Source of the DNA: a virus
Reading direction: 5' to 3' (one strand)
IMG/VR virus record: IMGVR_UViG_3300036985_009306
Coordinates: 96,001 to 160,000 of that record
DNA length: 64,000 bases
Shown here: positions 1-64,000 of the stretch, in pieces
Position numbering within the stretch: position 1 is the stretch's first letter
Layout: each line of letters opens with the position of its first letter
Translations under genes and position numbers: made by a program
Notes under the pieces: generated by a model
The model's database searches: none
What the model saw: only the letters and a program-made list of their open reading frames with translations
Told to the model about the DNA's origin: nothing

Positions 1-2
1 TT

Positions 3-3000
3 GTTGTAGGACAATCTTATATTATTACTTTTGTAGGAACTACAGATTTTACTTTGATTGGAGCAAGTTCAAATACAATAGGAGTTGCATTTACTGCAAC
101 AGGAACAGGATCAGGTACTGGAACAGCAATATTTTCAGTAGATTTAAAACCTGTTTATGCTAATCTTTCAAAATTTTTAGGAATAAAATCCTCTTTTTCA
201 GAACAATTGACTCTTCAAGGAACCATAGGCTTCTATTATAGTGTTATAACTCGTATTCCTATAGTAGAAGGTAGTTTAATTGTCACTAAAAATTCAACAC
301 CATTGACATTAAATACCGATTATACATTTGATTCAGCAACAGGAAAAATTAGTTATTTGACATCTGTTTTAATAACTGATGTTCTAGCAACTTCTTATTA
401 TCAAGATGGTGTAAAGTTTGGATTTACGCTTCTAGCAACTCCTGGTCAATTCTTTTTAAATGAAGGCATTCACACTATTTATTCTAAATCATATGATCGT
501 AATTCTGTTCTTTATAGTGATGAGCCTCAAAAATTTGGTACTCAAAGTACTCAGTTCAAACTTGATCGTGTAATACCTGTAACTACAGATAATGTTCTTA
601 ATGTTGGTTGGCAAATATCTCCTGTTACAGTTAGATTATTCCCTTATGATATAGGTTCAGGGATAGATAAAACTTATTATACTACAAATGGTTCTGATCC
701 TACAACTAGTTCTTCAATTTATGATGTTTCAACAGGAATAATTCTTACAGCAACAGGTGTTTACACTATAAAATATTTTTCAACAGATAAAGCAGGAAAT
801 ACAGAAAATATAAAGTCTGCTGCTTATCAGGTTTGGGTTGATGCTTCGTTGCCTGTTTCGAATTATACAATTTCTCCTTCATCTCCCGATGGAAATGATG
901 GATGGTATATAACAGATCCTACAATACATATTACTGCTTCTGATCCTGATTCCGGAATTGCAGCAATTTATTACAGAGTAAATTCTGGACCCCTTTCAAA
1001 CTATGATCCAAGTGGTATCTTAGTACCATTTCAGGGTTTAAATACGATAGAATTCTATAGTGTAGATAACGTAGGAAACATAGAATACCCTCATCATCAA
1101 ATAGACGTTAAATGGGACAATGTTCCACCTTCTACTACAACAGATATTACAAGTAATTATACTTCTAGTTCAATAATACGTTTTATTTCAAATGATGCTT
1201 CATCTGGATATGATACAACTTATTATACTACTGATGGTTCAACTCCTACAACAAGTTCGTCAAATGGTAGTTTTGTATTAACAGGTACATTTCTTCTAAA
1301 ATTCTTTTCTACAGACAAAGCAGGAAATCAAGAAGCAGTTCAATCACATCAATTTTATTTTGATTTTACTCCTCCTCAAATAACTAATTTTCAGCCTATA
1401 GGTTGTATAATTACTGACTCAACAACTGAGATTACTTTTGACATTACTGACGATCTTTCAGGAGTTGACATAGAATCTGTTTATTTGAATGTTGATGGTA
1501 TCATATATTCTACAACAAAAAATTCAAGCAAATTTAGTTATGTAGAACATTCTCCTCTTTCATATTCAATTACTCTTGTATTAGATTCTCAAGATGATCT
1601 AAATTTCCAAAACATCGATATTCTGATAGTAAATGCAAAAGACAATGTAGAAAATGCAACAAGTTTAGAATTTAATTTTGTTCATGAAGATACTATTCCA
1701 CCTTGGGTGTGTCAAGTATGGCCAGCACCAAATGTGCAGGATGTGTCTCTAAATTCAAATATAGCAGCTCTTATTGATGATGATCTATCAGGTGTGGATA
1801 TTAAATCTGTTAGAATATCTGTCAATGCTGTCGATTTTAATCTTAATTATAGAGATGTTCTAAACGTTCAATATACTGGTACTGCAAGTTCAGCAATTCT
1901 TAAAGTTTATAATTATACGTTTACTACTTATATTGATGGTCAAACTGATATTACTTTTAGTTTGTATGAAGGCGGTTATAATACAATTCAAAAGATTTTG
2001 CTTTATTTTAATAGTTTGGCAAATTATTCAGCATCGATTATAGACTCTAAGCTTGCTCAACAACCAAGTATTTTCCTTTTGAATTCTCATAATTTGGACA
2101 TATTACATCAAGATAACATACTTCATCTTTCTATACCTAATGAAAATAGCAATTTTTCTTTTATTGAAAGGGCAAATGGTTATTTAGTTTTTGCAGATCC
2201 TAGTTTTAATTTTCAACATTTGTCACCTGTTAATGTGATCATTAATGCTTCAGATAATTCTGGAAATTCAATGGTCCCTTTTTCATATGTGTTTATACCT
2301 CATGTTTATGCAACACCTTCCATTCAAGACAGAAATTATGTCAATCAAATTGCTTTGCAATATATTCAAAATCTTCAAGCTAATATTGCAAGTAACTATG
2401 TTCATTCTAAATCTACAGAATTCTATGGTCATAATAAAGCAATTTGTCTTGAATTAGGTAGACATCAACAACAAATAGATCTTCTTAATAAAGATAGAAG
2501 CTATTCTACATTAACAGAAGCCTATCTTTACGACAAATTGGGATATTTGCTTTATACAATGCCTACGATTGGAATGTCACATGATGATTATAGAGCATTG
2601 TTACAATCTCTTATATTAATTTTGTTTCAGGGTTCTCTCAAATCTTCTCTTGAACAAGGCATCTCATTATTAACAGATCTGACTGTTAATATTACAGAGT
2701 TAGTTTTTGCTCCTGGTTCTGATATATCAGAACAATTCATGATTTATGTGGATCTTTTATTGGACAGTGCACCATTAGCAGGTGTTGATCTCATTGTACT
2801 TAGTAATAATTTAGCCCATATATTTGAATTAGTGAAACCAGCACATATATTTATAGTCCAACGTTTTGTCTGGACTGAACCTGAAGTATTTCATTTACAA
2901 GATGAATTTTACTCTATAACATTTAGTGGAAGATTTACTGAAGAACAATTAGGAATTTATAAAGATACAGATAATAAAACTGTTGACCATGAATATTCTC

Positions 3001-3440
3001 AATTTTTACATACTATTAGTAGTACTGAAGATTTTAATTTTCATTTTGGGATGCAATTTGATGAAGATGCTCATAGTCAACTTATGCCCAGTCTCTTGAT
3101 TTTGAATGACAGGAATACATATTTAACTGAAAATTATATACTAATACCAAATCGATTTATATCGGACTATGTCAATGTGACATTAACTATTACAACATTT
3201 TCAAGTTCTTCTTTGACGATTAGTTCAGGCATTCAAAATTTGACAGCAATTACAGGTCTTATTCACTTACCCACAGGTTTGGAAATTATTATTAAATATG
3301 ATGACAGTAATTTGATGTCAGGTACTATTATTTCTTATAATTCTAGTACTGGAGATTTAAGCGTAAATATTACAGCAATAGTAGGTTCAGGAACATATAG
3401 TTCTTGGTCAGGAGAAATTTTTTATTTTAATGAAATTTAA
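3..3440 (+). CDS. Large tail/baseplate structural protein with Fn3-associated (chitobiase C-terminal-like) repeats and a baseplate-wedge-like C-terminal region; 5' truncated by the window edge
   Basis: Frame is open from position 3 (VVGQSYIITFVGTTDFTLIGASS...), upstream of the listed TTG at 54. Repeated 'TYYTTNGSDPTTSS...KYFSTDKAGNTE' and 'TYYTTDGSTPTTSS...KFFSTDKAGNQE' units; Thr/Ser-rich beta content; next to another tail-like gene. Confidence 0.65.
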   Translation, partial: VVGQSYIITFVGTTDFTLIGASSNTIGVAFTATGTGSGTGTAIFSVDLKPVYANLSKFLGIKSSFSEQLTLQGTIGFYYSVITRIPIVEGSLIVTKNSTPLTLNTDYTFDSATGKISYLTSVLITDVLATSYYQDGVKFGFTLLATPGQFFLNEGIHTIYSKSYDRNSVLYSDEPQKFGTQSTQFKLDRVIPVTTDNVLNVGWQISPVTVRLFPYDIGSGIDKTYYTTNGSDPTTSSSIYDVSTGIILTATGVYTIKYFSTDKAGNTENIKSAAYQVWVDASLPVSNYTISPSSPDGNDGWYITDPTIHITASDPDSGIAAIYYRVNSGPLSNYDPSGILVPFQGLNTIEFYSVDNVGNIEYPHHQIDVKWDNVPPSTTTDITSNYTSSSIIRFISNDASSGYDTTYYTTDGSTPTTSSSNGSFVLTGTFLLKFFSTDKAGNQEAVQSHQFYFDFTPPQITNFQPIGCIITDSTTEITFDITDDLSGVDIESVYLNVDGIIYSTTKNSSKFSYVEHSPLSYSITLVLDSQDDLNFQNIDILIVNAKDNVENATSLEFNFVHEDTIPPWVCQVWPAPNVQDVSLNSNIAALIDDDLSGVDIKSVRISVNAVDFNLNYRDVLNVQYTGTASSAILKVYNYTFTTYIDGQTDITFSLYEGGYNTIQKILLYFNSLANYSASIIDSKLAQQPSIFLLNSHNLDILHQDNILHLSIPNENSNFSFIERANGYLVFADPSFNFQHLSPVNVIINASDNSGNSMVPFSYVFIPHVYATPSIQDRNYVNQIALQYIQNLQANIASNYVHSKSTEFYGHNKAICLELGRHQQQIDLLNKDRSYSTLTEAYLYDKLGYLLYTMPTIGMSHDDYRALLQSLILILFQGSLKSSLEQGISLLTDLTVNITELVFAPGSDISEQFMIYVDLLLDSAPLAGVDLIVLSNNLAHIFELVKPAHIFIVQRFVWTEPEVFHLQDEFYSITFSGRFTEEQLGIYKDTDNKTVDHEYSQFLHTISSTEDFNFHFGMQFDEDAHSQLMPSLLILNDRNTYLTENYILIPNRFISDYVNVTLTITTFSSSSLTISSGIQNLTAITGLIHLPTGLEIIIKYDDSNLMSGTIISYNSSTGDLSVNITAIVGSGTYSSWSGEIFYFNEI

Positions 3441-3472
3441 GTTGTTCAACTAATATTAAAGGAGAGATATAA

Positions 3473-3604
3473 ATGAATAAACAAGAGACAATAAGTAGAG
3501 TCGAGAAAAAACCTATAGTAGAGAAATTTAAAAAATTGAGAGAAGAATCTGCAAGTGTTATTCTAATAGATAAAGACGGAAAACAAACTAAAATCAAAAT
3601 ATAG
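3473..3604 (+). CDS. Small hypothetical protein (43 aa, MNKQETISRVEKK...)
   Basis: AAAGGAGAG SD upstream of ATG 3473; its TAG overlaps the SD of the next gene. Confidence 0.5.
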   Translation: MNKQETISRVEKKPIVEKFKKLREESASVILIDKDGKQTKIKI

Positions 3605-3613
3605 GAGAAAAGT

Positions 3614-4429
3614 ATGTATCAATTTATTGAACGTGCAAAATTTCAAATTAAGGGTGAAGTATGGATAAAGATTGGAGACAATCTTACTAGAGAACAGATT
3701 TTAACTAAACCAGACAGACATATTGAAAATTTGATTGTTGATGTGGCAAGTGATTTGATTGCTCAATGGGCTCTAGTAAATGTTGATAATGCTGTTTCAG
3801 GTGATGTTTCAGACACTTCTATACACATACCGGGAATCTTAACTTTAGCTGTTGGAACTGGTGGTACAGGTTGGGATATTCAAAATCCACCTGTAGAAAC
3901 AGCTGATCTTACTGTGCTTTTTACAGAACTTGGTAGAAAAGCATTCATAAGTAAAAAGTATGTTGATAGTTATGGTAATGATCTTTCATCACCTTCTAAT
4001 CCGGCAACTGTTAGTACAAGTACAAGTCAATTTACCGTGGGTGTAAATATACCTACAGGGACCCTTATAATGCTTACAGCAACTTCACTCCCTAATCCGC
4101 TTCAAGCAAATTATGTATATTTTGCAATTAATGTAGATGCAACGAATATACGTCTTGCAACATCTTATTCTAATGCATTGTTAGGTGTTTTTATTACTTT
4201 GACTACTGCTGGAACAGGAGTAAATGTAGTTGCTATAACTAACATTATAGATTTATTAACTACGTTTACTAGCAGTGAAGTTGTTGGACCTTTAGTAGAA
4301 ATGGGGTTGTTTGGTGGAGTAGGTGCTTTGAGTGCTAACGGCGGGATACGTGTTAATGCGAAGCATTTTCCAGTAATTAATAAACCACCCTCGTCGCAAA
4401 TGTCAGTTCTCTACCGTCTAATATTTTGA
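3614..4429 (+). CDS. Tail/baseplate-associated virion protein
   Basis: ENLIV..., LAVGTG, ELGRK, EMGLFGG and HFPVINK motifs resemble large-phage tail-fibre/baseplate attachment proteins; follows the baseplate gene. Confidence 0.55.
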   Translation: MYQFIERAKFQIKGEVWIKIGDNLTREQILTKPDRHIENLIVDVASDLIAQWALVNVDNAVSGDVSDTSIHIPGILTLAVGTGGTGWDIQNPPVETADLTVLFTELGRKAFISKKYVDSYGNDLSSPSNPATVSTSTSQFTVGVNIPTGTLIMLTATSLPNPLQANYVYFAINVDATNIRLATSYSNALLGVFITLTTAGTGVNVVAITNIIDLLTTFTSSEVVGPLVEMGLFGGVGALSANGGIRVNAKHFPVINKPPSSQMSVLYRLIF

Positions 4430-4457
4430 TTTTAAACAAATTATACTCTCATTTGTA

Positions 4458-4492
4458 AATTGCCTTTGATGAAAATTAAAGGCAATTTTTGT
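4458..4492 (+). terminator. Rho-independent terminator after the tail module
   Basis: AAATTGCCTTT / AAAGGCAATTT hairpin followed by TTTGTTT. Confidence 0.7.
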
Positions 4493-4553
4493 TTATTAAA
4501 AAAATAGTAAAATATTATTACTTTTTCCTTACTTTTTGTGTATATTATGAAAT

Positions 4554-6383
4554 ATGACAAGAAAATGTAAAGATTGTGGAAGAGATGTTGAAGTACTTTC
4601 TAAATTAGCTACTAAAGTCTTATGCAAAGAATGTAAAAGCAAAAAAAATAATGATTATCCACAAATTCTTAATGTTGATACAGATGATTTCATTTATTGT
4701 AGATTTTGTGGTTTAGTAAGAAAATCATTATCTCATCATATTAAAAAGTTTCATAAAATTACTGAAGAACAATATTTACAGCAGTTTGGTGATGTTCCAA
4801 TACAATCTAAAAATCTTTTTGAAAAAAGAAAGAATCGTTCTCAAGAATCAAGAGATAGAGTAAGTTTAACTTCAAAACAAGCATGGCAAGATTCTGAGTA
4901 TAGAAAAAAACAGATAGAAAGATTAAGAAATCAACATAGAGAACCATGGAAGATGTCAAAAGAAGGTGTTGAGCATATTAAAGAGGGACAGAATAAGTCT
5001 GTTAAAATGCAAGCAAGAAGAGAAAGAAAAAAGCAAAATGAGTTTAAAAGAAAAGAAGAGATAAGAACAGGAAAAGAAAGTTTAAAAGAATTTGTTCTTT
5101 GTCCTTTATGTTTAAGAGAAGGAAAAGATGAGATAGGCTCTAGATTTGAATGTTTAACATTTAAGCATTTAAAAAGTCATAATTATAGTTCAGAACAGTT
5201 TAAGAATGAATTTAAAGATTTTAAGTTTAAGATAGATAGATTGAGAAAAGAACATTCTGAGTGTTTATCTGGTGAGAACCATTTTAATTATGGAAAGAAA
5301 TATAGTGATGAACTTAAGCAAAATATTTCTAAAGGGGTCATAGAAACTTGGGATGAACATAATCCAAAAAAAATTTGTCCTCAGTGTGGAACAAGAATGT
5401 TAGAGAGAAATGAAAAAGAAGTTTGTAAGAATTGTATGTTTAAAATTTATGGTTTTGAAGATACTAATGAATATGTGTATTGTAGAATTTGTTTTAGAAT
5501 AAATGGAAATTTGACACAACATATTGTTAATGATCATCATATAACAACTGAAGCGTACAAAGAAACGTATCAATGTGAGATTTATTCAAAAAACAATAGA
5601 GATGCAATTGGAAAACATTTAATAAGTATTCCAATTACTGAACATCATAGAAATGCAATTAAACAATTTAATATAAGAAAAAATATTGAGAAAATTAGAT
5701 TAGAAGACGACTTTAAAAACGAAAATTATACTTTTTTATTAGAAAGAAAAATTCCATTTGATTTAGAAGATACATATGATTTTGTTTATTGTAGATATTG
5801 TTTAAGACAGATGAAGTTTGTGTCATCAGAACATTTATTTAATCATAATCTTACTGTATGGATGTATCATCAATTATTTCCTGACGTACCTTTATTTGCT
5901 AGATCAGTCATTAATAGAGTAGTAAGTAAAGGAGTAGCAACTAAGATAAGATTAGGTACGTTAAATCTTGGTTGTTATGGATATTCAGGGTATAGAAAAG
6001 ATATTGGACATTTTACAAGAAGTATGGTAGAAGCAAATTTTTGTAGAATTTTGATTTATAATAATGTAAAATATGAATATGAACCCAAAACATTTCCTCT
6101 TGAGCATGAAATTTATTCAAGTTATACACCTGATATATTGTTATTACAAGATTTTTATGCATGGAAAGAAGGAACGTTTTTGGAGTTAAAAAATAGAGGA
6201 ATGGATGAAGATAATGAAAAGAAGATGAATGTGTTTTTTGAAAAGTTTCCTGAGGTTGTATTAGTTGTATTAGATAAGTCATCACAAGAAGTAGTAAATT
6301 TAGAAAGATTGTATAGACATAAGATTGATTTATGGGAGACTAGTGAAAGAAATATCGAGACAACACCTGAGTTATATGTTTAG
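4554..6383 (+). CDS. Multi-zinc-finger protein with C-terminal PD-(D/E)xK nuclease (homing-endonuclease-like)
   Basis: Four CxxC...H...H units (e.g. YCRFCGLVRKSLSHHIKKFH); NUMOD3-like SGENHFNYGKKYSDELKQNIS; C-terminal YEYEPKTF...YTPDILL...FLELK. Confidence 0.6.
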   Translation: MTRKCKDCGRDVEVLSKLATKVLCKECKSKKNNDYPQILNVDTDDFIYCRFCGLVRKSLSHHIKKFHKITEEQYLQQFGDVPIQSKNLFEKRKNRSQESRDRVSLTSKQAWQDSEYRKKQIERLRNQHREPWKMSKEGVEHIKEGQNKSVKMQARRERKKQNEFKRKEEIRTGKESLKEFVLCPLCLREGKDEIGSRFECLTFKHLKSHNYSSEQFKNEFKDFKFKIDRLRKEHSECLSGENHFNYGKKYSDELKQNISKGVIETWDEHNPKKICPQCGTRMLERNEKEVCKNCMFKIYGFEDTNEYVYCRICFRINGNLTQHIVNDHHITTEAYKETYQCEIYSKNNRDAIGKHLISIPITEHHRNAIKQFNIRKNIEKIRLEDDFKNENYTFLLERKIPFDLEDTYDFVYCRYCLRQMKFVSSEHLFNHNLTVWMYHQLFPDVPLFARSVINRVVSKGVATKIRLGTLNLGCYGYSGYRKDIGHFTRSMVEANFCRILIYNNVKYEYEPKTFPLEHEIYSSYTPDILLLQDFYAWKEGTFLELKNRGMDEDNEKKMNVFFEKFPEVVLVVLDKSSQEVVNLERLYRHKIDLWETSERNIETTPELYV

Positions 6384-6418
6384 AAACTATTAAATCAAAC
6401 TTTTTGTTATGATAGATA

Positions 6419-6862
6419 TTAAGCGAGTAATGTTCTTTTAAATTCTCGTAGGCAGACAAAACCATATACATTTGCTTGGGCTTGAGTGTTTCTACCCTCT
6501 ATTTGTCTACTGTGTCGTAAAAAATGATATAATTCATGGCCTAAAAGACAAGTCATGTCTTCTTCGATATTAGCTATTGGTTCTGAGTCAATATTGGTAG
6601 ACATTATTGTGATTCTATTTTTTAATAAAATCAGGTCTAACAAAATCTTTTAGGATTGCTGGGTAAATTCTTACACAACATAAATGACATAGAATTTTAT
6701 AAAATTTTGTTTTTTTGTAGGATAATGACAAATACCACCGTAAGATTTTGTTATTGATAGATGAATGTGGTTAATTTGGGATGTGTCAATTGTTTTTAAT
6801 TTCTCGTTGAAGAAATCTATAGTTTTGGGAAACTTTTCTATCTGACCTGTGAAGTTAATCAT
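6419..6862 (-). pseudogene. Interrupted HExxH (zincin-like) gene
   Basis: ORFs 6862-6671 and 6643-6419 are in the same frame, separated by TAA at 6673-6671 and 6652-6650; downstream part has LLGHELYHFLRH. Confidence 0.45.
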
Positions 6863-6929
6863 GTTTGATTATATCATATTTTTTTGAAGTTCTGCCATTT
6901 TTTAATGTTTTTATGGAGTCTGCTAAATT

Positions 6930-7175
6930 ATGCTTTTAATTCAATATTTCTCTGATGGGACTATGTCTTTCAATTGGGATCAACTTCCTGAGCCATTGAA
7001 GAGTGAGACAGAGATAAGAGACAAAATTTTTAATGAGCTTCAAGAAAAAATGAGAATTAATGAGAATGTAACAACAAGAAAATTGTTTGACCTCAATAGA
7101 TATGCAATAGAGAGAATAAGAACTGAACTTAGGGCTAAAGGCAAAAAAATACAGATTAATAATATTAAAAATTAA
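6930..7175 (+). CDS. Hypothetical protein
   Basis: 81-aa ORF with GGAG SD. Confidence 0.5.
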   Translation: MLLIQYFSDGTMSFNWDQLPEPLKSETEIRDKIFNELQEKMRINENVTTRKLFDLNRYAIERIRTELRAKGKKIQINNIKN

Positions 7176-7192
7176 ATTTATTGGAGATTAAA

Positions 7193-8083
7193 ATGGATTT
7201 ACTTGTGATAGGGGGTAATGGGTTTGTAGGTGCAAATTTTATTCAATATATTTTAGAAAAGTATCATGATTACAATGTTATATGTATAGATAAACATACA
7301 AATGAGAATATAGAAAAAACTGAAAAATTTCATTTTTATCAAGTAGATTTTTGTAATATAGAAGAAGTATTGAAAGTTTTTAAGTTTTGGTATAGTTTTG
7401 ATATAATAGTAAATTTTGCTGAAGAAAATAATGAAAATATTATAGATTCAAATATTTATGGTGTGTACAAGATTTTTGAAATAATTAAGAAATATAAGGT
7501 TAAACATTTTTTACAAGTTTCTACAACAGATGTTTATGATATATTAAATGATGAACAAAGATTTGCCGAAACTTCTAATACAAGTCTTTATTCTGCTTCT
7601 AAAGCTTCAGCTGATTTAATTGCATTATCATATTTTCACAGTTTTAAGATACCTGTAGTAGTTTCAAGATGTTCAAATAATTTTGGGATTTATCAAAATA
7701 CTAATGAATTTATTCCCTCTTTGATAATAAATGCTTTGACTAAGAAGAAGCTTATAGTTTACGAGGATGATATTAGAAATTGGATTAATGTTTTGGATCA
7801 TTGTAGAGCTTTAGATACTTTGATGCATTATGGCAAATTTGGTGAGATTTATAATATAAAAGGAAATCGACATAGTAGTTTAGAAATAGCAAGATTAATA
7901 ATGAATTATTTGAATTTACCTTTAGATATGTTGGAAGTGAGATCTAGAGAATATAGTTTTAAAAGCGAAATAGATTATTCAAAAATAGGTGATGAATTTG
8001 GGTGGAAACCTGTCTTAGATTTCAAAGAGAGTTTGATTGATACAATTGAATCATATAGGACAAATTTTGTAAAGATTTTATAA
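7193..8083 (+). CDS. NAD-dependent epimerase/dehydratase, dTDP-glucose 4,6-dehydratase (RmlB/RfbB)-like, divergent
   Basis: GGNGFVGANF Rossmann motif; YSASK; VVSRCSNNFG; RNWINVLDHCRAL. Confidence 0.8.
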   Translation: MDLLVIGGNGFVGANFIQYILEKYHDYNVICIDKHTNENIEKTEKFHFYQVDFCNIEEVLKVFKFWYSFDIIVNFAEENNENIIDSNIYGVYKIFEIIKKYKVKHFLQVSTTDVYDILNDEQRFAETSNTSLYSASKASADLIALSYFHSFKIPVVVSRCSNNFGIYQNTNEFIPSLIINALTKKKLIVYEDDIRNWINVLDHCRALDTLMHYGKFGEIYNIKGNRHSSLEIARLIMNYLNLPLDMLEVRSREYSFKSEIDYSKIGDEFGWKPVLDFKESLIDTIESYRTNFVKIL

Positions 8084-8132
8084 TATTCAAATACATGCAA
8101 TTTATTCCATTGAAACATTAATAGGAGGTGTT

Positions 8133-8768
8133 ATGCATAAATATTCAGAGAATTGTCAAATTTGTAACATAGTTGGTGATTTTTCAGCTAAAACAAGTTC
8201 TAATATGAGCATTGGGGAAGCTAAGAGGAAAGTTGAAGAGCTTTTAAAAAATCCAGAACTTTTAAAACAAGTAGGAGATGCTCTTAAGAGTGCTTCATTG
8301 AACAAGGAAGCTGCTATTTCTCCTTTAATAAGAACATTTGTTCTTGCTCTAATGACATTAGCCCCTTCTATTTTTGCTGTTCCAAGTATTCAAAGTGATC
8401 TTGAGATGAAGCTTAAACATGGTGATAATATTACAATGGAACAAGTAAATACAATGGAAGATAGAGCCAAGAAAGAAATGCAGACAATGACAGAGACTTC
8501 TGTCAATAAAGTTAATGATGCAATTAAAGATGATAAAGGTAAAGAAAAACAGGTTGATTTTGGAATTCAAGTAGGCAAAGAAAAGTTAATGGCAGCAAAT
8601 GCATATGAGGCCAATATTCTAAAAAATATGGCACAATTGCATAAAATTCTTTTTGCACAGATGAAATCAGGAATTATGGATCAAGCAAGTTATGATAAAG
8701 CTTGTCAAATATTGATAAGTTCTTTTAATAAAGCTATAGCAGGACAGGCTCAAGAGGTTGTTCTTTAG
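8133..8768 (+). CDS. Hypothetical protein (possible virion-internal protein)
   Basis: AGGAGG SD; helical; followed by a terminator. Confidence 0.55.
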   Translation: MHKYSENCQICNIVGDFSAKTSSNMSIGEAKRKVEELLKNPELLKQVGDALKSASLNKEAAISPLIRTFVLALMTLAPSIFAVPSIQSDLEMKLKHGDNITMEQVNTMEDRAKKEMQTMTETSVNKVNDAIKDDKGKEKQVDFGIQVGKEKLMAANAYEANILKNMAQLHKILFAQMKSGIMDQASYDKACQILISSFNKAIAGQAQEVVL

Positions 8769-8805
8769 CAATTTATAAGTTAAAAAAACTGAAAATTATG
8801 ATAGA

Positions 8806-8840
8806 AATGTAACAGGGCGTATGCTCTGTTACATTTTTTG
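8806..8840 (+). terminator. Rho-independent terminator
   Basis: AATGTAACAG / CTGTTACATT hairpin followed by T tract. Confidence 0.7.
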
Positions 8841-8856
8841 TTTTTAGAGAGTAAAG

Positions 8857-10329
8857 ATGTCTGACTTTCGAATTGAAATAGATAATACTTGGACTTATAT
8901 AAAACCTAATGTCGAAGTGAATAAGAGTGTTATTAGACGTATAGAATCAGAGATGTCTTATACTGTTGAAGAATATAATCGTTTTACAAAAAAAACTGTA
9001 GATCATGATATTTCATTGTTTGAGAGAGATCTGCTCCGTTATCCTACAGGGCTTTATTCTGTTCTTGATAGAATTCTTACAGAATGTGGATATACTTTTG
9101 ATGTAATTGACAAAAGAAATATACCTCAAGTCAATCAACCTTTACAATTTTATTCTAAAAAGTTAAGAGATTATCAAGAAGAAGCTACTGAGGCTGCTAT
9201 TAAAGCACAGAGAGGTGTCATTAAAGTAGCAACAGGTGGAGGAAAAACTGTAATTGCTGCAGCTATAGTTGCAAGATTGAATATGAAGACAATTTTTATT
9301 GTTTATTCTATTGATTTGCTTGAGCAAACAGCTGATGAATTTGAGACTATGTTTAGATTGAAAGTAGGAAAAATAGGTGGAGGATATTGTGATATTCAGC
9401 AAATAAATATTTGTACAGTTCAGACTTTACATTGCGCATTTGATCTGAAATATATAGTAGAGAGTGAATTGTTTATTAAAGAAAAAATATCTCAAGAAAT
9501 ACTTAATAGGAAAGAAGAAGTTAGAAAAGTTGTCCAAGAATCAGAAGTTGTGATTGTTGATGAGTGTCATAAACAATCTGCTCAAAGTTATATTGATATT
9601 ATGAGGTCTATGTCTAATTCATTTTTCCGTTTTTCACTTTCTGCGACACCCTACCGTGATGAATCTATAGACAAAGTTCTTGATGCATATTCTGGAAAAT
9701 TGATTTGCAATATTAATGCTTCATATTTGATAGAGAGAGGTTTTTTAGTACCTCCTAAGATATACATGTTGGATCCAAATGAGATTAATTATAAATTTGT
9801 AAGAAAATCATTTAAAAGTGTGTATGATAAATGGATAGTTAATAATGCTGATAGAAATCAGATGATTGTTGATAGTACTCAAAGATTGATAGAATTGAAT
9901 AAGTCTGTGTTAATAACAGTTACTCAGATAGTTCATGGTGAGATTTTGTGTGAACAACTTGATAAAGTTGGAGTTAAATCTGTTGCATTTATACGTGGTG
10001 AAGTAGATAAAATTGAGAGGAAAAGATTACTTAATGAAATAAGAGAAAAGAAACTACAAGTCCTTGTCGGAAGTGTTGTTGCAGATGAAGGGATAAATTT
10101 ACCCGCTTTAGGTTCAGCAATTATGGCAGGTGGTGGAAAATCACTTATAAAATCGCTTCAAAGAGTTGGTAGGACTTTGAGACCTTATCCGTCTGCAGAA
10201 AATAATGAAAAGAAAGAAGCAATAATTGTAGATTTTTATGATAGAATTAGATATTTAACAGGACATTCAAGGAAGAGAATTAAGATTTATGAGTCAGAGC
10301 CGAAATTTCAAATTTTTAAACATTTTTAA
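8857..10329 (+). CDS. SF2 DEAD/DEAH-like helicase (UvsW/XPB-like)
   Basis: ATGGGKT Walker A; IVDECH; LSATP; QRVGRTLR. Confidence 0.9.
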   Translation: MSDFRIEIDNTWTYIKPNVEVNKSVIRRIESEMSYTVEEYNRFTKKTVDHDISLFERDLLRYPTGLYSVLDRILTECGYTFDVIDKRNIPQVNQPLQFYSKKLRDYQEEATEAAIKAQRGVIKVATGGGKTVIAAAIVARLNMKTIFIVYSIDLLEQTADEFETMFRLKVGKIGGGYCDIQQINICTVQTLHCAFDLKYIVESELFIKEKISQEILNRKEEVRKVVQESEVVIVDECHKQSAQSYIDIMRSMSNSFFRFSLSATPYRDESIDKVLDAYSGKLICNINASYLIERGFLVPPKIYMLDPNEINYKFVRKSFKSVYDKWIVNNADRNQMIVDSTQRLIELNKSVLITVTQIVHGEILCEQLDKVGVKSVAFIRGEVDKIERKRLLNEIREKKLQVLVGSVVADEGINLPALGSAIMAGGGKSLIKSLQRVGRTLRPYPSAENNEKKEAIIVDFYDRIRYLTGHSRKRIKIYESEPKFQIFKHF

Positions 10330-10343
10330 AAAAGGAGAAATTT

Positions 10344-10625
10344 ATGCGTTCTTTTATCATTATTTTAGCAGCATTATCATTAGTATGTGCTCAAGGAAGG
10401 ATTTATGATTTGCATATTCGTCCTGCAGGTGTTGTTGAGGAATTAAAAGTATTAAATAGCGGTTGTGAAATTTGGGTTAAAACTTCTATGCATGAATATA
10501 TTTTAAATGGATGTTATGAATTAAATGTTAGTGACACTTTATTTGTTTATTGGGTAAATGGAAAAAGTGAATATGTGGGTAGAAAAATGGATAAAAATTT
10601 ATTTAGAATTTTGTCGTCAAAATGA
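10344..10625 (+). CDS. Small secreted protein
   Basis: Signal peptide MRSFIIILAALSLVCA|Q; AGGAG SD. Confidence 0.55.
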   Translation: MRSFIIILAALSLVCAQGRIYDLHIRPAGVVEELKVLNSGCEIWVKTSMHEYILNGCYELNVSDTLFVYWVNGKSEYVGRKMDKNLFRILSSK

Positions 10626-10797
10626 TTTTTAAAACTCATAAAGAATGGTGTGAATTCTCTCCATGTAGTGTTAGAAGCAAAGAAGTATGTGAAATTTGTT
10701 GTTTATCATGGAAAGTTGCTAAACAAGAAGATAAACGAGATAGAGAAGATTGTGAAAATAAAAAAGCAAAAATCAAATTTATAGTAAGTAATCAAAT

Positions 10798-11082
10798 ATG
10801 ATTTATGTTGATGAACTAACAACATATTTATCATGTCAAGTATCCAGTCAAGCAAAAAAATACGGTTTGCAATGGTGTCACATATTTGCAGATTCTGTAG
10901 ATGAACTTCATAAGATGGCAGATTTGATTGGACTTAAAAGAAAATGGTTTCAAAATAAGAAAAATTTCCCTCATTATGATATAATTGCTTCAAAAAGACA
11001 ACAAGCATTATGGTATGGAGCTCAAGAAGTTAAGTTAAAAGAATTTCTTAAAAAGAAAATGTTGGAAAAAACAAATATATAA
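10798..11082 (+). CDS. DUF4031-family protein
   Basis: YVD...WCHIFADSVDELHKMADLIGLKRKWFQ...PHYDI pattern. Confidence 0.8.
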   Translation: MIYVDELTTYLSCQVSSQAKKYGLQWCHIFADSVDELHKMADLIGLKRKWFQNKKNFPHYDIIASKRQQALWYGAQEVKLKEFLKKKMLEKTNI

Positions 11083-11088
11083 ATTAAT

Positions 11089-11967
11089 ATGCAAACTTTT
11101 GAAGAACTCAAAAAATTTCTTGATGATTATTTAAAATTATTAAGTCCAGATAGTTTTTGTACTCTTCTTCGATTTTTCTTCTTTTATTTAGAAAACAAAG
11201 AAAAAGGCCTTGACATTTCAATTCCTTCATCAGTTTTTCAAAAGCATATTTTAGTATCTGATGATAAAAATAGAGTGGAATTTGCTTGGGGTGAATTAAA
11301 CTATTGGAATTTAGTCAAACGGACATACATTCAGAATGCTTATGAGTTAAATATTGGAAAAATATTGAGCACTAATGACAAATTTAGAGTAACTTTAAAA
11401 GATGATGGGATAAAAATTAGAAGGAAAAGAAGTGTTTCAGATTATCTAGAAAAATATATTGAAAGAGTAGTTTCAGGTTTTTCCACTCAAAGATTGATAG
11501 AAAAGGTGACTGAATTAATTTCAGGTCATATTAAATATTTACTTGCTGAAAAGGGCAAGGTAGAGCTTCAAGATATTAAGAATCTTACAGATCCTTTTTT
11601 TGATGTACCTCAAATAATTGTTGAAAAAACTTGCGACATTTATATAAAGAGTTATTATGCAAAGAAGCCCGCAGTTTATATACATGGTATTTTAAAAAAA
11701 ATAAATGAAGAGAAAGATAGTAATGAGAAAGAAGACGTCAAAACATTAAGTCTTAGGCAATATAGGCAAGAATTTGATGAAAGTAATAAGCAATTAGCAC
11801 TTAAAATAGCATTGGGTCAGGTAGAAGACAACAGAGCATATCTAGCATATATCAAGATTAAAGATTTTAAGGGACTTAATAGACTATATGCTTTTGGGTG
11901 CAAGTTATTACTAGAGCAAAAGCGTGAGAATGAGATAAAAAAAGATTATGATTGGATAACAGTTTGA
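11089..11967 (+). CDS. Hypothetical protein (possible replication initiator, by position)
   Basis: 292-aa ORF upstream of the DnaC-like loader and DnaB. Confidence 0.45.
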   Translation: MQTFEELKKFLDDYLKLLSPDSFCTLLRFFFFYLENKEKGLDISIPSSVFQKHILVSDDKNRVEFAWGELNYWNLVKRTYIQNAYELNIGKILSTNDKFRVTLKDDGIKIRRKRSVSDYLEKYIERVVSGFSTQRLIEKVTELISGHIKYLLAEKGKVELQDIKNLTDPFFDVPQIIVEKTCDIYIKSYYAKKPAVYIHGILKKINEEKDSNEKEDVKTLSLRQYRQEFDESNKQLALKIALGQVEDNRAYLAYIKIKDFKGLNRLYAFGCKLLLEQKRENEIKKDYDWITV

Positions 11968-11981
11968 AAATTGGAGGAATT

Positions 11982-12176
11982 ATGAAGAAATGCATGTTTG
12001 AACTTGGAAGTATTGTAAAATTAAAAAGTGGTGGTCCACAAATGACTGTAACTGAGTTGCCTTATAGTAAAAGTGATACAACTGTTGAATGTCAATGGTT
12101 TTCTGTTAGTAATGATCAAGAATGTTGTAGTGAAACTTTCGAAATTCAAAGTTTAGAATTAGTAAAAGAAAAATGA
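11982..12176 (+). CDS. DUF2158/YodC-family protein
   Basis: FELGSIVKLKSGGPQMTV...CQWF. Confidence 0.8.
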   Translation: MKKCMFELGSIVKLKSGGPQMTVTELPYSKSDTTVECQWFSVSNDQECCSETFEIQSLELVKEK

Positions 12177-12910
12177 TCAGTAAAAAAAATTCATTGAAAC
12201 ATGATTTTTGGTCCCATTTTCATCAAATGCTAGAGATTTCTAGATTTGGTAATGAGAAAATTTTTGAAAGATTGAACAACTATAGTTCAATTGACAACTT
12301 TTTTGAAAAAAACTATCTTCTAGCAAATATTCCAGAAAAGTATTTTGATTTTGAATTAAACTCTATAAGAGACAAAATTGAAACAATAGAGTCTAATGTG
12401 GACCAAATAAAGAGGGTTGAAAAGTATATCAATTCCTTAGAAAGTGCAATGAAAAAGGGAACTGGTCTTTATATTTCAGGTTCTCATGGGGTAGGAAAAA
12501 CTGCAATAGCTATTATTATTTTAAAAACAGCAATACAACATTATTACCCCTCATTTTTTAGTCGTTCTACTGAAATTATTCAATTAGTGAGAGATGGATG
12601 GAAAAATGAAGATAAAAAAGCTTATTTATCTTATGTTGTTAATAATTGTTTGTTTTTTGTGATCGATGATATCGGGAGGTTATTTAGTGAAATAAGCGAA
12701 GCCGAGAGATTCAATATTGATGATATTTTCTTAAAAAGAGATGATGCAAATCTTTGTACAATTATTACTGCAAATCATCCTCTTGATACAAATAAAGATT
12801 TGTTAGGTGATGCTTTATATTCAAATTTTAAGGAAAGATTGATAGAAATTAAGTTATTAGGAGAAGATTATAGAAATATTATTAGTGAAACATTGTTAGA
12901 TAAGTTATAG
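12173..12910 (+). CDS. DnaC/IstB-like ATPase (helicase loader)
   Basis: GSHGVGKT Walker A; FFVIDDIG Walker B; IITAN; next to DnaB. Confidence 0.85.
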   Translation: MISKKNSLKHDFWSHFHQMLEISRFGNEKIFERLNNYSSIDNFFEKNYLLANIPEKYFDFELNSIRDKIETIESNVDQIKRVEKYINSLESAMKKGTGLYISGSHGVGKTAIAIIILKTAIQHYYPSFFSRSTEIIQLVRDGWKNEDKKAYLSYVVNNCLFFVIDDIGRLFSEISEAERFNIDDIFLKRDDANLCTIITANHPLDTNKDLLGDALYSNFKERLIEIKLLGEDYRNIISETLLDKL

Positions 12911-12919
12911 GAGAGAAAT

Positions 12920-13315
12920 ATGATTGAACAAGAATTATTATTTGATTTAGAAAAAAGTTTTAAAGACAAATTTAAAGATGTTCAAGTTATATCTCTTGGA
13001 AGTGCATATTTGTTTGATACTCCTCTTTTTAGATTACATTTAGGTAATGATTTAGATGTCAATGATTCAGATTATTGGGAATATTGTAATAAAAGAAATA
13101 ATTTTTTAAATGTAAAAACTTATGTTACGTGTGATAGAGCTTTTCTCAATATTTATTTCTTGAGTGATAAAACAATAAAAAGAGCAAAACTTCTTATAGA
13201 AAAATTTAATATGATTGATCCCAAGACATCTACGCTTGTAATACCATTTACAATAGGATGTGATCCAATGACTAGTGGCTCATATTCAATAGTTAGTTTT
13301 ATGGTTTGCGAATGA
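12920..13315 (+). CDS. Hypothetical protein
   Basis: AGGAG SD; operonic. Confidence 0.55.
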   Translation: MIEQELLFDLEKSFKDKFKDVQVISLGSAYLFDTPLFRLHLGNDLDVNDSDYWEYCNKRNNFLNVKTYVTCDRAFLNIYFLSDKTIKRAKLLIEKFNMIDPKTSTLVIPFTIGCDPMTSGSYSIVSFMVCE

Positions 13316-14787
13316 TAACCAGAAAAAAAGACATAGATCTAGTAACAACACCTCCAACAGATAATGCTCAAAAACCATTTGTTGATGTAATCTTAGAGTG
13401 TAAAGTTCTAAGACTAATGGTATTCGATAATGAATTTGACAATAAATCAGACACAGATGAGATAACTTCAAATATTTCTTATTTAATTTTTCTTGGTCTA
13501 TCAAGAGAAGTTTTTACATCAGATTTAAAACAATGGATCTTTGAAAAAATAATGGAGAATTTTATTACATTCTCTGAATGTATTTCTAAAAGTTTTTTAT
13601 TTGACGAACTCAAAAGTAAATACAAACAACAAGAAGAATATGAACAAAAGAAAGTTGCACTAGAGAAAATATTTTCTTATAGGTTTGAATCAAAATCATT
13701 CAAACCTATGATGGAGAAACTTAAAGAAAAGTACTTCTATAGAAATATTTTAGATATCAATCTTAAAATAAATGAGCAACTAAAACAAGATTTTGTAGAT
13801 GAAAAACATGATGCTTTAGGTTTAGCACAGAATATACAAGATTCTATAAATAAGGTTCTTATAAATACGGGCAAGTTTAGAGTAATAGAAGAAGATATTA
13901 TACAAGATATTCCCAGAGATATTGCAGCATTAAAAGAAAAACGAGAGAATCCTGCAAAATATCAAGGAATACCTACAGGATATAAGAAAATTGATTTAGC
14001 AACAGGAGGTTGGCAGCCTGGAGAATTTTCTTTAATTTTAGGTAGACCAGGAATGGGAAAATCTATTTTGCTTCTTAATTTTGGATATTATGCATATAAG
14101 TTGAATTATAATGTTGTTTATGTAACAATTGAAATGCCATTAACACAACAACGATCTCGATTCACTTCATTAATAACTAGAGTTTCTTATAATAAGGTTA
14201 AATTGCCTCATTTGATGAGTGATGAAGAATTGATTTTAATAGAAAAAAAGTTGTTGAAATTAAAAGAAGAACACAAGAATTATTATTGGTTGATTGATGC
14301 ACCTCAAAATTGTAGTGCACAGTTTATAGATTCTAGAATTACAGCATTTGAAAATGTGACAAACAAAAAGGCACATCTTTTGATTGTAGATCCAATTTAT
14401 TTAATGACTGCAAGTGATAGAAAAGCTGAGGATCCTGTTGGTGCTATTTCATGGGATCTGAAACTTTTAGCTAGAGGTAGAGATATTCCAATTCTTGCAG
14501 CCAGTCAGTTTAATAGAGAATCACATAAGAGACATCAACATGGAAAAGATGTTGATACAATAGATGCTGCATTTACGGATAAATTAGGGCATAACACAGA
14601 TAATATGATTGGAATTACAGGTGATGATGAAACAGCATGTTTGTATTTTCCAAAAACTAGAGATTCAAAAATATCTAAAATGTTTTTCGTTAAAAAATTT
14701 GACGTAATGAGATTTGAATATGACGAAAGAGTTGATGAAGAAAAAAGACCTGCAACATCTGCAGTAGAGAAGGACAAGGATGAGTAG
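13312..14787 (+). CDS. dnaB: Replicative DnaB-like helicase
   Basis: GIPTGYKKID; GRPGMGKS; LIVDPIYLM; ASQFNRE. Confidence 0.92.
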   Translation: MITRKKDIDLVTTPPTDNAQKPFVDVILECKVLRLMVFDNEFDNKSDTDEITSNISYLIFLGLSREVFTSDLKQWIFEKIMENFITFSECISKSFLFDELKSKYKQQEEYEQKKVALEKIFSYRFESKSFKPMMEKLKEKYFYRNILDINLKINEQLKQDFVDEKHDALGLAQNIQDSINKVLINTGKFRVIEEDIIQDIPRDIAALKEKRENPAKYQGIPTGYKKIDLATGGWQPGEFSLILGRPGMGKSILLLNFGYYAYKLNYNVVYVTIEMPLTQQRSRFTSLITRVSYNKVKLPHLMSDEELILIEKKLLKLKEEHKNYYWLIDAPQNCSAQFIDSRITAFENVTNKKAHLLIVDPIYLMTASDRKAEDPVGAISWDLKLLARGRDIPILAASQFNRESHKRHQHGKDVDTIDAAFTDKLGHNTDNMIGITGDDETACLYFPKTRDSKISKMFFVKKFDVMRFEYDERVDEEKRPATSAVEKDKDE

Positions 14788-15034
14788 GTATATTGTGTTG
14801 CCAATTCCAGTTGATGATAGTGTTCCAGAGGGTTATGAATTAATTCTAGCATATGCAAAAGACGACCATGTTGTGATTCCTATGGACTCTAGAGGTTTGC
14901 CAGAAGATGATCATAATTGTGATTGGGAAGGATGTTGTACATTGAGTCATGTTTTAAGTATTAGTCCTCAACAGAAATATGGGTTAGAAAGAACTATTCA
15001 AAAATTAGAAGAATCGGCAAGAAACAAATTATGA
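14780..15034 (+). CDS. Hypothetical protein
   Basis: Start overlaps the dnaB stop. Confidence 0.5.
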   Translation: MSRYIVLPIPVDDSVPEGYELILAYAKDDHVVIPMDSRGLPEDDHNCDWEGCCTLSHVLSISPQQKYGLERTIQKLEESARNKL

Positions 15035-15369
15035 ATAAGCCAACAAAAAAGATGTTACAAGTTTCCATGAAAAAAGAAATACTATTTCTTATGAAATCAA
15101 CCGAATATGAAAAAATAAATTCTGTTTTGGGATATATATCTTATATAAGAAAAAACGGAAACCCATGTTTTAGACAAGTTTCAGTTTCTCGGTCTATAAA
15201 ACATATGTGTTGTAATGCTAAAGAGTTTTTGGAAAATATTAAAGAACATAAAAAACGAGAAGATTTTAGAAAATGTTGTGATTCTTATAATAGATTATTT
15301 GGATTTGTTTCAAACAAAACATGGTTTTATATACCCGTAACGCAAGCAAAATCTTATTTTGGAATATAA
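15031..15369 (+). CDS. Hypothetical protein
   Basis: Operonic overlap. Confidence 0.5.
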   Translation: MNKPTKKMLQVSMKKEILFLMKSTEYEKINSVLGYISYIRKNGNPCFRQVSVSRSIKHMCCNAKEFLENIKEHKKREDFRKCCDSYNRLFGFVSNKTWFYIPVTQAKSYFGI

Positions 15370-15400
15370 CAAAATCATTCTTTAAGGATAAAGGAGAAAT

Positions 15401-16693
15401 ATGCAAATCAAGACAGAAGTTATGCCAACACCCATTAAGTATGTTATTATACTTGATGAAAATGAAATTACTGAAAAAAAAGAAAAAACTTATGAGAAAA
15501 TTAAACCTTCAATAACTGTCAATGGTTTTCGTAAAGGTACTGTTCCACAAGATGTCGCTGAAGATAGATTGGGTGTCGAAAAACTTTATAAATCAATAAT
15601 TGATGAAGTATATGTAGAAGTTGCTTCTAATGAACCCATTGTGTCTTCAAAAGATTTTAAGTTTTATGGTGACTTAAAAAAGAAAGTACCATTTACTATA
15701 GAGTTCATTGCTGATGTAAAACCTAAAGTTGTTTTAGCTTCTTTTGATAAGATTGATGTCAAAATGCAATCTGTGAATATTACTGAAGAAGATTTGAAAG
15801 ACGAAATAAATGTAGAATTAAAGAAGAAACAGAAAATTGAAGATTCAACAAAAGAAATTTTAGATAATTTGGATGTTGCTATTATTGATTTTGAAGGAAA
15901 ACTTGAAGGGGAATGTGTTGCATTTAAAGGTGGTGTTGCTAAAGATTATCAAATTACTGTTAATGAGATTGTTAATGGTAGAAAGCAATTTGTAGGTAAT
16001 TTTGAAGATCAATTGGTAGGGATGAAAGTTGGTGAGTCTAAAGAAGTGAAAGTAAAGTTCCCAGAAGATTATAAACAAGAACTAGCAAACAAAAATGCAA
16101 TATTTAATGTTACTTTGAAGGCTATAAAATCTAAAATTATACCACTATATAATGAGTATTTTGTTAAAGAAAAGGGATTCAAATCGATCAAAGAATATGA
16201 AGAAAATTTAAAGAAAACTCTTTTAGAAAATGGAAAAAAGAGAGTATTAGATGATTTTAAAAAAGATGTTATTGTGCAAATTGTGAAATCTTCAGAGATT
16301 TCACCTATACCTGAAGAGATGGTAACAAGAGAAAATGAAAAAGAGTGGAATTCGTTTTTAAAAAGAATGAATAAGTCTGAAGAACAGATGTCTAAAGATC
16401 ATAAACTCACTAAACAGCATTTTTTTCATTCTAATACTTCGAGATCTTTAGACGTGATTAAGATGAGTTTAGTTATAGAGTCTATTTCTAATACTTATAA
16501 TATTGAAGCAACCGAACAAGATATGATACAATATGCTATAAAGAACAATATTTTAAGAGGTAAGACTGAAGAAGAGGTTAGAAAAGAACTTAATGAAAGT
16601 AAACAACGATATGATTTAGTTAAAACAGCAACAAAAAATGAAAAAACTCTTGAGTTTGTGTATGAACATTTTTTGGAATTGTATTGCCAATAG
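15401..16693 (+). CDS. tig: Trigger factor (ribosome-associated chaperone/PPIase), full length
   Basis: GFRKGTVP ribosome-binding signature; FKBP-like IIDFEG...FEDQLVGMKVGESKEVKVKFPEDY...AIFNVTLKAIK; helical C domain; 430 aa. Confidence 0.9.
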   Translation: MQIKTEVMPTPIKYVIILDENEITEKKEKTYEKIKPSITVNGFRKGTVPQDVAEDRLGVEKLYKSIIDEVYVEVASNEPIVSSKDFKFYGDLKKKVPFTIEFIADVKPKVVLASFDKIDVKMQSVNITEEDLKDEINVELKKKQKIEDSTKEILDNLDVAIIDFEGKLEGECVAFKGGVAKDYQITVNEIVNGRKQFVGNFEDQLVGMKVGESKEVKVKFPEDYKQELANKNAIFNVTLKAIKSKIIPLYNEYFVKEKGFKSIKEYEENLKKTLLENGKKRVLDDFKKDVIVQIVKSSEISPIPEEMVTRENEKEWNSFLKRMNKSEEQMSKDHKLTKQHFFHSNTSRSLDVIKMSLVIESISNTYNIEATEQDMIQYAIKNNILRGKTEEEVRKELNESKQRYDLVKTATKNEKTLEFVYEHFLELYCQ

Positions 16694-16703
16694 ATGTTGA
16701 AAA

Positions 16704-17483
16704 ATGAGAAATTATCTGACAGTTTCTGCTTCTTCATTATCTACATTTTTTAGATGTTCTCAACAGTATAAGTGGCAATATGTAGATGAACTTGAACCTG
16801 ACGAAGGGGTAATTTCATTACCTACTGTTTTTGGGAAAACTTTTCATAAGGCATTAGAATTACATTTTAAGTTTGGTATCAAATTACCTCAAATTATATC
16901 TTCTTGGAAAATTTTGTTTCTTTCTTTTTGTACGGAAACTGGTTTGATCTTACCTGGCGAATATGAGCTGCAAACATTTATAGATAAAGGATGTAAATAT
17001 CTTGATGATTTTTTTGGAATTGAGAAAAGATGGTCAGACTACAAAATATTAGATATTGAAAAATATTTTAAAATACCTTATAAAAATTCCATTCTTAAAA
17101 ATGTTTTTCTGACAGGAAGAATAGATTTGATTTTGAATAAATTTGTAGAAAAAACTGTTGTATGTCTTGATTGGAAAACTTCAAAATACAAAGAAGCTGA
17201 TGTAGACAAGAACATACAGTTGACTTTTTACATCTATTTTATGCATGAGATATATAGATATAATCTTGATTCTGTTTATGCTGCATTAGTGTACCCTTTT
17301 GATCAAGACATTCTTTTTACTCAACGAACAAAAAAAGATTTGGAAGATTTGTTTGCAAAGATCGATATCATGTTAGAAAGAATAGTGAAATCTGATTTTA
17401 GAAAAGAGCCAAAGCTTAATTTTTCACCTGATGATTGTTTTTTTTGTCAATATCAAAGTACTTGCAAAAAAAGGATGATGTGA
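16704..17483 (+). CDS. PD-(D/E)xK exonuclease (RecB/Cas4-like)
   Basis: SASSLSTFFRC...GKTFHKALE...GRIDLI...DWKT...QL..Y...CFFCQYQSTC. Confidence 0.85.
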   Translation: MRNYLTVSASSLSTFFRCSQQYKWQYVDELEPDEGVISLPTVFGKTFHKALELHFKFGIKLPQIISSWKILFLSFCTETGLILPGEYELQTFIDKGCKYLDDFFGIEKRWSDYKILDIEKYFKIPYKNSILKNVFLTGRIDLILNKFVEKTVVCLDWKTSKYKEADVDKNIQLTFYIYFMHEIYRYNLDSVYAALVYPFDQDILFTQRTKKDLEDLFAKIDIMLERIVKSDFRKEPKLNFSPDDCFFCQYQSTCKKRMM

Positions 17484-17485
17484 CG

Positions 17486-17764
17486 ATGAAAGTTCTTGAT
17501 GTAAAGAAATGTCCTGAGTGTGGAGTTGTTGTGTGCTTAGAAGATGATTATTACTCTTGTGCCAATTGCAATTGGATAGTGCACAAAGATGTTGCAACAA
17601 AAGTGTGTTTTACTAAATTGGACATGCTTAATTTTGCAAAATTCTATGAAGAAAAATGTTATGCAAATAAAAGTAATAGTGTTACTGAAGAGTTTAATAG
17701 TTGGTTAAAGGGAGCTCAGAAGAAGCAAGAACAGTGCGACGACAAACAGGTATCTAAATCATAA
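17486..17764 (+). CDS. Zn-ribbon hypothetical protein
   Basis: CPECG...CANC. Confidence 0.5.
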   Translation: MKVLDVKKCPECGVVVCLEDDYYSCANCNWIVHKDVATKVCFTKLDMLNFAKFYEEKCYANKSNSVTEEFNSWLKGAQKKQEQCDDKQVSKS

Positions 17765-17779
17765 AATAAAGGATAAGAT

Positions 17780-18046
17780 ATGGATGTTACAACAAGGAAC
17801 AGTTTGATTGATGTTGATGGGTTGTGCAGGTATCTAAATGCTGATTTAGAAGAAGGAAAAACAGCGAAATTTATTGATAGACCAGAAAATGGTATGGGAT
17901 TTTGTTGTTGGCCTAGTTTAACATTTTGTATGCATGAGGGAAAATTATATCAATTATACACTATAGGTGGAATAGTTGGGTACGATTCTAGAAGGCCAGC
18001 TAATGAAGATCCAAATAAAATATGGGTTAAGGTAAGAGAGATATGA
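17780..18046 (+). CDS. Hypothetical protein
   Basis: AAGGA SD; operonic. Confidence 0.5.
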   Translation: MDVTTRNSLIDVDGLCRYLNADLEEGKTAKFIDRPENGMGFCCWPSLTFCMHEGKLYQLYTIGGIVGYDSRRPANEDPNKIWVKVREI

Positions 18047-19158
18047 TAGATGATTACAAAAAACTTTATGATCGGATTTATGCTAAAATAAATTTGGAGA
18101 AAGTCCTTCTCCATTATAACATAGATCATAAATCTTACCATGGTAGAAAAGGTAAGGAATATCTATGTGCCTGTCCATTTCATGATGACTCTACCCCCTC
18201 GTTTTCAATTATAGATAACAATGGAGTATTTAACTGTTTTGTTTGTGGAGGAGGAGATTTCATAAAGTTTATTAAGAATCTAGAAAAATTTAGTTCAACA
18301 AAAGAGACTTTAGAATTTTTAAAGAAACAAGTAGGTTTAGAAGAAACTGTAGACATTTTTTCTATAGTTAAAAATTCGACAAATGTATTTGTTCAAAATA
18401 ATAAAGAAGAAGTAAAAAATGAAGACGAAGAATTTAAAGAAATAGCATTGCCAAAGAGTGAACCAGCAGAAAATTACTTTGATATTGTTAAAAAAAGGGT
18501 GACTTTGGAGGATATTAAAAAATATGGAATGAGATATTGTATTGATGATCGTATTTTTCATGATAGATTGATTATTCCTGTTTATATTCATGGAAAGTTA
18601 GTCACATTTGCAGCTCGTGATATGTCAGGAAAGGCTGAAATATGGTCAAAAGTTAAGAACATACTTAAACAAAAGAAGTTATCAAAACTAGATAAACAAA
18701 AGTTTATAGACAAATTTTTGTATAAAAAAATATTATATCCTTATGGTACACCAATGTCAAAATTGTTTTTTAATTGGGATGAAGCTATTAAACAAAAGGA
18801 AGTAGTAATTTGTGAGGGTATTTTTGATGCATTAAGGATAATGCAATTTGGTTATAATGCACTGGCTTTATTAAGTTGTCATTTAAATCTTTATAAATCT
18901 AAAGTCCTTATGCAAAATTTTGAAAAAATATATATAGCTTTGGATAATGATGATAAAATAGATATAGATGGAAAAAGGATAAATCCAGGTCAGGATGCCG
19001 CACAAAAGATCATGAAAGAATTTTTGACAGACATACAGGTTTTTAATCTTGTTTTACCTTTTGGTAACGATCCAGATGATTGCTCTAAAAATGAGTTTGA
19101 TCAAGCATTTAATGATTCAAAAAAAATGCAAAATATATTTACATTAGCATTGCAATGA
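18043..19158 (+). CDS. dnaG: DNA primase (CHC2 zinc finger + TOPRIM)
   Basis: CACPFHDDSTPSF...FNCFVCG; ICEGIFDA; IALDND; DPDD. Confidence 0.92.
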   Translation: MIDDYKKLYDRIYAKINLEKVLLHYNIDHKSYHGRKGKEYLCACPFHDDSTPSFSIIDNNGVFNCFVCGGGDFIKFIKNLEKFSSTKETLEFLKKQVGLEETVDIFSIVKNSTNVFVQNNKEEVKNEDEEFKEIALPKSEPAENYFDIVKKRVTLEDIKKYGMRYCIDDRIFHDRLIIPVYIHGKLVTFAARDMSGKAEIWSKVKNILKQKKLSKLDKQKFIDKFLYKKILYPYGTPMSKLFFNWDEAIKQKEVVICEGIFDALRIMQFGYNALALLSCHLNLYKSKVLMQNFEKIYIALDNDDKIDIDGKRINPGQDAAQKIMKEFLTDIQVFNLVLPFGNDPDDCSKNEFDQAFNDSKKMQNIFTLALQ

Positions 19159-19391
19159 TATATTATTAAATTCATAGTATTTAAAAAACATATGAGAATG
19201 TTATGAAATGGAGCATTGTATGAAACATCAGTATTTCTTTTTTAAAACACATAAGTCCAACATCAATCCTCTATTGTACCATATTTACTATTCCTATATG
19301 ATGTTGTTGTAGTCCTCATTCTTGGTAAAAAATAATTTACTGAGAATTACTAGTTCTGTTTATTTAATCACTAGTTATTTAGGAGGACATT

Positions 19392-20582
19392 ATGAAGCTT
19401 TCGGAAAAATTTTTTTCATTATTACCTTCCAATATATCTCATCAAACAACAAAGTTTTTTACTGTTTTTTCTGATCCTTCAGATAAGAAGGCTTATTTTT
19501 CAGGTAAACGTGTCCAATTACTTGAATATGATGAAGCTTTTGGTGAAGGTTTTATGCGGATAACTGAAGAAGAAGCAAGAAAAAAACATGTCGGTAAAAT
19601 AAGGTGTTTGGGTATAGTATCTGATGAATATAGATTGTTAGTTGCTTTTTCAAAGTATTTTAAGTTTGATACTCCTCTTGCTTATGCACTTCCTCAATCT
19701 ATAAAAGTTAAAAAGAGTAGAATTGTTTTAAAAGTTCATAGATTAGAATTGAAGATAGATCAACAACCTTCTGATAGAGATGAAAAAGATTTGATTATAG
19801 CTTATAGAAAAACTGAAGATCAGAAAGAAAAAAATAGATTGTTTAATGTTATTCTTTTTCAAAGAGGAGTAAATGGAAAAACTTGGCATCAAATAATCAA
19901 AAATTATGTTTCCTATAATAGACATAAATTTGTCAATCTTCTGGATAGAACTGAGGACGATTTTTATCAGGATATAGTGATAGCGGTTCAAAAGCAAATT
20001 GCTAAATGGTTTGATCCTAATAAACATTGTTGTTTTTCTACTTATGCTTGGTATGTTATTAATTGTGCATTTCATAGAGTCTTGCAACAACTTTCTACAC
20101 AAAAACGAAAAGTTTCTTCTAATAATGTTGATTTAGATGACCAAGATTCAACCTGGAATGAAACAATTTCTGCTGAAAAAACTTTAATGCCTCAACAAAC
20201 AAGTTTTGAAAATGAGTTTGAACAAAAGAATTTGTGTTCTCAAATTATGAAAATGTTTGAACTTAAAGAAATCAATGCACCTGACAGTTTAAAACAGGAT
20301 TTGTTGAAGATAATTAAAGAAAAATCTACAATGCAAAATTCTTTATATACTTTAGCCAAAAAATACAACATGGAATCTAATGAGATTTTTAAGATTGAAA
20401 TGACTCTTAGAGAAAATTTGAAAAATGCTATGTATAATGATATAATTTTAAATATGCAATATGATATAAATGCTGATGAAGAAATTGCAAAAAAATATAG
20501 AAGATCAAAAGGTCATGTCATAAAGATGAAGAGACAATTAAGTACTATTGTAAAGAAAAAATTGAAAGGTGTTGAAGCATAA
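19392..20582 (+). CDS. Phage sigma-70-like factor with N-terminal extension
   Basis: Region-2-like DDFYQDIVIAV...FDPNK...FSTYAWYVI; C-terminal HTH-like segments. Confidence 0.65.
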   Translation: MKLSEKFFSLLPSNISHQTTKFFTVFSDPSDKKAYFSGKRVQLLEYDEAFGEGFMRITEEEARKKHVGKIRCLGIVSDEYRLLVAFSKYFKFDTPLAYALPQSIKVKKSRIVLKVHRLELKIDQQPSDRDEKDLIIAYRKTEDQKEKNRLFNVILFQRGVNGKTWHQIIKNYVSYNRHKFVNLLDRTEDDFYQDIVIAVQKQIAKWFDPNKHCCFSTYAWYVINCAFHRVLQQLSTQKRKVSSNNVDLDDQDSTWNETISAEKTLMPQQTSFENEFEQKNLCSQIMKMFELKEINAPDSLKQDLLKIIKEKSTMQNSLYTLAKKYNMESNEIFKIEMTLRENLKNAMYNDIILNMQYDINADEEIAKKYRRSKGHVIKMKRQLSTIVKKKLKGVEA

Positions 20583-21043
20583 TGAAAAGATTAGGTTGGT
20601 ACATTTTATTAGCAAAACAAGGTTTTGAGAATTCAATAAAAGAAGATATTCATATTTGTAAAGAAGAATTTTCAATTGAGGACATTTTAGTTTCTGAAGA
20701 ACTTTCAGGTTATGTTTTTATTCGTTCTATTGAAATTTCTAATGATTGTCTTCATTTTTTATTGAGTATCAATGGTGTTGTAAAATTTCTTGGCAAAAAA
20801 CATGAGAATGGAAAAACTTTACTTCAAAAATTTAGCAATAGTGAAATAGACAAACTAAGACTTCAACCCAAAAAGAATATGAGAGAAGTTTTTCAAATTG
20901 GAGATCAAATAATCATCAAACGAGGAGATTTAGCTGATATTGAAGGCAGGATTATCGAAATAAAAAAGAGAATAGTCAAAATTCAACCTACAATATTTCA
21001 TAAAGTCGTAAGAGCAAGAATCCAAGATATAGAGTTCATATGA
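20582..21043 (+). CDS. nusG: NusG/RfaH-family transcription elongation factor
   Basis: NGN domain WYILLAKQGFE...SGYVFI...INGVVKFLG; KOW domain FQIGDQIIIKRGDLADIEGRIIEI. Confidence 0.8.
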   Translation: MKRLGWYILLAKQGFENSIKEDIHICKEEFSIEDILVSEELSGYVFIRSIEISNDCLHFLLSINGVVKFLGKKHENGKTLLQKFSNSEIDKLRLQPKKNMREVFQIGDQIIIKRGDLADIEGRIIEIKKRIVKIQPTIFHKVVRARIQDIEFI

Positions 21044-22593
21044 ATATTTTGGACGCATTCTTGCATAAATCTTTCAGGCCTTATCAAAAAGAAACAATTC
21101 TAGACATCCAACAGAGTTTTGATAATGGAATAGAAAATGTAGTTCTAGAAAGTCCTACGGGTTCAGGAAAAAGTGCAATTGCTATTTGTTTAGGATTATA
21201 TTATCAATCTTCATTTTTATTGACATCTCAAAAAATACTTCAAGATCAATATATACAAGACTATAGTTCAAATAGAGTATGTGTTCTTAAAGGAAGGAAC
21301 AATTATCCTTGTAAACTTATTCCTGATTTTACTTGTGAAGATTCTTATTGTTCTACAAAACAATGTCCTATTAAACTGGAATGTTGTTATGAAATTGCCA
21401 AACAAAAAGCTGTTGAAGCTTATGTTGCATTAATGAATTATAAATACTTTTTGTGTATTACAAACTATACAGGAACTTTTTCTCCAAGGAAGTTATTAAT
21501 CTGTGATGAAGGACATAGTCTAGATGATGAAATTTTGTCATTTGTCGAGTTTAGTTTTTCTTCTTTTTATTTGTCGAAATTGGGAGTTACATCTAAAATT
21601 CCAGTTTATGAAAAATTAGAGGACTATATAGTTTGGTTAGAAATGCTTTGTCAAAAAATTAAGCATAGAAAACAGATTGTACAAGAAAAATTAAAGAATA
21701 AATTTTTAGATGTAACAGTTATATCAGATTTGCAAAGAGAATTAGAGAGTTTGATAACACAAGAGGAAAGAGTTAAAGAATTTTTACAAAGCAATAAGAG
21801 CGTAGAATGGATTTTTGATATAACTATAAATGAAAAATTGAAGTCAAAGTCCATTATTTTTAAGCCTCTAACAGTAGGTTATTTTGCACAAAAATTGATT
21901 TTCAAACATGCTGAAAATAAACTGTTTATGTCTGCTACTATTCTTGATAATGAAAATTTTTGTAAGAATTTGGGAATAGATCTGACAAAAACAAAGTTCA
22001 TAAGAGTTCCTTCAACTTTTTCTAAAGACATACGTCCTATAATATTGACTCGATCAGGTAATCTTGGAAAGAATGATTTAGATGCAAGTTTACCAAATAT
22101 TGTTAAAGATGTAGGCAGAATATTAGATTTTCATGAAGGACAGAAGGGGCTGATTCATTGTCATACTTACCGAATAGCAAATTATATTCAAGACAACATA
22201 GATCCAAAATTTAAGGATAGAATCCTTCTTCATAATAGTGATACAAGAGAAGAGATTCTTAAGTTATTTATTTCTTCTATAGAACCCAAAGTTTTAGTAA
22301 CACCTTCGATGACAGAGGGAATAGATCTTAAAGATGATTTAGCTCGGTTCGTCGTTATAGTGAAATTGCCATTCTTGTTTTTGGGTGATAAACAAATTAA
22401 GAAAAGAATGGAAATGGACCAAGAATGGTATAGATGGAAAACAGCACTTACATTAGTTCAAGCCGCAGGACGTGGTGTGAGACATGACAAGGATTTTTGT
22501 ACTATTTATGTAATGGACAGCCAATTTAATTTTTTCTTGAAGAATAATATGAAATTTTTTCCTAATTACTTTGTTGATGCGATTAAAAATTAA
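21040..22593 (+). CDS. DinG/Rad3-like helicase
   Basis: SPTGSGKS; ICDEGH; MSATI; EGIDLKDD...KLPF; QAAGRGVRHDKD. Confidence 0.88.
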   Translation: MNILDAFLHKSFRPYQKETILDIQQSFDNGIENVVLESPTGSGKSAIAICLGLYYQSSFLLTSQKILQDQYIQDYSSNRVCVLKGRNNYPCKLIPDFTCEDSYCSTKQCPIKLECCYEIAKQKAVEAYVALMNYKYFLCITNYTGTFSPRKLLICDEGHSLDDEILSFVEFSFSSFYLSKLGVTSKIPVYEKLEDYIVWLEMLCQKIKHRKQIVQEKLKNKFLDVTVISDLQRELESLITQEERVKEFLQSNKSVEWIFDITINEKLKSKSIIFKPLTVGYFAQKLIFKHAENKLFMSATILDNENFCKNLGIDLTKTKFIRVPSTFSKDIRPIILTRSGNLGKNDLDASLPNIVKDVGRILDFHEGQKGLIHCHTYRIANYIQDNIDPKFKDRILLHNSDTREEILKLFISSIEPKVLVTPSMTEGIDLKDDLARFVVIVKLPFLFLGDKQIKKRMEMDQEWYRWKTALTLVQAAGRGVRHDKDFCTIYVMDSQFNFFLKNNMKFFPNYFVDAIKN

Positions 22594-22841
22594 TATAGAA
22601 ATTAGACATGGACATTAAAGAAATAGAAGATCATGAAAACAGAAGAAAACTAGTAAATTAGGATCAGCATTTGAATCCGTAAACCAACCATCCGGTCGGC
22701 GCTCTATGGCAATTATTCATTAATGTGGTTTGCTCTTGGTTTGATGCTTGGTGGAATTTACGAGAAGCGCCGTTGTAAGAAATTCGCCCGTTTTTGGAGA
22801 GAGCACAATACTGAAAAAGGTTTTATGAAAGATTAAGAAAG

Positions 22842-23765
22842 ATGGTAGTAATTATAGATGGAAATCAACTTGCTTGTAGATGTTATTTTTCGATAATTAC
22901 GAAAAATGGTCATAGAAATATTTTAACATCAAAAACAGGGCAAAGAACTGAAACAATTTATAGTTTTTTGGCTTCTTTTAGGAAAATTATTAGAACATAC
23001 AAAGAGCAAGACACTACATTCTTTCTTACTTGGGATGGAGGAAATGATAGAAGAAAATCTATCTATCCTCAATATAAAGCCGGAAGAAAACCATTTGAAG
23101 ATGAGTTTTATGAACAATTAGAACAAATTAGAGGTATAGTAAAACTTCTTGGAATAAAACAGTATCATTTTCTAGCTGTTGAAGCTGACGATCTAATAGG
23201 TACTCTTACATATAAGTCAAGAAAAAAAGGCAAGAAAGTTTTAATAATTAGTTCTGATCATGATTTTGAACAACTTATATCAAGACATGTAAAAGTTCTT
23301 CACCCATTAGCAAATGACTTAATAAAAGATGAAAAATTTGTTTTAGATAATTATGGAGTAAGGCCTGATAGGTTGATAGAGGTGATGGCTCTTACAGGTG
23401 ACACGACAGATAATATTCCAGGAATTGACGGTGTAGGTGATAAAACAGCTTCAAAATTGATTTTAGCAAATGGTTCGCTTGCTTACTTATTAAATAATAC
23501 AGATAATATTTGCATTTTAAATAGAAAAGGACAATCTGTTCTTGTAAAGCCTGAATTACAACAAAAAATAAAGAATAATATAGAAAACATAAAAATTGCG
23601 TATCAATTAGTGAAAATTAATTGTGACTTGGATATAGAGCCAGATTTTTCAAAGCAGCCTGTAGATTTGAATTCAGTATTGGAAAAATTTAAAGAATTAG
23701 ATTTTGAGCAGTTTAAAGATGATTTCAAAAAGTGGGAAGACTGTTTTAGCGATTGCTCAAGATGA
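22842..23765 (+). CDS. 5'-3' exonuclease / flap endonuclease (PolI N-terminal-like)
   Basis: IIDGN; YPQYKAGR; EADDLIG; SSDHDFEQL; GDTTDNIPGIDGVGDKTA. Confidence 0.92.
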   Translation: MVVIIDGNQLACRCYFSIITKNGHRNILTSKTGQRTETIYSFLASFRKIIRTYKEQDTTFFLTWDGGNDRRKSIYPQYKAGRKPFEDEFYEQLEQIRGIVKLLGIKQYHFLAVEADDLIGTLTYKSRKKGKKVLIISSDHDFEQLISRHVKVLHPLANDLIKDEKFVLDNYGVRPDRLIEVMALTGDTTDNIPGIDGVGDKTASKLILANGSLAYLLNNTDNICILNRKGQSVLVKPELQQKIKNNIENIKIAYQLVKINCDLDIEPDFSKQPVDLNSVLEKFKELDFEQFKDDFKKWEDCFSDCSR

Positions 23766-24465
23766 AGCTGTTCTTTTTATGCATGAAAAGACAGGTTTGG
23801 GAAATAGATTTTTACGTTTAATTATTGAGATTTTTATTATTATAATTAAAAGAATTTTAATAGAACAAGGTGAACTTTATATTTTGGGTTTTGGAAAATT
23901 TAGATTAAAGATTTACAGATATAAAGAAAGAATTGATAGTTACAATGTATTTTTTTCAGCTTGTGATGATTTTAAAGAAATAATGAAGGGACAAAGAAAA
24001 ATAAAAATGATACCAAAACAAGCTTTTATTTTGAAAAAAAAATTCATTGAAGTTGCCAGAATGTTGGGTGTCAGTTATGAAGATGTGAAATACTTGTTTT
24101 CTTTATATATTTATTGCATAATAGTTTACTTGCTGAAGTACAATGAATATAAATTACCTAAGTTTGGGTGGTTTAAAATAATTGACAAGCCTTATCTTAA
24201 ACTTTCAGGACTTTCAAAGAAATTTAATAGTGAAGTCAATACAAGGCAAGTTGTTTTTAAATTAACACCTTTGGGTGTTAGAGAAATAAACAGATGGAAA
24301 AGATCTATAAGTGCTTGTAAAAGATTAAAGAGAATGTTTTATTTTTCAAAAATTGATAGAACTATTAAATCTAGACCACGTTTAATAAAAGATAATGATG
24401 TGCCTAAAGCAAAATTTTTTTATGATTATTATTATTCACAAATAAATAAAAATTCGACAATATGA
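23704..24465 (+). CDS. Tandem HU/IHF-like DNA-binding protein (start uncertain)
   Basis: Two HU-like units: ...GELYILGFGKFRLK and ...EYKLPKFGWFKII. Confidence 0.55.
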   Translation: MSSLKMISKSGKTVLAIAQDEAVLFMHEKTGLGNRFLRLIIEIFIIIIKRILIEQGELYILGFGKFRLKIYRYKERIDSYNVFFSACDDFKEIMKGQRKIKMIPKQAFILKKKFIEVARMLGVSYEDVKYLFSLYIYCIIVYLLKYNEYKLPKFGWFKIIDKPYLKLSGLSKKFNSEVNTRQVVFKLTPLGVREINRWKRSISACKRLKRMFYFSKIDRTIKSRPRLIKDNDVPKAKFFYDYYYSQINKNSTI

Positions 24466-25052
24466 TTACAAGAAAACAAAATGATGAAAAAGAGTTTTTC
24501 ATCAAAGTTTCTATAAAGATAGGTGACAAATTAATTGAACAAGATTTAGAAGAATCATTTTCTATACCTACTTCGGACAAATTGACTCTTCCATTAGTTC
24601 TTAAAATGTTAGCAGAGAACCCTGTTCTTCATGCAAGATGGAATATATTGTATAATGAATCTGTGTATGAATTTGATATTCTAAAAACGAGATTTGAAGT
24701 TTGGCTTTCAAAAAAATCAACTGAATATAGAAAGGAGATAGAAAAAGTTTCAAAAGGTAGAGTTACAGATAAAATGGTAGAAGAAATGTTAAAAATGGAT
24801 CCAGAATATGAGAAAATTTCTAATGAGCTTTCTTTAGCAAAGAAAAATATGAAACATATATTTGTTTTATCAAATGGTTTTGGAGAAAAAGGTGATAAAA
24901 TTGTAAATATTGCTTCATTATTAAAGTGGGAAGCTGAAAATCTTGGAGGTAAGGGATTTATTGAAAAGAAACAATATCATCATATTCAAAGAAATTTTGA
25001 AGATAAAAAAACAGCTTCAGATCCAAACGTAAATGATGGGTGGCCATCTTGA
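24462..25052 (+). CDS. UvsY-like recombination mediator
   Basis: Helical; RVTDKMVEEML..DPEY pattern; upstream of SSB and RecA. Confidence 0.5.
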   Translation: MITRKQNDEKEFFIKVSIKIGDKLIEQDLEESFSIPTSDKLTLPLVLKMLAENPVLHARWNILYNESVYEFDILKTRFEVWLSKKSTEYRKEIEKVSKGRVTDKMVEEMLKMDPEYEKISNELSLAKKNMKHIFVLSNGFGEKGDKIVNIASLLKWEAENLGGKGFIEKKQYHHIQRNFEDKKTASDPNVNDGWPS

Positions 25053-25120
25053 TATAAATGACAAGTAAGAAACATTAAAGTATATAAATAAAATAATAGA
25101 TTTACTAAAACTTTAAAAAA

Positions 25121-26293
25121 ATGGAGGATGACATGGCTGACAAGACGAATCCTTGGTTAGATGAAGGTCAAAAATATGATCAGGAGAACAAACAAAAAGA
25201 AGTTAGAGAATTGAAATTTCAAGACAACAAGACACATACAGTTAGAGTTGTACAGAAAAAAGAAGGAGATATTCCATTTTGTGGTTATAAACAACATTGG
25301 ATACCACAAAATGGTTCAACAACTGGTAAACCAATTACACATGGGATTGATGAGAGATGTGGAGTATGCAATTGGGTTTCAACACAATGGGATGAAATCC
25401 ATCGTTTAAAAGAAGAAGAAGATATGACAGATAAAAGTCCTGAGGTAGTTGCTGTTTTTGAAAAACAACAAAAAGTGGCAGCAAAAACAAAATATGATAT
25501 GAATGTTCTCCATCGTGAGGATCTTTATGTTATAAATAAAGAAACAGGGGAAAAGATATTAGCTCCAAAAAGAATGTGTGCAGGATCAACTGTTTATAAA
25601 GAAATATTTGGATATGCAAAAAAATGGGGAAGTCCTTCTAATGCTAAATCAGGTTATGATCTTGAAATAAAAACAACAGGAGCTAAAGAGAGAAGAGAAT
25701 ATAGTGTCATTCCAGATCGTAATGCTTCTCCTTTGACTGAAGAAGAAATTAAATCTTTGGACAAATGCTTTACTTTAGATCAGTATAGAAAAACAACATC
25801 TATATCTGATATTAAAAAGATTTTAGAAAATGCAAAGTCACCTTATAATGAAATTTTGAGTTTTATTAAAGAAGATGGTATAGCTTCTATACAAACAGTT
25901 TCTTCAAAATCTCAAGACAATCCAGTTGAGGTTGAGAAGGAAATTAATCAGGCTATAAAATCTGAGCCAAAAAAAGAAGAGAAAAAGTCAGAACCTGTTA
26001 AAGAAGAACCTAAGAAGGAAGAGCCCAAAAAAGAAGAAGTAAAACCAGCACCTGTTGATGATGAACATAATATTGAAGTTTATGAGTGCAAGGGTGATCA
26101 TGATGAGAATGATCAGATGTGTGTTGATTGTCCTGTAAAAACTGATTGTGAAGAGATTCATCCGATTTATGTGAAGGCAAAACAATTGGGAGTAAATATC
26201 GACCCTCATAGACGAATAGCAGAGATAAAAGAGGATGTCAAAAAATTGGAAGAACCTGCAAAACCTGTAAGAGGTAAAAAGATACCCTTTTAA
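25121..26293 (+). CDS. Single-stranded DNA-binding protein (gp32-like)
   Basis: TVRVV...KQHW...CGVC Zn site; GYDLEIKTTG...YSV; low-complexity EPKKEE tail. Confidence 0.7.
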   Translation: MEDDMADKTNPWLDEGQKYDQENKQKEVRELKFQDNKTHTVRVVQKKEGDIPFCGYKQHWIPQNGSTTGKPITHGIDERCGVCNWVSTQWDEIHRLKEEEDMTDKSPEVVAVFEKQQKVAAKTKYDMNVLHREDLYVINKETGEKILAPKRMCAGSTVYKEIFGYAKKWGSPSNAKSGYDLEIKTTGAKERREYSVIPDRNASPLTEEEIKSLDKCFTLDQYRKTTSISDIKKILENAKSPYNEILSFIKEDGIASIQTVSSKSQDNPVEVEKEINQAIKSEPKKEEKKSEPVKEEPKKEEPKKEEVKPAPVDDEHNIEVYECKGDHDENDQMCVDCPVKTDCEEIHPIYVKAKQLGVNIDPHRRIAEIKEDVKKLEEPAKPVRGKKIPF

Positions 26294-26372
26294 ACAGATA
26301 GGAAACAAAAATGAGGTTGTGATAGTGAGGGAAAATATTTTGAATTAAAGGTTGTTTAAAATTGGAGAAACA

Positions 26373-27635
26373 ATGAACACACTTTCTGCAGCAGAAAGAA
26401 TTGAGAAAAAGTTTGGTGGAAAATGGGAAAAAGCTGGAAGCGGAATTTTGAAGCCTCCAGCTTCTATTTCTACTGGTTCAATCTTAATGGATCAAGCAAT
26501 TGGAGATTGCAAAGGTTATCCTGAAGGAAGTATAATTGAGATTTATGGTCCTCAACATTCAGGTAAGACCTTAATGGGATATCTTGCAATTGCTTCTTCT
26601 CAAAGAAAAAATGCAAAAAAAGATCATCTTATAATTGATGCTGAGAATCAATTTAGATTTCAGTCTAGATGGGCTAAGCAAGTAGGTGTAGATGTACCCA
26701 ATCTTTATGTCAAACCTGTTACTTCAGGAGAAGAAGCTTTTGATATTATTGAAATGGCTATTTTGGGAGACGTAAAAATTAATACAGATGGAGAAGTTGC
26801 TGGAGTGGTCGAACCAGGTAATTTTGGAATTATTATGGTTGATTCTGTTACTCAATTAGTTCCTTTGGAAATGATTCATAAGGGAATGGATGAGTCTCAG
26901 AGAATGGCTTCAGTTGCAGCAATGATGTCAAGAGGTTTGAAGAAAATTTTGTCTGCAATGGTTATCTCTAATTCAAAGACAATAATAATATTTATTAATC
27001 AAGTCAGAATGAATCCTCAACCAAAATATGGGGCAAATCCGGAGAATAGAACAGGAGGAATGGCTCTTCCTTTTTATAATACTATTTCTTTTAGAGTTTC
27101 AAAAGTTAGAAAATCTGAAGAAAGAGATGAAAGAGGAATGATATTTGCTCATCAAGCTAAAGTAAAGTTTGATAAAAATAAAGCAGGTGGTCTACCTGCT
27201 GATCCTATTATAATTAGAATTTGTTATGATGGTACCGGTATAGATCAAGATGCTGAATTAGCATCTGTAGCAGAATTGAATGGAATTATAAAAGAAGTTA
27301 AGAAGGGTAAGTTTAATTTCTTCAAACCTGGTACTGATGATCTTCTTGATAATAATATAGAAAATTTTAAGAGAGATGATTTTAGAATAGTTTTAGATCA
27401 ACATAAAGAGATAAAAGATTTGATTTATAAGTTCATTCAAGAAGGAAAATTTTATTCTACTAGTGAAGTAGAAGAAGATAACCCTGAAGTAGAAGAACTT
27501 TCTGATGCAAAAAAAGTAATGACTGAAACAGTTGGAACAGAAAATTTGAATGAAAAAACAAATAATGAAACTGTATCAGTAAGTGTATCTGAACTTGAAG
27601 AACAAACAACTAGAAAAAGACGAAAAGTTTCATGA
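26373..27635 (+). CDS. recA: RecA/UvsX recombinase
   Basis: ISTGSILMD; EIYGPQHSGKT; IDAE; VDSV; FINQVR; TGGMALPFY. Confidence 0.95.
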   Translation: MNTLSAAERIEKKFGGKWEKAGSGILKPPASISTGSILMDQAIGDCKGYPEGSIIEIYGPQHSGKTLMGYLAIASSQRKNAKKDHLIIDAENQFRFQSRWAKQVGVDVPNLYVKPVTSGEEAFDIIEMAILGDVKINTDGEVAGVVEPGNFGIIMVDSVTQLVPLEMIHKGMDESQRMASVAAMMSRGLKKILSAMVISNSKTIIIFINQVRMNPQPKYGANPENRTGGMALPFYNTISFRVSKVRKSEERDERGMIFAHQAKVKFDKNKAGGLPADPIIIRICYDGTGIDQDAELASVAELNGIIKEVKKGKFNFFKPGTDDLLDNNIENFKRDDFRIVLDQHKEIKDLIYKFIQEGKFYSTSEVEEDNPEVEELSDAKKVMTETVGTENLNEKTNNETVSVSVSELEEQTTRKRRKVS

Positions 27636-28273
27636 AAATACTTGGTTTAGACGTCTCGTCACATTCGACAGGTTGGGGAATAATTGATTCTGACAAAATT
27701 AATACGAAATTGATTGGATATGGTTTGATCAGGAACGACAATTCAATGGGTCAGACTCAAAGACTTTATTTTCAGGGAAATGAACTTAAGAAAATTATAG
27801 AAAAGTTTTGTCCTGATCATATTGGAATTGAAGAAACTATTTTGGTTCGTGGTCCAAAAATAATGAGAACTTTGGCTAGATTTTCAGGTGTTGCTCTTTT
27901 TCAATCATATAGTTATCAAAAGAAAGAAATATTTTGTTTTGAACCATCGGCTTGGAAAAAAACATTAGGAGTTGGAGGTAATGCAACTAAGGCTGAAGTT
28001 CAAACTGAAATATGTTCTAGATTTAATCTATTAACACCCAAACAAATTGACGACTATAAGAAGATTTTCAGTACAATTGAACAAGCAGTTAGTACTATGA
28101 GATTATTATGTAAAGGACAAAAATTAAAGAGAAAAGATGTTAACAAGAAAATTAAAGAAATAGAAAAACAGTATGAAACAGTGAGTACAAACATTTATAG
28201 TGATTGTGGAATAAATAGTGATATTGCAGATTCTATTGCTGTTGCACTTGCAGTGTTAAATGAAATTAGATAG
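27632..28273 (+). CDS. ruvC: RuvC-like Holliday junction resolvase
   Basis: ILGLDVSSHSTGWG; IGIEE; PSAWKK..G.GGNATKAEV; DIADSIAVA. Confidence 0.85.
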   Translation: MKILGLDVSSHSTGWGIIDSDKINTKLIGYGLIRNDNSMGQTQRLYFQGNELKKIIEKFCPDHIGIEETILVRGPKIMRTLARFSGVALFQSYSYQKKEIFCFEPSAWKKTLGVGGNATKAEVQTEICSRFNLLTPKQIDDYKKIFSTIEQAVSTMRLLCKGQKLKRKDVNKKIKEIEKQYETVSTNIYSDCGINSDIADSIAVALAVLNEIR

Positions 28274-28691
28274 AAATTACCATTACGATGAACAACAAGG
28301 TATTTTTGTTTTTGATGATGAATTGTCAATTAATTGGCTTCTTTCACAAGTTCTCAACAAATCTAATCTGCAAATCACAAAAATATCTAATGAGGAACTC
28401 AATCTTTTTCTCACCTTGCTTAATGATTCAGATCTCAGGATGCCAAATGGGCAACATAGTCTTTTTTGGTTGCGTGAACAGTTAAAAGAAAAAATGCAAT
28501 TAGCTGACTCTAAAACAGGAGAGTCATGGCATCATACAACAATAAGATTTAGATTCATAATAGAACAAGTAGACCATATTCTTGCAAGTTCAAAAGATCT
28601 CAAAGAGAAACAAGAAATAAAGAAAGAAGAACAACTTAAACAGATCAAAAGAGATCCCAATAACATGGAGGCTCATTTTGAACCAATCTGA
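28260..28691 (+). CDS. Hypothetical protein
   Basis: Operonic overlap. Confidence 0.5.
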   Translation: MKLDRNYHYDEQQGIFVFDDELSINWLLSQVLNKSNLQITKISNEELNLFLTLLNDSDLRMPNGQHSLFWLREQLKEKMQLADSKTGESWHHTTIRFRFIIEQVDHILASSKDLKEKQEIKKEEQLKQIKRDPNNMEAHFEPI

Positions 28692-28730
28692 TAAAATACA
28701 TGTTCCTTATAACACTAAAGGAGACTCTTT

Positions 28731-29492
28731 ATGAAACACATTCTCTATTCTATCTTCGTTCTATTGTTCTTGCACATAACATTAGCTCAGGAATATGCAC
28801 AAAAAGTTTCTCTCACACCTCTCGTGTCTCTGACATGTCCACAACACGATTTCAACGACAACTACAAAAATGCGTTTGGGTCCGGATTTGAACTCGGTAT
28901 TAACAAAGATTATACAGACATCGGCTTAAATACATTCGTCGCCTGGTATATTGATTATTTCAAAATCTCTGACTATAATAATTACGGCACTATAAACAGT
29001 ATCCACATAGGTTATAACTGGTATGTGTATTTCCTTTCTACAGGCTACAGCGTCGGTTGCTCTCGATTTTATGTTCCTGACAGCATATACCAACACCTTG
29101 GTAATAATACAGGTACAGAACTACTTAGTGAAAATAATTATAACCAACTCTCATTCTCAAACGACATCGGACTACGCTTTCCAATACGTCCATTATCTTC
29201 TTCACTATCATTTTACTATCACTTAGTTACAGTTGAACGTGCTTGGATGTTCTGGCATCAATCACTATCACAAGTAATCTCATCATTTGTCCCAGTATTA
29301 TTCGAAGATTGGGCATTAGATGCTGTAAAACACAATAATATGGCAGGTGCAATTTTTTTCAAATTAGTCAGTTCAGGTATAACATATGTTTGGTATGATT
29401 ACAATTACAAACATCATAATTGGCCCTGGCATGATAGTAAAGCTCTAAATTACCAGAGAGCTGTTTTCAAGATTTCATTTTACCTTAACTAG
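28731..29492 (+). CDS. Secreted protein, putative outer-membrane beta-barrel
   Basis: Signal peptide ending LA|QE; aromatic-rich amphipathic strands; C-terminal FKISFYLN; AAAGGAG SD. Confidence 0.5.
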   Translation: MKHILYSIFVLLFLHITLAQEYAQKVSLTPLVSLTCPQHDFNDNYKNAFGSGFELGINKDYTDIGLNTFVAWYIDYFKISDYNNYGTINSIHIGYNWYVYFLSTGYSVGCSRFYVPDSIYQHLGNNTGTELLSENNYNQLSFSNDIGLRFPIRPLSSSLSFYYHLVTVERAWMFWHQSLSQVISSFVPVLFEDWALDAVKHNNMAGAIFFKLVSSGITYVWYDYNYKHHNWPWHDSKALNYQRAVFKISFYLN

Positions 29493-29529
29493 AAGTGACG
29501 GAGAATAGGCTAGAATTAAAGGAAATACT

Positions 29530-30684
29530 ATGCAAATGGTAATATTATCTGACATACATTTGGGTAGATACAAATACGGTCGAATGAACTCAGATGGATT
29601 TGATTCTAGAACACAAGATATTCTAGATAATGTCCAACAAGCATTCGACTATGCATTAAAAAACAAAATAAACAATGTTCTCATACTTGGTGATTTTTAT
29701 CACACTAAACATCCTGCTCAAATATTTAGAAGATTAATGTCTGTCAAACTTGGTTGGGCTTTATCAAAAGGTATTAATTTATTTCTTTTATTAGGTAACC
29801 ATGATCAAGGAAAAAGTCATGGTCATGATCTAGTAGAAGCTGTAGAATTGAGTCAACAAATAGACAATCTTGGTGTTATAGAGAAACCTACATCCATAGA
29901 ATTAGAAGATTCTATTCTTTGTTTTATGCCTCATGTTAATATATTTGACATGAACATTCCTGTTGATGAATTTTATGGATATGTTATCACGAACATTAAT
30001 GAACTGACAAATATAGCAAGAAAAAGTACTGCCAAGTATAAATATTTTTTTGGACATTATCCTACAGATAAATCAGTTGCAGGAAAAAGTTTTGATATGG
30101 GAACGGATGAAAAAAGTATTAGAGTGATTCCATTAAACATATTTGACTCTACAGTTTGGACAAAAGTCTATTTAGGAGATATTCATAAACCGCAGGAGTT
30201 GAATTCATTTTGTAGACATGTGGGATCTATTGCAAGAGTAGATTTTGGAGAAGAAGGAGAAAGAAAGGGCTTTTATGTTGTTAATAGTGACAGAGATGAA
30301 TTTATAGAGATTAAAGACAGAGAATTTAAAACCTTGTTTGTAGATTTATCAGGTAATGCAAGACAGCAAATGGGTGATTTTTGTGAATGTATTCAAGATA
30401 TTGATTTGAGCAAATCAATAGTAAGATTAAAATCTGTAATTAAAGAATCAGACAAAAAGCTTGTAAGTTTTTCTGGATTAGAAGAATATTTAAAAGAAAC
30501 AAGTTGGAATTACGTAGGCAAAAGTATTGAAGAGGTAAGAGAGAGTAAAGAAGAAATTAGGATTAAGAATGAAGATATGAACTATGTGTCAATGTTCAGA
30601 AATTATCTTGAGCAATCAAATGTAGAATTAAAGGAAGAAGTATTGAAGACTGGTGAAGCCGTTTTGATGGAGATTATGAATTAA
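29530..30684 (+). CDS. sbcD: SbcD/Mre11 (gp47-like) nuclease
   Basis: LSDIHLG; LGDFYH; LGNHD; GH; LGDIHKPQ; VGSI.RVDFGE. Confidence 0.9.
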   Translation: MQMVILSDIHLGRYKYGRMNSDGFDSRTQDILDNVQQAFDYALKNKINNVLILGDFYHTKHPAQIFRRLMSVKLGWALSKGINLFLLLGNHDQGKSHGHDLVEAVELSQQIDNLGVIEKPTSIELEDSILCFMPHVNIFDMNIPVDEFYGYVITNINELTNIARKSTAKYKYFFGHYPTDKSVAGKSFDMGTDEKSIRVIPLNIFDSTVWTKVYLGDIHKPQELNSFCRHVGSIARVDFGEEGERKGFYVVNSDRDEFIEIKDREFKTLFVDLSGNARQQMGDFCECIQDIDLSKSIVRLKSVIKESDKKLVSFSGLEEYLKETSWNYVGKSIEEVRESKEEIRIKNEDMNYVSMFRNYLEQSNVELKEEVLKTGEAVLMEIMN

Positions 30685-30721
30685 TGAAAACTTTTTCATG
30701 TGTTTAGTTAAAGGAGAAAAT

Positions 30722-31027
30722 ATGAAAAAAGAACTTGGAGAAGAGGGGACTGCAATGTTTAGTTCAAGTGTTACTGCTAAAGAAAATCCTCCAGTTATTG
30801 AGCAAATGGTAATGTTGTCATTAAATATTAGTAATTTGATGTCTTTGGTTAATGATTTTTCTATCAGAATAAAATCTGTGCGTTCTTGTGTAAAAAAATC
30901 TGTTGAAAAAGAAGAAAATAAAATGCCAGATGTTTGTGAGCTTGCTCAATCTTTGATAGCATGTAATTGCAAATTGGAAAATTTGATTGAAACAATGCAA
31001 ACTCTTATTAGTTCTTTGGAGATATAA
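30722..31027 (+). CDS. Hypothetical protein
   Basis: AAAGGAG SD before ATG 30722. Confidence 0.5.
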   Translation: MKKELGEEGTAMFSSSVTAKENPPVIEQMVMLSLNISNLMSLVNDFSIRIKSVRSCVKKSVEKEENKMPDVCELAQSLIACNCKLENLIETMQTLISSLEI

Positions 31028-31383
31028 TGTGTAGGATAAATAATAATTGCAAAGTAGATGTAGAATTATTTCAAGAATACCGTACTGAACCTATTGCAAA
31101 ATGGAATAAAATAAAAAATAAAGAAGATATTTTTGTTATGGGTATACATGATGCATTACATAAACTTATGATACAAGCTTTAGAACAATGTGATGAAATT
31201 AGGATTCCTACTATTTTAGTAAATCATGAAACTCCTCAAGATAAATATGCTGATTATGACAACCAAGGAATAGGAATAGGTGAACCAATTGGAACAGTGG
31301 GAGAGTTTAGGTTAGGTTTTTATATGTACACGTTAGGTACAAAGAAAAAGGAGATTGCGAATGAAAAAATCAAAAGCGGCTGA
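31027..31383 (+). CDS. Hypothetical protein
   Basis: TAATG overlap. Confidence 0.5.
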   Translation: MCRINNNCKVDVELFQEYRTEPIAKWNKIKNKEDIFVMGIHDALHKLMIQALEQCDEIRIPTILVNHETPQDKYADYDNQGIGIGEPIGTVGEFRLGFYMYTLGTKKKEIANEKIKSG

Positions 31384-31924
31384 AATGTTAGTTTATGCTT
31401 ATCAAGTGGCTACAATCGAAGATTCTGTTAGTATAGTAAGACATTGTGAGATAAAAGACAAACTTGATACAATAGGTTACTTGATTGTTAATAGTAATAC
31501 TTCAGAAACAAATAAAGATTGTGAATTAATATCTGTAGGTTTTAATGGAGGATTAGATGAGGGTCATGCTTGTGAAGTATGTGACATTACACCCAAAGAA
31601 TATAAAGAAATTTTGAATAAAGAACGCAAACTTCCCAAAGGATGGAAGTTGAAAGAAGTATTGTTTGATGGGACTTTTATTTATGACAAAATGGATGATT
31701 TAGAAAAATCTTTAAAAGATTGGCCTTATTCAGTAGAAATTGACGATCAACCAGAACGTAGACTTTTAGGTTTTAAATGTAAGTCAGGGAGAAAATGGCA
31801 AATTAGTTTTATAAATTTCAAAAAATCTAATCATTCTTTTAAGACGCCCGAAGATAAGCAGTTATTTATTAAGAAAGTAAATACAAAACCTTTTTATAAT
31901 AAAGATGTTGTATATGATTGGTAA
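31361..31924 (+). CDS. Hypothetical protein
   Basis: AAGGAG SD; operonic. Confidence 0.5.
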   Translation: MKKSKAAEMLVYAYQVATIEDSVSIVRHCEIKDKLDTIGYLIVNSNTSETNKDCELISVGFNGGLDEGHACEVCDITPKEYKEILNKERKLPKGWKLKEVLFDGTFIYDKMDDLEKSLKDWPYSVEIDDQPERRLLGFKCKSGRKWQISFINFKKSNHSFKTPEDKQLFIKKVNTKPFYNKDVVYDW

Positions 31925-31982
31925 TGACAACTGATGAACAAGATAGAAGAATTACGTTTTTTATGAGATAAGGCTTGAAACT

Positions 31983-34262
31983 ATGCAAATCGAACAAATT
32001 ACATTAGAGGGTTTTCTAAGTTATAAACAAAAACAAACAATAGATTTATCAAGTGTTTCTATTTGTTTGGTATTGGGTAGAATAAATGGTGATCTTGATT
32101 TATCAAATGGTGCAGGAAAATCTAGTCTTTTTGAATCTATACCTGTAAATTTCTTTGGCAAGGGCTCAGGAAGAGCTGATTTGTTGGACAGTTACATCAA
32201 TGACGACATGTCAAAGATGTATCTTGAAACTATTTTCAGAATAGATAATCAAAGATTCAAAACGGTTAGAACAAAGTTAAGATCATCAGGAACAGTTTTT
32301 GAGATTTTTCAGGATTCTACAAATAAAGAAATAGATAAAGCAACATGGAAGAAAACTGATAGATCTATTGAAGATATTCTTGGTTTAAGTGCAAAAACTT
32401 ATAGTTCGACAATATATTTGAACGAAAGAGAATCACTTCAAGTAATTACAGGAACTAGTTCTGAGAGAAAAGAAATATTAAGAGAATTGTTGAATATAGA
32501 TATTTATGAAAAAGCATCTAAATCATGTAATAGAAAATTTGACGATTTTGATAAAAAGTTTTTTGTTAATCTTGAGTTGATAAAAACACGTCAACAACAA
32601 ATAGAAAACGAATCTTGTCTTAAAGAAGATCTTGTTTCTATAGAGTCCGAATTAAGAAAACTCAAACAGGGTTTAAAATTGTTGGAGAAAACATTAAAAG
32701 ACAAAAATGAAGAAAAGAAGAAGATAGAGATTTTGATTGAGACTCAGAAAACTGTTAAAGATCAAATAGTTCAATCTCAGAAAGTGATAGATGAATTTGA
32801 AAAAGAAAAGAAAAACATACAAATAGATATTAATTCAATTAAAGATGAAATAGAAAAACAAAAGAAATCTTATTCTGCATTTAAGTCTGATATTGAAGCA
32901 AAAATTAAAGAAATACCTGACTTAGAAAAACAAATTAATACACATGAAATAATGTTAAAAGAGTTGGATAAAGTTGACAAAGAGTTCAAAGTAGTTACAG
33001 AAGAGATTAAACAAAAAGTTGACAAAAAAAGCAAATTAATAACTTCAGGTGATGTTGCAGTAGCTGAGGCAAAACCTATTAATCAACTTTTGTCTCGTTT
33101 AGATGAGTTTGGAAATGTTTGTCCAGTAACTGAGTTGGAATGTCCAGTTATAAAAGGCGATTATAAAGATGAATTAAAAAGAACAAAGACAGAAGAACTA
33201 CAGAAGAATATTGAAAAAACAGACAAAATACAAGAACAACTGAAAGTAATTGCTAAAGAATTAAAAGAGCTGCGTCAAAAAGAAAATGATTTAGAGCAAA
33301 AATCAGAAACTAGACAGAATACGAATGAAGCTTTATTGAAGGTAAAACTTTCTCTTCAGACAATAGAAAGCAATAAGACAAAATTAGTTGAGAAAGAGAA
33401 AGAGTTTAAAGAGTATTTAGAACAATGTGAAAAAGATGTAGAGAAATTAAACAAACAAAAATTTGAAAATGAAGAAAAATTAAAAGAATTTAATAAAAAC
33501 AAGAATGATTTAGAAATCAAACTTGATTCTAGTCTTGACAAAAAATTATCTATAGCTTCAAATGAAGTTTTGATTGTTGAGAAAGATATTTCAGAAGAAC
33601 AATTAAAACTTAATTCTAAAAATCAAAAACTTGGAGAAGTCAAAAATTCATTAGAAACTATTGAGAAAATGAAAAAGGATATAGAAGTTTTTATAAAAAA
33701 TAATGAAGAGCTCACAAAACAAAAAAAGATATATCAATCTCTTAGTACTATATTTGGAAAAGATGGAATACAAAAAGCAATTATAAAAGAATCAATTCCT
33801 ATGTTGGAGAAGTATACTTCAGAGTTTTTGAAAATTTTTAATGATGATTCTGAGAAAATAAAAATAAAATTTGATCTAGACCCTCGAACTCAAGATGGTG
33901 AATATAAAAAAGGTGGAGGACTTGATATTCTTGTTTTAGAAGAGGGTAAAGAACCAAAAGATTTGCAAATGTATTCAGGTGGAGAAACTGTAAGAATTGT
34001 TTTTAGCATTGTTCTATCATTAGCAAAGCTTTTATCATTGAGAGCAGGTAAGAAACATGAGTCATTGATTATAGATGAAAAAATTGCAAAGTTAGATTCA
34101 AGAGGAATAGAACAATTTGGAGAAGTGATTAGAGAGATTTCAAAAATATACAAACAGGTTTTCGTTATCACTCATATTGAAAGTTTGAAAAACATGATCA
34201 GTGGAAATGAGATTATCGTAAATAAAGTTGATAATGAGGGTAGTCTTGTCTCTGTTGTTTAA
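31983..34262 (+). CDS. sbcC: SbcC/Rad50 (gp46-like) ATPase
   Basis: NGAGKSS Walker A; coiled coil; CPVTELECP hook-like motif; YSGGE signature; LIIDE; ITH. Confidence 0.92.
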   Translation: MQIEQITLEGFLSYKQKQTIDLSSVSICLVLGRINGDLDLSNGAGKSSLFESIPVNFFGKGSGRADLLDSYINDDMSKMYLETIFRIDNQRFKTVRTKLRSSGTVFEIFQDSTNKEIDKATWKKTDRSIEDILGLSAKTYSSTIYLNERESLQVITGTSSERKEILRELLNIDIYEKASKSCNRKFDDFDKKFFVNLELIKTRQQQIENESCLKEDLVSIESELRKLKQGLKLLEKTLKDKNEEKKKIEILIETQKTVKDQIVQSQKVIDEFEKEKKNIQIDINSIKDEIEKQKKSYSAFKSDIEAKIKEIPDLEKQINTHEIMLKELDKVDKEFKVVTEEIKQKVDKKSKLITSGDVAVAEAKPINQLLSRLDEFGNVCPVTELECPVIKGDYKDELKRTKTEELQKNIEKTDKIQEQLKVIAKELKELRQKENDLEQKSETRQNTNEALLKVKLSLQTIESNKTKLVEKEKEFKEYLEQCEKDVEKLNKQKFENEEKLKEFNKNKNDLEIKLDSSLDKKLSIASNEVLIVEKDISEEQLKLNSKNQKLGEVKNSLETIEKMKKDIEVFIKNNEELTKQKKIYQSLSTIFGKDGIQKAIIKESIPMLEKYTSEFLKIFNDDSEKIKIKFDLDPRTQDGEYKKGGGLDILVLEEGKEPKDLQMYSGGETVRIVFSIVLSLAKLLSLRAGKKHESLIIDEKIAKLDSRGIEQFGEVIREISKIYKQVFVITHIESLKNMISGNEIIVNKVDNEGSLVSVV

Positions 34263-34932
34263 TGAGGAGAAAGATAGCAAAAAAGTTTTTAAAAATAGAA
34301 AATTGAAAGGTGGCTTGATTTTGAAAGAGAGCAAAATAAAAAATTATCAGAAGCTTTTAGAAGCTGTTGATGCTCTGAAAGATGATTTTTTGTTTCAGGT
34401 TCGAGTTGAGAATCGTAATACTCAGGAAGAAAGAGTTGGGATATTTGTAGATATACAGAATGTGTATTATGGAGCAAAAGATAACTTCAAAGGCAAGATA
34501 GATTTTAAGAAATTAACAGAAAGTATGATAAAGGGTCGACACCTTGTAGTGTCAAATGCTTATTTAGTCAATAGTGATAATGATAATTCTAACTTTGTCA
34601 GCTTTATGAAGCAGATAGGTTACAATATTATTTCAAAAGATCTTAGAAAAAGAAGTGATGGAACTGCTAAAGGCAATTTAGATATTGAGATGGTTATTGA
34701 CATAATCACTGAGAAAGACAGATTAGATACTGTGGTTCTTGTTTCTGGTGATGGTGATTTTGTAGCATTAGCAGAATATTTAAAGTTGCAGAATATTCAG
34801 GTAGAGGTTTACTCATTTTCAAATAAGAAAAATATTACTTCACAAGATCTCAAAAATGTAGCTTCTAAATTTTTCGAAATTGATGAAAGTTATGTTTTCG
34901 AAGAATCAAAAAAAGGGAGGGAAAGATGTTAA
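34228..34932 (+). CDS. NYN-domain (LabA/DUF88) protein
   Basis: IFVDIQNVYY; KGNLDIEMVID; LVSGDGDFV; VEVYS. Confidence 0.88.
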   Translation: MIMRVVLSLLFNEEKDSKKVFKNRKLKGGLILKESKIKNYQKLLEAVDALKDDFLFQVRVENRNTQEERVGIFVDIQNVYYGAKDNFKGKIDFKKLTESMIKGRHLVVSNAYLVNSDNDNSNFVSFMKQIGYNIISKDLRKRSDGTAKGNLDIEMVIDIITEKDRLDTVVLVSGDGDFVALAEYLKLQNIQVEVYSFSNKKNITSQDLKNVASKFFEIDESYVFEESKKGRERC

Positions 34933-34968
34933 ATGAATTTTTGAAGTTTCAATGATAAAGATAGTAAA

Positions 34969-35154
34969 ATGATTAAACATTATGAAGAAACAAAAATTGT
35001 AAATACAGCACTTGCAGAAAAAGCAAAAAATGAAGGTTTTAGTTTCTTTGAACAAATTGGTGTTGCTGCTTTTTTAAAAGGCGAAAAACAAACTAAAAGA
35101 CATATTATGACTATACATGAGAAAAAAGATTTTGTAGAAACTGATTCTATGTAA
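34969..35154 (+). CDS. Small hypothetical protein
   Basis: 61-aa ORF within the operon. Confidence 0.4.
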   Translation: MIKHYEETKIVNTALAEKAKNEGFSFFEQIGVAAFLKGEKQTKRHIMTIHEKKDFVETDSM

Positions 35155-35165
35155 CTGGATGTAAT

Positions 35166-36059
35166 ATGATAGAATTTGTTGATTTGATGCAAGCACGAAG
35201 TCTAGTTGTTTTAGAAGAAAAAATGGATGAATATTGGTATTCGGATAACTGGGTTATGGAACCAATTTATCAAGGAATCAGATACCAATGTCTAGTTGAT
35301 GATTCAAGGGAATTGAAATTTTTAGGAAAGAAGAAAGATTGTAAAGAAAATTCAGTATATTTGTTGACAGAACTTATTGAAGAAATCAAAAGTTTTAATC
35401 TTCCTAAAAATTCATTATTTGAAGGATATCTTACATTTAACAATGATCAACAAAAAGCTTATCAGTTTCTAAAAAGCAATACAATTGATGATTTATATAA
35501 AGATTTTGAGTTCTATTTCACTGATGTAATCTACTTGGAAAATAAAGAACTTTTTTTATTGCCTTTATTCGACCGCAGATCTAGATTGACATCTTTAATA
35601 CAAGACAAAAAACTTGTAAAGCTACAAAAGTCTTATACTTCAAATAAAAAAGACAAATTTGAAGAACTAAGAGATAAAATTAAAGTGTTCTTGTTTAAGG
35701 AGTTAGAATCAACATATACTTTCAAACAAAGTATGTCTTGGAGGATTTTTAAACTTCCTAAGTCATTTTTTATGATAGTTACAGGGTTTATAGAGAATGA
35801 TAATGAACAATATAAAGGCATGGTAATGGCTTTAGAAGGTAGTCAGTATAAGGATGGACAAATTACTAAAATTATGAATGTTCCTGTACATAGAAATGAT
35901 AGCAGACATTTTCTTTATAATTCAAGAAAAGAAATTATTGGAAAAGTATTTGAGTTTCTAGCATTGGAAAAAACTAAGAAAGGGAAATTTCAAGAAACCA
36001 GATTTGTAGATATGAGAAATGATTTTAACCCTGAAGAATGTATTTGGGAAGGAAATTAA
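35166..36059 (+). CDS. ATP-dependent DNA ligase homologue lacking the catalytic lysine
   Basis: Ligase motif layout: WVMEPIYQGIRYQ (motif I), LFEGYL, FTDVIYL, LFDRRSRL; OB-like C-terminus ending FQETRFVDMRND. Confidence 0.7.
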   Translation: MIEFVDLMQARSLVVLEEKMDEYWYSDNWVMEPIYQGIRYQCLVDDSRELKFLGKKKDCKENSVYLLTELIEEIKSFNLPKNSLFEGYLTFNNDQQKAYQFLKSNTIDDLYKDFEFYFTDVIYLENKELFLLPLFDRRSRLTSLIQDKKLVKLQKSYTSNKKDKFEELRDKIKVFLFKELESTYTFKQSMSWRIFKLPKSFFMIVTGFIENDNEQYKGMVMALEGSQYKDGQITKIMNVPVHRNDSRHFLYNSRKEIIGKVFEFLALEKTKKGKFQETRFVDMRNDFNPEECIWEGN

Positions 36060-36060
36060 T

Positions 36061-36201
36061 ATGTTTCATAAAAAAGGCACACCTCAGCCTATTCATGTTG
36101 CATCTGGTAAGTGTGAGATTTGTGGCAGTCAACCTGCAACTACTATGTGTGAAGGTAAAATGGTGTGTAGCTCATGTAAAGAAAATATCAATAAAAAATA
36201 A
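36061..36201 (+). CDS. Small Zn-finger protein
   Basis: CEICG...VCSSC. Confidence 0.5.
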   Translation: MFHKKGTPQPIHVASGKCEICGSQPATTMCEGKMVCSSCKENINKK

Positions 36202-36209
36202 TTAATGTT

Positions 36210-36905
36210 ATGTCATCAGAACTGAATAAAACTAGTTTAATAAGACATTTTGATCCCACAGGTGATATAAGCAGCTTTAAACGTGAAGTCAGAATTGACC
36301 AGAATCTATTAGAAATGTTTTTTTCTAATAGTGATGGACTTTATAATTCATCAGACATACAGATTGAACTTGAAAATGGTGAGAAAATTAATGAAATAAA
36401 TTATATAATAGAGCATATGTTGCCAGAAATAGAGAAGCTTGTCATACTTCTTTTATTTTTTTATAAGAAAAAACAAGAAGTAGTCGGTCGAATATTACGT
36501 GTTTCTCAAGAGATGGTTTGTTATTATAAGAAGCGTGCTCTAAAAAGAATAAATTTGCTCTGTTTTTTTAGAAATATAGATATAACAAAGATGGAGCTGT
36601 TTTTACAGCAACATGTTACCAAGAAACAAAAAGTTGCAATGATAGAATATTTTAAAGATCATGATTTAAGAAGGATTGCAAAAAAAATTGGTAAGTCTGA
36701 AGGAAAAGTGAATCTATTGTACGAGTCAATAGGTTCTAGAATAAAGTTGGGTCTTAAAAGACTTGATTATTTAAAGAAGTCATCTAATCCTACCTTAGCT
36801 AGAGAAGCTTCTCTTTATCACAAAGTATTCTCTCTTCTTAAAAAATATAACTCGCTTTATCACACTCAATCGAAGAAAAAAGTTAATAGAGAAATTTCTG
36901 TATAG
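36210..36905 (+). CDS. Sigma-region-4-like HTH regulator
   Basis: LPEIEKLVILLLFFYKKKQEVVGRILRVSQEMVCYYKKRALKRI plus a second HTH-like segment. Confidence 0.6.
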   Translation: MSSELNKTSLIRHFDPTGDISSFKREVRIDQNLLEMFFSNSDGLYNSSDIQIELENGEKINEINYIIEHMLPEIEKLVILLLFFYKKKQEVVGRILRVSQEMVCYYKKRALKRINLLCFFRNIDITKMELFLQQHVTKKQKVAMIEYFKDHDLRRIAKKIGKSEGKVNLLYESIGSRIKLGLKRLDYLKKSSNPTLAREASLYHKVFSLLKKYNSLYHTQSKKKVNREISV

Positions 36906-37045
36906 ATTTCTAATGTATATCTTTTATAAAGTTTTTATTATCTTCACTTAAGCTGTTAAGTTCTTTCTATGAAACAAGAAGACATCATTAAGATGTTATC
37001 ACACATGCAGTCTTAATGTTATCACATTAAAATAAGAGGACAATT

Positions 37046-37729
37046 ATGGACAAAAAAGTTGTTGCTGAAAGGACTAATGTCCTTACTGAAACTGAGAATA
37101 AAAGTTTTATACACGCTGTCATTAATGCTGTGACTAAAGGTTATTCTGACAATACAGTTCTAGAAGATATTCTTGATCTAGTGAGAAGAAAAGAAGTAAG
37201 CAAAGGCGTTATTAAAGCTGCACCGGAGGCATTGAAGACTTATGGAGAATCAATCAAGAATAGTTTGGATTTTCTATCAAGTCAAATTGATGAGTTAGAG
37301 ATTATTGATGAGCCTACAGTTAAGAAAAGAGAGAAACCTAAAGAAGATGATCAACAAAATGTTGTTGAAGAAGAAATGAAAAAAGTAGAAGAACCTGCAG
37401 AGAAAACAGCTTCTTTTGATAAGTTTGCATGTTTAAAAGTTTCTGAAGACTGGGACAAATATTGTTATGATGAGAAAAAGAATTCAATGACAGGTATTTT
37501 GAAGTTGAATTTTGGACAAGATATGTCAAAGTTTATGGTTAAAGCAAAAGTTATTCTTGCAAAACAAGATATAGAAGATGTTCTTTCTAAGATTTATAGT
37601 TATTATGGTTCTGAGTACAAGAATTTAAAAGCTAATTTGTCACCTAATATTTTTAAGACAGAGATTAAATTTAGTAATTTAGAAAAAGGTTTAGCTGAAG
37701 TTCTTTATGAAATCAATGGAGCTTTCTAA
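37046..37729 (+). CDS. Hypothetical protein (possible virion-internal)
   Basis: First gene of a tightly packed block of charged helical ORFs. Confidence 0.55.
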   Translation: MDKKVVAERTNVLTETENKSFIHAVINAVTKGYSDNTVLEDILDLVRRKEVSKGVIKAAPEALKTYGESIKNSLDFLSSQIDELEIIDEPTVKKREKPKEDDQQNVVEEEMKKVEEPAEKTASFDKFACLKVSEDWDKYCYDEKKNSMTGILKLNFGQDMSKFMVKAKVILAKQDIEDVLSKIYSYYGSEYKNLKANLSPNIFKTEIKFSNLEKGLAEVLYEINGAF

Positions 37730-37926
37730 TGTTGAGAAGTGAAGAATCAAATATTCTTGAAAAAGCTTTGGGTAACACTGAGATAAAAAAGAAAAGCTAT
37801 TTTGAAAGAGTCAATTTTTCTTGTAAAAAGAAAGATCCATTTGAAAATAAAGCTGATGGTAATGTTTGGAAAGTTCAAGGAAATAAATTGTTGAGAAAGA
37901 AGACTAAAGAGGAAAACAATGGATAA
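37729..37926 (+). CDS. Small hypothetical protein with ESxxLExA N-terminal motif
   Basis: TAATG overlap; MLRSEESNILEKAL. Confidence 0.5.
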   Translation: MLRSEESNILEKALGNTEIKKKSYFERVNFSCKKKDPFENKADGNVWKVQGNKLLRKKTKEENNG

Positions 37927-38290
37927 AGTTTATGTTGTTTGGGATTTAAAATCAAAGAAACCAATTGAAGAAAAGAAAAATCCTACACAACAAGATTTTA
38001 AGAAATACCAAGCTCAACAATATGTTTGGGTATTAAAAGATGATATGTATGATGCTAGACTATCTAAACATAATTTGAAGGCAACAAAAGTAGGAAGAAT
38101 AGCTCAAGAAATTCTATCTTCAAAAGGTAATTTAATGTTGATAGAGAATTCTGTAAATAAGATAGAAAAATCTATTAAAAGCGTTATTGATTGGGCTAAA
38201 GATATACAAGACAAAAAAATTTCAGAAAAAATAAATTCAAATGCTTTAAGTATCATTAAAGAAATAAAAGAAGTAAAAAAGGAATTTTAA
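37919..38290 (+). CDS. Hypothetical protein
   Basis: Operonic. Confidence 0.55.
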   Translation: MDKVYVVWDLKSKKPIEEKKNPTQQDFKKYQAQQYVWVLKDDMYDARLSKHNLKATKVGRIAQEILSSKGNLMLIENSVNKIEKSIKSVIDWAKDIQDKKISEKINSNALSIIKEIKEVKKEF

Positions 38291-38291
38291 A

Positions 38292-38615
38292 ATGAATACA
38301 AAGAATGTCCTAATGGAGATATTAGCTGCAATACCAGAAGAAGTTGAGAAAAAAGCACCTCCTCTTAAAGAAGAAATTCCAGAAAAAGTAGTAAAACAGC
38401 AACCAAAGACTTCTGTTGATCAAGAATCAATAGATGAAGCACTAGAAATTGCTACTTTTGTAAGAGACAAAGCCAATAGTTTGTTGTCAGAAGCAAATCA
38501 AGCAATCGAAAATCTATCTGGTGATAGCAAGGCAAGTGTATTAGAATCAAAAGACGATTTTCATAGTTTAGTTTTGCGACTAAAACAGATGAAAAGAAGA
38601 TTAAACATAATCTAA
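38292..38615 (+). CDS. Hypothetical protein
   Basis: Operonic. Confidence 0.55.
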   Translation: MNTKNVLMEILAAIPEEVEKKAPPLKEEIPEKVVKQQPKTSVDQESIDEALEIATFVRDKANSLLSEANQAIENLSGDSKASVLESKDDFHSLVLRLKQMKRRLNII

Positions 38616-38624
38616 GGAGAAATT

Positions 38625-39095
38625 ATGCTTAGAGATACACAATCAAAGTTTTTAAATGATATAAGTATTTCAAAAAGAGGTATTGTAAAAGTTGCTTCTT
38701 CACAAGTTCCGAGAGGAAAAGAAGCAACAACTAAACATGAAGTCAAGAAAGTTTTAAAGACTTTTGAAAAAAGTCCTGATGTGACAAAGGATACATTAAA
38801 TAAATATCAACAAAGAGTGGAATTAGATCCAAGTCCAAAAAATGTTGCTAAAGATTTCTTTAATGATCTTGGTGAAGCAAGAAAACATAAAAAACAAATG
38901 CATTTAGTAACTGCTATGTCTTTGAGACAAGCAGGTATCTTTAAGATAGCAGGTAGAAATGTATATGAGGATTTAGAGACAGGTGATTTTTGGAAAATGT
39001 CTGAAGACAAGAAACATGTTTTACGTATGTTCAAAGAAAATAATGGTATTGCTGTAAATTTAAAAGATAAAAAACATGTCGTCAATTGCCATTAA
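38625..39095 (+). CDS. Hypothetical protein whose last codons (VNCH*) come from the IscB element left end
   Basis: AAGGAG SD; GTCAATTGCCATTAA begins in frame at 39081. Confidence 0.6.
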   Translation: MLRDTQSKFLNDISISKRGIVKVASSQVPRGKEATTKHEVKKVLKTFEKSPDVTKDTLNKYQQRVELDPSPKNVAKDFFNDLGEARKHKKQMHLVTAMSLRQAGIFKIAGRNVYEDLETGDFWKMSEDKKHVLRMFKENNGIAVNLKDKKHVVNCH

Positions 39096-39310
39096 TGGTC
39101 TAAGCCGTGAGGTTTAGTGCAAGAGTTGATTAGAGGGCATGAAAATGCAGAAGTTTAAAGCAGAGTTAAAGAACGTACCAAAGAGTGCTCCACAAGCTCT
39201 TTGCTCTACAAGTCCATCTTTAAACAAAGACCAAAGTCTTAGTGAGATGGACAAAGTACTGGCTTTAAACAACCTCGAAGTGGATCCACTCCAACATAGA
39301 GGAGGACAGA
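39081..39310 (+). ncRNA. omegaRNA scaffold (3' boundary approximate)
   Basis: GTCAAT paired with GTTGAT; hairpins CTAAGCC/GGTTTAG and AAAGAG/CTCTTT; directly upstream of the PLMP domain. Confidence 0.7.
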
Positions 39311-40505
39311 AACTCTCTGTCACTATCTATGTATTTAACATACATGGCCAACCTCTAATGCCATGTTCACCAAGAAAAGCTAGAGTTTTATTAAAGAGAG
39401 GAGAAGCAAAAGTCTTAAAAACAAATCCATTCTTTGTCATTCAACTTACTAAAGAAACTAGTAATCATGTACAAGAGTGCTCTTTAGGAATAGACTCTGG
39501 TTACAAGCATATAGGTTTTTCTGTAGTTAGTGACAAGAAAGAAATTGTTTGTGGTGAGTTAGAACTTGATCAAAAAACTTCTGAAAGATTAATTAAACGA
39601 ACAGGATATCGTAGAAATAGAAGAAATAGATTGTGGTATAGAAAGCCAAGATTTAGTAATAGAAAAAAAGATAAAGGATGGTTGCCGCCTTCAACTTTAA
39701 GAAGATTCAACACTCATATCTCTCTTATCAACAAACTCAAATCTTATCTACCAATCAAAGATATCTCTATAGAAGTAGGAAATTTTGATATTCAGAAGAT
39801 AGAGAATCCAGATATTAAGGGAATACAATATCAACAGGGAAGTTTGTATGAATATCAGAATATGAGAAGTTTTTTAATGGATAGAGAACATGGCAAGTGT
39901 CAACTATGTGGAAAAGAATTTAGCAAAGGAAATGACTCACACATCCATCATATTATTCCCAGAGATGATGGAGGGACAGATAGAGAAAAGAATTTAGCTT
40001 TGTTGCATAAAAGTTGTCATAAAAAACTTCACAAACAAAAATTATTTGATAAATTAAAAAAGAACAAGCAGTATAAAGATTCAATATTTATGAATATTAT
40101 TAGATGGAGGTTTAGAGAAATATTTAGAGAATGTAGGTTAGTGTATGGGAATGAGACATTTGTAAAGAGAAATGAGTTAAGATTAGAGAAGAGACATTGT
40201 AATGATGCTTTTGTAATAGCAAGTGGTACAAATCAAATTAAGACAAATCCTATGTTTTTAAAACAGAAACATAAAAATAATAGAGTTTTGCAAGTTAATA
40301 GAAAAGGTTTTAGACCTTCTATCAGAAGAAAAAGATATTCTATTCAACCCTATGATATAGTATTTATAAATAACAAGAAATATATTGCAAAAGGGTGTCA
40401 TTGTTATGGTAAAAGTATTATTTGTAATAATAGAATAAAAACTTTGGATTGTAGTATTAAAAAAGTTGAAAAAGTTTTCTATACAAATTCAATTTTTCAA
40501 AAAAT
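39081..40505 (+). mobile_element. Non-autonomous IS200/IS605-family IscB (OMEGA) element
   Basis: GTCAAT...GTTGATTAGA omegaRNA-type 5' end, intact iscB, no tnpA; removing 39081-40505 restores an open C-terminus for the flanking gene. Confidence 0.8.
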
Positions 40506-40509
40506 ATAA
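39139..40509 (+). CDS. iscB: IscB RNA-guided endonuclease (PLMP, split RuvC, bridge helix, HNH)
   Basis: GQPLMPCSPRKAR; LGIDSGYKHIG; RRNRRNRLWYRKPRF; IEVGNFD; CQLCG...HIHHIIPRDDGGTD...NLALLHKSCH; HCNDAFVIA. Confidence 0.92.
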   Translation: MKMQKFKAELKNVPKSAPQALCSTSPSLNKDQSLSEMDKVLALNNLEVDPLQHRGGQKLSVTIYVFNIHGQPLMPCSPRKARVLLKRGEAKVLKTNPFFVIQLTKETSNHVQECSLGIDSGYKHIGFSVVSDKKEIVCGELELDQKTSERLIKRTGYRRNRRNRLWYRKPRFSNRKKDKGWLPPSTLRRFNTHISLINKLKSYLPIKDISIEVGNFDIQKIENPDIKGIQYQQGSLYEYQNMRSFLMDREHGKCQLCGKEFSKGNDSHIHHIIPRDDGGTDREKNLALLHKSCHKKLHKQKLFDKLKKNKQYKDSIFMNIIRWRFREIFRECRLVYGNETFVKRNELRLEKRHCNDAFVIASGTNQIKTNPMFLKQKHKNNRVLQVNRKGFRPSIRRKRYSIQPYDIVFINNKKYIAKGCHCYGKSIICNNRIKTLDCSIKKVEKVFYTNSIFQKI

Positions 40510-40527
40510 AAAGAAAGTTTTACTAAA

Positions 40528-40884
40528 ATGAAAAACAATAGAGAATCATCTGTTTTAGAAGGTGCTATTTCTGCTATGACTGAAGCAGAGATGGCTGACT
40601 TGATGAAAGAAGCTGAAGAAGAATCTCTTGAAATTTTTAGTAAAGTTTCATTAGACTCACAAAAATTTGATGTACCTAATTTTGAACTTGTCGGTGTGGC
40701 TAAAGGTAAAAATGACAGTTTTGTTGTTACATATGAAAATAAAAATAATAAAGTTCTTAAAGGAACTGTTGATTTTGATAAAGCAAGAGCAGTAGAAAAA
40801 GGTTATGAACCTGTCGATGTTAGTGAGAAAGATGATTTAGTTATAGTGGTTTTTGAAAAAACAGATTGGCATTTAAAAAATTAG
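40528..40884 (+). CDS. Hypothetical protein with RESxVLExAI N-terminal motif
   Basis: MKNNRESSVLEGAISAM. Confidence 0.55.
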   Translation: MKNNRESSVLEGAISAMTEAEMADLMKEAEEESLEIFSKVSLDSQKFDVPNFELVGVAKGKNDSFVVTYENKNNKVLKGTVDFDKARAVEKGYEPVDVSEKDDLVIVVFEKTDWHLKN

Positions 40885-40897
40885 GAGAAGGAGACTT

Positions 40898-41209
40898 ATG
40901 AATTATCATAGAGAATCAACTGTATTAGAAGCAGCAATTGCTTCTTTAGAACCAGAAATACTAGTGGCTAAAATTACTACTGTTCGTCCGCCCCCAATAG
41001 AAAAAGGCATTGAAACACTTATTTTGGATCATCGAGATTTTTCTGAAAAATCTCTCAATGATTTTAAAAAAGCACTTAAGAGTTTTGGTCTACATCTCGG
41101 AAATGCTGATGAAGAATATGGTTCTCCAAGTTCGGATACTTTTGTTTTATATATAGCAAAAAACAAATTGACAAAGTCTGAATTAAAAGATTTACTTCAA
41201 ATAGATTAA
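40898..41209 (+). CDS. Hypothetical protein with RESxVLExAI N-terminal motif
   Basis: MNYHRESTVLEAAIASL; AGGAG SD. Confidence 0.55.
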   Translation: MNYHRESTVLEAAIASLEPEILVAKITTVRPPPIEKGIETLILDHRDFSEKSLNDFKKALKSFGLHLGNADEEYGSPSSDTFVLYIAKNKLTKSELKDLLQID

Positions 41210-41262
41210 ACAGCTTCAACAACTACCCTTGGAAATAAGGGGAGAAGCGAAAGGAAGAAATT

Positions 41263-42915
41263 ATGGAAAAGCTTCAAGGAATTTTTGATCAAGGGTTTTC
41301 AGGTATCTATGAAGATTCATCTCGTAAAACAATGCCTGATTATTTAGACAAACTAGCCGAACAAGAGAAGGACTTCGAGCCTGAACAAATAGAGGCCCCT
41401 AATATAACCTTTGACAAAGATTCGAGTTTATCTAGAGCCAACGAGTTAACTTCAGATGGGTCTAGAGAATCTTCTAAAACAAACAGATTCACTGTTGAAA
41501 AAGAACAAAGAGAAGCACAAGACAATAAATTGAAAGAAATAGACAAAATTGTAACTAGTATGCAGGATGAAGGTTTTGATGAGATTCAATCAAGTTTATT
41601 AAAAAGGTATTCTAGAGATTTAGTAAGTAAATATTTAGAATCAAAAATAAAGTTGATTTTGGACAAATATGCTGTTCTTGGTTTTGAGAATTTGAATGAA
41701 AAACAAGCAAATATTGTAGAACAAGCAAAGATAGATTTTAAGATCAAACGTTCTATGGTTCATGATATTCTAGATAAATTTTCTAAACTTGACTATATTT
41801 CAAATGGTATAGTTAAAGATTATCATGATTTGCTTGGTTCAAAAAGACCTCTTTATATTGTAGCCAAATTTTTGTTTTCATTAAGCTCTATAAAAGATTC
41901 TTATAATAAAAATAAAGAAACTAGAATTGCTTTTCAAAGAGATGAAGATGAGAAAGTTTTAAGTTTAAGAGACATAAACAATAATTTGAAGAGGAATTCA
42001 AATCTACAGAGACAGAATATTTTTACTTTAATGTTGAATGATTATAAGCAAGGTGTATATAATAAGTTGGCAAGATCTCAAATTGATCAAAAGATGGCAA
42101 AAGAATTTGGTATAGAGAAATTACAACAATTTCATTCAAAATTTAAAGACGATATTACTAGAGTTGAACGTTTTTATAATCGTCAGGCTTTTGATACAGA
42201 TTTTTTGAATGCTATGCAACAGGGTGTTGAAGGACAAATAAAGCCAAAAATTTCATCTTTAAATACTAAAGAAATGTCAAATGATGCTTTTGATCTTATG
42301 ACAAGAGGAAGTAATTTAGATGAAATTCATGTATCTTTAAAGAAGAAATATGGATATGTTAATGCAACTCAGTTTTTAGCAGAATATGATGACAGGTTAA
42401 AGAAACATTATGGACAGCTTGGATACTTGTTTATTGATGCCAATATTTATGCAAATTGTAAAGAAATGGTTGATTCATTCTCAAGATTGCAGCATGCAGG
42501 AAGCAAATTGATTTTTAGTTTGAGAGCAAAGAAAGAGTGTGCTGGATGTAGTTGTAATAAAGGGGGAACATGTGAGAAGACAGGATTGTTGATTTCTAAT
42601 AATCCTATATGCAGGTCTTCAAGAGCTGCAAAGAGAGTTTTTGCAAAAGCTTCATCATTTGTACCTAAGACATATATTGATTGTTTCACTTCTCAGATTA
42701 AAGAGAGTAATTTAGAACTTATTTCTAAGTTTGCTTTGGGAATAGAAGCTGCATTGCAGAATGAAAAGAAGAATATTGGGAAGCAAGCATCAAAGGATAG
42801 AACAGAGACAACACATGTGCAGGAAGGTTTTGTAGCAGCAGATAGTTTTAATATTGATGTTTTTGAAGAGAAAGTTAGTTCTAAAATAATAGAGGATGTT
42901 TTAAAAGGATTGTAA
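41263..42915 (+). CDS. Large hypothetical protein (possible virion-internal) with a Cys cluster
   Basis: 550 aa; YGQLGYLFIDANIYANC...CAGCSCNKGGTC. Confidence 0.6.
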   Translation: MEKLQGIFDQGFSGIYEDSSRKTMPDYLDKLAEQEKDFEPEQIEAPNITFDKDSSLSRANELTSDGSRESSKTNRFTVEKEQREAQDNKLKEIDKIVTSMQDEGFDEIQSSLLKRYSRDLVSKYLESKIKLILDKYAVLGFENLNEKQANIVEQAKIDFKIKRSMVHDILDKFSKLDYISNGIVKDYHDLLGSKRPLYIVAKFLFSLSSIKDSYNKNKETRIAFQRDEDEKVLSLRDINNNLKRNSNLQRQNIFTLMLNDYKQGVYNKLARSQIDQKMAKEFGIEKLQQFHSKFKDDITRVERFYNRQAFDTDFLNAMQQGVEGQIKPKISSLNTKEMSNDAFDLMTRGSNLDEIHVSLKKKYGYVNATQFLAEYDDRLKKHYGQLGYLFIDANIYANCKEMVDSFSRLQHAGSKLIFSLRAKKECAGCSCNKGGTCEKTGLLISNNPICRSSRAAKRVFAKASSFVPKTYIDCFTSQIKESNLELISKFALGIEAALQNEKKNIGKQASKDRTETTHVQEGFVAADSFNIDVFEEKVSSKIIEDVLKGL

Positions 42916-42917
42916 AA

Positions 42918-43487
42918 ATGGTTAAAATGCTAGATGCTAATATTACTAAAAGTTTTTCAATTTCTTATCTTGACAAGAATGAAGCCATGTTTTTGTTGGG
43001 TCTTTTGAAGTCTGTTCCTTGTTCTCATTGTACAGATTTTTATAGGGGTTGTCGAGGAGGAATGACATTGCAAGAAACAGCAATGATGTCAGAAAATGAT
43101 TATATAGAAAGACATATTCAGGGGACAGAAGCATATGTTTGTGGGAAATTACGAAACATAATTGTTCTTTCAAAAGCTGAAGAACAAGAATTAGATAATA
43201 ATTTTGAATCTGACTTTAATAGAAGAATTAGTTTGCTTACAAAGAAGAATGATGATAGTTCTAAATTTGTTTTGATCAATGATAAAGACGAATTTAGTTC
43301 GATAATGAGACAGATGGAAAGACAAATGATAGAAAGAGTACAGAAAGATGTTGATAAGATTAATCAACATAATGCATCAATAGTTAGTGGTATGCAAGAC
43401 CAGATAGCTGAACAGGATGACACTATAAAAAAAATGCAATCTGTGATCCAGAAATTAAGAAGAAAAGACAAAGATGACATTTCTTGA
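42918..43487 (+). CDS. Hypothetical protein with Cys motif and coiled-coil C-terminus
   Basis: CSHC...C; operonic. Confidence 0.55.
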   Translation: MVKMLDANITKSFSISYLDKNEAMFLLGLLKSVPCSHCTDFYRGCRGGMTLQETAMMSENDYIERHIQGTEAYVCGKLRNIIVLSKAEEQELDNNFESDFNRRISLLTKKNDDSSKFVLINDKDEFSSIMRQMERQMIERVQKDVDKINQHNASIVSGMQDQIAEQDDTIKKMQSVIQKLRRKDKDDIS

Positions 43488-44037
43488 ACTTACTAAAAAG
43501 ACTTATACATTTAAAGATGTTCCTAAGAAAAGGAATTATCTTTTAAAGAGATTAAAAAAGATTTATTCAACAACAGATGAAAAAGAGATTACTAGAGTTC
43601 TCGATTCAATAAAGATAGAGTTTAGAGAACAAAAAGAAAGAGGAGCTTCTAATCATAAAAAGTTGACCGTTTATTTACCTTTGCATGATTTTGACAAATA
43701 TTCTTTGAAGACAAAAGATGATGTAATCAAATATTTAGAGAATCCTAAGTCTACTGTCACACATGAAACAAATCATATTTTTCAAAATTTAGCAGAATCA
43801 TTTCCAGATGTTCAGTATTTAGAAGAAGATTCAGAAGGTAAATATAAGATAGATTATGATAAGTATTGGGATGATGCAGGAGAAAAACAATCAAGATTAG
43901 AACAAGTTAGAGAATTATTAAGCTGGGGAATGACAAAATCTGAAATTATACAGTTTTTGTACAATAGAAAACATGATGATAGAGAGTTATGGAGTAGAAT
44001 TATAGATAAGGCAATTGAATTGAGAAAGAAAGATTAA
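43474..44037 (+). CDS. HExxH zincin-like protein
   Basis: VTHETNHIFQ followed by YW...EKQSRLEQ. Confidence 0.55.
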   Translation: MTFLELTKKTYTFKDVPKKRNYLLKRLKKIYSTTDEKEITRVLDSIKIEFREQKERGASNHKKLTVYLPLHDFDKYSLKTKDDVIKYLENPKSTVTHETNHIFQNLAESFPDVQYLEEDSEGKYKIDYDKYWDDAGEKQSRLEQVRELLSWGMTKSEIIQFLYNRKHDDRELWSRIIDKAIELRKKD

Positions 44038-44098
44038 GTTATCTAAAGTGTTTATCAAGAGTCTTAATTATGAACAATAAACTTTTAGGAGGTTTATC

Positions 44099-44344
44099 AT
44101 GGGTATTGTAAATATTGCTTTGACAACTGATGCAGGAGTAACAAGGTCTATTATGACAGGTGCTAGTCCGTTGAGAATTAGCGATAATGAAACAAGTGCT
44201 TATCGTAAAAATTCTCTTGCTTCTGAGCCTATTAGTTCTCATGCAGTTAGAACTAAGAACAGAGTAAGTAGTATTGCCGGTGTTTTGAAAGCAAAAGTCG
44301 ATTCGAACAAATCAATTGCCTATGGAGACAGAGCTTTTAGGTAA
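44099..44344 (+). CDS. Small hypothetical protein
   Basis: AGGAGG SD; followed by a terminator. Confidence 0.55.
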   Translation: MGIVNIALTTDAGVTRSIMTGASPLRISDNETSAYRKNSLASEPISSHAVRTKNRVSSIAGVLKAKVDSNKSIAYGDRAFR

Positions 44345-44411
44345 ACTCTAAGTCAAATCATCATAGTGTCTCATGGTCCTTGGTTTAGGTATATTTTAAG
44401 TGACTATGTCT

Positions 44412-44446
44412 AATGGGTAAAAAGAAATTTCTTTTTACCCATTTTT
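44412..44446 (+). terminator. Strong hairpin terminator
   Basis: AATGGGTAAAAAGAA / TTCTTTTTACCCATT inverted repeat plus T tract. Confidence 0.75.
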
Positions 44447-44460
44447 GTATATAAAATTAA

Positions 44461-44961
44461 ATGGCAAAATTAAAGTTAGAATTTGAAGGGTGGCATTGTC
44501 TCCCTAAGAATGAAACTAAAGTAATTTTAGACATGGCTCGTATGAGGTTTGTTAATGCAAATTTCATAGACAATTGTGGTTTGTTAGTCGAAACGACAGA
44601 TGAATTAAAAGCATTTTCTTTTTGTTTAGAAATAATTGCACAATATATAAATATATTAGGTTCTTGGAATGGTTATACTGTGAGAAAAATAAGTAGAAGA
44701 ATTGTGTTTAATTATCAGGATAAAAAAAGAAAACTTTCCTTTGAATATTTCAAGAAACTAATAACTGAGAGTAGATTTGAAGATGCCACAATAATATTGG
44801 CAGGGAAACTTTATTTAGACCCAAATGAAACAAAAATGATGTTAAAAACTATTGAACGAGATTTAGGAAAGTTTCTTGTTGAGATGAAGGATAATCAATT
44901 AAAAATTGCTTATAATCTCTTAATAAAATATGCAAGTACTTCTGTTAGGAAATTTGAATAA
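44461..44961 (+). CDS. Hypothetical protein
   Basis: 166-aa ORF. Confidence 0.5.
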   Translation: MAKLKLEFEGWHCLPKNETKVILDMARMRFVNANFIDNCGLLVETTDELKAFSFCLEIIAQYINILGSWNGYTVRKISRRIVFNYQDKKRKLSFEYFKKLITESRFEDATIILAGKLYLDPNETKMMLKTIERDLGKFLVEMKDNQLKIAYNLLIKYASTSVRKFE

Positions 44962-45405
44962 ATGGACTTTCTGAAATTACCTATGTTTATAGAACGAAAG
45001 AAAAGAGTGATTTATAACACGTAATTTTGGATTAGGATTTAGACAACAATCTGATACAGGTTATTTGCTATGCGATTGTGGTGGGGATCTTTTTATATAA
45101 ACCCTAATGGAAGCAGCAAAGGTGTCACATATCTTTTTGCTGTGCTAAATGTAAAGAGTCCTGTGGAAAGATAGTTATAACTGAGGGCAAACTTGAAATA
45201 GTGTCTACTGATTTCGCAACTCTTAATTCTTTTTCTACAATACTCATTCAATGCCCAGGAGATAAAGAGGATTTATATTAAAATTAAGAAATATCAATGT
45301 GGTGGTTGGTTAGCGCAAAACGAAAGGCACTATGATCACGATCGTAATAATTACAATAGAATTCAAGACTCAGCAAACCTCAAAGTAAAATATCCTGAAT
45401 TTGAG

Positions 45406-45627
45406 ATGGTGATGAACCCAACAATAAATTTAAAAGAGTTGAAAACTGCTATGCAATCTGGTGACATAAAAAATGTAAAAATCATAGAGACAGTCTCTGG
45501 TAAAGTAACAACTGTAGGAGAAGTTTTTAATGGATTGACGGATAATCTGGAAAAAATGGAAATAATTCATAAAAAAAATTCTATTTTGGGAAAAATGTTC
45601 TCAAACCAAACATCAAAAATTATATAA
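45406..45627 (+). CDS. Hypothetical protein
   Basis: 73-aa ORF, start uncertain. Confidence 0.35.
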   Translation: MVMNPTINLKELKTAMQSGDIKNVKIIETVSGKVTTVGEVFNGLTDNLEKMEIIHKKNSILGKMFSNQTSKII

Positions 45628-45721
45628 AGTAAACAAATAAACAAAATGAAAATTATTACAAAGAAATAACATGCTCAAGATGCTATAGTAACATTGCATC
45701 TGAGTGAACAGGAGGACAAAG

Positions 45722-46084
45722 ATGACAACTCAGGTTGTTTTGTTAGGTTTGTGCTGCGTAATTGTGGTATTGGTGATTGTTTTTCGTAAAACTTCTTTTG
45801 TTAAGAAGTATTGGAGATACTCTTTAATTTTAATTCCTGCTATTTTGATTTTAATTTTGGTTATTTTGAAGGGTAATAAGGGCAATACTTCAACAAATTC
45901 TTCTGCATTAAAAGATTCTATTTCAGACATCAAAGGTAAGCTTAATGAGGTGAACACAATAGTACAAATAGAAGCAGCAATAACAAAGACAAATGATGAG
46001 CAAAAGATGCAACAGCTTAAAGAAGTGCAAAAGATACCTGATGATACTGAGAGAAGGAAAAAACTAGCTGAATTGATTGGGTAA
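45722..46084 (+). CDS. Membrane protein with coiled-coil C-terminus (i-spanin-like)
   Basis: Two N-terminal hydrophobic segments then a soluble coiled coil; AGGAGG SD. Confidence 0.45.
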   Translation: MTTQVVLLGLCCVIVVLVIVFRKTSFVKKYWRYSLILIPAILILILVILKGNKGNTSTNSSALKDSISDIKGKLNEVNTIVQIEAAITKTNDEQKMQQLKEVQKIPDDTERRKKLAELIG

Positions 46085-46136
46085 ACAATGAATTCTAAGA
46101 TTAATTATTAGAGTTTATAATTGAAAGGAGCGACAA

Positions 46137-46409
46137 ATGTCAACTTGGGTAGTTCCAATCGTGGTTTGTTTTTTAGTAGGTGCATTTTCTTTCTTCATGG
46201 GGCGGTGGAGTCGCCGTTCTAACACTAAGGCAGGCGCTCCTTCCACATCAACCAACAGTGATTATGCGGCGTTGGCACAGGCGTGGCGCAAACTTGCTGA
46301 TGAGTCAAGTGACGCACGGTATAGTGCTCATCTTTATGGTTGTGCCGAAGATTTGTGCCAACTCAATTCGGCCAAAGCTCCGAACTCGCATTTTGCGGCG
46401 ACTGTATAG
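46137..46409 (+). CDS. Cassette-like small ORF reading through attC-like element A
   Basis: AAAGGAG SD; N-terminal TM; ...STSTNSDYAALA...; stop inside the right arm. Confidence 0.5.
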   Translation: MSTWVVPIVVCFLVGAFSFFMGRWSRRSNTKAGAPSTSTNSDYAALAQAWRKLADESSDARYSAHLYGCAEDLCQLNSAKAPNSHFAATV

Positions 46410-46410
46410 G
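46252..46410. repeat. attC-like imperfect inverted repeat A (degenerate)
   Basis: ACATCAACCAACAG left end; GTTGGCAC / GTGCCAAC arms; ends ACTGTATAGG, 8 nt before the next ATG. Confidence 0.45.
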
Positions 46411-46417
46411 GACACAA

Positions 46418-46630
46418 ATGGATTCTAAATACGTAGTTCATCTTCTAAAACAACTAATTGTGAAGCACGGGCAGGTTCGGCACAACGAAGCATTGGAATC
46501 CATTTGTGCAGAACTGAAGGGGCACTGCAAAACAGTCCGGCGAAACGCCCATACAACAGACAAAGTGCGCCATATAGATGACGTGTTCCTTCGACCGAGA
46601 GCTTCGGGCAACTATCGAAAAATATTCTAA
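46418..46630 (+). CDS. Cassette-like small ORF
   Basis: ATG follows the element A right end; contains an orphan left arm GCCCATACAACAG. Confidence 0.35.
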   Translation: MDSKYVVHLLKQLIVKHGQVRHNEALESICAELKGHCKTVRRNAHTTDKVRHIDDVFLRPRASGNYRKIF

Positions 46631-46871
46631 TGATGGTTTGTTGTCGGCAGGAGAAATTGTTGCCGTATTGGAGGTTGTAAAACATGCTACCATTCACGCT
46701 GCTGAGAATGCGGCGGCTGACACTGAGGTAGACAATTTTACATCCACCAACAGCGCTATGGATGCCATTGCCGAACTCGCCGAAAAGTTCATTGTGTCAA
46801 ATAAATGTGACGAAAGTGTTTCTATAATGCTGCGGTGCTTTGCGGAGTATGTTCGGCAACAGCACCAGTAG
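46578..46871 (+). CDS. Cassette-like small ORF reading through attC-like element B
   Basis: ...FTSTNSAMDAIA...RQQHQ*; stop lies in the right arm. Confidence 0.5.
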   Translation: MTCSFDRELRATIEKYSNDGLLSAGEIVAVLEVVKHATIHAAENAAADTEVDNFTSTNSAMDAIAELAEKFIVSNKCDESVSIMLRCFAEYVRQQHQ

Positions 46872-46885
46872 CGCGAACGTTGGCC
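46745..46885. repeat. attC-like imperfect inverted repeat B
   Basis: CCAAC...GTTGG ends; GCGCTA/TAGCGC and TTGCCGAAC/GTTCGGCAA arms. Confidence 0.7.
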
Positions 46886-46938
46886 AAAATAAACCGCGTT
46901 GGGAACAGATATTATAGCCCGGCGCAGGAGAAAACAAA

Positions 46939-47265
46939 ATGGAATGCAAATTTACCCAGGGCTTTGTGACAGCGTGTGCGGCAACGTTGCGTAATCATGG
47001 TTGTGATACCATTGTCGCGGATACTCTCGTTTGTTGTGGCCCAGTGTCAGTGGATCAGTATCGGAAGTTGGGTGTTGAGGAATACGACATTGATATTTTG
47101 CGACCTGTTATCAAAGAAATACAAAGGAAGAAAAGATGCGCCAGGAGTACACTGCGGAAACGCAGTTTACATCGGCCAACAGCTCAAGCATGGCAATCGG
47201 ACGGTACTGTGGTGCCTGCTGACGGTTACGGCCAGCATAGTCATCCTGATTTTTTCTCAAATTAA
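46939..47265 (+). CDS. Cassette-like small ORF
   Basis: AGGAG SD; GC-rich; runs into element C. Confidence 0.5.
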   Translation: MECKFTQGFVTACAATLRNHGCDTIVADTLVCCGPVSVDQYRKLGVEEYDIDILRPVIKEIQRKKRCARSTLRKRSLHRPTAQAWQSDGTVVPADGYGQHSHPDFFSN

Positions 47266-47296
47266 CGGCGCCACTCTGATATCCAGATGTTGGTGC
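47174..47296. repeat. attC-like element C
   Basis: ACATCGGCCAACAG left end; right arm CACTCTGATATCCAGATGTTGGTGC nearly identical to the right arm of element F at 62757. Confidence 0.55.
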
Positions 47297-47312
47297 AAGA
47301 AAGGAAATACAA

Positions 47313-47564
47313 ATGGTATTAATTGACGGCAAAGAAGTAGATGTTAAAGAAGTCGATGCTGCAAAACATGGATTTATTGGGACGTTTCGTAAACCGTTTG
47401 AACAAATCAAAAGACCACTTTACGACATAATTTTTTGCAGTTGCGGATTGAATGTTTGTGGTGGTCACTATGACCTTTATCAACATTGGCAAATGGGGCA
47501 TTTTGACTTGTTGCAATACAAAACAATAGAAGATGTGCCAACGGAAATTAAGGAAGTGGCATAG
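47313..47564 (+). CDS. Cassette-like small ORF with Cys/His motif
   Basis: AAAGGA SD right after the GTT of element C; CSCG...HWQMGH. Confidence 0.55.
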   Translation: MVLIDGKEVDVKEVDAAKHGFIGTFRKPFEQIKRPLYDIIFCSCGLNVCGGHYDLYQHWQMGHFDLLQYKTIEDVPTEIKEVA

Positions 47565-47569
47565 ACATC

Positions 47570-47659
47570 TTACAACAGCAGCATAAAATAACCGCCGACT
47601 GGTGGAATGATTGGAGTACCATAGATGATGAGCCATTTGACATTTGACAACTGTTAGGA
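47570..47659. repeat. attC-like element E (weak arms)
   Basis: Stop-ACATCTTACAACAG left end; ends CTGTTAGGAG, which also supplies the SD of the next gene. Confidence 0.4.
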
Positions 47660-47665
47660 GATTGT

Positions 47666-48172
47666 ATGAAAAAATTTTTTTCACTAGTTTGTTTGTTAAT
47701 GATATCATGTGCATCTACAAAACCTGCTGTAAACGAACAACATTTGAAATATTCATATTTACCTCCTAAATTAAATATTGATTCATTGATGCCAGTCAAT
47801 AGTGTTGTAGACACAAATCTTCATGATTTTACTTCTGTTGCAATTGATTCTGGAAAACTAGTTACTATTAATAAAGATACTCTTAAACTTCATCCTGGAG
47901 TATTGATAAGTGAAAAAAAAGCAGCTCTATTTATTTATTATAAATCAAGTTATGAATATTTATATAAAAAAGCTATGTTGACAAATATATTGTATTCTGA
48001 TTATTACGACAAATCTGTTGATGCTGAGAAAATTTATCAAAATGATATAATAAATTTGTCTAAAAAAGCTGAAAGAACTTGGTTGGAAAAAAATATGGTT
48101 TATTTTGGGTTTATAGCAGGTATTGCTACATGCATTCTTACTGAATATGCGGTGATTAAAACATCTAAGTAA
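47666..48172 (+). CDS. Lipoprotein with C-terminal hydrophobic segment (spanin-like)
   Basis: Lipobox MKKFFSLVCLLMIS|C; WLEKNMVYFGFIAGIATCIL. Confidence 0.5.
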   Translation: MKKFFSLVCLLMISCASTKPAVNEQHLKYSYLPPKLNIDSLMPVNSVVDTNLHDFTSVAIDSGKLVTINKDTLKLHPGVLISEKKAALFIYYKSSYEYLYKKAMLTNILYSDYYDKSVDAEKIYQNDIINLSKKAERTWLEKNMVYFGFIAGIATCILTEYAVIKTSK

Positions 48173-48181
48173 AGGGAATTT

Positions 48182-48358
48182 ATGATATTGTTCATCATCT
48201 ATTTTTTGATGACAGCTATTTTTTATCTTTTTATGACTTCCAGGGGATTTTGGAGAAGTTCATCGACACTCTATTCAAAAATTTTTCTTTCTTTAATTTT
48301 TCCTGTGACAATTGCAGTAATTTTAGTATTTATAAACAAGAAAGGAGAGATTAAGTAA
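48182..48358 (+). CDS. Small two-TM membrane protein (58 aa)
   Basis: Not in the ORF track; MILFIIYFLMTAIFYLFM...IFLSLIFPVTIAVILVFINKKGEIK. Confidence 0.4.
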   Translation: MILFIIYFLMTAIFYLFMTSRGFWRSSSTLYSKIFLSLIFPVTIAVILVFINKKGEIK

Positions 48359-48502
48359 GACAAATATTAAAGTCTCACTCAGAAGACTAATAAAGATTGA
48401 GTTTAGGTGACAGCAACTGTAAAACCAGGTTGCAAAAATCCGCTACAATTTCTGTAGCAATAAAACCGAACCAATAAAAAGGTTCAACACAAGGAGATTA
48501 AA

Positions 48503-49390
48503 ATGAGTATCGATCTTAAGTCCCGCATTTCATCCGCAGCAGAAGTTCTTGATCTTTTTTTTCAAAAAGCAAAAATTGATGTTGATTCAATCTCATATCT
48601 TAAACAAATTCTTGAGCTTATGGGAATTGATGAAACAAAAACCGGTATTGAAACTTTAGAAGCAGAATCTACTACTTTTGAAGATTTTCAAAAAATAATC
48701 CTTGTAAAAATTCCTTTACCCAGACTCAAACTTGCGTGGTCAATTCTCAAAGGAGTTGAAGAAACAAAAACAAATGTAACCAATGTGATTAATCAGTCTG
48801 CTGATTTGTCTACATTGATTCAGACTATAAGACCGATTGGAACATGGGGTGATCTCGAACTTTTAGAGAAATATGGAAGAGAATGTTCCCCAGAAATTGA
48901 AGAGGAATTGAAGAAAAGGAGTAAGAGTAGAAACTGTATTGTGTTTTTTGAGGATGGAACAGTTGATTCTGAAAAATCTTTGTATGTTTTGAGAAAAGCA
49001 CGGCATCAAGAAACTCCCACAACCTTCATGTTTAAAGACGAAATGAAACAAGTCTTTAAAGTAGGAGAGTTTCCGCTAGACGTCCTTTTTGAATGTCCTA
49101 TCCACAGAAATGTTCTTCTAGTCGATGGATATTGTGAAGAATGTGGTATAACTTGGAATACTGAAAACATGGATCGTCTTGCACTTCTTAGATTAGTAAA
49201 AGAAGGCACTTCATCTGATCCAATAGTTTACAGAACTTTTAATTTCGATAAATTGTGTAAAGAATTTCCCAAAATCTATATACAATTTAAAGAATTAAAA
49301 TCTGAAGACAAGCTTCCAAGTTTAAAGAGAAGAATTTCTAAAGCAAAAGATGGCGACCCTTTCAGGGTTTCTTCTCACAAGACATTCTAA
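48503..49390 (+). CDS. Hypothetical protein with Zn-ribbon
   Basis: AAGGAG SD; ECPIH...GYCEECG. Confidence 0.6.
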   Translation: MSIDLKSRISSAAEVLDLFFQKAKIDVDSISYLKQILELMGIDETKTGIETLEAESTTFEDFQKIILVKIPLPRLKLAWSILKGVEETKTNVTNVINQSADLSTLIQTIRPIGTWGDLELLEKYGRECSPEIEEELKKRSKSRNCIVFFEDGTVDSEKSLYVLRKARHQETPTTFMFKDEMKQVFKVGEFPLDVLFECPIHRNVLLVDGYCEECGITWNTENMDRLALLRLVKEGTSSDPIVYRTFNFDKLCKEFPKIYIQFKELKSEDKLPSLKRRISKAKDGDPFRVSSHKTF

Positions 49391-49400
49391 TTTTTTAACT

Positions 49401-49430
49401 TAGGTAGCACTATTTTCATAGTGCTACCTA
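49401..49430. promoter_or_regulatory. Perfect 13-bp intergenic hairpin
   Basis: TAGGTAGCACTAT-TTTC-ATAGTGCTACCTA; no strong U tract. Confidence 0.6.
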
Positions 49431-49448
49431 TTACTAAAGGGAGTTTTT

Positions 49449-50525
49449 ATGTTTACTATGCAGCACAAAGGATTTAATGCTAAAATAATGAGAGCACAAA
49501 GGTTAACTGGATTAGGAACACATGAATTACCTCTGGGTACTCCTATAGAAACACTTCCGGTTGATGAGTTTAAAGAGCCTCTTTCTCATTGGATAAAGGG
49601 TGCAGGAAATTATGTAGTTCCTGTTGACTCTGATTGGGGGTTATGGTTTGACTTTACATTGAACGATCGAATGAATACAGCAGTTCTTTTGTCAATTAAG
49701 GGAATGAATCCTGTGACAGGACAAAGAACGAACGGGTTAGGATTAGAACGATATGAAGAAAAATGTCCAATCCATGATGTTAAGTTTAAGGATGGATTGT
49801 TTTGTGAGAAGTGTAATTATAAGTGGCCTTATCAAAATTATATTTCTCATCCAAATGTCCTTTGGTGGGATGGTTTTAGATCATCTGATGGAAAAGTAAG
49901 ACAATTCTTCTTTACAGAAGATATGGCAAAATCTGTTCCTGAACTTGTTATTGGGAAGGAAGATACTGTTCCTGCATTTGGATTTGCGTTTTTTAGACCT
50001 AAAGTAACAAGAGGTGCTGTTGGTCAGAAAACTAGGTCTGGTATTATTTCAAGTTATAATGAAATTAAGTATTGTAAGTCATCTGCACCAAGTCATAAAT
50101 TTTTAGGTTCAGGTTCAAATTTAGAATCATTAAATGAGCAAAAAACTTCTGACATTAAAAATATTTCAGATAGTATGATGTCATTGTGTTGTGATTCTCT
50201 TTCTGAACTTCCTCAAGTTGCTTGTGCTGTTGCTTGTGCTGCTGCACCAGTTGAATATGTTGAAACTCTTTCTTTTATTCAAGAAAGATGTGTAGAAAAA
50301 AAGTCGAGATCTAAAAATGCTGAAGTAGGTGTTGGAGCAGGAGCAGAGATAAGTCAAAGTTTGCAGATTGATCCTTTGAAAGTAAACGATTGGGAGAATG
50401 AGCCTGCTTCTGTCATGAGATTGTATTTTGTATTTATAGAACAATTTGAAGAAATAAAATCTAAGGGATTAGTCGATTTAATTGGGCAAAAAGAGGGATA
50501 TTTGTCTGGTTTGCCTGTTGGTTAA
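49449..50525 (+). CDS. Conserved hypothetical protein with inserted Zn ribbon
   Basis: WFDF...GMNPVTG...CPIH...CEKC...LWWDGFRSSDGKVRQFFF...GVGAGAEISQ. Confidence 0.6.
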   Translation: MFTMQHKGFNAKIMRAQRLTGLGTHELPLGTPIETLPVDEFKEPLSHWIKGAGNYVVPVDSDWGLWFDFTLNDRMNTAVLLSIKGMNPVTGQRTNGLGLERYEEKCPIHDVKFKDGLFCEKCNYKWPYQNYISHPNVLWWDGFRSSDGKVRQFFFTEDMAKSVPELVIGKEDTVPAFGFAFFRPKVTRGAVGQKTRSGIISSYNEIKYCKSSAPSHKFLGSGSNLESLNEQKTSDIKNISDSMMSLCCDSLSELPQVACAVACAAAPVEYVETLSFIQERCVEKKSRSKNAEVGVGAGAEISQSLQIDPLKVNDWENEPASVMRLYFVFIEQFEEIKSKGLVDLIGQKEGYLSGLPVG

Positions 50526-50560
50526 AAAGATTGTTAATTTTTTTCTAAAAGATATATAAT

Positions 50561-50590
50561 AAGAGACAGAGGCAGATACTTCTGTCTCTT
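50561..50590. terminator. Hairpin after the two-gene operon
   Basis: AAGAGACAGA / TCTGTCTCTT inverted repeat. Confidence 0.5.
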
Positions 50591-50915
50591 ATGTTAAGAA
50601 CTAACAAATGAAAACAAATCTATTTAATTCTAAAAATATAGAAGATAATAATAGAAAATTTTGTAATACATCTTCTTGTAGATTAAATAGTAATAAAAGA
50701 TGTAGAGCACCATCAGAAGTTCATCGAACTTGTAGAAAAAAGACATGAATCAAAGACAAGAGAAAATTAAAATACTTTGTGATCAACTCCGAAAAATTGC
50801 TAATATAAAATATTTGGGGGGAGAATTTTTTTTGTGTTGATGAACCATTGAGAGTTAGTCAAATATTTATGACTCAAGAGTGTTTTGATGAAATAAAACA
50901 ATGGGCGGATAACTG

Positions 50916-51140
50916 ATGATATTAATTTCAAAAGAAATTTCTAAAAATTTTGTATTTGAAATTTCTTTTTTTCATAAGTTGAGAAATTTTAAAGATGGAA
51001 TCTCATTTTTAGAGTTTGATGTAAATTTAGACTTGTATAAAGGAGATCACAATCCTCAATTTGAGATGTGTTTAGTTATATTGAATTTTAAGATTTTTGA
51101 AACTAATATCTATAATATTAATCATGGTGAGATGATATGA
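50916..51140 (+). CDS. Hypothetical protein
   Basis: Operonic small ORF. Confidence 0.45.
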   Translation: MILISKEISKNFVFEISFFHKLRNFKDGISFLEFDVNLDLYKGDHNPQFEMCLVILNFKIFETNIYNINHGEMI

Positions 51141-51352
51141 AAGTTGAAAAAGCTATAGAAGTCATTCATGAATATTGGCCAGATACTAACCAAATTATGT
51201 GGGGCGAGGCTTTAGAGACGCTCATTCAATGTGTGCTTGACAAAGTTGAAATAATTAATGAATTAAGAGTTTTGAAGCATCTAATAGAGACAGAAAGTAA
51301 GACTACAGCATTGCAAATTATTGATGCAATGATTGAAGATGCCCATTCTTAG
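51137..51352 (+). CDS. Hypothetical protein
   Basis: ATGA overlap. Confidence 0.5.
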   Translation: MKVEKAIEVIHEYWPDTNQIMWGEALETLIQCVLDKVEIINELRVLKHLIETESKTTALQIIDAMIEDAHS

Positions 51353-51369
51353 TCCACCGCAAAGACTGC

Positions 51370-51759
51370 ATGTCTAATAGTAGAAGTAATACTAAAAAAG
51401 TTATTATTTTGATGAAAGGTAAAATGAAAGAAGTAAAAATCTCTAAAAAACTTGCTATTAAAACATCTTATTCAGTTAATTCATGTAGTTGTTCTTTATG
51501 TCAGAGAGAAAGAAAGATAGAAAAATTAATAGAGAGAAAAAATTTTAATGAATTAGCAAATTATACAAGAGAACTTTCTCGTTTGCTTGTAAATGCTGAT
51601 ACATATGCTGAACATGTTGTAAATGTGGTAAAAACATACAAAAAGGAGAAAAACCCTTTTCTATTTATGAGATATTGTTTAAAATGTAGTCCTGAGAGTA
51701 GTTCTGAGATTATAATAAAGCAGACTCAATCAAAAATGAGATTTATATCAAAAGGATAA
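51370..51759 (+). CDS. Hypothetical protein
   Basis: CSCSLC motif. Confidence 0.45.
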   Translation: MSNSRSNTKKVIILMKGKMKEVKISKKLAIKTSYSVNSCSCSLCQRERKIEKLIERKNFNELANYTRELSRLLVNADTYAEHVVNVVKTYKKEKNPFLFMRYCLKCSPESSSEIIIKQTQSKMRFISKG

Positions 51760-51762
51760 AGT

Positions 51763-51972
51763 ATGCAAGATATATCTGACGAAATCAAGATTCAATTACT
51801 AAAAAATAGAATTTATGCTGCAATTGAATGTCTAGAAAAAACAACTACTTCATCAGGGCTTTCTAAGGGCTTTTATGATCCTGATGCAAAAGATGCTCTT
51901 CTTATTCTTAAGGGTATGAAAGATTGCGAACTTAATCTTTCTCCAGATCCGAATGACTTCAGATATGTTTAG
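51763..51972 (+). CDS. Hypothetical protein
   Basis: AAAGGA SD. Confidence 0.5.
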   Translation: MQDISDEIKIQLLKNRIYAAIECLEKTTTSSGLSKGFYDPDAKDALLILKGMKDCELNLSPDPNDFRYV

Positions 51973-52168
51973 ACTTGAAACTTATGAGGTACAAAATGAG
52001 CTTAGAACTATCAGGATCAAGCCCAGTTGTTGTTGCTAAAACAGGACTTACAACAAATGGTGTAAATTTGTTTGATGCTCAATGTCCAATTGTTGGAGAC
52101 ACAATTCTTTGTGTTGAGTTGAATGGCAATATCATATAAATCACACGATATCTCGATTAGGAGAATAT

Positions 52169-52624
52169 ATGATACACCTTTATCTTTTGTCAGGAAAAAA
52201 AGTCCAGCAACATTTAACTGTCGATGGTTGGTTAGAATCTCAATCCCATCCAAATTTGTCAGAACCACAACTAACTGGAACTCATTTACAATACTCATTT
52301 TGTTCTCTATGTCATGGTACAGGTGTTGATCCGGTACAAGAAGGCGAATTGACAAGAATATGTAGACGATGTCAAGGAGCAACATATGAAACAGTGAGTG
52401 TGGCTCCACATATTGGCGGCTATAGAGACGTTGCTACCACATTGGATATAATAGGAAAACCCTGGATTGAATGTTTCAAAATTACACCAGAATATAAAAA
52501 TCTACCTGCTGAAATTCAACATCAAGCATTAGATGGATTGAAACAATGGTGTTACGAAGAAGAACAAAGAATAAATGCAGAAGATCCTGTAAAAACAAAT
52601 AATAAAATAAAGTTCATATGTTAA
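52169..52624 (+). CDS. Hypothetical protein with DnaJ-type CxxCxGxG Zn motifs
   Basis: CSLCHGTG...CRRCQGA; AGGAG SD. Confidence 0.55.
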   Translation: MIHLYLLSGKKVQQHLTVDGWLESQSHPNLSEPQLTGTHLQYSFCSLCHGTGVDPVQEGELTRICRRCQGATYETVSVAPHIGGYRDVATTLDIIGKPWIECFKITPEYKNLPAEIQHQALDGLKQWCYEEEQRINAEDPVKTNNKIKFIC

Positions 52625-53177
52625 AAAAATTCTTTTGCAATTAAAAGAATATGTAGACGATGTCAAGGAGCAACAGTGAGAGTACCTATTATGTCAACTT
52701 TAACAAATAGAAATGGTAGACAATATGATTTAAATGATTTAGAACTGTCAACTTTAACAAATAGAAATGGTAGCCAATATGATTTAAATGATTTACAACC
52801 TGGTAGAGTTGAATTCTTAACAAATGGTACACCTTTACAAGTTACTGGTCCTGGTATCTTACAAGTTCCAACTTCCGAGAATGAAATTACAACCGAATTA
52901 AGAGAAAATATGGATGAAATTCATAAAGACATAGAATTTGTGCATGAAAACAACAAAATGAAGTTTATACTGACTGGGCAAACTGGAACTCATTTACAAT
53001 ACGGTGTTGATCCGCCGGGTCCCTCACTTGCTTTTTGCTCAATGTCCCTGATAAGAAGCAGGTACAATTCGGCCTGTGTGGTACAAGAAGGCGGATTGAC
53101 AAGAATATGTAGACGATGTCAAGGAGCAACTTTAACTAAGAAATGGTAGACAATATGATTAAATGATTTACAACCTG
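52274..53177. repeat. Patchwork of dispersed and tandem direct repeats
   Basis: AACTGGAACTCATTTACAATAC at 52274 and 52981; AAGAATATGTAGACGATGTCAAGGAGCAAC x3; 54-bp tandem at 52692/52746 with a third partial copy near 53127. Confidence 0.85.
52691..53149 (+). CDS. Mosaic hypothetical ORF built partly from repeated segments
   Basis: STLTNRNGxQYDLNDL x2; C-terminus copies the preceding gene. Confidence 0.35.
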   Translation: MSTLTNRNGRQYDLNDLELSTLTNRNGSQYDLNDLQPGRVEFLTNGTPLQVTGPGILQVPTSENEITTELRENMDEIHKDIEFVHENNKMKFILTGQTGTHLQYGVDPPGPSLAFCSMSLIRSRYNSACVVQEGGLTRICRRCQGATLTKKW

Positions 53178-53326
53178 ATGGTAAGTTTAGTTCTAGTATT
53201 AGATTTTGGCTGCACAATTCAAATTGACAAACCACTATCTATAGATTACTCCTCAATATAGAAAACAATTACCAAAAACTCAATATTGAATGCTGAAATT
53301 CCTCTTAAAAAATAAATAAAAAAATA

Positions 53327-53357
53327 ATGTACATTTTAAAAAATAAATGATATATTA
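53327..53357 (+). promoter_or_regulatory. Putative promoter of tRNA array 1
   Basis: TGTACATTT...TATATTA with the same spacing as the copy at 63557. Confidence 0.6.
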
Positions 53358-53381
53358 ATGATATACAATAGGAAAAGGACT

Positions 53382-53519
53382 ATGAGACTTCACCTAACTT
53401 CATCAAAAAAGATATTATGGCAGCAACTGCCTGATATGGGTGTCAATAATAACTCCCATAAAACACTGTCATGTTTGTCGAGTCTCTATTTTAAAGTGAG
53501 ACAAGAAGGTGAAGCTTAA
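53382..53519 (+). CDS. Putative attenuator leader peptide (45 aa) MRLHLTSSKKILWQQLPDMGVNNNSHKTLSCLSSLYFKVRQEGEA
   Basis: GGAAAAGGA SD; the last codons and stop overlap the antiterminator strand; codons match the downstream tRNAs. Confidence 0.7.
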   Translation: MRLHLTSSKKILWQQLPDMGVNNNSHKTLSCLSSLYFKVRQEGEA

Positions 53520-53587
53520 AGTTTAAAAAGAAAATATTTTTAAAAAGGCTCACCTTCAAAAAAAAGAAGATGAGCCTTTTTGATTTT
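53388..53587 (+). promoter_or_regulatory. Transcription attenuator 1 (1:2, 2:3 and 3:4 helices)
   Basis: CTTCACCT(53388)/AGGTGAAG(53507); GAAGGTGA(53505)/TCACCTTC(53550); terminator AAAAAGGCTCACCTTC-A8-GAAGATGAGCCTTTTT. Confidence 0.75.
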
Positions 53588-53599
53588 AGAGATATACTC

Positions 53600-53673
53600 G
53601 CCTCAATAACTCAAATGCTTAGAGTACTTGTTTCTTAAACAAGGAGTTGAAGGTTGAAATCCTTCTTGAGGCA
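53600..53673 (+). tRNA. tRNA-Lys(CTT)
   Basis: GCCTCAA/TTGAGGC acceptor; CTTGT-TTCTTAA-ACAAG. Confidence 0.8.
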
Positions 53674-53690
53674 AAATAAAGGAGAAACAA

Positions 53691-53763
53691 GCCGCTTTAG
53701 CTCAGTTGGTAGAGCAATGGACTGAAAATCCATGTGTCACCCGTTCAATTCGGGTAGGCGGCA
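53691..53763 (+). tRNA. tRNA-Phe(GAA)
   Basis: Canonical cloverleaf; ATGGA-CTGAAAA-TCCAT. Confidence 0.92.
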
Positions 53764-54027
53764 TTTTGACTAGAGAAAAATATGTTTGAATGTGAAACAA
53801 TTTTGAAACAATTGACAAAAAATCCAGATACAGAAATAATTCATAATCATCAACAATGTAATTCATATATAGAAAAGATGTTGACTGAACGAGAATTAAA
53901 ACGTAGATGATCTCGAAGGTGACGAGTTAACTATAAATTTTCGTACATATAAACCATAGGATGAAATTTTGAATAACAAGAAAGGGACCCGAAATGAACG
54001 ACAAAGATGGCAAATCTGACAAACTAA

Positions 54028-54116
54028 GGGTCCGTCACTTAGAGGCCGATAGTACCAAATTTTTAATTTGGAGAGTGACAAAAACTCCATCGCAGGTTCG
54101 AATCCTGCCGGGCCCA
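54028..54116 (+). tRNA. Atypical tRNA, anticodon TTT (Lys), with a long variable arm
   Basis: GGGTCCG/CGGGCCC; CCAAA-TTTTTAA-TTTGG; GAGT-GACAAAA-ACTC extra arm; GCAGG-TTCGAAT-CCTGC. Confidence 0.7.
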
Positions 54117-54136
54117 TTTTAAAAGAGAAAATAATT

Positions 54137-54430
54137 ATGTTTAAAAAATACACTAAAGAAAATTTATCAACAATGGACAATGGTTTCTATATAATGAAAT
54201 CAGATCCTAATTCTGAAACAGTGGCCAAAAATCCTAATGATGAAATTGTTGAACTAATAAATGGTCAAATAATCAATGACATCAAACTTGACATAAGCAA
54301 TGTAAATTATGAATTAATACAATTAAAAGGAGACTTTAAAAAACTTCCACATAATGGTGGAGGACCAATCAAGTTTGAATTAAATGGAAAAATAGTTGAT
54401 ATTGACAATATAAAAAGTTCTTTGAAATAA
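54137..54430 (+). CDS. Hypothetical protein within the tRNA array
   Basis: ATG 54137 directly after the tRNA. Confidence 0.5.
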   Translation: MFKKYTKENLSTMDNGFYIMKSDPNSETVAKNPNDEIVELINGQIINDIKLDISNVNYELIQLKGDFKKLPHNGGGPIKFELNGKIVDIDNIKSSLK

Positions 54431-54432
54431 AT

Positions 54433-54505
54433 AGACCCATAGCTCGTTGGTTCAGAGGCCTTCTTTACAAGTAGAATGTCGGGAGTTCGACTCTCTCTGG
54501 GTCTA
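54433..54505 (+). tRNA. tRNA-Val(TAC), imperfect anticodon stem
   Basis: AGACCCA/TGGGTCT; TTTACAA loop; GGGAG-TTCGACT-CTCTC. Confidence 0.6.
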
Positions 54506-54512
54506 AATTTAT

Positions 54513-54585
54513 ACGGACATAGCTCAATGGCTAGAGCAATGGTCTCCAAAACCATAGGCTGTGGGTTCAAGTCCTACTGTCCGCG
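54513..54585 (+). tRNA. tRNA-Trp(CCA)
   Basis: ATGGT-CTCCAAA-ACCAT; G73. Confidence 0.88.
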
Positions 54586-54593
54586 AAAATTAT

Positions 54594-54605
54594 GTTCTTT
54601 GACAT
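54594..54605 (+). promoter_or_regulatory. boxA-like antitermination site
   Basis: GTTCTTTGACAT just after tRNA-Trp. Confidence 0.5.
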
Positions 54606-54634
54606 ACTTGGTTATTTAGCAAGTTTCTTAATTC

Positions 54635-54726
54635 GGAGATTTGTCCGAGTCTGGCTTAAGGAGCCGCACTGCTAATGCGGTGAAGTTGTTATACAACTTC
54701 CAGTGGTTCAAATCCACTAATCTCCG
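54635..54726 (+). tRNA. tRNA-Ser(GCT)
   Basis: CCGCA-CTGCTAA-TGCGG; long variable arm; G73. Confidence 0.9.
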
Positions 54727-54742
54727 CTTTTTAAAGAGTTAT

Positions 54743-54828
54743 GCCCAAATGGTGGAACGCTAGACACGCTGCGCTTAGAACGCAGTATCCGAAAGGGTGT
54801 GGGAGTTGAAATCTCTCTTTGGGCACCA
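54743..54828 (+). tRNA. tRNA-Leu(TAG)
   Basis: CTGCG-CTTAGAA-CGCAG; variable arm; encoded CCA. Confidence 0.9.
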
Positions 54829-54844
54829 AAAATTAGGAATAAAC

Positions 54845-55597
54845 ATGACAAAAGAACAAATGTATCAAGACCTTTTGTCTGTTGATACATCAAAACTTGG
54901 TTGGATTTCTAAACTTTCAAAAAAATGGCATATGTCACATACATGTGCAACTAAGAAAGTGTGTAAATATTTTCCAGAAATTATTGAAAATAGTTATAAA
55001 AGAAAGTCAAAAAAGAAATATTGTCCCAAATGTAATTCTTATTTTCATAAATCATTTTTTAATAAACATAAATGCAAAAACTATTTAGAAAAATATAGGA
55101 GAAGCAGAAGAAAACTTCATACAAGAAGATCATTAATCGTTGATAAAGACATTCTTGAAAAATCTGTGAGTAAAGCTGAATCATTTAATCAAGTAATAAT
55201 AGATTTAAAACAACAAAATATTTCTATATCATTTAAAAGACTTTTCAAACTGATAAAATTTTATGAACTTTCTACTAAACATTTTCTTGGAAAAAGTTCG
55301 TTAAAAGCAAGAAAAAAACTTGAAAAAGAAGAATTTATTTTAGAATGTTTAACAAACAATTCAAAACATGCAGCTTATAATATAAAATCTAAGATTTTGC
55401 ATTTTGAAATTTTAGAATATATTTGTAATAGCTGTGGACAAAATTCTGAATGGAATAATAAAAAACTTGTATTACATTTACATCATAAAAATGGTAATGA
55501 CAATGACAATAGATTAGATAATCTAGAATTTCTTTGTCCTAATTGTCATTCACAAACAGAAACATATTGTAGGTCGAAATCAAAAAAATTGAAATAA
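54845..55597 (+). CDS. HNH homing endonuclease within the tRNA array
   Basis: CNSCG...LHLHHKNGNDNDNRLDNLEFLCPNCHSQT. Confidence 0.88.
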   Translation: MTKEQMYQDLLSVDTSKLGWISKLSKKWHMSHTCATKKVCKYFPEIIENSYKRKSKKKYCPKCNSYFHKSFFNKHKCKNYLEKYRRSRRKLHTRRSLIVDKDILEKSVSKAESFNQVIIDLKQQNISISFKRLFKLIKFYELSTKHFLGKSSLKARKKLEKEEFILECLTNNSKHAAYNIKSKILHFEILEYICNSCGQNSEWNNKKLVLHLHHKNGNDNDNRLDNLEFLCPNCHSQTETYCRSKSKKLK

Positions 55598-55610
55598 ATA
55601 CTAAATTATT

Positions 55611-55684
55611 GGCCGAGTGATGGAAACGGAATACATGCGATATTCAAAATATCGATTTTAAGAGTTCAAATCTCTTCTCGGCTA
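55611..55684 (+). tRNA. tRNA-Leu(CAA) lacking the long variable arm
   Basis: GGCCGAG/CTCGGCT; CGATA-TTCAAAA-TATCG; 5-nt variable loop. Confidence 0.75.
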
Positions 55685-55688
55685 TTAA

Positions 55689-55773
55689 GCCCAAGTGGTG
55701 CAATTGGTACCCACAACGGTCTTAAGAACCGTCGAAAGAAATTTCATTGCCAGTTCAAATCTGGCCTTGGGCA
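55689..55773 (+). tRNA. tRNA-Leu(TAA)
   Basis: ACGGT-CTTAAGA-ACCGT; variable arm. Confidence 0.85.
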
Positions 55774-55774
55774 A

Positions 55775-55786
55775 GTTCTTTGAAAA
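55775..55786 (+). promoter_or_regulatory. boxA-like antitermination site
   Basis: GTTCTTTGAAAA, matching the rrn boxA form seen in Bacillus and many other bacteria. Confidence 0.55.
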
Positions 55787-55788
55787 TT

Positions 55789-55932
55789 AAGTTGTATCCT
55801 TTAACACTTAATGCTTACATTAAATTTTGTGGTTCGACTCCACATTCCCCCAATTATGGGGGAATAGCCAAATGGTAAAGGCAATAGACTATAGATCTAT
55901 CAAAAACAGCATTATCAACTTGGATACAACTT
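55789..55932 (+). ncRNA. Circularly permuted tRNA-like RNA (T arm and acceptor 3' strand precede the acceptor 5' strand, D arm and anticodon arm; anticodon ATA)
   Basis: TGTGG-TTCGACT-CCACA-TTCCCCC-AATTAT-GGGGGAA-TAGCC...GGC-A-ATAGA-CTATAGA-TCTAT enclosed by TAATGCT/AGCATTA and AAGTTGTATCC/GGATACAACTT. Confidence 0.75.
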
Positions 55933-55939
55933 ATTTTAC

Positions 55940-56012
55940 ACTAATGTAGCTCAATTGGTAGAGTAATGGGATCATACCCCAGAGGTTAAGAGTTCGAATC
56001 TCTTCATTAGTA
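55940..56012 (+). tRNA. tRNA-Met(CAT) with initiator-like three G-C anticodon-stem pairs
   Basis: ACTAATG/CATTAGT; GGG-ATCATAC-CCC. Confidence 0.75.
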
Positions 56013-56230
56013 TTTTAAATTACAAGATTTAGATATATAAACAATCTGAGGAGGATTGTTTATGGATAATCTTGAATTAAGAAGGAATGGTAAATTTACA
56101 TGTTTAGATTGTCAGAATAACAAATCTGAGTTGTGTAAGACATGTAAGAATTGGGACCAATTCGATTTAAATGAAGAAGTCTCAAAATTGCTGTATGAAG
56201 AAAAGAGTTTAAAGAGAGATAAAAAATAAC

Positions 56231-56317
56231 GGTGGGATGGCAGAGTCTGGTTTATCGCACCTCGCTTGAGACGAGGATCTCCGAAAGGGGACGCAAGTTC
56301 GAATCTTGCTCTCACCG
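56231..56317 (+). tRNA. tRNA-Ser(TGA)
   Basis: CCTCG-CTTGAGA-CGAGG; variable arm; G73. Confidence 0.9.
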
Positions 56318-56398
56318 CTTAAAATTATGTTAAAAAAATATTTTTGTTCTATTTGTAATTGGGATTTAACAAATTCTGGTATGAGATATTCAAATTAA

Positions 56399-56493
56399 GG
56401 AAGAGTGTCCGAGTTGATCTAAGGAGCTAGTCTCGAAAACTAGTGAAGGATGAAATAAAGCCTCCGCAGGTTTAAATCCTGTCTCTTCCGCCA
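56399..56493 (+). tRNA. tRNA-Ser(CGA)
   Basis: CTAGT-CTCGAAA-ACTAG; variable arm; G73 CCA. Confidence 0.88.
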
Positions 56494-56500
56494 TTATGAT

Positions 56501-56572
56501 GATCCTGTAGCCAAATGGTAAGGTGCTGGTCTGCAAAACCAGAATAGGTCGGTCCGATTCCGCCCAGGATCT
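56501..56572 (+). tRNA. tRNA-Cys(GCA)
   Basis: CTGGT-CTGCAAA-ACCAG; U73. Confidence 0.88.
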
Positions 56573-56593
56573 TAAAATTAAAAGGGATTAACT

Positions 56594-56824
56594 ATGGAAG
56601 ACAAAGATTATGTTTTGACAATCAGGGTACCTTTCAAAGCAGCTGACGATATAGATGCTAGAGAGTATGCTAAGTCTATATTTTCTATAGATTCTCCTAA
56701 TGGAGTGAACTTAAAATTGCAGGAGATTTTTGTAAATAAAGCACCAAGAGGAGTGAATTTTTTGTCCGATTATGAGATTGCAGGATTGTTAAATACAGAC
56801 AAAGGAAAGAAAACAAGCATGTGA
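56594..56824 (+). CDS. Hypothetical protein
   Basis: AAGGGA SD; 76 aa. Confidence 0.55.
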   Translation: MEDKDYVLTIRVPFKAADDIDAREYAKSIFSIDSPNGVNLKLQEIFVNKAPRGVNFLSDYEIAGLLNTDKGKKTSM

Positions 56825-56927
56825 TAATATTGTTGTTAAAAACAACGTGTCTGCTTGGATGAAGAAGTTTTGGATATTGAATGTGTATATGAGAGAGGAT
56901 TAGACACTTTCTAATGGGAGGCATACT

Positions 56928-57200
56928 ATGTTAGACAAAAGACAAGAAGCCGTTTCTATTGCAGAAGAAGTGTTGAACGTTATTCCTAAGGAAGTTACAT
57001 ATAAAGTGCCTGGTCTGACTATGGAGGATATTAAAATTACATATAAAGTGCCTGGTCTGACTATGGAGGATATTAAAATTACATATAAAGTGCCTGGTCT
57101 GACTATGGAGGATATTAAAATTACATATAAAGTGCCTGGTCTGACTATGGAGGATTTAAGTGTTGTTAAAGTTTATGGTGACTGTAGTTTAGATGGCTAA
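56928..57200 (+). CDS. Hypothetical protein with a 14-aa tandem repeat
   Basis: GGGAGG SD; (I/V)TYKVPGLTMEDIK repeats; 3' end overlaps tRNA-His. Confidence 0.45.
   Translation: MLDKRQEAVSIAEEVLNVIPKEVTYKVPGLTMEDIKITYKVPGLTMEDIKITYKVPGLTMEDIKITYKVPGLTMEDLSVVKVYGDCSLDG
56995..57155. repeat. Perfect 42-bp tandem repeat, about 3.8 copies
   Basis: TTACATATAAAGTGCCTGGTCTGACTATGGAGGATATTAAAA at 56995, 57037, 57079 and partial at 57121. Confidence 0.95.
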
Positions 57201-57251
57201 AACATTGCGTTGTGACCGCAAAAATCGGCAGTTCAAGTCTGCTCAGTCACC
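57177..57251 (+). tRNA. tRNA-His(GTG)
   Basis: G-1/C73 signature; TTGCG-TTGTGAC-CGCAA. Confidence 0.88.
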
Positions 57252-57305
57252 CTCTCATTATGAAAAAATATTATACAGTCTACAAAACTAAGCCGCTAAT
57301 TTTCT

Positions 57306-57395
57306 GGGTCAGAGGCAACTATCGGGTGTGTTGCGCAAGACTGTAGATCTTGTCCCGTAGGGTAAACATTGGAGGTTCAACTCCTTCCTGGCCCA
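57306..57395 (+). tRNA. tRNA-Tyr(GTA)
   Basis: CAAGA-CTGTAGA-TCTTG; variable arm; A73. Confidence 0.85.
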
Positions 57396-57412
57396 TTTTG
57401 GAGAAATTTAAA

Positions 57413-58006
57413 ATGTCATCTGTAATAGTTTTGACCAAAACATATGCATATTGGGGAGAGAGATCTCTTGAAGATGCAATTAGATTGTACTTTCGTGGAA
57501 AAGCTGAGATTTTAAAAGCTGATGAAAGTAGATTGATAAAAGCAGGAATTAATAAAAATGGAATTATATTGAAAATGCCTGCACCTTTAATACTTAGATT
57601 GCTTGAATTTACAGGTATTTATCACACAAAAACAAAAATTAAATATTCAAAAGAAGCAGTTTGGAAGAGAGATGATAATTATTGTCAATTTTGGCATAGA
57701 GATGAAAAAGGAAAAAAGTTTAAATATAAATGCTCACAAGATGATAGAACTATAGACCATTTGATTCCTAAAAGTAGAGGTGGAAAACGTAATGACTTTT
57801 TAAATTGTGTGACTGCTTGTAGACATTGTAATGAAAAGATTAAAGGTAACAAAACTCCTTTAGAAGCAGGTCTTATATTAACTAAACTTCCAGAAATACC
57901 AAAGTTTAGACGGGGGGATATGATTATACTGACTTTTTCATTTAATCCTTCAAATAAAGCTCATCAAGCTCTTAGAGAGTTAATCCCTCAATTAATTAAG
58001 CTGTGA
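57413..58006 (+). CDS. HNH endonuclease (McrA-like)
   Basis: KEAVWKRDDNYCQ...TIDHLIPKSRGG...NCVTACRHCN..KGNKTPLEAG. Confidence 0.88.
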   Translation: MSSVIVLTKTYAYWGERSLEDAIRLYFRGKAEILKADESRLIKAGINKNGIILKMPAPLILRLLEFTGIYHTKTKIKYSKEAVWKRDDNYCQFWHRDEKGKKFKYKCSQDDRTIDHLIPKSRGGKRNDFLNCVTACRHCNEKIKGNKTPLEAGLILTKLPEIPKFRRGDMIILTFSFNPSNKAHQALRELIPQLIKL

Positions 58007-58142
58007 GAAGATGATTACATCTACTGGTGTGATATCGAGTTAACGACTTCCTGTTTCATAGAAAGAGCTTGACTTTGATGATCTAAAAATAATTTATAAA
58101 AACAATTGAAAAGTAGATAGAATATTTTGGCTGTTTTTAGAT

Positions 58143-58361
58143 TTGATGTCGATAGTCTCTAATATGAGAATTCTAGTTTTACATGGAATATGTGGCGACA
58201 GATATTTCTTAATAAAGGATGATGCTCACCTTTTTAGTGTTTGTATAGCTATTATTAAGGAGAGACTTAATGATGGTTATCGGTATGTTGCTGAAGAGCC
58301 TCTTGGATTGACAAAACAACAGATCGATAATCTTCCTTCTGGTAAAAGGGACATACTATGA
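58143..58361 (+). CDS. Hypothetical protein
   Basis: Small ORF. Confidence 0.35.
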   Translation: MMSIVSNMRILVLHGICGDRYFLIKDDAHLFSVCIAIIKERLNDGYRYVAEEPLGLTKQQIDNLPSGKRDIL

Positions 58362-58546
58362 AAGTCTTTCCATTGGGAACTAAAAGAGAAGAAGAAACAC
58401 AAATGATTACTATTCGTTTGAAGTGTAATCACAAAGGTTGCAGAAAAACTATACAAGGAGTTGAAGGATATAACGGTCATTTTTATTATCGTAGAAAATT
58501 TGCAGCTGATCTAAGAAATCAAGTATGGGTTTGTGATGAACATTAA
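58358..58546 (+). CDS. Small Cys/His-motif protein
   Basis: CNHKGC...WVCDEH. Confidence 0.45.
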   Translation: MKVFPLGTKREEETQMITIRLKCNHKGCRKTIQGVEGYNGHFYYRRKFAADLRNQVWVCDEH

Positions 58547-58581
58547 ACAAAGAAGAGTACAATCAATCAGGAGAGTGTAGA

Positions 58582-59358
58582 ATGAAATTCGAGTTTAAAC
58601 CTTCTCAAAAAGTTCGTCAATTCAAATGTTCTGATTTAATAGGTAAAATAGTAACAATTTCTTGTGAACATTTGTCAAGTGACAAGAAAAGTCAATATAT
58701 TCAGGCAAGATCAAAATTACTTTATGATTTTGGAATTTATGGAGTATCAGATTGGGTGCCTGTACTTGGGAAAAAAGATACAGAAGTAAAGAGAAAAATC
58801 ATAGGTTGTTGTTTGAAAGAAGCAATGAATGGTGGGAGATGTGATAATAAAGAATATTCTTCTTATCAGGATTATTTTAACAAAGACAAAAAAGAAGAAG
58901 TCAAAAAGTATTGGATAGGTGGATTGTTGGAAAGAATTGATAGAGGCGGTGGAGATGCCGATAAAACAAGTCTTATTCTTAGGTTTAAAGATTTTTCTTT
59001 AGAGAATAATACTTGGAGTATGACAGCACCTGAAGAATGGTATTCTGAGTTGCACCAACTAGAATTTCCACGTGGTTTTTATGAGACTTCAGAAGAGGCA
59101 ATTAAGTTTTTTGGAGATAAGGCTCATGATGATCTTTTTGGAGAACGGTATTTCCCTGTAATAGTTTTTCCTAAGGATACAGAGGCTAATGTTAGAGAAA
59201 TTGCTGGTATGCCTAAGTCATGTTCTAAAGCTATTATGACAAAAGAATATATTATATTTGGAACTCGTTGCAAATCTTCTGAATATACAGATGTCATTGA
59301 TAAAACTTATAAAGCAGATGGAAAAGTAGCAAAGTCTAAAGAGTGGGATTGGGACTGA
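58582..59358 (+). CDS. Hypothetical protein
   Basis: AGGAG SD; 258 aa. Confidence 0.6.
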   Translation: MKFEFKPSQKVRQFKCSDLIGKIVTISCEHLSSDKKSQYIQARSKLLYDFGIYGVSDWVPVLGKKDTEVKRKIIGCCLKEAMNGGRCDNKEYSSYQDYFNKDKKEEVKKYWIGGLLERIDRGGGDADKTSLILRFKDFSLENNTWSMTAPEEWYSELHQLEFPRGFYETSEEAIKFFGDKAHDDLFGERYFPVIVFPKDTEANVREIAGMPKSCSKAIMTKEYIIFGTRCKSSEYTDVIDKTYKADGKVAKSKEWDWD

Positions 59359-59384
59359 GTCCTTCAGTAAGAAAGTGAGATAAT

Positions 59385-59942
59385 GTGAAAGAACAATTTA
59401 TAGATCCACGAGTGAATATTATCACACATAATTTTATACGAGAAAAAATTAAAGAAATCCCAGAAGATGTAAACAAGATTTCTAATGAACAATGGGATTG
59501 GATTTTAGATTTGACAAAAGATGAAGGTCTTTTAAAACTTGAGTTTCGATGCAAGATTATTAATAAATTAGGTTTTGGTCATTCTCTTATTTTTAATAAA
59601 GAAGCAAATCAACCTATTCTTTGTATAAAGAGAGAGTTTCCAAAATGGGACAAAAGTATAGGTAAAAATGGTGGATGGTTAGTTTCTGATGAAACTCAAA
59701 ACAATCCAGAAAAAATAAAAAAAGGTTTTGAAATTATTAGACAATATTTAAAACCTATTGAAGAAACAAGTATTGTTTTTGAAGTTTGTGATCTTAAAAA
59801 ATGTTCATCTGTTTTATTTGTTAGCAAAAGAAATGTAAAACTTGTAGAAACTGATGAGAAAATTAAAGAATTTAAAAACTTTGGTATATTTATAGATTGG
59901 TTGTTTGATCAATACGCTGAACTCATACAAATGAGTGGATAA
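59385..59942 (+). CDS. Hypothetical protein
   Basis: 185 aa, GTG start. Confidence 0.55.
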   Translation: MKEQFIDPRVNIITHNFIREKIKEIPEDVNKISNEQWDWILDLTKDEGLLKLEFRCKIINKLGFGHSLIFNKEANQPILCIKREFPKWDKSIGKNGGWLVSDETQNNPEKIKKGFEIIRQYLKPIEETSIVFEVCDLKKCSSVLFVSKRNVKLVETDEKIKEFKNFGIFIDWLFDQYAELIQMSG

Positions 59943-60114
59943 AGGAAAGAGAATAATATGACAGATGAACAAAGAGCTTCTTACATTATATCGCAATCAG
60001 TTTGTGCCTTGGCCGAAATAGAATACCCTTTTCGTACTGAATCTGATTTTCAAGGAGTTGACAAACCAGTTGCGCGTTATTGTAGTTCTGCCGCGAGAAA
60101 GGTTAAGGTTCAAA

Positions 60115-60321
60115 ATGAAGTTGACAGAATGTAAGGTTGGTTGTCCTCGGCGCGGCAGAAAGAAAATTGTGGAGTTGCCGCAAACAGGCAAACAACAACG
60201 CAAGGGCGAAATTTGCCGCTGCGGTAGCAAGAAAGATTGGGAACATATTCGTAACTTTGTCGGTTGGTGTAACTTTAATTTTTGTCCCGAATGTGGCGGC
60301 AAACTGTCGCCCGTTGCGTAG
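60115..60321 (+). CDS. Cassette-like ORF whose Zn-finger C-terminus is encoded inside attC-like element H
   Basis: CRCG...FCPECGGKL; stop TAG in the right arm. Confidence 0.5.
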   Translation: MKLTECKVGCPRRGRKKIVELPQTGKQQRKGEICRCGSKKDWEHIRNFVGWCNFNFCPECGGKLSPVA

Positions 60322-60330
60322 ACGTTAGGC
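60190..60330. repeat. attC-like inverted repeat H (clearest example)
   Basis: AAC...GTTAGGC core; ACGCAA/TTGCGT, GGGCGA/TCGCCC and TTTGCCGC/GCGGCAAA arms with unpaired G60313. Confidence 0.75.
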
Positions 60331-60421
60331 ACAATTGTCAACGCTTGAGAGCTATAGTTTTTGGGAGCTAAGATGTCAAAGATGAGTATATGGGCATGTA
60401 ATTGTATTCCTGGTGTGAAAT

Positions 60422-60652
60422 ATGAGATATGATGATGGTGATTTTTTTCCTTATACTTTATTTGAAATTTGTAGGGTAGGAACGAAAGCTAAACACCAGA
60501 TTAATGATGTAAGACATTTCAAAGATGAGAAAAAGTTTGTTAAGGCTGTGCGAGGGGCAAAAATAAAGATAGATCAGAATTATGGGCGTAGAAAAATTAA
60601 AAAGTTATTGCAGGAAATTGAAAGAATAGAATATATGTATCAGTTGAATTAA
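60422..60652 (+). CDS. Hypothetical protein (start uncertain)
   Basis: 76-aa ORF. Confidence 0.4.
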   Translation: MRYDDGDFFPYTLFEICRVGTKAKHQINDVRHFKDEKKFVKAVRGAKIKIDQNYGRRKIKKLLQEIERIEYMYQLN

Positions 60653-60783
60653 TAATATTATAAGTAATTTTACAGAAGAATACGTACAAAAAGAAATGTA
60701 TGATTATTTTGGCATAAAAGAAAATGATAACATATTAAACATAAATGGAAATATAAATACAGATTTCTTTGAAGGGATTAAAA

Positions 60784-61182
60784 ATGAAAAAGATACCAAC
60801 CGTTAGTGGAATTGTATCAAAACCTGCTAATGATGAATATAGAAAAAATTATGACAGGATATTTGGTGAACAACAAGAAATTAAAGAAAAACCAATAATT
60901 AAAGAAAAACCAATAAAAAAAGAATTTATAGATTTAATTCCTATAAGAAATGATCTTGTTAATATAGAACGTAAACTTCGTAGACTATTGCACCCTTTAG
61001 AAAATTGTGGAATACGAGGTTATATAGAATGTAAACTTCGTAGACTATTGCACCCTTTAGAAAATTGTGGAATACGAGGTTACACAAGTAAAGAATTCGA
61101 GGGATTTCAATGTATTGAGATAGCCCAATCAATTAAATTTCTTTTATGTAAAATTGATGAACAAAATCACGAGGCAAAATAA
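60784..61182 (+). CDS. Hypothetical protein with internal duplications
   Basis: IKEKPI x2; 20-aa unit x2. Confidence 0.45.
   Translation: MKKIPTVSGIVSKPANDEYRKNYDRIFGEQQEIKEKPIIKEKPIKKEFIDLIPIRNDLVNIERKLRRLLHPLENCGIRGYIECKLRRLLHPLENCGIRGYTSKEFEGFQCIEIAQSIKFLLCKIDEQNHEAK
60962..61082. repeat. 60-bp near-perfect tandem duplication
   Basis: GTAAACTTCGTAGACTATTGCACCCTTTAGAAAATTGTGGAATACGAGGTTA at 60971 and 61031. Confidence 0.95.
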
Positions 61183-61265
61183 ATCATGGGTAAAAAAGCG
61201 TGCTAAGTTGTGATAGGAAGATGAAAAAGCAATAATAATTGATTTACCAAGTTTAGGAAAATTAT

Positions 61266-62273
61266 ATGCTTAGAAAACTAGCTTCAATTCGAAAAGTAAG
61301 AGACATCAAACCAATAAAAGATGCTGATGCAATTGAACTTGCAATTGTTGATGGATGGCAAGTAGTTGTAAAAAAGGGACAATTTAAACTTGATGAACTT
61401 GTAGTCTATGTAGAAATAGACTCATTTTTGCCAGAACGCTCAGAATTCGAGTTTTTAAGAAAAAGCTCACATCGAACAATGGCGGACGGTTCAACAGGAT
61501 TTAGACTTAAAACTGTTCGTTTGAGAGGACAACTTAGTCAAGGTTTGATTCTTCCTCTCAATGAAGTCAATCTTTCTAATGTCAATCTGGGTGATGAAGT
61601 TACAGAGCAACTGGGAATTAAAAAGTATGAACCACCTATTCCAGCTTGTCTTGCAGGAGAGATGAGAGGAGCTGTTCCAGGAGAAATTCATAAAAGTGAT
61701 CAAGAAAGAATTCACAATTTATTAAACTATTGGACAATCTATAAAGATTTAGAATTTGAAGAAACAGAGAAGCTCAATGGTGCTAGTATGACTGTTTATC
61801 ACAATCAGGGAGATACCGGAGTTTGTGGCCATAAATGGAATATGAAGGAAACTAAGGACAACACCCTTTGGAAGGTCTCTAGAAGGCTCGAATTAACAGA
61901 GAGATTAACTAAATTAGGATTGAATCTAGCACTTCAAGGTGAGATCATTGGAGAAGGTATTCAATCTAATTGGTACAAAATAATTGGACAAACTTTTAAA
62001 ATCTATGATATCTGGGATATTGACAATCAGTACTATTTAACAAACAAAGAACGATTAGATATCATTCAAAAACTTGGATTTGATCTTTCTATTCACGTAC
62101 CTATTCTAAATGCTCATATGAAGATTTTTGATATAATTAAAGATGTTAATGAATTTTTAGAATATTCAACAGGAATTTCAAAATTAGCCAATGTGCAACG
62201 AGAGGGTCTTGTTTATAAATCAACAGAAAGAGTTGGACCTCAAACTATTTCTTTTAAAGTATTAAAAGAGTGA
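61266..62273 (+). CDS. ATP-dependent RNA ligase (DRB0094/Rnl2-like family)
   Basis: RKLASIRKV..IKPI.DADAIE...GWQVVVKKG...EIDSFLP; TEKLNGAS; LQGEIIGEGIQ; REGLVYK; ISFK. Confidence 0.9.
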   Translation: MLRKLASIRKVRDIKPIKDADAIELAIVDGWQVVVKKGQFKLDELVVYVEIDSFLPERSEFEFLRKSSHRTMADGSTGFRLKTVRLRGQLSQGLILPLNEVNLSNVNLGDEVTEQLGIKKYEPPIPACLAGEMRGAVPGEIHKSDQERIHNLLNYWTIYKDLEFEETEKLNGASMTVYHNQGDTGVCGHKWNMKETKDNTLWKVSRRLELTERLTKLGLNLALQGEIIGEGIQSNWYKIIGQTFKIYDIWDIDNQYYLTNKERLDIIQKLGFDLSIHVPILNAHMKIFDIIKDVNEFLEYSTGISKLANVQREGLVYKSTERVGPQTISFKVLKE

Positions 62274-62277
62274 TTAT

Positions 62278-62535
62278 ATGACTAAAGAAGAATTTTGTAA
62301 AGCTCCCAAAAAGGTAACTATAGTTTTTAATCGAGTAACATCAAATGAAGAATTAAAAAGACTTTTAGATATGGCAAGTTTGAATGTCGAAAGTTCTATT
62401 ATGGGTGCTGATTTTAGTACTGTGGAAAATGGTGTTCAAAAGAGTTGCGGAACGCCTTACATCTTACAACAGGTCGAGTATGCCATGCCGGGGAATCCAC
62501 AGACGCGAGCTATCCTTGGCAACAAGGGTAGATGA
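62278..62535 (+). CDS. Hypothetical protein running into element D
   Basis: AT-rich N-terminus, GC-rich C-terminus. Confidence 0.45.
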   Translation: MTKEEFCKAPKKVTIVFNRVTSNEELKRLLDMASLNVESSIMGADFSTVENGVQKSCGTPYILQQVEYAMPGNPQTRAILGNKGR

Positions 62536-62597
62536 AAAAGGTGCAGTCCGGTTACAAGTCGGACGTTCCCCGGCACAGCACACGTCGGCCGTTTTCT
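62464..62597. repeat. attC-like element D
   Basis: ACATCTTACAACAG left end; perfect TGCCGGGGAA/TTCCCCGGCA arms; ends GGCCGTT. Confidence 0.65.
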
Positions 62598-62655
62598 TTT
62601 CTGGTGGAAGGTGTGTGACATTTCCGCTGACATTAGGGAAATTCGCGCAACGGTC

Positions 62656-62781
62656 GTACAACAGGCAAAGGAATGCCATAACCTTGACACTATAGAAGTA
62701 AAAAATAAATAGCGGTTCGGCAAACGGATGCCGTAACCGCTGCAAGAAATTTATGTCACTCTGATATTCAGATGTTGGCGC
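62656..62781. repeat. attC-like element F
   Basis: TACAACAG left end; internal AGCGGTT/AACCGCT hairpin; right arm CACTCTGATATTCAGATGTTGGCGC then AGGAG SD and ATG. Confidence 0.6.
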
Positions 62782-62794
62782 AGGAGAAAACCAA

Positions 62795-63031
62795 ATGCCT
62801 AAATTCAGACTTAGAAATTCAGTAGATTGTGAAGAAGAACAGATAGTCAATCTTATTAAAGGTACTAACGGGGAACGATTTATAGCAGGTTGGAAAGGTT
62901 GCGGTGCTGTAAAATTCAAAGCAAATGATACAGCACTAATTTTTGAAGTTATGTGTGAAAATAAACCCTATGGTGATGTCGGGGTTACTTGGGAAGAAGA
63001 TGCGTCAACGGACACTAAAGAAGTGACCTAA
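62795..63031 (+). CDS. Cassette-like small ORF after element F
   Basis: AGGAG SD directly after GTTGGCGC. Confidence 0.55.
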   Translation: MPKFRLRNSVDCEEEQIVNLIKGTNGERFIAGWKGCGAVKFKANDTALIFEVMCENKPYGDVGVTWEEDASTDTKEVT

Positions 63032-63080
63032 ACATCTTACAATTTGAATAAATAGGTGGGCGCAAAACAAAGGAGTAATT

Positions 63081-63188
63081 ATGTGTATTTTTCACAAGTG
63101 GACTAAATGGGAACAGTATACGTTCAACAAGGCTGATAAAGATAAGCGTATTGTTGAAGTTGAACGTAGACAGCGCAGGCATTGTTAA
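63081..63188 (+). CDS. Small ORF MCIFHKWTKW... (possibly truncated CxxC protein)
   Basis: AAAGGAG SD; TAA falls inside HC*VC. Confidence 0.4.
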   Translation: MCIFHKWTKWEQYTFNKADKDKRIVEVERRQRRHC

Positions 63189-63555
63189 GTCTGCGATAGC
63201 CGAAGGGTTGCCAATGACAAAATTTGAGCTGATTTCACAATTTGGAATGAATATTAAATGATAGATATTCATAGTTTAGTAGAAGTTGTGCCGAGTGATG
63301 ATGTATGTTTGATGATAAGGCTTGGTTGGTTGGCCGAAAGCTGTAAAATCGTTATGAACAGTCGGACGAGAGTAGGGTGTAAGTAACGTGCCTAAGTAAA
63401 AGAATAGCGCTCTGACTATCCCTAAGCCTATTCTTCGCCAAGCCTATATTATACTATTGCGTATAGGTAAGTCTTTTAGAGAAGTTAAAAAGATGAACAA
63501 GTATCGATAAAGATTTTGTGCGATGTCCAGGAATTTGCTGACAAAGTTAAAAAAA

Positions 63556-63586
63556 TTGTACATTTGCAATAAAATGTATTATATTA
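63556..63586 (+). promoter_or_regulatory. Putative promoter of tRNA array 2
   Basis: TTGTACATTT...TATATTA; same motif and spacing as 53327. Confidence 0.6.
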
Positions 63587-63594
63587 GATGCATT

Positions 63595-63660
63595 ATGATA
63601 ACAAAGCTTTTTCAACAGCCGCAACCACAACCCAAACACCTGAGGAGTGAAGCCTGTTGA
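63595..63660 (+). CDS. Putative attenuator leader peptide (21 aa) MITKLFQQPQPQPKHLRSEAC
   Basis: CAA CAG CCG CAA CCA CAA CCC run; stop TGA just past the antiterminator strand; downstream tRNAs are Pro and Gln. Confidence 0.75.
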   Translation: MITKLFQQPQPQPKHLRSEAC

Positions 63661-63720
63661 AATAAGTTGATATAGATTTTTCAAAAGGCCTCACTCGAAA
63701 GTTTGAGGCTTTTTTGTTTT
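63610..63720 (+). promoter_or_regulatory. Transcription attenuator 2 (1:2, 2:3 and 3:4 helices)
   Basis: TTTCAACAG(63610)/CTGTTGAAA(63654); GAGTGAAGCCT(63645)/AGGCCTCACTC(63686); terminator AAAAGGCCTCA...TGAGGCTTTTTTGTTTT. Confidence 0.78.
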
Positions 63721-63723
63721 AAA

Positions 63724-63796
63724 CAGGGCGTATTTCAGCTAGTAGAATTCTTGATTTGGGATCAAGAGGTCGGGAGTGCAAACCTCCCCGCCCTGA
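63724..63796 (+). tRNA. tRNA-Pro(TGG)
   Basis: CAGGGCG/CGCCCTG; CTTGA-TTTGGGA-TCAAG; A73. Confidence 0.85.
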
Positions 63797-63802
63797 AATT
63801 GA

Positions 63803-63851
63803 CAGGTAGTAGCTCAATTGGTAGAGCACCGCATGAGTCTCTCCTGCCTGA
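63803..63851 (+). pseudogene. Internally deleted tRNA (Pro-like acceptor; anticodon arm and most of the T arm missing)
   Basis: CAGGTAG/CTGCCTG acceptor, intact TAGCTCAATTGGTAGAGC D arm, only about 15 nt between the D arm and the 3' strand. Confidence 0.65.
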
Positions 63852-63870
63852 ATTTTATAATACAGTTCTT

Positions 63871-63944
63871 GGGTGTGTCTTCCAGTAGGTTTAGGAAACT
63901 AGATTTTGAATCTAGCAACCAAGGTTCAAATCCTTGCACACTCG
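63871..63944 (+). tRNA. tRNA-Gln(TTG)
   Basis: GGGTGTG/CACACTC; CTAGA-TTTTGAA-TCTAG; G73. Confidence 0.85.
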
Positions 63945-64000
63945 ATTTTAATAGTTATGTCGATACTGTCTAAATTTTTGCCAAAATTCAATGATTTGGT

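Follow-up and report, generated by a model that had tools for sequence, protein, structure and literature searches.

Integron attC sites are canonically 57–141 bp long and are bounded by an R'' box, RYYYAAC, and an R' box, GTTRRRY, with the crossover at G|TT, such that each cassette runs from TT to G. When folded, these sites follow a set of structural rules: the central spacer leaves 5–6 nt unpaired in each arm, the arm opposite the bottom-strand 5'-AAC-3' has two or three bases outside the helix (G ... T, 6 bp apart), and the bottom strand folds better and contains more G:T pairs (PMC5027507). Phage-borne integron cassettes are known so far only from a small number of short clusters with canonical sites (PMC9892861). 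These published phage CALINs lack an integrase, hold two to four canonical sites called by IntegronFinder or HattCI, occur in virulent and uncharacterised phages and are associated with a DNA methyltransferase gene; IntI1 recombined five of the six sites tested (Qi et al., 2023, PMC9892861). Overlap between attC sites and coding sequence has so far only been engineered, in linkers and lacZ segments (Nivina et al., 2020, PMC7439510). A further module, the PeSL of T4-type phages, combines a sigma-70 promoter with a terminator stem-loop and acts through homologous recombination, and PeSL-mediated shuffling and mini-circles have been documented (Arbiol et al., 2010, PMC2839356).

Here, we describe a locus at 46.1–47.66 kb of a 64,000-nt stretch (the window, whose coordinates are used for all positions in this genome) of a 192-kb phage genome that is 97% complete. 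We read this region as the remnant of an integron-like cassette array, drawn from a pool common to unrelated large phages, with a probability of roughly 0.6. The original prediction was that four elements here, A, B, C and E, are attC-like sites sharing the left end ACATC-NNN-CAACAG. That left end is exact at 46245, 46740, 47169 and 47565, and with a further copy at 62459 the motif (ACATCNNNCAACAG) occurs five times, always on the + strand. The 192-kb genome has no copies beyond these five in the window, where 0.81 would be expected if one mismatch is tolerated, and four of them lie inside a GC island (43–54% GC, against 30.8% for the genome). The predicted GTT(A/G)G boxes, with the next SD and ATG following within 10–25 nt, are likewise present in the sequence. 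A blastn search against 50,697 GenBank phages gave no match, and relatives of the flanking genes 47666–48172 and 48503–49390 were not found in IMG/VR.

The four elements differ in whether they fold. Element B, predicted to be about 140 nt long with imperfect arms, is just that: the complementary strand of 46740–46885 folds with z = -3.95, and none of 200 shuffles was as good. The other three fold like shuffled sequence (z = -1.0 for A at 46250–46399, 0.05 for C at 47174–47300 and -0.17 for E at 47570–47660), and with the family covariance model they score only 2.9, 5.3 and 4.5 bits, respectively, against 71 bits for B (46739–46891). Of the four proposed sites, B alone therefore stands. Because A, C and E score low in both tests, we describe the region as one intact site and relics, the latter retaining only the left motif and GTT box. 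The array in the window is largely decayed and, with five small function-unassigned ORFs, one intact site and three or four relics, looks inactive (Table 1). Searches of Pfam, PHROGs and the protein atlas assigned no function to the cassette ORFs, and ORF1 and ORF4 matched no Pfam or PHROG family.

Table 1. Cassette features of the locus and of its sister loci in the window.
Feature	Position	Strand	Remarks
Cassette 1 leader and SD (TTGAAAGGAGCG)	46095–46136	+	Like the leaders of the 253-kb phage; partly complementary to trailer 46230–46249 (local score 9; null 6.5 +/- 1.6)
ORF1, 90 aa	46137–46409	+	Begins with a membrane helix, followed by ..APSTSTNS..; reads through relic site A; layout as in cassette ORF 3163–3459 of the 253-kb phage
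Relic site A	46245–46412	+	Left motif ACATCAACCAACAG (R''-type box) intact, arms decayed; right box degenerate (GTATAGG at 46404)
ORF2, 70 aa	46418–46630	+	53-nt overlap with ORF3; weak R''-like box ATACAACAG (46546–46554); model match at 46545–46686 not significant (5.1 bits)
ORF3, 97 aa	46578–46871	+	Translated through the intact site; TAG stop 10 nt ahead of GTT, within the right arm
Intact attC-like site	46739–46891	+	71 bits, E = 7e-16; complementary strand -28.5 kcal/mol; R'' CACCAAC (46745–46751), A, 6+6 bp inner stem, variable loop, right arm with bulged G, spacer GAAC (46875–46878), R' GTTGGCC (46879–46885)
Cassette 3 leader	46879–46938	+	First 22 nt (46879–46900) complementary to 47159–47180, the trailer and R'' of cassette 3 (82% over 22 nt; pairing score 14, null 6.5 +/- 1.6)
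ORF4, 108 aa	46939–47265	+	Reads through relic site C
Relic site C	47168–47300	+	Left motif ACATCGGCCAACAG and left arm AGCTCAAGCA kept, the arm resembling the intact site at 5624 of the 253-kb phage (L006); right arm and R' lost
Cassette 4 'shell' leader (..CACTCTGATATCCAGATGTTGG..SD)	47262–47312	+	84% to the 253-kb phage; also in 12 metagenome contigs
ORF5, 83 aa, 37% GC	47313–47564	+	Payload of the leader/trailer shell
'Shell' trailer ending in ACATCTTACAAC (R'')	47506–47577	+	82% over 73 nt to the 253-kb phage; 83% to window 62995–63042
Relic site E	47565–47660	+	Left motif and GTTAGGA (47651–47657), the latter overlapping the SD of the phage lipoprotein-like gene 47666–48172; stem gone
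Second intact family site	60184–60336	+	95 bits; outside the four-element locus; translated as the zinc-ribbon tail of ORF 60115–60321
Third cluster	62458–63042	+	Fifth left motif (62459), two marginal sites (62458–62527 and 62650–62751; 9.8 and 10.4 bits), shell leader (62759–62778), payload ORF (62795–63031), shell trailer

The intact sites belong to a family of 78 listed sites. The 192-kb phage contributes two of these, an unrelated 253-kb phage contributes 31, and the remainder come from 12 metagenome contigs. The 253-kb genome is complete, with terminal repeats, and carries its sites in arrays of 24 and 7; the seven, which form the second array, were kept out of the training of the family covariance model (R1). 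In the 12 contigs this model gave 51 matches, of which 47 were complete and tabulated. Each site is built as ..CAAC, a single A, a stem of 12 covarying base pairs interrupted by a one-base bulge, a variable loop, NNAC and GTTG.. in that order. Across the 32 aligned and 78 listed sites, CAAC and GTT(G/A) change hardly or not at all; the outer three positions vary. The modal spacer, seen in 66 of 77 sites, has 1 nt (A) on the 5' arm and 4–5 nt (NNAC) on the 3' arm. On the gene strand, the 3' arm carries the single bulge, a G in 34 sites and an A in 13, beyond which come 6 bp and an internal loop. The R''-to-R' distance is 42–154 nt in the modelled sites, and 59–152 nt in most, and every site has the orientation of the genes. 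Three family-specific DNA patterns and the array-start pattern matched only the 253-kb phage in IMG/VR, and one cassette protein had only five homologues among 5.8 billion proteins. The leader pattern had a single match in 185,579 prokaryote genomes. It fell in a Blautia MAG, within an ABC-ATPase-like ORF that had no hairpin close by, and we treat it as chance because about two such matches are expected.

The original prediction had set the absence of covariation in the arms as an outcome against it, and covariation was found in sets of both 32 and 77 sites. Across the 32 aligned sites, 81% of the cells are paired, compared with 60% in shuffles (none of 500 as high) and about 30% when the partners are slid, and in the inner stem 10 of the 12 pairs change on both sides. 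Across the 77, the two arms of a site pair at 10.8 of 12 positions, whereas arms taken from different sites pair at 8.1. Pairing also runs 22–45 nt past the R box into leader and trailer, where there is a conserved mismatched ACATC/GAAAT patch, and it links one cassette end to the next: R' of a site, with the leader behind it, agrees with the reverse complement of the trailer and R'' of the following site at 11 of 19 positions, against 6.6 for the same hairpin and 6.3 for other pairs (11.6 against 6.4 in the independent metagenome set). Furthermore, the two strands are not equivalent. A.C combinations outnumber G.T by 60 to 21 on the gene strand, and the proposed check of bottom-strand folding singled out the complementary strand as the better folder in 66 of the 77 sites (mean difference 1.9 kcal/mol, p = 9e-9).

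Comparison of relatives places the joints between cassettes to within a few bases. For example, contigs L015 and L016 share a 2405-nt stretch at 99.2% identity that begins at AC|GTTGG behind two unrelated hairpins. A complete GTT-to-GTT cassette is common to the 253-kb phage and L015 (93.5%), and one leader stands behind eight different intact hairpins and two array-start sites, with similarity beginning at GTT. Breakpoints at AC|GTT between 99%-identical contigs support the original prediction, which had named a lack of cassette polymorphism at the GTT points as an outcome against it. DnaB of the 192-kb and 253-kb phages is only 24% identical, compared with 82–93% for the cassette parts, which points to transfer of these parts between unrelated phages. 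Some of the shared blocks consist of the hairpin alone, with joints at R'' too, and mosaic joints are found within right arms as well as at R'' and R'. Exchange at R' alone is insufficient, because at least nine unrelated payload ORFs, ORF5 among them, occupy identical leader/trailer shells.

Joints at so many places favour an explanation in which the sites are linkers with no dedicated site-specific enzyme, their short homology being used by general or phage recombinases, as proposed for PeSL. The payload ORFs have been swapped between ends of 55–70 nt that are 82–100% identical and long enough to make relaxed homologous recombination feasible. No recombinase was found in the two near-complete phage genomes, and PeSL-mediated shuffling, with its mini-circles, offers a precedent (PMC2839356). 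However, homology requires neither covarying stems nor a fixed bulge and spacer, and it requires neither leader/trailer variation that preserves pairing nor a strand bias in wobble pairs and stability. Several joints, moreover, share only AC GTTG upstream. The family does resemble PeSL in having conserved short units on either side of small accessory ORFs, in the plastic parts of large phage genomes, and in giving modular shuffling, but its sites have AAC/GTT cores and covarying arms, and the island has no excess of promoter or terminator consensus (11 promoter-like sites against 10.1 expected, and 1 terminator-like site against 2.1), so its units are not of the PeSL type. We consider recombination through homology alone to be rather unlikely.

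A second explanation is that the palindromes act in mRNA, where they might, for example, stabilise 3' ends, couple translation of adjacent ORFs or mask the SD by leader-trailer pairing, and that the array arose by ordinary duplication. It is true that the sites lie within translated ORFs, with the stop codon in the unpaired spacer, and that every site is co-oriented with the genes; CTCCTTCC, which is frequent in trailers, is also complementary to the SD of its own cassette. Yet the excess of A.C over G.U in the transcribed sense and the greater stability of the complementary strand both run opposite to what selection on mRNA would be expected to produce. G.U intermediates are rare, and the GTT breakpoints between nearly identical contigs would be left unexplained. 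A role in mRNA is, in our view, very improbable. No known RNA family (group I intron, riboswitch or other) was matched by Rfam in the island or at 59.9–63.7 kb.

The left motif is read as TSTNS at 46740 and as YILQQ at 62459, and across the family its DNA is translated in three frames (TSTNS, HIHQQ/YILQQ and HPPTA); since the frame differs between copies, it is a motif at the DNA level. That there is no element at all, only a TSTNS peptide common to paralogous small proteins encoded in an island of odd composition, is hardly credible even though several tails are alike as protein (e.g. ..QQLKAEIA...RQLSAV and CxxC...CxxC), as this frame variation refutes a protein-level repeat, conservation reaches into untranslated leaders and the arms covary as base pairs. 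The prediction that ORFs read across the motif and terminate within the right arm was correct: ORFs are open from about 140 nt upstream of the sites, and in 57 of 73 sites the stop falls either 4–11 nt (39 sites) or 22–30 nt (18 sites) before GTT. The site loops encode zinc-ribbon or helical C-terminal tails, many of the read-through tails having paired CxxC motifs.

To return to the integron-like reading, the family shares with attC its AAC...GTT inverse cores, an imperfect hairpin of 45–155 nt (broadly the canonical length range) in which structure rather than sequence is conserved, an unpaired spacer, a bulged base and a variable terminal loop. As in integrons, the cassettes are small and co-oriented with the ORF before the site, each R' complements the R'' that follows it, joints are placed at G|TT (though some fall at R''), the strand complementary to the genes is the more stable and richer in G.T, and arrays of relatives begin at a conserved site, sometimes behind a sigma-70-like promoter. 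These features uphold the integron-like part of the original prediction, in particular the covariation, the pairing of R' with the next R'', the AC|GTT breakpoints and the stabler complementary strand. The likeness fails in spacer length and in the arm that carries the extrahelical base, and only one of the four named elements is intact. The boxes had been noted to deviate from canonical spacing, and they do: the typical family spacer is 1 x 4 nt and not 5 x 5 (1 x 4–5 nt over the family, against 5–6 x 5–6 in attC). The single bulge shares an arm with the 5'-AAC-3' of the better-folding strand, which is the reverse of attC. In addition, pairing extends outside the R boxes and ORFs are translated through the entire site and, unlike in a complete integron, no intI was found in the carrying phage genomes. 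Model R1 had no significant match in a Vibrio phage integron (16 attC sites) or in phage TJE1 (3 attC sites). The family is thus a non-canonical attC-like cassette system.

Like the phage CALINs, the family consists of integrase-less clusters of attC-type sites, and the 253-kb phage has an ORF of N6/N4-type methyltransferase, judged by eye from an SPPY motif, at its array end. Its sites are nevertheless non-canonical and protein-coding, and as many as 24+7 can occur in one genome. A CALIN requires at least two clustered attC sites; the locus here has one intact site and relics, with the next intact site 13 kb away, and the definition fits the 253-kb phage and L015 only if non-canonical sites are counted as attC. 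As in the synthetic coding attC sites, a folded site and protein-coding sequence share the same DNA, but in the family this overlap is natural and systematic. Two other kinds of element were considered and rejected. An IS200/IS605-type or REP/RAYT hairpin element does not fit, as PF01797 (Y1) had no match in either phage, although an IscB/HEARO unit lies 6.5 kb upstream, and a diversity-generating retroelement does not fit, the site interiors being mutually unrelated rather than adenine-specific variants of one template.

How the cassettes might move can be outlined from these comparisons. An intact cassette comprises, in this order, a leader starting with GTTG, an SD and small ORF, a trailer ending in ACA(T/G)C-NNN-CAAC and an imperfect palindrome of 45–155 nt, with the ORF translated through the palindrome and its stop in or beside the 4-nt spacer that precedes the next GTTG. 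Cassettes would then be excised and inserted at AC|GTT once the complement of the gene strand has folded as single-stranded DNA, in the fashion of attC. For the enzyme we can only infer, as did the original prediction, a host integron integrase or another recombinase yet to be recognised. The integrase reported as absent from the window was not found by a PF00589 search there or in the whole 192-kb genome; no match to PF00239 or PF01797 was obtained in that genome either, and none to any of the three in the complete 253-kb phage, such that neither genome yielded a tyrosine, serine or Y1 recombinase. No recombinase gene was found beside the arrays or their starts.

Four arrays start at a conserved site, GTTA.A.AAGGGAATGAC-N10-TA|GTTG (in short form GTTAGACAAGGGAATGAC..TA|GTTG), and two of these four have TTGACA-17-TATATT just upstream. 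The motif was not found in the 192-kb genome, and the attI-like start with its promoter is seen only in relatives. It is possible, although we hold it to be doubtful, that large phages have an integron analogue of their own, with a promoter and array start, cassettes with translated sites and a recombinase outside the tyrosine and serine families recognised by Pfam. If so, each exchange would reshuffle not only gene content but also protein tails, such as zinc ribbons and helical hairpins.

The family would mean that unrelated large phages have a cassette pool of their own in common, that its sites break rules believed to determine which strand integron integrases choose, and that overlap of a recombination site with coding sequence occurs naturally. 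It also supplies concrete sites, and a candidate attI-like partner, for finding the enzyme that moves accessory genes between phages. The window itself is more modest, holding five small foreign ORFs left by a mostly decayed array.

The GC-rich array is best read as a decayed example of a non-canonical, protein-coding attC-like cassette system common to unrelated large phages, a reading to which we give a probability of about 60%. Because attC clusters without an integrase (CALINs) have already been published in phages (PMC9892861), it is the variant that is new, not this kind of cassette array. The array lies in the largest GC island (43-54% GC) of a 192,143-bp phage genome (97% complete, 30.8% GC), of which the window is bases 96001-160000; all window ORFs of at least 150 aa except one are on the + strand. 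The repeated left motif singled out by the original prediction is real and non-random. ACATCNNNCAACAG occurs in five exact copies genome-wide, each on the + strand (46245, 46740, 47169, 47565 and 62459), against a chance expectation of 0.81 copies with one mismatch permitted, and conservation reaches ~45 nt 5' of it. As the ORFs crossing the motif use different frames (TSTNS at 46740, YILQQ at 62459), it is a DNA-level signal. Motif-bearing DNA matched no Rfam family, the motif-crossing ORFs had no Pfam or PHROG family, promoter and terminator consensus sequences were not in excess in the island, and no function could be assigned to its five ORFs.

A right-end pattern search turned up IMGVR_UViG_3300017917_002466, a complete phage of 253,664 bp whose AT-rich backbone carries a GC-rich 8.5-kb array. 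When 24 elements were folded as DNA without constraints, a single design recurred on the gene strand: 5'-NNNCAAC, one unpaired A, 6 + 6 base pairs and a variable interior, then a 3' arm with the complementary 6 bases, a one-base bulge, 6 more, a 4-5-nt spacer ending in AC, and GTTGNNN. A covariance model trained on 15 of these elements (R1) found two sites in the 192,143-bp genome, 31 in the 253-kb phage (7 of them in a second array kept out of training) and 51 matches across 12 metagenome contigs that an unrelated leader pattern had retrieved (47 of the matches were complete and were tabulated). Over 32 aligned sites, pairing was found in 81% of cells versus 60% when shuffled (0/500 shuffles as high) and dropped to ~30% when partners were slid; the covariation sought with such a model was present, with 10/12 inner-stem pairs changed on both sides. 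Furthermore, the arms of one site pair at 10.8/12 positions, compared with 8.1/12 for crossed arms (77 sites).

The box spacing is indeed non-canonical, with a spacer of 1 nt on one arm and 4-5 nt on the other in place of the 5-6 nt per arm of attC. The bulge is also single and lies on the gene-strand 3' arm, which is the 5'-AAC-3' arm of the better-folding strand, whereas canonical attC sites have extrahelical bases on the opposite arm. R1 detected nothing significant in a Vibrio phage integron (16 attC sites) or phage TJE1.

The integron is nevertheless the right analogue, given the covarying arms, the pairing of boxes between successive sites and the joints at GTT. In the CAAC box, the outer bases find their partners in the GTTG box of the preceding hairpin (11/19 positions; 11.6 versus 6.4 in the independent metagenome set), not in that of their own hairpin (6.6/19; other pairs, 6.3/19). 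Integron arrays have the same pattern, because each R' TTRRRY belongs to the downstream cassette; in the phage family the complementarity continues 22-45 nt into leader and trailer. Between contigs L015 and L016, identity is 99.2% across 2405 nt, starting at AC|GTTGG, and the hairpins ahead are unrelated to each other. One complete GTT-to-GTT cassette is common to the 253-kb phage and L015 (93.5% identity), and a single leader recurs behind 8 intact hairpins, all different, and behind 2 array-start sites, with similarity always from GTT. With DnaB proteins 24% identical, the two phages are not closely related, yet their cassette parts are 82-93% identical. Some shared blocks consist of the hairpin alone, and joints also occur at the CAAC box. 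That one leader/trailer 'shell' houses at least nine unrelated AT-rich ORFs is not accounted for by exchange at GTT alone. This shell comprises a leader of ~55 nt and a trailer of ~70 nt; across contigs both are 82-100% identical, and the two are mutually complementary over ~45 nt. Several of its ORFs continue in frame into an ..APTDxKEVx end encoded by the trailer.

Selection for a fold in mRNA is argued against by strand asymmetry. On the gene strand, A.C mismatches number 60 versus 21 G.T pairs, across many stem positions, and predicted stability is greater for the complementary strand in 66/77 sites (mean gain 1.9 kcal/mol, p = 9e-9). Canonical attC sites share this asymmetry, with 1.24 G:T pairs on the bottom strand versus 0.39 on the top and a more stable bottom strand (PMC5027507). 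ORFs do read through the sites, as originally predicted: in 73/77 one frame stays open from the CAAC box until 30 nt or less before GTT, running upstream by a median of 141 nt, and in 57 of these 73 the stops fall into two clusters, 4-11 nt (39 sites) and 22-30 nt (18 sites) ahead of GTT. Two frames, with 31 sites each, account for most readings of AAC. Many translated tails contain a pair of CxxC motifs, DnaJ-like CxxCxGxG among them; another group is an LKAEIA...RQLSAV family, in which the conserved ends are just both arms read as codons. The only precedent that we found for such overlap is synthetic, namely attC sites built into coding sequence (PMC7439510).

Four attC-like sites had been proposed in the window array. 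One is intact, the ~140-bp element whose imperfect arms had been recognized; the other three are relics that keep trailer and CAAC box and have lost their right arms, although the one at 47169 retains a left arm resembling an intact site of the 253-kb phage. Chain complementarity persists for cassette 3 (46879-46900 with 47159-47180; score 14 versus null 6.5 +/- 1.6) and is lost for cassettes 2 and 4. Comparable wear is seen in a third cluster.

Features of the arrays and neighbouring loci (window coordinates unless a contig is named; L006 is a piece of the 253-kb phage)
Feature	Location	R1 (bits)	Fold or other detail
GC island	46.1-47.35 kb		
Relic	46245	2.9	z = -1.0
Intact site	46739-46891	71	complementary strand -28.5 kcal/mol, z = -3.95
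Relic	47169	5.3	z = 0.05
Relic	47565	4.5	z = -0.17
Second R1 site	60184-60336	95	
Third cluster	62.46-63.04 kb		
Shell	47262-47577; 62745-63042; L011-L022; L006		
Array start	L006 12090-12123 (-)		
Array start	L007 ~3636-3669 (-)		
Array start	L018 ~418-451 (-)		
Array start	L021 ~1462-1495 (+)		
Methyltransferase-like ORF	L006 ~3871-4893 (-)		7403-8425 of reverse complement
IscB-like ORF	39081-40509		span includes the HEARO RNA; ORF of 456 aa
18-nt repeat	60879-60924		2.6 copies
60-nt tandem repeat	60962-61082		2 copies, 98% identity, within ORF 60769-61182

Four arrays have a conserved start, GTTA(G/C)A(C/T)AAGGGAATGAC-N10-TA|GTTG, with TTGACA-17-TATATT directly upstream in two of them; the motif is absent from the 192,143-bp genome. 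Such a start resembles an attI-like platform equipped with a cassette promoter, lacking an adjoining recombinase gene. The integrase reported missing from the window is absent more widely: neither phage genome contains a tyrosine recombinase, serine recombinase or Y1 transposase domain, and no recombinase gene lies near the arrays or their starts. At the end of the main array in the 253-kb phage lies a 340-aa ORF whose sequence contains an N6/N4-type DNA methyltransferase motif (SPPY, by eye); published phage CALINs also contain methyltransferase cassettes.

A 20-nt exact leader match in a Blautia MAG contig (L023 2138-2157, JBKXQO010000015.1) was treated as chance, because about two such matches are expected in 596 Gb; it sits within an ABC-ATPase-like ORF, and there is no hairpin in its vicinity. 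Elsewhere in the window, a HEARO (omega) RNA (RF02033, 98 bits) lies at the start of an IscB-like ORF with RRXRR and HNH domains, an RNA-guided nuclease unit within the phage replication region. Finally, an 18-nt repeat lies just upstream of a 60-nt tandem repeat.

Follow-up and report, generated by a model that had tools for sequence, protein, structure and literature searches.

In the trp, his and thr attenuators, a ribosome that stalls within a short leader frees strand 2 of the transcript and thereby permits readthrough into the genes downstream. The signal is charged tRNA, as is established for the trp and his attenuators. Some enterobacterial attenuators are multivalent: the ilvGMEDA leader senses isoleucine, valine and leucine, and the thr leader senses threonine and isoleucine. 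T-box riboswitches also sense tRNA and thereby control readthrough. The tRNA arrays of phages such as T4, T5 and vibriophages are seen as codon-supply or counter-defence devices; current proposals are that phage tRNAs serve codon supply, replace host tRNAs that have been degraded, or allow escape from anticodon nucleases. A survey of the full-text literature, with subscription journals outside its scope, turned up no account of leader-peptide attenuation acting on tRNA genes, whether in phages or in other systems, and no report of a codon-matched leader or attenuator controlling a phage tRNA array.

The locus considered here belongs to an uncultured phage whose IMG/VR record comprises 192,143 bp with about 30% G+C. 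The stretch analysed, referred to as the window, is 64,000 nucleotides long (bases 96001-160000 of the record) and contains all the tRNA genes of the phage. We consider, with good confidence, that a ribosome-mediated (leader-peptide) attenuator precedes an array of 15 of these genes and couples transcription of the array to the decoding speed of the array's codons. The features discussed below are collected in Table 1. Elsewhere in the window, the phage encodes a full-length trigger-factor homologue (15401-16693; Trigger_N, FKBP_C and Trigger_C domains) with RecA-like, DnaB-like and SbcC-like genes nearby, and at 46001-48000 the G+C content is locally raised to 0.41, against about 0.30 in the remaining window. 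Two adjacent paralogous ORFs (52169-52624 and 52676-53149) share a Cys-rich C-terminal motif, and the second contains an internal tandem repeat; both lack a PHROG family and IMG/VR relatives.

Table 1. Coordinates of the leader units and associated features. Positions without a prefix are those of the window.
Feature	Position	Strand	Details
Promoter-like site	53328-53356	+	-35 TGTACA 53328-53333, N17, TG 53348-53349, -10 TATATT 53351-53356; A-tract upstream
Shine-Dalgarno stretch, purine-rich	53370-53379	+	SD-to-ATG block kept in L007 and G001 type-1 leaders
Leader ORF, first unit	53382-53519	+	ATG at 53382, 45 sense codons, TAA 53517-53519
Strand 1 (protector), codons 1-5	53382-53396 (extendable to 53377)	+	Pairs with strand 2
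Cognate-rich cluster, 14 codons (codons 26-39)	53457-53498	+	12/14 read by array tRNAs
Small hairpin upstream of strand 2	53482-53502	+	In minimum-energy fold
Strand 2, antiterminator 5' strand	53504-53518	+	Last four codons and first two stop bases
Intrinsic terminator	53542-53586	+	Strand 3 53547-53557, A8 loop, strand 4 53566-53576, T-tract 53577-53581
Regulated array, 15 tRNAs	53600-57396	+	HNH endonuclease genes and small ORFs interspersed
Array tRNAs			Lys CTT, Phe, Lys TTT, Val, Trp, Ser GCT, Leu TAG, Leu CAA, Leu TAA, Met, Ser TGA, Ser CGA, Cys, His, Tyr
Long-arm tRNA with UUU anticodon	54028-54116; L248 10788-10876 (-)		
Second unit	63557-63716	+	Promoter 63557-63585, leader 63595-63660, strand 2 63644-63663, terminator about 63684-63716
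tRNA-Pro(TGG) and tRNA-Gln(TTG)	63724-63945	+	Downstream of second unit
G001 third leader	L234 2370-2600	-	
L257 leader units	L257 3150-3335 and 5800-5990		

The original prediction described a Shine-Dalgarno site and a 45-codon ORF whose last codons and stop lie over an antiterminator strand, mutually exclusive helices 1:2 and 2:3, and a U-tailed terminator directly before tRNA-Lys. This anatomy is confirmed, and every other statement that the prediction made about the sequence also held on recheck. The unit begins with a sigma-70-like, extended -10 promoter motif (TGTACA-N17-TATATT) whose strict form occurs only twice in the 192-kb genome, at 53328 and 63557, in both cases before a tRNA cluster; the motif also precedes the homologous leaders in two related phages, L007 and G001. 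The first gene of the array, tRNA-Lys(CTT), begins 19 nt after the terminator. ARAGORN detects 14 of the 15 array tRNAs; tRNA-Val(TAC), at 54433-54505, is detected by Rfam alone (39 bits) and brings the total to 15. Within the array, HNH homing-endonuclease genes are found at 54845-55597 and 57350-58006. In L007 and in the third unit of G001, an HNH gene lies between the terminator and the first tRNA. One 89-nt array tRNA combines a long variable arm, the class-II shape typical of Ser, Leu and Tyr tRNAs, with a UUU (Lys) anticodon; its copy in G001 is 90% identical, and the differences include compensatory changes within the anticodon stem. This may be a Lys tRNA that resists nucleases or acts as a decoy, or it may be charged with another amino acid.

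Under standard wobble, the array tRNAs can read 22 codons, as predicted, and each of the 15 has a cognate codon in the leader. When codons are drawn according to the phage's own usage, with a cognate share of 0.37 taken from its long ORFs, such complete coverage has a probability of about 1.5e-4 (100,000 simulated leaders). The cognate-rich cluster near the end of the leader, likewise part of the prediction, is also unexpected by chance (P = 0.005 for at least 12 cognate codons in some 14-codon window). When all six reading frames of the genome are considered, 138 ORFs have 40-50 codons, and a single one of these, which may be the leader itself, covers all 15 tRNAs. Cognate codons in the leader as a whole amount to 22 of 44, which is only marginally above expectation (P = 0.06), and about half of its codons are not read by any array tRNA. 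Because nearly half of its codons are unserved by the array, the leader is not a pure sensor of the array's own tRNAs. Most array tRNAs are sampled by one or two leader codons, as opposed to the runs found in classical attenuators.

The full-length transcript is predicted to fold into helix 1:2 and the terminator, with an energy of -67 kcal/mol (z = -6.4 against shuffled sequences). Helix 1:2 (-15.3 kcal/mol) and the competing helix 2:3 (-16.4 kcal/mol) each outperform 2000 of 2000 random windows of the locus (P = 0.0005). The terminator has a core energy of -13.5 kcal/mol, or -21 kcal/mol with its A/U extension, and is among the few strong terminators of the genome. The stem core of the small hairpin upstream of strand 2 recurs in all three type-1 leaders, as we term the first-unit leader and its homologues in L007 and G001; this is possibly a pause hairpin, a role which is inferred.

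The effect of a translating ribosome was modelled by folding the transcript as far as strand 3 while a ribosome footprint of 30 nt was moved along the leader codon by codon. In this model, the antiterminator forms when codons 1-37 occupy the A site, and is lost from codon 38 to the stop. The first 12 codons of the cognate cluster therefore occupy the 3' end of the permissive span; codons 38 and 39 fall outside it. Equilibrium folding of the truncated transcript without a ribosome yields helix 2:3 and not 1:2, so that an off state in the absence of translation would have to be kinetic. The protector helix 1:2 is significant in the first unit and in the type-2 units described next; no such significance is seen in the L007 or the G001 type-1 leader.

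A second unit lies in the same genome, before tRNA-Pro and tRNA-Gln genes. Its leader has 21 codons, including seven consecutive Gln/Pro codons, and its helix 2:3 (-20.3 kcal/mol, P = 0.0005) has a strand 2 which spans the stop. In the masking model, the Gln/Pro run (codons 7-13) coincides exactly with the last permissive codons. The ATG stands 9 nt past the -10 box without a Shine-Dalgarno site, and in the homologous type-2 leaders the distance is 6 nt (G001) and 10 nt (L007), suggesting that type-2 leaders may be leaderless mRNAs, or nearly so. A tRNA-like remnant is present between tRNA-Pro and tRNA-Gln (63805-63850). Given this remnant, and since the corresponding site of G001 has three Pro tRNAs and two Gln tRNAs, the array in the window looks reduced.

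Both units may be set against the systems described above. The closest resemblance is to the multivalent ilv and thr leaders, together with the pheST and hisS leaders of translation-apparatus genes. As in the ilv and thr operons, a promoter-proximal short ORF contains codons for several amino acids, a terminator competes with an antiterminator, and the position of the ribosome would decide between them. Here, however, the unit is phage-encoded, its targets are tRNAs and not biosynthetic enzymes, its product would feed back directly on the sensor, and the sampling extends to as many as ten amino acids and 15 isoacceptors, usually with a codon or two apiece. The 1:2, 2:3 and 3:4 logic, with a terminating ribosome at the leader stop masking strand 2, is shared with trpL, hisL, pheL and leuL, to whose layout the second unit comes nearest, its Gln/Pro run lying inside strand 1; the differences are that the proposed signal is the supply of the tRNA itself, and that type-2 leaders are apparently leaderless or almost so. 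Modelling of such classical single-amino-acid attenuators is available (PMC1183508). The pheST operon, with its pheM leader, and hisS of Firmicutes, whose leader-peptide attenuator has been described (PMC2965389), also attenuate a component of the translation apparatus linked to the sensed codons, but the target is the synthetase for one amino acid, and no tRNA genes are involved. The genomic setting, a large phage with homing endonucleases in its tRNA array and an RNA ligase nearby, is like that of the T4, T5 and vibriophage arrays.

In terms of the properties that define a leader-peptide attenuator, the first unit has a promoter followed by a short ORF with start signals (conserved in L007 and G001), an intrinsic terminator between leader and regulated genes, an antiterminator which excludes the terminator and which a ribosome at the leader end would mask (the masking resting on the folding model), and regulatory codons that correspond to the regulated product, as seen in the complete coverage of the array, in the cognate cluster and in nine units of four genomes. 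Support for a protector helix 1:2 is divided, as described above. A departure is that the targets are not biosynthesis or synthetase genes, the downstream genes being tRNAs. Novelty thus concerns the target and the breadth of sampling, not the mechanism.

Relatives of the locus were reached via an RNA ligase gene situated between the two tRNA clusters (window 61266-62273; a PHA02142 OB-fold domain and an RNA_ligase domain). In L007, a JGI contig, the ligase is 67% identical, synteny is retained, and homologues of both units are present. A 216-kb phage, L257, with a ligase 49% identical, has two units whose leader sequences are unrelated. One, rich in Thr, Asn, Asp, Pro, Gly and Ala codons, stands before exactly those six tRNAs; in the second, Leu and Arg codons are abundant, and Leu(TAA), Arg(TCT) and Leu(TAG) follow. 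No significant antiterminator was found in either L257 unit by the random-window test. The presence of the same ligase synteny in L007, and of the ligase inside the L257 array, suggests a tRNA repair or protection module. The RNA-ligase neighbours P0005, P0007, P0012 and P0026 have no tRNAs within 10 kb, and no leader unit was seen in a GC-rich 229-kb phage (L255) that does have a tRNA array.

The 424-kb IMG/VR phage G001 was located by its Gln/Pro pattern. A 16-base version of the pattern proved too loose, with at least 117 chance matches, and a tightened version matched G001 alone in IMG/VR and the metagenome set. Three units are present in G001, two of them with the promoter motif. Of 46 codons in its 47-codon type-1 leader, 32 are cognate to an array of 19 tRNAs (His, Tyr, Lys, Phe, Leu, Val, Trp, Ser, Met, Thr and Cys), all of which are covered; an ACG codon in this leader matches a Thr(CGT) tRNA, and the window lacks both. 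The G001 type-2 leader precedes three Pro tRNAs, two Gln tRNAs and one Arg(CCT) tRNA, and an uninterrupted run of nine Gln, Pro and Arg(AGG) codons in it covers 6/6. The third leader is unrelated, being rich in Thr, Ile, Asn, Arg, Glu, Asp and Gly codons, and 18 of its 24 codons are cognate to the Thr, Glu, Ile, Met-or-Ile2, Asp, Asn, Gly and Arg tRNAs that follow. G001 also encodes a TAG suppressor tRNA with anticodon CTA (G001:C1:1278-1350; L239), and may therefore recode TAG.

Other searches recovered little. Leader-peptide searches, whether by word index with the window peptide or a three-sequence profile or by exhaustive HMMER, found only the L007 leader, which is the sole leader with an existing gene call; a low-complexity 626-aa protein matched in this search was disregarded. 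Near and distant DNA searches with the leader region found no relatives among phage records, and none were found in IMG/VR for an upstream 157-aa protein or for the exact terminator pattern, or among phages for a 550-aa protein of the window. Nine matches to a pattern joining the Shine-Dalgarno site to the ATG included none followed by a tRNA. When the RNA ligase and RecA were used in tblastn searches, only cultured phages below 45% identity were returned, and no laboratory relative could be identified.

It had been proposed that leader codons should covary with array content in relatives, and this check was passed. In nine units from four genomes, leaders are enriched for the amino acids of the tRNAs that follow (per-unit binomial P of 5e-6 to 0.07 at the amino-acid level). 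Leader-by-array matrices are diagonal in all four genomes, such that each leader fits its own array better than the others, and leaders inside one genome have nearly disjoint amino-acid compositions. Homologous units are not independent, and the independent lines of evidence are the five leader classes. A short leader in L003 has no codon match to its three detected tRNAs; it is treated as a decayed or incompletely sampled unit, not as support.

These comparisons bear on the possibility of a real leader-peptide attenuator which reports general translation speed or amino-acid supply, or which times array expression, its codon match arising only from a need to sample codons that the phage uses. 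Such a device would account for the many leader codons that the array does not read and for the marginal overall enrichment. A ribosome that senses charged tRNA, moreover, could not distinguish starvation from tRNA loss. A speedometer, however, would not need leaders which differ sharply within one genome and each fit their own array, nor would it need the Gln/Pro and Gln/Pro/Arg runs that occupy exactly the permissive positions before Pro, Gln and Arg tRNAs; for these reasons we find it unlikely.

In 8 of the 10 units examined, the antiterminator complement is located at or near the leader stop, and over the ten units the antiterminator test gives a Fisher P of about 1e-16. Across the three closest genomes, each of the eight units has its strand 2 within about 20 nt of the leader stop, where a ribosome at the stop would cover it. 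That the ORF and terminator instead form an independent small gene or small RNA, with the array expressed constitutively, through leakage or other promoters, and with a merely coincidental codon match and helices, is hard to reconcile with this placement, with the full coverage of the array, or with five unrelated leader classes that each fit their downstream tRNAs. The promoter motif, too, is confined to positions before tRNA clusters, and searches beyond these loci turned up neither a protein family nor a homologue. In favour of this explanation, the amino-acid sequence of the peptide core is conserved, as might be expected of a functional micro-protein, the very stable fold would suit a structured RNA, and no expression data exist; even so, we regard it as very unlikely.

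The pattern of selection on the leaders is informative. The homologous type-1 ORFs have 41 codons in L007 and 47 in G001, and all three peptides share a His..Leu-Ser-Cys-Leu-Ser core whose codons vary synonymously, in places even switching between the two codon families of Leu or of Ser. Retention of the core despite synonymous change indicates selection on the translated product or on tRNA identity. Towards the C-terminus the three peptides diverge, and the conserved GGUG core of strand 2 does not even fall in the same frame; the regions still pair with strand 3 despite these changes. When the three sequences are aligned, pairing reaches 84% in helix 2:3, with two compensatory pairs, and 87.5% in helix 3:4, with four, compared with 34-59% in slid registers. 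This pattern is consistent with a leader that is translated and ends in an RNA switch.

Alternative helices and strong structure do not in themselves require a ribosome, and a translation-independent RNA switch, responding to uncharged tRNA in the manner of a T-box or to a bound protein, with the open frame incidental, also has to be weighed. T-boxes, like the present units, sense tRNA status and place a terminator/antiterminator switch before translation-related genes; they differ in that uncharged tRNA is bound directly, via a specifier codon and a T-box bulge, with no ORF needed. An Rfam scan of positions 52500-58500, with E values up to 1, found no match to a T-box riboswitch (stem I, specifier loop and T-box sequence) or to any other cis-regulatory family. 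A single RNA could not plausibly bind 15 different tRNAs, and the stop codon always lies over or beside strand 2. Start signals and frame are moreover conserved in three genomes, where synonymous changes keep the peptide core, and we consider a switch of this kind scarcely credible. A structured non-coding RNA, suggested by the long closing helix of the fold, was also dropped because the frame, the Shine-Dalgarno site and the peptide core are conserved.

The attenuator reading had been put forward in the original prediction and is supported as a mechanism by the anatomy, the non-randomness of the helices, the compensatory changes and a codon match repeated in relatives. The parts and their geometry, the complementarity of the strands, the compensatory changes and the codon match are shown by the sequence analysis. 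Translation of the leader, stalling and readthrough are inferred, in the absence of expression data, and a 3' end at the terminator has not been observed.

In the proposed mechanism, host RNA polymerase would initiate at the strong sigma-70-like promoter, and a ribosome loading at the Shine-Dalgarno site would trail it through the 45-codon leader. Should decoding be fast, the ribosome would reach the last codons or the stop (53517) and cover strand 2, allowing the 3:4 terminator to form; the transcript would then end near 53581, leaving the array silent. Should aminoacyl-tRNA be scarce for any codon up to about 37, the ribosome would stall upstream and leave strand 2 free to pair with the emerging strand 3, in which case no terminator would form and the polymerase would enter the 15 tRNA genes. 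The newly made tRNAs are expected to restore decoding and so close the switch, a negative feedback. Without translation, helix 1:2 would sequester strand 2 and the terminator would again form.

The trigger is not resolvable from sequence: anticodon nuclease, host tRNA decay, codon demand and amino-acid starvation cannot be told apart. A wider reading is that huge phages split their tRNA genes into regulons, each with a codon-matched leader, and that the regulons jointly serve as an inducible counter-defence. Cleavage or decay of a set of host tRNAs, through anticodon nucleases or phage-induced shut-off, would then stall the matching leader and switch on only the replacement set, and the RNA ligase beside the arrays and the conserved long-arm UUU tRNA may belong to the same tRNA-protection module. 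Taken as a whole, this reading is possible but remains speculative, and we hold it only tentatively.

Why phages possess tRNA genes, and when these are used, is an open question, which the attenuator, if correct, would turn into a testable circuit: the phage would measure the decoding of exactly those codons that its tRNAs read, and make the tRNAs on demand. Leader-peptide attenuation would be extended from enzyme and synthetase genes to RNA genes, with direct feedback of the product on the sensor, and a single leader would be able to monitor ten or more amino acids. The units are compact, at about 250 nt, and could act as natural sensors of tRNA availability.

What the first reader, a model, noticed from the sequence alone, without database searches (positions are those of the whole stretch)
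55789..55932. Circularly permuted tRNA-Tyr-like gene with a closed acceptor stem
Seen: the 3' half (T arm, TTCCCCC, A73) lies upstream of the 5' half (GGGGGAA, D arm, anticodon arm), joined by AATTAT; the break is at the variable arm, which extends into 7-bp and 11-bp outer stems. The anticodon arm AGA-CTATAGA-TCT mirrors the array's tRNA-Tyr (AGA-CTGTAGA-TCT) with G34 changed to A. Established: permuted tRNA genes are known from some algae and archaea; bacterial YrlA Y RNAs carry a permuted tRNA-like module. I see no Ro60 gene in the window and no GNCGAA-type Ro-binding motif, and there is no G3-U70, so tmRNA is unlikely. Inference: either a permuted tRNA matured by cutting and ligation (an RNA ligase is encoded at 61266) or an uncleaved tRNA decoy for anticodon nucleases.
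Basis: partly seen in the sequence, partly recalled or inferred. Interest (0 to 1): 0.85.

Follow-up and report, generated by a model that had tools for sequence, protein, structure and literature searches.

The report
Phage Y-RNA-like permuted tRNA mimic
The flagged stretch is a real, conserved small-RNA gene shaped like a tRNA with its halves swapped and its acceptor end sealed; its relatives in other phages sit beside Ro60-type proteins, which this phage lacks, so it is most likely an orphan Y-RNA-like tRNA mimic and not a working tyrosine tRNA.

Summary
Window 55789-55932 (+) folds as an 11-bp outer stem, a 7-bp inner stem, a T arm, a 7-bp acceptor stem closed by AAUUAU, a D arm and an anticodon arm (AUA). 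Fold z = -6.8.

It is not a one-off. One pattern scan found 50 metagenome loci with the same core. A covariance model built from the window alone recovers them. All six helices covary: 94% of cells are paired against 64% when shuffled, and 36 of 38 pairs show compensatory changes.

Nearest relatives keep the stems, acceptor, D arm and two handle motifs (YACAW, ACUYG) but not the anticodon loop (AUAGAA, 6 nt; AUGCAAA). "tRNA-Tyr" is therefore not a family trait.

In 14 of 55 family loci a Ro60-type gene lies in the fetched flanks, either canonical TROVE+vWA or a divergent clade, often abutting the RNA. None was found in 119 control loci. Conversely, the family model finds such RNAs just upstream of Ro60 in phage contigs (0 hits in 80 controls).

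Rfam YrlA scores 17 bits (threshold 69). This 97%-complete phage has no Ro60-type gene.

Closing loops are enriched for N73-CC(A) and end in A-U/C before G1, which suggests RNase P opening as shown for M. smegmatis YrlA.

Verdict: a new variant of the YrlA/Y-RNA kind. This scan has already noted similar RNAs on other DNA.

The parts
55789..55799 (+). Outer (terminal) stem, 5' strand, 11 nt
   Evidence: Pairs with 55922-55932. All 11 pairs show compensatory changes in homologues, 92.9% of cells paired.
55809..55815 (+). Inner stem, 5' strand, 7 nt
   Evidence: Pairs with 55908-55914. 7 of 7 pairs have changes on both sides.
55816..55827 (+). 5' junction carrying the handle motif UACAU (55816-55820)
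   Evidence: YACAW lies in this position in 23 of 26 distinct family sequences, against 15% in shuffles.
55828..55844 (+). T arm (5-bp stem, 7-nt loop UUCGACU)
   Evidence: 99.4% of cells paired, 4 of 5 pairs covary. The stem abuts the acceptor stem with no spacer.
55845..55851 (+). Acceptor stem, 3' strand (UUCCCCC)
   Evidence: Pairs with 55858-55864. Other family copies carry other complementary 7-mers (GGGCGAG, GGACGAG, GCCGGAA, GGGGAGA, GGAAAUA).
55852..55857 (+). Loop sealing the acceptor stem (A73 + AUUAU). Predicted RNase P cut between 55857 and 55858.
   Evidence: Family loops: N73 is A or G in 44 of 50; N73-CC in 19 of 50; N73-CCA in 10 of 50; the last two nt are AU or AC in 38 of 50. 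Precedent: M. smegmatis YrlA (PMC4201824). Cleavage itself is inferred.
55858..55864 (+). Acceptor stem, 5' strand (GGGGGAA)
55865..55883 (+). U8 A9, class-II-type D arm (3-bp stem, 10-nt loop with GG), A26
   Evidence: D arm conserved in the family.
55884..55900 (+). Anticodon-like arm (5 bp, loop CUAUAGA)
   Evidence: The stem covaries (5 of 5 pairs), but loop sequence and length are not conserved.
55901..55921 (+). 3' junction (CAAAAAC), inner stem 3' strand (55908-55914), and internal loop
55918..55922 (+). Handle motif ACUUG, spanning the end of the internal loop and the first base of the outer stem's 3' strand
   Evidence: ACUYG lies in this position in 23 of 26 distinct family sequences, against 4% in shuffles.
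55922..55932 (+). Outer (terminal) stem, 3' strand

Best explanation
The element is a ~144-nt non-coding RNA gene that belongs to a widespread family not captured by any Rfam model, found mainly in phage tRNA arrays.

SHOWN: it has two modules.
- A complete class-II-tRNA-like body, made of a T arm, a 7-bp acceptor stem sealed by a short loop, a D arm and an anticodon-like hairpin.
- A 'handle', made of the two closing stems plus the conserved motifs YACAW and ACUYG. It occupies the place of the long variable arm.

SHOWN: homologues of this RNA lie next to genes for Ro60-type ring proteins, either canonical TROVE+vWA or a divergent clade. This is the defining genomic context of Y RNAs.

INFERRED: it is transcribed with the tRNA array and released by the tRNA-processing enzymes that cut its neighbours. 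The handle then docks a Ro60-type protein while the tRNA-like body serves as the effector or bait module, as in YrlA. Because this 97%-complete phage encodes no Ro60-type protein, the partner would have to be host-encoded or a protein of another family.

INFERRED, at about even odds: RNase P cuts the sealing loop 5' of G1 (55858) and the 3' side is trimmed to A73 and given CCA. That would leave a nicked two-piece RNA of about 64+3 nt and 75 nt held together by the handle, as demonstrated for M. smegmatis YrlA.
For: Structure and family:
- Fold z = -6.8.
- 50 metagenome loci share the T-arm/closed-acceptor core.
- The single-sequence model R1 finds 29 full-length homologues at E < 1e-7.
- Covariation: 94.3% of cells paired against 63.7% shuffled and at most 52% when partners are slid; 36 of 38 pairs compensatory; covariation score 0.65 against at most 0.12.
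- Handle motifs are present in 22-23 of 26 sequences.

Ro60 link:
- Clustering the flanking ORFs gives one ~530-600-aa family in 10 loci and another in 4.
- The second family is canonical Ro60: Pfam TROVE + vWA_Ro60 and PDB Ro60/Rsr at E 1e-33 to 1e-50.
- The first family is a divergent relative: PDB TROVE proteins at 1.6e-8 and Ro60 at 3.7e-6, plus reciprocal HMM hits between the two families.
- 119 random viral loci give no significant hit.
- Gene and RNA often abut: 37 nt apart in L175, 3 nt in L149.

Reverse test:
- Family model R2 finds full-length matches on the coding strand within ~1 kb upstream of Ro60 in phage contigs chosen only for encoding Ro60.
- It gives 0 matches in 80 control loci.

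Loop processing:
- N73-CC(A) enrichment and A-U/C before G1.
- One copy (L133 488-670) has a 35-nt hairpin in place of the loop.
- Experimental precedent in PMC4201824.
Against: - No Ro60-type gene in this genome by Pfam TROVE, vWA_Ro60, DUF7788, phrog_850 or either locus-derived profile. A 100%-complete 402-kb phage with two family RNAs lacks one as well. Roughly half of the longer family loci show none nearby.
- The published Ro60-binding motif GNCGAAN0-1G is absent, and Rfam YrlA scores only 17 bits.
- Binding, transcription and cleavage are all untested.
- The alignments used for covariation were fitted to the model, and most members were collected with a pattern that fixed the acceptor sequence.
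- Some closing loops are only 4-5 nt long, which may be too tight for RNase P.
Confidence: 0.6

Rival explanations
1. Ro60-independent tRNA mimic. The sealed tRNA-like body acts on its own as a decoy or sponge for proteins that recognise the tRNA elbow, acceptor or anticodon loop. Candidates are host tRNA-cleaving defence nucleases, RNase P, the CCA-adding enzyme and modification enzymes. The handle would only stabilise the RNA.
For: This phage and a complete 402-kb phage carry the RNA without any Ro60-type gene. In the window's subgroup the anticodon-like loops keep U33 and a 7-nt loop while the triplet varies (AUA, GCA, CUU, CCU, GCU, CAA, UAA, GAA, CAU). The element sits in a phage tRNA array, and an RNA ligase gene lies nearby.
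Against: The handle motifs are as conserved as the tRNA-like body. Homologues are tightly linked to Ro60-type genes. The closest relative has a 6-nt anticodon loop, and many members have no such hairpin at all.
Confidence: 0.2
2. Two-piece functional tRNA. RNase P opens the loop and CCA is added. The nicked molecule, held together by the handle acting as an oversized variable arm, is then aminoacylated (class-II-type identity with A73) and used in translation or as an amino-acid donor.
For: The 7+5-bp acceptor/T minihelix is preserved everywhere. N73 is A or G, and CC(A) is enriched in the loops. The D arm is of class-II type. In two related loci (L137 and L172) the same handle encloses a normal-order tRNA that ARAGORN calls, and it ends in G-CCA. 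M. smegmatis YrlA gains CCA in vivo.
Against: The anticodon loop is not conserved even among nearest relatives, with loops of 6 nt, 8 nt or none. A34-U35-A36 is not a normal bacterial anticodon. Long single-stranded linkers of 12 and 7 nt join the body to the handle. No charging data exist.
Confidence: 0.1
3. True permuted tRNA-Tyr gene whose transcript is cut and religated, for example by the RNA ligase at 61266, into a standard tRNA.
For: The permuted order of the halves. An RNA ligase (PHA02142 OB fold + RNA_ligase) lies 5.3 kb downstream. The anticodon arm resembles that of the array's tRNA-Tyr candidate.
Against: No bulge-helix-bulge junction and no splicing endonuclease context. The termini pair into an 18-bp handle with conserved motifs instead of a removable linker. 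The anticodon is not conserved. No recurrent ligase appears among the neighbours of family loci.
Confidence: 0.03
4. Non-functional debris of a tandem tRNA duplication.
For: Duplication followed by loss of the outer halves is the standard route to permuted genes. The array contains homing endonucleases.
Against: Compensatory changes occur in all six helices across dozens of unrelated contigs. Unpaired motifs are conserved. Fold z = -6.8.
Confidence: 0.02

Closest known systems
YrlA (Y RNA-like A; Rfam RF02553; Chen et al. 2014, PMC4201824), especially the M. smegmatis form
   Same: Closing stem formed by the 5' and 3' ends. The order is T arm, acceptor-like stem closed by a loop, then D arm. 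tRNA elbow nucleotides are present. Homologues are encoded next to Ro60-type genes in bacteria and phages. The M. smegmatis RNA (~147 nt, 7-bp acceptor stem) is cut by RNase P in the closing loop and gains CCA.
   Different: Scores 17 bits against a gathering score of 69. No GNCGAAN0-1G motif. It carries its own anticodon-like arm, so the closing stem sits at the variable-arm position (five-way junction) and not at the anticodon-stem position (four-way junction). It has different handle motifs (YACAW, ACUYG). It lies inside a tRNA array. There is no Ro60 gene in this genome.
Two-piece (circularly permuted) tmRNA genes of alpha-proteobacteria, cyanobacteria and some beta-proteobacteria
   Same: The gene order is T arm, acceptor 3' strand, intervening segment, acceptor 5' strand. 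Maturation is by excision of the intervening segment, leaving two base-paired pieces.
   Different: G3-C70 instead of G3-U70. No tag reading frame and no pseudoknots. ARAGORN and Rfam tmRNA models do not match.
Circularly permuted tRNA genes of Cyanidioschyzon merolae and some archaea
   Same: The 3' half is encoded upstream of the 5' half.
   Different: Those mature through a circular intermediate made by the splicing endonuclease and a ligase, and they yield decoding tRNAs with conserved anticodons. Here the anticodon loop is free to vary or vanish, and the termini form a conserved handle.
Phage and jumbo-phage TROVE/Ro60 proteins with a tRNA-like partner (Iyer et al. 2021, PMC7824862)
   Same: Family members lie beside such genes inside phage tRNA arrays.
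   Different: The paper notes the proteins. The partner RNAs found here are not reached by the Rfam YrlA model, and the window's phage has the RNA alone.

Membership tests
YrlA (Rfam RF02553) | Reaches the curated gathering score of the covariance model (69 bits) | tested here: not met
   17.0-17.1 bits, E 0.24-0.53. Other family members score 26-36 bits. No hit at gathering in 34 family or Ro60 loci.
YrlA (Rfam RF02553) | T arm, closed acceptor-like stem and D arm, in that order, enclosed by a stem formed by the RNA's ends | tested here: met
YrlA (Rfam RF02553) | The closing stem takes the place of the anticodon stem (no separate anticodon arm) | tested here: not met
   A separate 5-bp/7-nt anticodon-like arm lies at 55884-55900, and the closing stem sits at the variable-arm position. 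Some other family members do have the YrlA topology.
YrlA (Rfam RF02553) | GNCGAAN0-1G Ro60-binding motif on the 5' strand (PMC4201824) | tested here: not met
   Absent from 55789-55827.
Y RNAs in the broad sense (Ro60 partner RNAs) | Encoded next to a Ro60/TROVE gene | tested here: not met
   No Ro60-type gene in the 192-kb genome. For homologues the feature is met: 14 of 55 loci against 0 of 119 controls, and the reverse test agrees.
Y RNAs in the broad sense (Ro60 partner RNAs) | Bound by Ro60 through the terminal stem | not testable with these tools
   Needs pull-down or gel-shift experiments.
tmRNA (one- or two-piece) | G3-U70 alanine identity pair and a tag reading frame | tested here: not met
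   G3-C70. No tmRNA call by ARAGORN or Rfam.
Permuted decoding tRNA genes | Conserved 7-nt anticodon loop with a usable anticodon | tested here: not met
   Loops are CUAUAGA here, AUAGAA in L298 and AUGCAAA in L141; elsewhere they are 5-8 nt or absent.
Permuted decoding tRNA genes | Processing to a normal-order tRNA through a circular or ligated intermediate | not testable with these tools

The most novel reading that the evidence does not exclude
The sealed acceptor end is a storage form. RNase P opens it and CCA is added. The result is a two-piece, class-II-like tRNA clamped by the handle, charged by an anticodon-independent synthetase (Leu/Ser/Tyr type). It then acts as a phage-controlled amino-acid donor or translational agent, and the handle lets a Ro60-type protein gate its release. 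This would be the first split tRNA-like system in bacteria or phages.
Probability: 0.08. Interest if true: 0.85.

Novelty: new variant of a known kind. Interest (0 to 1): 0.55.

Why it matters
Y RNAs that mimic tRNA are known from bacteria and a few phages, but their effector partners and purpose remain unclear.

This element belongs to a large subfamily that the Rfam YrlA model does not reach. The subfamily keeps a complete cloverleaf, with the ends brought out through the variable arm. It is common in the tRNA arrays of large phages. In other phages and bacteria it is linked to canonical Ro60 and to a divergent Ro60-like clade.

Finding the RNA without the protein in nearly complete phage genomes raises a testable question. 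Either phages use such RNAs to engage or disarm the host's Ro60 machinery, or the tRNA-like body has a job of its own.

The loop statistics also make RNase P opening and CCA addition a general, checkable prediction for this class.

Tried and rejected
- **INPHARED blastn.** The element with its flanks found only a neighbouring tRNA.
- **Relatives through neighbouring proteins.** The RNA ligase gave one distant locus and the 258-aa ORF gave none.
- **Hairpin-only pattern.** It returned unspecific hairpins. I reused those loci as random controls.
- **MAFFT alignments.** They mis-registered the outer stem.
- **Bacterial and archaeal genomes.** The core pattern hit only 4 contigs among one genome for each of 185,579 species, so this is essentially a phage or metagenome element.
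- **Whole metagenome contigs.** They could not be searched.
- **Thioredoxin next to the RNA.** A small ORF family beside the RNA in four loci, with a homologue in this phage, is a thioredoxin, a common phage gene that I judge coincidental.
- **CCA correlation.** Whether CCA is encoded in the closing loop tracks only weakly with whether the neighbouring tRNAs encode CCA. I do not count it as evidence.
- **DUF7873 lead from earlier scan notes.** I had no accession for it. A Pfam scan of 65 ORFs of 170-340 aa from the whole genome showed it nowhere among the 25 strongest of 44 families. A weak match cannot be excluded.
- **PADLOC.** It has no model matching the Ro60-type proteins.
- **Minus strand.** It folds about as well. 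I rejected it because the T-loop and D-loop motifs, the array orientation and the G-U pairs in homologues all fit the + strand only.

Full report
**1. What is there**

The window is bases 96001-160000 of a 192-kb IMG/VR phage record with 31% G+C, estimated 97% complete. The flagged stretch lies in a + strand tRNA array, between tRNA-Leu(UAA) at 55689-55773 and tRNA-Met at 55940-56012.

- an 11-bp outer stem (55789-99 / 55922-32);
- a 7-bp inner stem (55809-15 / 55908-14);
- a T arm (55828-44);
- a 7-bp acceptor stem whose 3' strand (55845-51) comes before its 5' strand (55858-64), the two joined by AAUUAU;
- U8 A9 and a class-II-type D arm (55867-82);
- a 5-bp/7-nt anticodon arm (55884-55900) with A34 U35 A36.

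The topology is that of a class-II tRNA opened in the loop of its long variable arm and closed at its acceptor end. ARAGORN does not call it. Rfam tRNA matches only the two halves separately, below threshold.

**2. It is a member of a large, conserved RNA family**

- One pattern was used for the metagenome scan: T loop, 4 nt, UUCCCCC, 4-9 nt, GGGGGAA. It returned 50 metagenome loci.
- The same pattern returned only 4 contigs among one genome for each of 185,579 bacterial and archaeal species.
- Nearly all hits fold the same way. A long closing helix surrounds the T arm, the sealed acceptor stem, the D arm and usually one more hairpin. Most lie in phage-type tRNA arrays.
- A covariance model built from the window sequence alone (R1) recovers 29 full-length matches at E < 1e-7. 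These include copies the pattern could not have found, because their acceptor stems differ while staying complementary within each copy (GGGCGAG, GGACGAG, GCCGGAA, GGGGAGA, GGAAAUA).
- On 36 distinct sequences, 94.3% of cells form standard pairs, against 63.7% after shuffling and at most 52% when partners are slid. 36 of 38 pairs have changes on both sides. The covariation score is 0.65, against at most 0.12.
- Caveat: the alignment was fitted to the model, and the acceptor sequence was fixed by the collecting pattern for most members. The two closing stems, T stem, D stem and anticodon stem were not fixed, and all of them covary.
- Two unpaired motifs are also conserved. YACAW follows the inner stem in 23 of 26 sequences (15% in shuffles). 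ACUYG runs into the 3' strand of the outer stem in 23 of 26 (4% in shuffles).

I call the closing stems plus these two motifs the handle.

**3. The anticodon is not the point**

The nearest relatives are L298 copy 1 (from a viral contig) and L141.
- L298 copy 1 scores 123 bits with the family model. It has the same acceptor stem and the same AAUUAU loop, an identical D arm, and a fully compensated outer stem.
- L141 scores 99 bits with R1.
- Their anticodon-like loops are AUAGAA (6 nt) and AUGCAAA, against CUAUAGA here.

Across the family this hairpin has loops of 5-8 nt or is missing. The likeness to the array's tRNA-Tyr candidate is real in sequence but is not a family property, and "tRNA-Tyr-like" should be dropped.

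One observation stays open. In the window's subgroup, nine copies keep a 7-nt loop with U33 while the triplet varies freely (AUA, GCA, CUU, CCU, GCU, CAA, UAA, GAA, CAU). This suggests either recent exchange with real tRNAs or some constraint on the shape of the loop.

**4. Link to Ro60-type proteins**

Earlier notes of this scan suggested looking for partner proteins, so I clustered all ORFs in the flanks of the family loci.

Two clusters of ~530-600-aa proteins stand out, in 10 and 4 loci.
- The 4-locus cluster is canonical Ro60. It matches Pfam TROVE and vWA_Ro60, PDB Ro60/Rsr and TROVE proteins at E 6e-33 to 3e-50, and phrog_850.
- The 10-locus cluster is a divergent relative. Its profile hits two solved TROVE proteins at 1.6e-8 and Ro60 at 3.7e-6 over ~240 residues. 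It has the DxSGSM and GGT vWA motifs. The two clusters hit each other with HMMs, down to 5e-17.
- In 119 random viral loci (1.08 Mb) neither profile gives a significant hit.
- Gene and RNA are often immediate neighbours on one strand: 37 nt apart in L175, 3 nt in L149, and tandem RNAs right behind the gene in L124 and L128.

The reverse test is independent of the acceptor pattern.
- I fetched 80 viral loci chosen only because they encode a Ro60 relative.
- In these, the family model R2 finds full-length matches on the coding strand, mostly within 1 kb upstream of the gene.
- 80 control loci give none.
- None of those RNAs reaches the Rfam YrlA threshold.

By eye (not a formal test):
- RNAs beside canonical Ro60 mostly carry GUUACUUCG near the 5' end.
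- RNAs beside the divergent clade carry YACAW and ACUYG, as the window's RNA does.
- L158 is an exception.

**5. This phage has the RNA but not the protein**

Every search of the genome for a Ro60-type gene came back empty.
- Six-frame searches with Pfam TROVE, vWA_Ro60, DUF7788 and phrog_850, and with both locus-derived profiles, found nothing.
- An unfiltered hmmsearch of all 603 open frames of at least 60 aa gave a best E of 0.05.
- The method can find these genes: a Myxococcaceae MAG that carries two close homologues of the RNA has three genes of the divergent clade at E about 1e-103.
- A 402-kb phage record rated 100% complete also has two family RNAs and no Ro60-type gene.
- Only one copy of the RNA exists in this genome.

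The window's RNA is therefore an orphan. Its partner would be host-encoded, or of an unrelated family, or absent.

**6. The sealed end looks like a tRNA end waiting to be opened**

Among 50 distinct closing loops:
- the first base (N73) is A in 27 and G in 17;
- N73-CC occurs in 19 (about 3 expected) and N73-CCA in 10 (under 1 expected);
- the last two bases before G1 are AU in 25 and AC in 13.

A pyrimidine at -1 fits the U(-1) preference of bacterial RNase P, which I state from general knowledge and did not test. One copy replaces the loop with a 35-nt hairpin. This would be expected if the connector is simply removed.

The 7-bp acceptor stem stacked directly on a 5-bp T stem is invariant. 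Chen et al. showed that M. smegmatis YrlA, the one YrlA with a 7-bp acceptor stem, is cut by RNase P in this loop and gains CCA in vivo, with both halves staying bound to Rsr (PMC4201824).

For the window this predicts a cut between 55857 and 55858, giving products of about 64+3 and 75 nt. Against it, some loops are only 4-5 nt long. I put this step at about even odds.

**7. Verdict**

Best explanation (0.6): a Y-RNA-like, YrlA-type tRNA mimic of a subfamily that Rfam does not capture. The handle would be the docking module for a Ro60-type protein and the tRNA-like body the effector module. In this phage it is present without the protein.

Rivals:
- a Ro60-independent decoy or sponge (0.2);
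- a chargeable two-piece tRNA (0.1);
- a cut-and-ligated tRNA-Tyr (0.03);
- debris (0.02).

It fails four of five testable YrlA features: model score, GNCGAA motif, closing stem at the anticodon position, and an adjacent Ro60 gene. I therefore do not file it as YrlA. It works like one by architecture and by the company its relatives keep.

Similar permuted, acceptor-closed RNAs have already been noted many times by this scan on other DNA. One pair, interleaved with Leu tRNAs, resembles the L298 locus found here. Published work covers YrlA beside Ro60 in bacteria and phages (PMC4201824) and TROVE proteins in some jumbo phages (PMC7824862). In the searches I ran I found no description of this five-way-junction form, of its handle motifs, or of orphan copies in tRNA arrays.

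Noticed in passing
window 39081-40509: A HEARO RNA (98 bits, full length) lies directly in front of, and overlaps, a 456-aa RRXRR + HNH protein. This is an IscB-type RNA-guided nuclease module inside a phage genome.
   Followed up: no
window 54797-55597 and 57350-58006: Two HNH homing-endonuclease genes are inserted within the tRNA array (phrog_10822 at 6.6e-38; Pfam HNH).
   Followed up: partly
window 57305-57396: ARAGORN's tRNA-Tyr(GUA) has an oversized D loop and is not found by the Rfam tRNA model at gathering. The HNH ORF's putative start overlaps it. Conversely, Rfam calls a tRNA at 54433-54505 that ARAGORN misses.
   Followed up: no
window 55775-55786; also L141, L133, L137: The motif GTTCTTTGA(A/C)A lies just 5' of the outer stem here and in several relatives' flanks. 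Another first-reader note calls it boxA-like. It may be a spacer or processing signal shared by these arrays.
   Followed up: no
L172 6527-6664 (-) and L137 3897-4034 (-): The same handle (outer stem, GCUUACAUUA, GACUCG) encloses a normal-order tRNA that ARAGORN calls, ending in G-CCA. The handle is therefore a separable module that can carry either a permuted or a standard tRNA body.
   Followed up: partly
L133 488-670 (+): A family copy whose acceptor stem (GCCGGAA) is closed by a 35-nt hairpin instead of a short loop. This resembles the intervening segment of two-piece tmRNA genes.
   Followed up: no
L138 3767-4930 (-): A full-length EF-Tu gene (three EF-Tu domains, E 2.9e-52) lies 186 nt upstream of a family RNA in a 74-kb metagenome contig carrying a tRNA array.
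   Followed up: no
L124, L128, L134, L151; L133, L137, L172: Tandem arrays of two to five family RNAs with few or no ordinary tRNAs. Within an array the acceptor stems differ between copies but pair within each copy.
   Followed up: partly
G006 (Myxococcaceae MAG holding L175 and L176): Three genes of the divergent Ro60-like clade sit on three contigs of one bacterial MAG (E about 1e-103 to 1e-91). At least two close homologues of the window's RNA are present, so the clade also occurs in cellular genomes or their prophages.
   Followed up: partly
L156 1810-2398: A ROOL RNA (313 bits) lies about 110 nt upstream of a family RNA and tRNAs in a 35-kb contig.
   Followed up: no
G000, outside the window (not located): Among the 170-340-aa ORFs of the phage, one has a strong NYN-domain match (E 2.2e-32), i.e. 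a putative RNase, and two are radical-SAM/SPASM proteins.
   Followed up: no

Follow-up and report, generated by a model that had tools for sequence, protein, structure and literature searches.

The window analyzed here, a 64,000-nt stretch of phage DNA, contains at positions 60194-60335 what is probably a folded recombination-type site, forming the 3' end of a mobile cassette of ~270 bp that landed at a GTT in a native gene; members of the same family of sites occur in unrelated phages. The family is non-canonical, phage-borne, and attC-like, and the special feature of the subfamily represented in the window is a hypervariable, cysteine-rich coding loop. An earlier note on this DNA had proposed a solitary, near-canonical attC-like site with a zinc finger encoded in its loop; as a whole, that interpretation is partly supported. 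The features discussed are collected in Table 1.

Table 1. Features of the cassette region and of the other family sites in the window (window positions)
Feature	Position	Strand	Description
ORF A	59958-60134	+	58 aa; chimera, first ~34 codons native phage gene, tail from cassette DNA
GTT at 5' junction of cassette 1	60057-60059	+	identity to paralogue stops at 60060; GC rises from ~0.27 to 0.43-0.49
Cassette 1 (~270 bp)	60057-60326	+	promoter-like motif, start-region hairpin, ORF B, attC-like site
Promoter-like TTATTGTAG	60077-60085	+	TTATAG-type motif, conserved as GCGTTATTATAG in L006 and L009
Start-region inverted repeat TTCTGCCGCG / CGCGGCAGAA	60087-60160	+	10 bp; encloses ribosome-binding site and ORF B start
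ORF B (P0001)	60115-60321	+	68 aa; basic N-module (..CKVGCPRRGRKKIVELPQT..) and C-module (ICRCG..FCPECGGKLSPVA)
R''-like box GCAAACAAC	60188-60196	+	9 nt, AAC at its end
Left arm	60198-60219	+	ACGCAA (60198-60203), GGGCGA (60204-60209), AA, TTTGCCGC (60212-60219); codes ..RKGEICR
Loop	60220-60295	+	76 nt; codes CGSKKDWEHIRNFVGWCNFNFCPEC; counterpart of the attC variable terminal structure
Right arm	60296-60319	+	GCGGCAAA (60296-60303), CTG, TCGCCC (60307-60312), unpaired G60313, TTGCGT (60314-60319); codes GGKLSPVA
3' spacer AGAC, GTT junction, conserved tail GTTAGGCACAAT	60320-60335	+	GTTAGGC at 60324-60330
Second-cassette stub	60336-60432	+	CTTGAGAGCTATAG (60344-60357), GGGAG, 19-codon ORF (60373-60432)
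Second intact family site	46749-46881	+	structure-scan score 16; within GC-rich island 46101-47640
Two decayed sites, third GC-rich island	62460-62596 and 62650-62770	+	read by eye

Genomic Setting

The window covers bases 96001-160000 of a 192,143-bp IMG/VR record that is 97% complete. The phage genome is 31% GC and includes a tRNA array, and the window genes are all on the + strand. The site lies in a GC-rich island (0.43-0.49 GC, compared to about 0.27-0.33 in the flanks), by all appearances foreign DNA within a native gene, ORF A. A paralogue of this gene at ~184.0 kb in the same genome (L002:1370-1521) is 96-97% identical to it up to window position 60060 (..CAAGGAGTTG), beyond which the paralogue goes on with unrelated sequence of its own and the window with GC-rich DNA. 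The insertion point within ORF A is a GTT, and in related contigs the cassette boundaries are exactly at C|GTT. The paralogue sequence does not resume 3' of the island, so a simple insertion is only putative.

The GC-rich DNA of the island has counterparts of 85-93% identity in metagenome contigs that are otherwise unrelated. For cassette 1 the identity is 87-93%, to L006 (60074-60326), L009 (60074-60212), and L007 (60189-60334). In the second-cassette stub that follows, TATAG is found at +29 from the GTT, its modal position in the family, and after the stub GC content is back to phage level.

Contrary to the earlier note, the site is not solitary: the window contains a second intact site and two decayed ones, and there is a further junction motif at genome position 181829. 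The second intact site has the stems GCGCTA/TAGCGC, TGG-A-TG/CACCA, and TTGCCGAAC/GTTCGGCAA, a bulged G, and the ends GAAC-GTTGGCC; its island comprises about five cassette units, with R''-type motifs at 46246, 46741, 47170, and 47566. In the decayed site at 62650-62770, the right arm CGGCAAACGGATGCCGTAACCGCT is the exact reverse complement of a stretch in an intact homologue (L052:3803-3884), which looks to be a local inversion within the site.

Some further features were noted in passing. Directly 3' of the ORF A paralogue, L002:1570-1740 (genome ~184.17-184.34 kb) contains AGGAGG and then an ATG-TAA start-stop, after which comes a modestly GC-rich stretch from GTAACAACGCGCG to GAGAACGTTGGATAC that may be a decayed site. 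At window positions 22683-22775 a junction-type motif, AAGCGCC-GTTGTAAGAAAT, is followed by TTTTTGGAGAGAG, with CCAAC-C..GGCGCT as a possible left partner; this may be another cassette remnant. A HEARO RNA (Rfam RF02033, 98 bits) at 39081-39289 overlaps the start of a 456-aa ORF (39139-40509), an arrangement like that in IscB/IS605-type elements, and L009 has an IS605 OrfB gene 500 bp from its own cassette sites. Two window ORFs contain tandem in-frame DNA repeats: three copies of KITYKVPGLTMEDI at 56928-57200, and two of CKLRRLLHPLENCGIRGY at 60769-61182.

Anatomy of the Hairpin

Window positions 60194-60326 fold into an imperfect hairpin that has AAC and GTT at its foot and contains three stems, unpaired G60313, and spacers of 1 and 4 nt; the earlier note, which gave an AAC...GTTAGGC hairpin with these stems, this unpaired G, and an asymmetric spacer, had the anatomy right (60194-60330). 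At the 5' foot, AAC (60194-60196) is followed by the unpaired spacer A60197. The stems pair as ACGCAA/TTGCGT, GGGCGA/TCGCCC, and TTTGCCGC/GCGGCAAA, with an internal loop AA/CTG. The R''-like box has the family consensus CA(T/G)C-NNN-YAAC-A, and by the family rule the next cassette starts with the GTT at 60324. In DNA folding, the + strand reached -26 kcal/mol (z -2.9; one of 200 shuffles equally good) and the - strand -24 kcal/mol (z -2.8; none of 200).

Positions 59800-63000 had no Rfam match, either at the gathering threshold or at E <= 5; no tRNA or tmRNA was found at the hairpin site; and the GenBank phage collection gave no DNA match, close or distant. The inverted repeat at the start of ORF B, which may be a translational control hairpin, has its left arm conserved in L006 and L009 and missing in L008.

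ORF B and the Coding Loop

ORF B is read through the entire hairpin, as ...ICRCG...FCPECGGKLSPVA*, and its stop codon TAG (60319-60321) starts on the last stem base; at 55 of 101 sites, a stop codon lies within the last 13 nt before GTT. It has no Pfam or PHROG family. Loop codon differences number 8 synonymous and 2 non-synonymous between the window and L006, and 9 and 3 between the window and L007, marking ORF B as a real gene. Taken with the compensatory arm changes described below, this bears out the earlier suggestion that one stretch of DNA serves as a folded attC-like site and as a coding sequence at the same time.

An exhaustive HMMER search yielded 12 proteins, some matching only the N-half of ORF B and others only the C-half, the latter with the pattern [NNARD/QQRKG]EIC.C ... 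CP.CG.KLSPVA*. QQRKGEIC and NNARDEIC are one DNA in two reading frames, with a second indel restoring the frame. Since the same left-arm DNA is read in two frames, it is the nucleotides that are conserved there, not the peptide. The N-module is also found with other hairpins (L008, L009), and the C-module behind other N-termini (L007, L010, L011, and others). Within this coding-loop subfamily, the arms encode ..NNARDEIC / QQRKGEIC and GKLSPVA*, and the loop a hypervariable CxxC...CxxC mini-domain.

The pattern CxC...CxxC is invariant across eight homologues of the C-module. Among structure-scan sites with AATTTGC as the left inner arm, 26 of 31 encode at least four cysteines or two CxxC motifs, and the loops of sites found by right-arm pattern are wholly different in sequence and length, yet in frame and cysteine-rich. 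The zinc finger of the earlier note is thus putative, and zinc binding is suggested by the cysteine pattern: Pfam gave no match, a PDB profile search of the C-module gave E >= 0.2, and an AlphaFold2 model (pLDDT 62) was too uncertain for use. In IMG/VR, 19-20-mers specific to the loop or the N-module had no match, and a protein-pattern search gave 583 raw matches, none of which was confirmed.

One pair of sites shows loop exchange directly. L029 and L035 are ~99-100% identical over ~240 nt up to AAATTTGC, have unrelated loops, and are again ~99-100% identical from GCAAAC on for more than 150 nt; L029 has one mismatched middle-stem pair (C.A), as would remain after crossing over within the arm. 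The ~25-nt arms hardly differ from site to site, so homologous recombination in the arms would swap loops and hence protein C-termini, and is the simplest mechanism for doing so. Together with the recombined N- and C-modules, this upholds the idea of swappable C-terminal modules in the earlier note.

Two other routes to loop variation were considered and set aside. In a shufflon-like inversion of the loop between its arms, the inverted loop meets a stop after six codons (by eye); and whereas the variable region of a diversity-generating retroelement changes at adenines, these loops vary throughout their sequence and in length as well.

A Family of Sites

A structure-only scan was defined by AAC, one base, an outer stem of at least five of six pairs, an arm score of at least 13 (dynamic programming), three to five bases, and GTT. 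In 396 kb of related phage contigs it found 112 sites on the gene strand and two on the other. For the two outer stems of 20 short-loop sites, 91.7% of cells are paired compared to 56% in shuffles, a figure inflated by the scan's own selection of paired stems, which leaves the strand bias and the pattern-found set unaffected. Sixty-two cells changed on both sides, compared to 21 in shuffles; neither value was reached in any of 500 shuffles, and slid controls gave 26-46%. One-sided changes of G-U type, which the scan itself penalized, were found in none of 180 cells. The strand counts and the stem covariation together argue that the hairpin is no chance by-product of zinc-finger codons.

The right-arm pattern alone is found at 48 metagenome loci and in six IMG/VR contigs. 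It had no matches in 185,579 prokaryote species genomes, which as a single narrow pattern makes it weak evidence of absence. In the copies found this way, the left arm tracks the right: apart from two exceptions, the middle stem has either C-G or T-A. Inner-stem variants are TTTGCCGC/GCGGCAAA, TTTGCGCC/GGCGCAAA (in L014 and L016), TTTGCCCT/AGGGCAAA, and TTTGCAC/GTGCAAA. L015 is compensated in all three stems (ACGAAA/TTTCGT, TGG-A-TGA/TCA-CCA, and TTTGCCAC/GTGGCAAA), its non-synonymous left-arm changes matched by synonymous right-arm ones, and L009 keeps the three-stem layout with entirely different letters. There are also pairs broken by synonymous changes, in L007, L010, and L011, where protein constraint would seem sometimes to win over pairing. 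Overall, the covariation points to a hairpin under selection as a structure. Loops vary while arms covary, which is what the earlier note proposed to look for; its refuting observation, arms lacking compensatory changes across homologues, is not what was found.

The common layout starts with YAAC-A and has a variable loop flanked by three stems per arm, two purines left unpaired in the 3' arm, and a 3' end NNAC-GTT(G/A)NNN(G/C/A)(A/C)AAT, with GTTG in 83%. The unpaired purines are at two right-arm positions ~6-7 nt apart (in the window G60313 and G60306, 6 bp apart), and over the family there are 126 extra bases on the right arm vs. 24 on the left. In the scan hits the 5' spacer was preset at 1 nt; the best 3' spacer is 3-5 nt in all. 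GTTRRRY, the integron R' box, fits only 14 of 100 family sites: the window has it exactly, as GTTAGGC, in what now appears as a minority accident. Since it occurs about 300 times in the 192-kb genome (166 + 133), it carries no weight alone.

Most cassettes have a TTATAG-type motif ~24-31 nt after GTT, which looks like a promoter; T[AG]TA[GAT] peaks at +28 to +31 from GTT, in 39 of 100 sites. A related observation is that some short-loop sites (L028:816-898, L041:488-569, L064:1575-1654) have ATTATAGG inside the loop, directly 5' of the right inner stem, and that with long coding loops a ATTATAGG-type motif is instead ~30 nt after GTT. In sequence it is similar to the ..TATAG G start of promoters for single-subunit RNA polymerases.

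These geometries bear on whether the site could be an ordinary integron attC, and the island a piece of a bacterial integron array (CALIN) acquired by the phage, with a canonical IntI of the host as its recombinase. For comparison, the canonical attC definition was taken from Nivina 2016 (PMC5027507), and attC_aadA1 of plasmid R100 was folded with the same tool. In a canonical attC, each arm has an unpaired spacer of 5-6 nt that separates its R and L boxes (PMC5027507); the spacers are 5 and 6 nt in attC_aadA1, and 1 and 4 nt in the window site. The canonical extrahelical G and T, 6 bp apart on the bottom-strand L'' arm, read on the coding strand as C and A in the 5' arm (PMC5027507), whereas the unpaired bases here are on the GTT-side arm of that strand, opposite to attC_aadA1. 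On both counts the description "near-canonical" has to be given up. The AAC/GTT triplets do match integrons, as do the G|TT junction, chimeric R boxes, and more stable bottom strand described below; moreover, phage CALINs with IntI1-recombined attC sites have been published (PMC9892861), with methyltransferase cargo as there is here. Against this, besides the spacers and the misplaced bases, are the rarity of GTTRRRY, the occurrence of the right-arm pattern in metagenome and IMG/VR contigs vs. none of the prokaryote species genomes, and a promoter-like motif belonging to the cassettes themselves. We consider an ordinary attC unlikely, though it is the strongest of the alternatives, and prefer a site family distinct from it.

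Cassette Junctions, Polarity, and Strand

Cassettes common to several contigs match at 100% identity as far as the C preceding GTT, and past GTT(R) the sequences are unrelated; the 5' ends show the opposite, with flanks that are unrelated through C and identical from GTT on. Where two hairpins are near-identical, upstream DNA is common and downstream DNA different in eight pairs, and the reverse is found in none, a polarity which makes the unit an ORF followed by a site. In five further pairs, including window vs. L007, the hairpin is common and neither flank is, so that mechanisms besides GTT crossover must act too.

Hairpins shared with neither flank would also be left by a palindromic miniature element, MITE-like or similar to the Rickettsia palindromic elements, which are in-frame palindromic insertions; the arms would then be transposase-bound terminal inverted repeats. 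In keeping with this, the hairpin is translated as part of the host protein. This seems very improbable here, however. The hairpin is inherited with its upstream ORF and never with downstream DNA alone; there is one site per unit boundary, not two ends; compensatory changes affect single pairs within individual copies; the loops are unrelated, whereas palindromic miniature elements keep their center; and no transposase is associated with the sites. The ORF-then-site cassette remains the preferred unit.

The ends of successive units are related. The six variable bases after GTT of one site match the six before AAC of the next at 4.02 of 6 positions, compared to 2.71 for the site's own AAC and 2.69 for random pairs; all six positions match in 15 of 52 pairs, and pairs separated by less than 300 nt mostly have four to six matches. 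In arrays, the R''-like box pairs with the 9 nt after the preceding site's GTT. Given such complementary ends, circularization of a unit that begins at G|TT and runs as far as the following ..AC-G would complete an R box of 9 bp. Bottom-strand arms fold better by 0.88 kcal/mol on average (64 sites vs. 35, p = 2e-5), which fits crossover on the bottom strand. As a second test of strand, the asymmetry of G.T vs. A.C mismatches is dominated by one conserved A.C position and otherwise uninformative.

The stem-loop and promoter motif could alternatively form a regulatory unit like the promoter-early stem-loops (PeSLs) of T4-type phages: an RNA hairpin serving in 3' end protection, RNase III processing, or termination, then a promoter, with shuffling by homologous recombination and no dedicated recombinase. 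PeSLs have been described as composite terminator/promoter motifs mediating modular shuffling (PMC4122927), and both the fixed position of the TTATAG-type motif (+28 to +31 after GTT) and the setting in accessory regions of large phages are in keeping with this. So are the loop swaps, which fit homologous recombination in the arms, and the failure to find a recombinase. The breakpoints are harder to explain, since they coincide exactly with GTT, a place with just ~6-8 conserved nt, and do not fall in the 25-nt conserved arms; nor does homologous recombination predict complementary variable bases at unit ends. As for an RNA function, there is no U-tract 3' of the window stem, the non-transcribed (bottom) strand is the better-folding one, and one-sided G-U type changes are missing (with the caveat on the scan given above). 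We regard a PeSL-like unit as improbable, more so than an integron attC, and return to site-specific recombination as the preferred reading.

Carriers and the Search for a Recombinase

The contigs carrying these sites are phages of different kinds, with large-terminase genes of TerL or GpA type. One of them (G001), a 45.6-kb record of 55% GC with a lambda-type portal and capsid, has at least nine cassettes in its first 5.9 kb. What carriers have in common with the window's phage is cassette ORFs and a few weak matches (24-53% identity). They also hold RNA ligase and NAD-salvage genes, Tad2-/Tad3-like anti-Thoeris genes, and many orphan methyltransferases, several of these within arrays. As a separate observation, L048 has a full-length histidinol dehydrogenase gene (8693-10051; Pfam E 3e-141) and a GT2 glycosyltransferase ~6 kb from a seven-cassette array; the contig may come from a bacterium instead of a virus, a point that would matter for where the cassette system resides.

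The tyrosine recombinase family PF00589 was not found in this phage's genome, nor in five IMG/VR records, among them two complete genomes (167.7 kb and 105 kb). A tblastn search of 401 kb with the R100 IntI1 found no IntI1-like gene, a crude HxxR...Y motif screen was likewise negative, and Pfam identified no recombinase among ~40 large contig ORFs. The arrays tend towards contig ends, as in L032, L038, and L058, so an array head with the recombinase may be missing from the assemblies.

Proposed Mechanism and Significance

If this reading is correct, an integron-integrase-like or Xer-like enzyme would move the cassettes through site-specific recombination, acting on one folded strand, probably the bottom one. 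No gene for such an enzyme was found in this phage, so the site here would be a relic or a passive, CALIN-like target; it is probably a relic without its enzyme. Neither an excised circle nor an empty site was observed, and movement by site-specific recombination is accordingly inferred from comparative anatomy only.

A broader proposal is plausible, and is offered tentatively, as one that we judge slightly more apt to be wrong than right: several unrelated phage types would have an integron-like cassette system with a mirrored, non-IntI site geometry, and in one large subfamily the site would be an exchangeable protein module, whose recombination diversifies accessory, possibly anti-defense, C-termini. 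If so, the conserved arms would have two roles, as the stem for recombination and as constant segments on either side of a hypervariable Cys4 mini-domain, in a natural case of domain shuffling by an att site. To our knowledge, natural attC sites have not been described as under simultaneous structural and coding selection, as read in two frames, or as swapping C-terminal domains. The coding-loop subfamily would be a testable natural counterpart of engineered attC sites placed within genes.

Integrons are regarded as a bacterial device; from phages we know as yet of a handful of attC clusters that lack an integrase (CALINs), and their attC sites are canonical. In the present case a lambda-like 55% GC phage, an AT-rich jumbo phage, and TerL- and GpA-type phages would be trading the same small cassettes, methyltransferases included, in regions that also carry Tad2/Tad3 anti-defense genes. 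The differently built folded site would point to a separate recombinase and a phage-to-phage gene market.

Comparison with Known Systems

The closest likeness is to integrons. In both, an imperfect hairpin is closed by AAC and GTT, conserved in structure rather than sequence, with a variable terminal loop and unpaired bases ~6 bp apart on one arm; the ORF precedes the site, the junction is G|TT, and the R' of one site pairs with the R'' of the next. Chimeric attC sites of integron arrays are explained by the same cassette circularization (10.1101/030866). There is a further likeness to CALINs in particular in the co-oriented arrays, several sites without an integrase, and orphan DNA methyltransferases as cargo, although the CALIN class itself rests on IntegronFinder's attC model. 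The differences are as follows: spacers of 1 and 3-5 nt rather than 5-6 per arm; extra bases that are two purines on the 3' arm of the coding strand, a geometry mirrored relative to the crossover; and boxes that depart from the canonical R' = GTTRRRY and R'' = RYYYAAC (PMC5027507), with GTTG... as the family R' and GCAAACAAC as the window R''. The cassettes have a promoter-like motif, ORFs run through the whole site, no IntI was found, and family sites were found on phage or metagenome contigs only.

PeSL cassettes (Arbiol 2010, PMC2839356; Comeau 2014, PMC4122927) are likewise repeated stem-loop and promoter units, found on either side of small accessory ORFs in the plastic genome regions of large phages, and likewise a proposed driver of modular shuffling. 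They are short conserved terminator/promoter sequences, however, thought to act by homology, whereas the hairpins here are long and coding, with conserved bulges, precise GTT junctions, and complementary unit ends.

The rAID-1 arrays of Bacteroidales are an integron-like system headed by a XerD-family recombinase rather than IntI (Ross 2019, 10.1101/471110). These are chromosomal and carry immunity genes, and no Xer-like gene was found here.

Finally, Nivina 2020 (PMC7439510) deals with synthetic attC sites set within coding or arbitrary sequence, on the idea that such a site depends on its structure only. Those sites are engineered, whereas the overlap of folded site and gene here is natural, with a loop that encodes a variable family of mini-domains.
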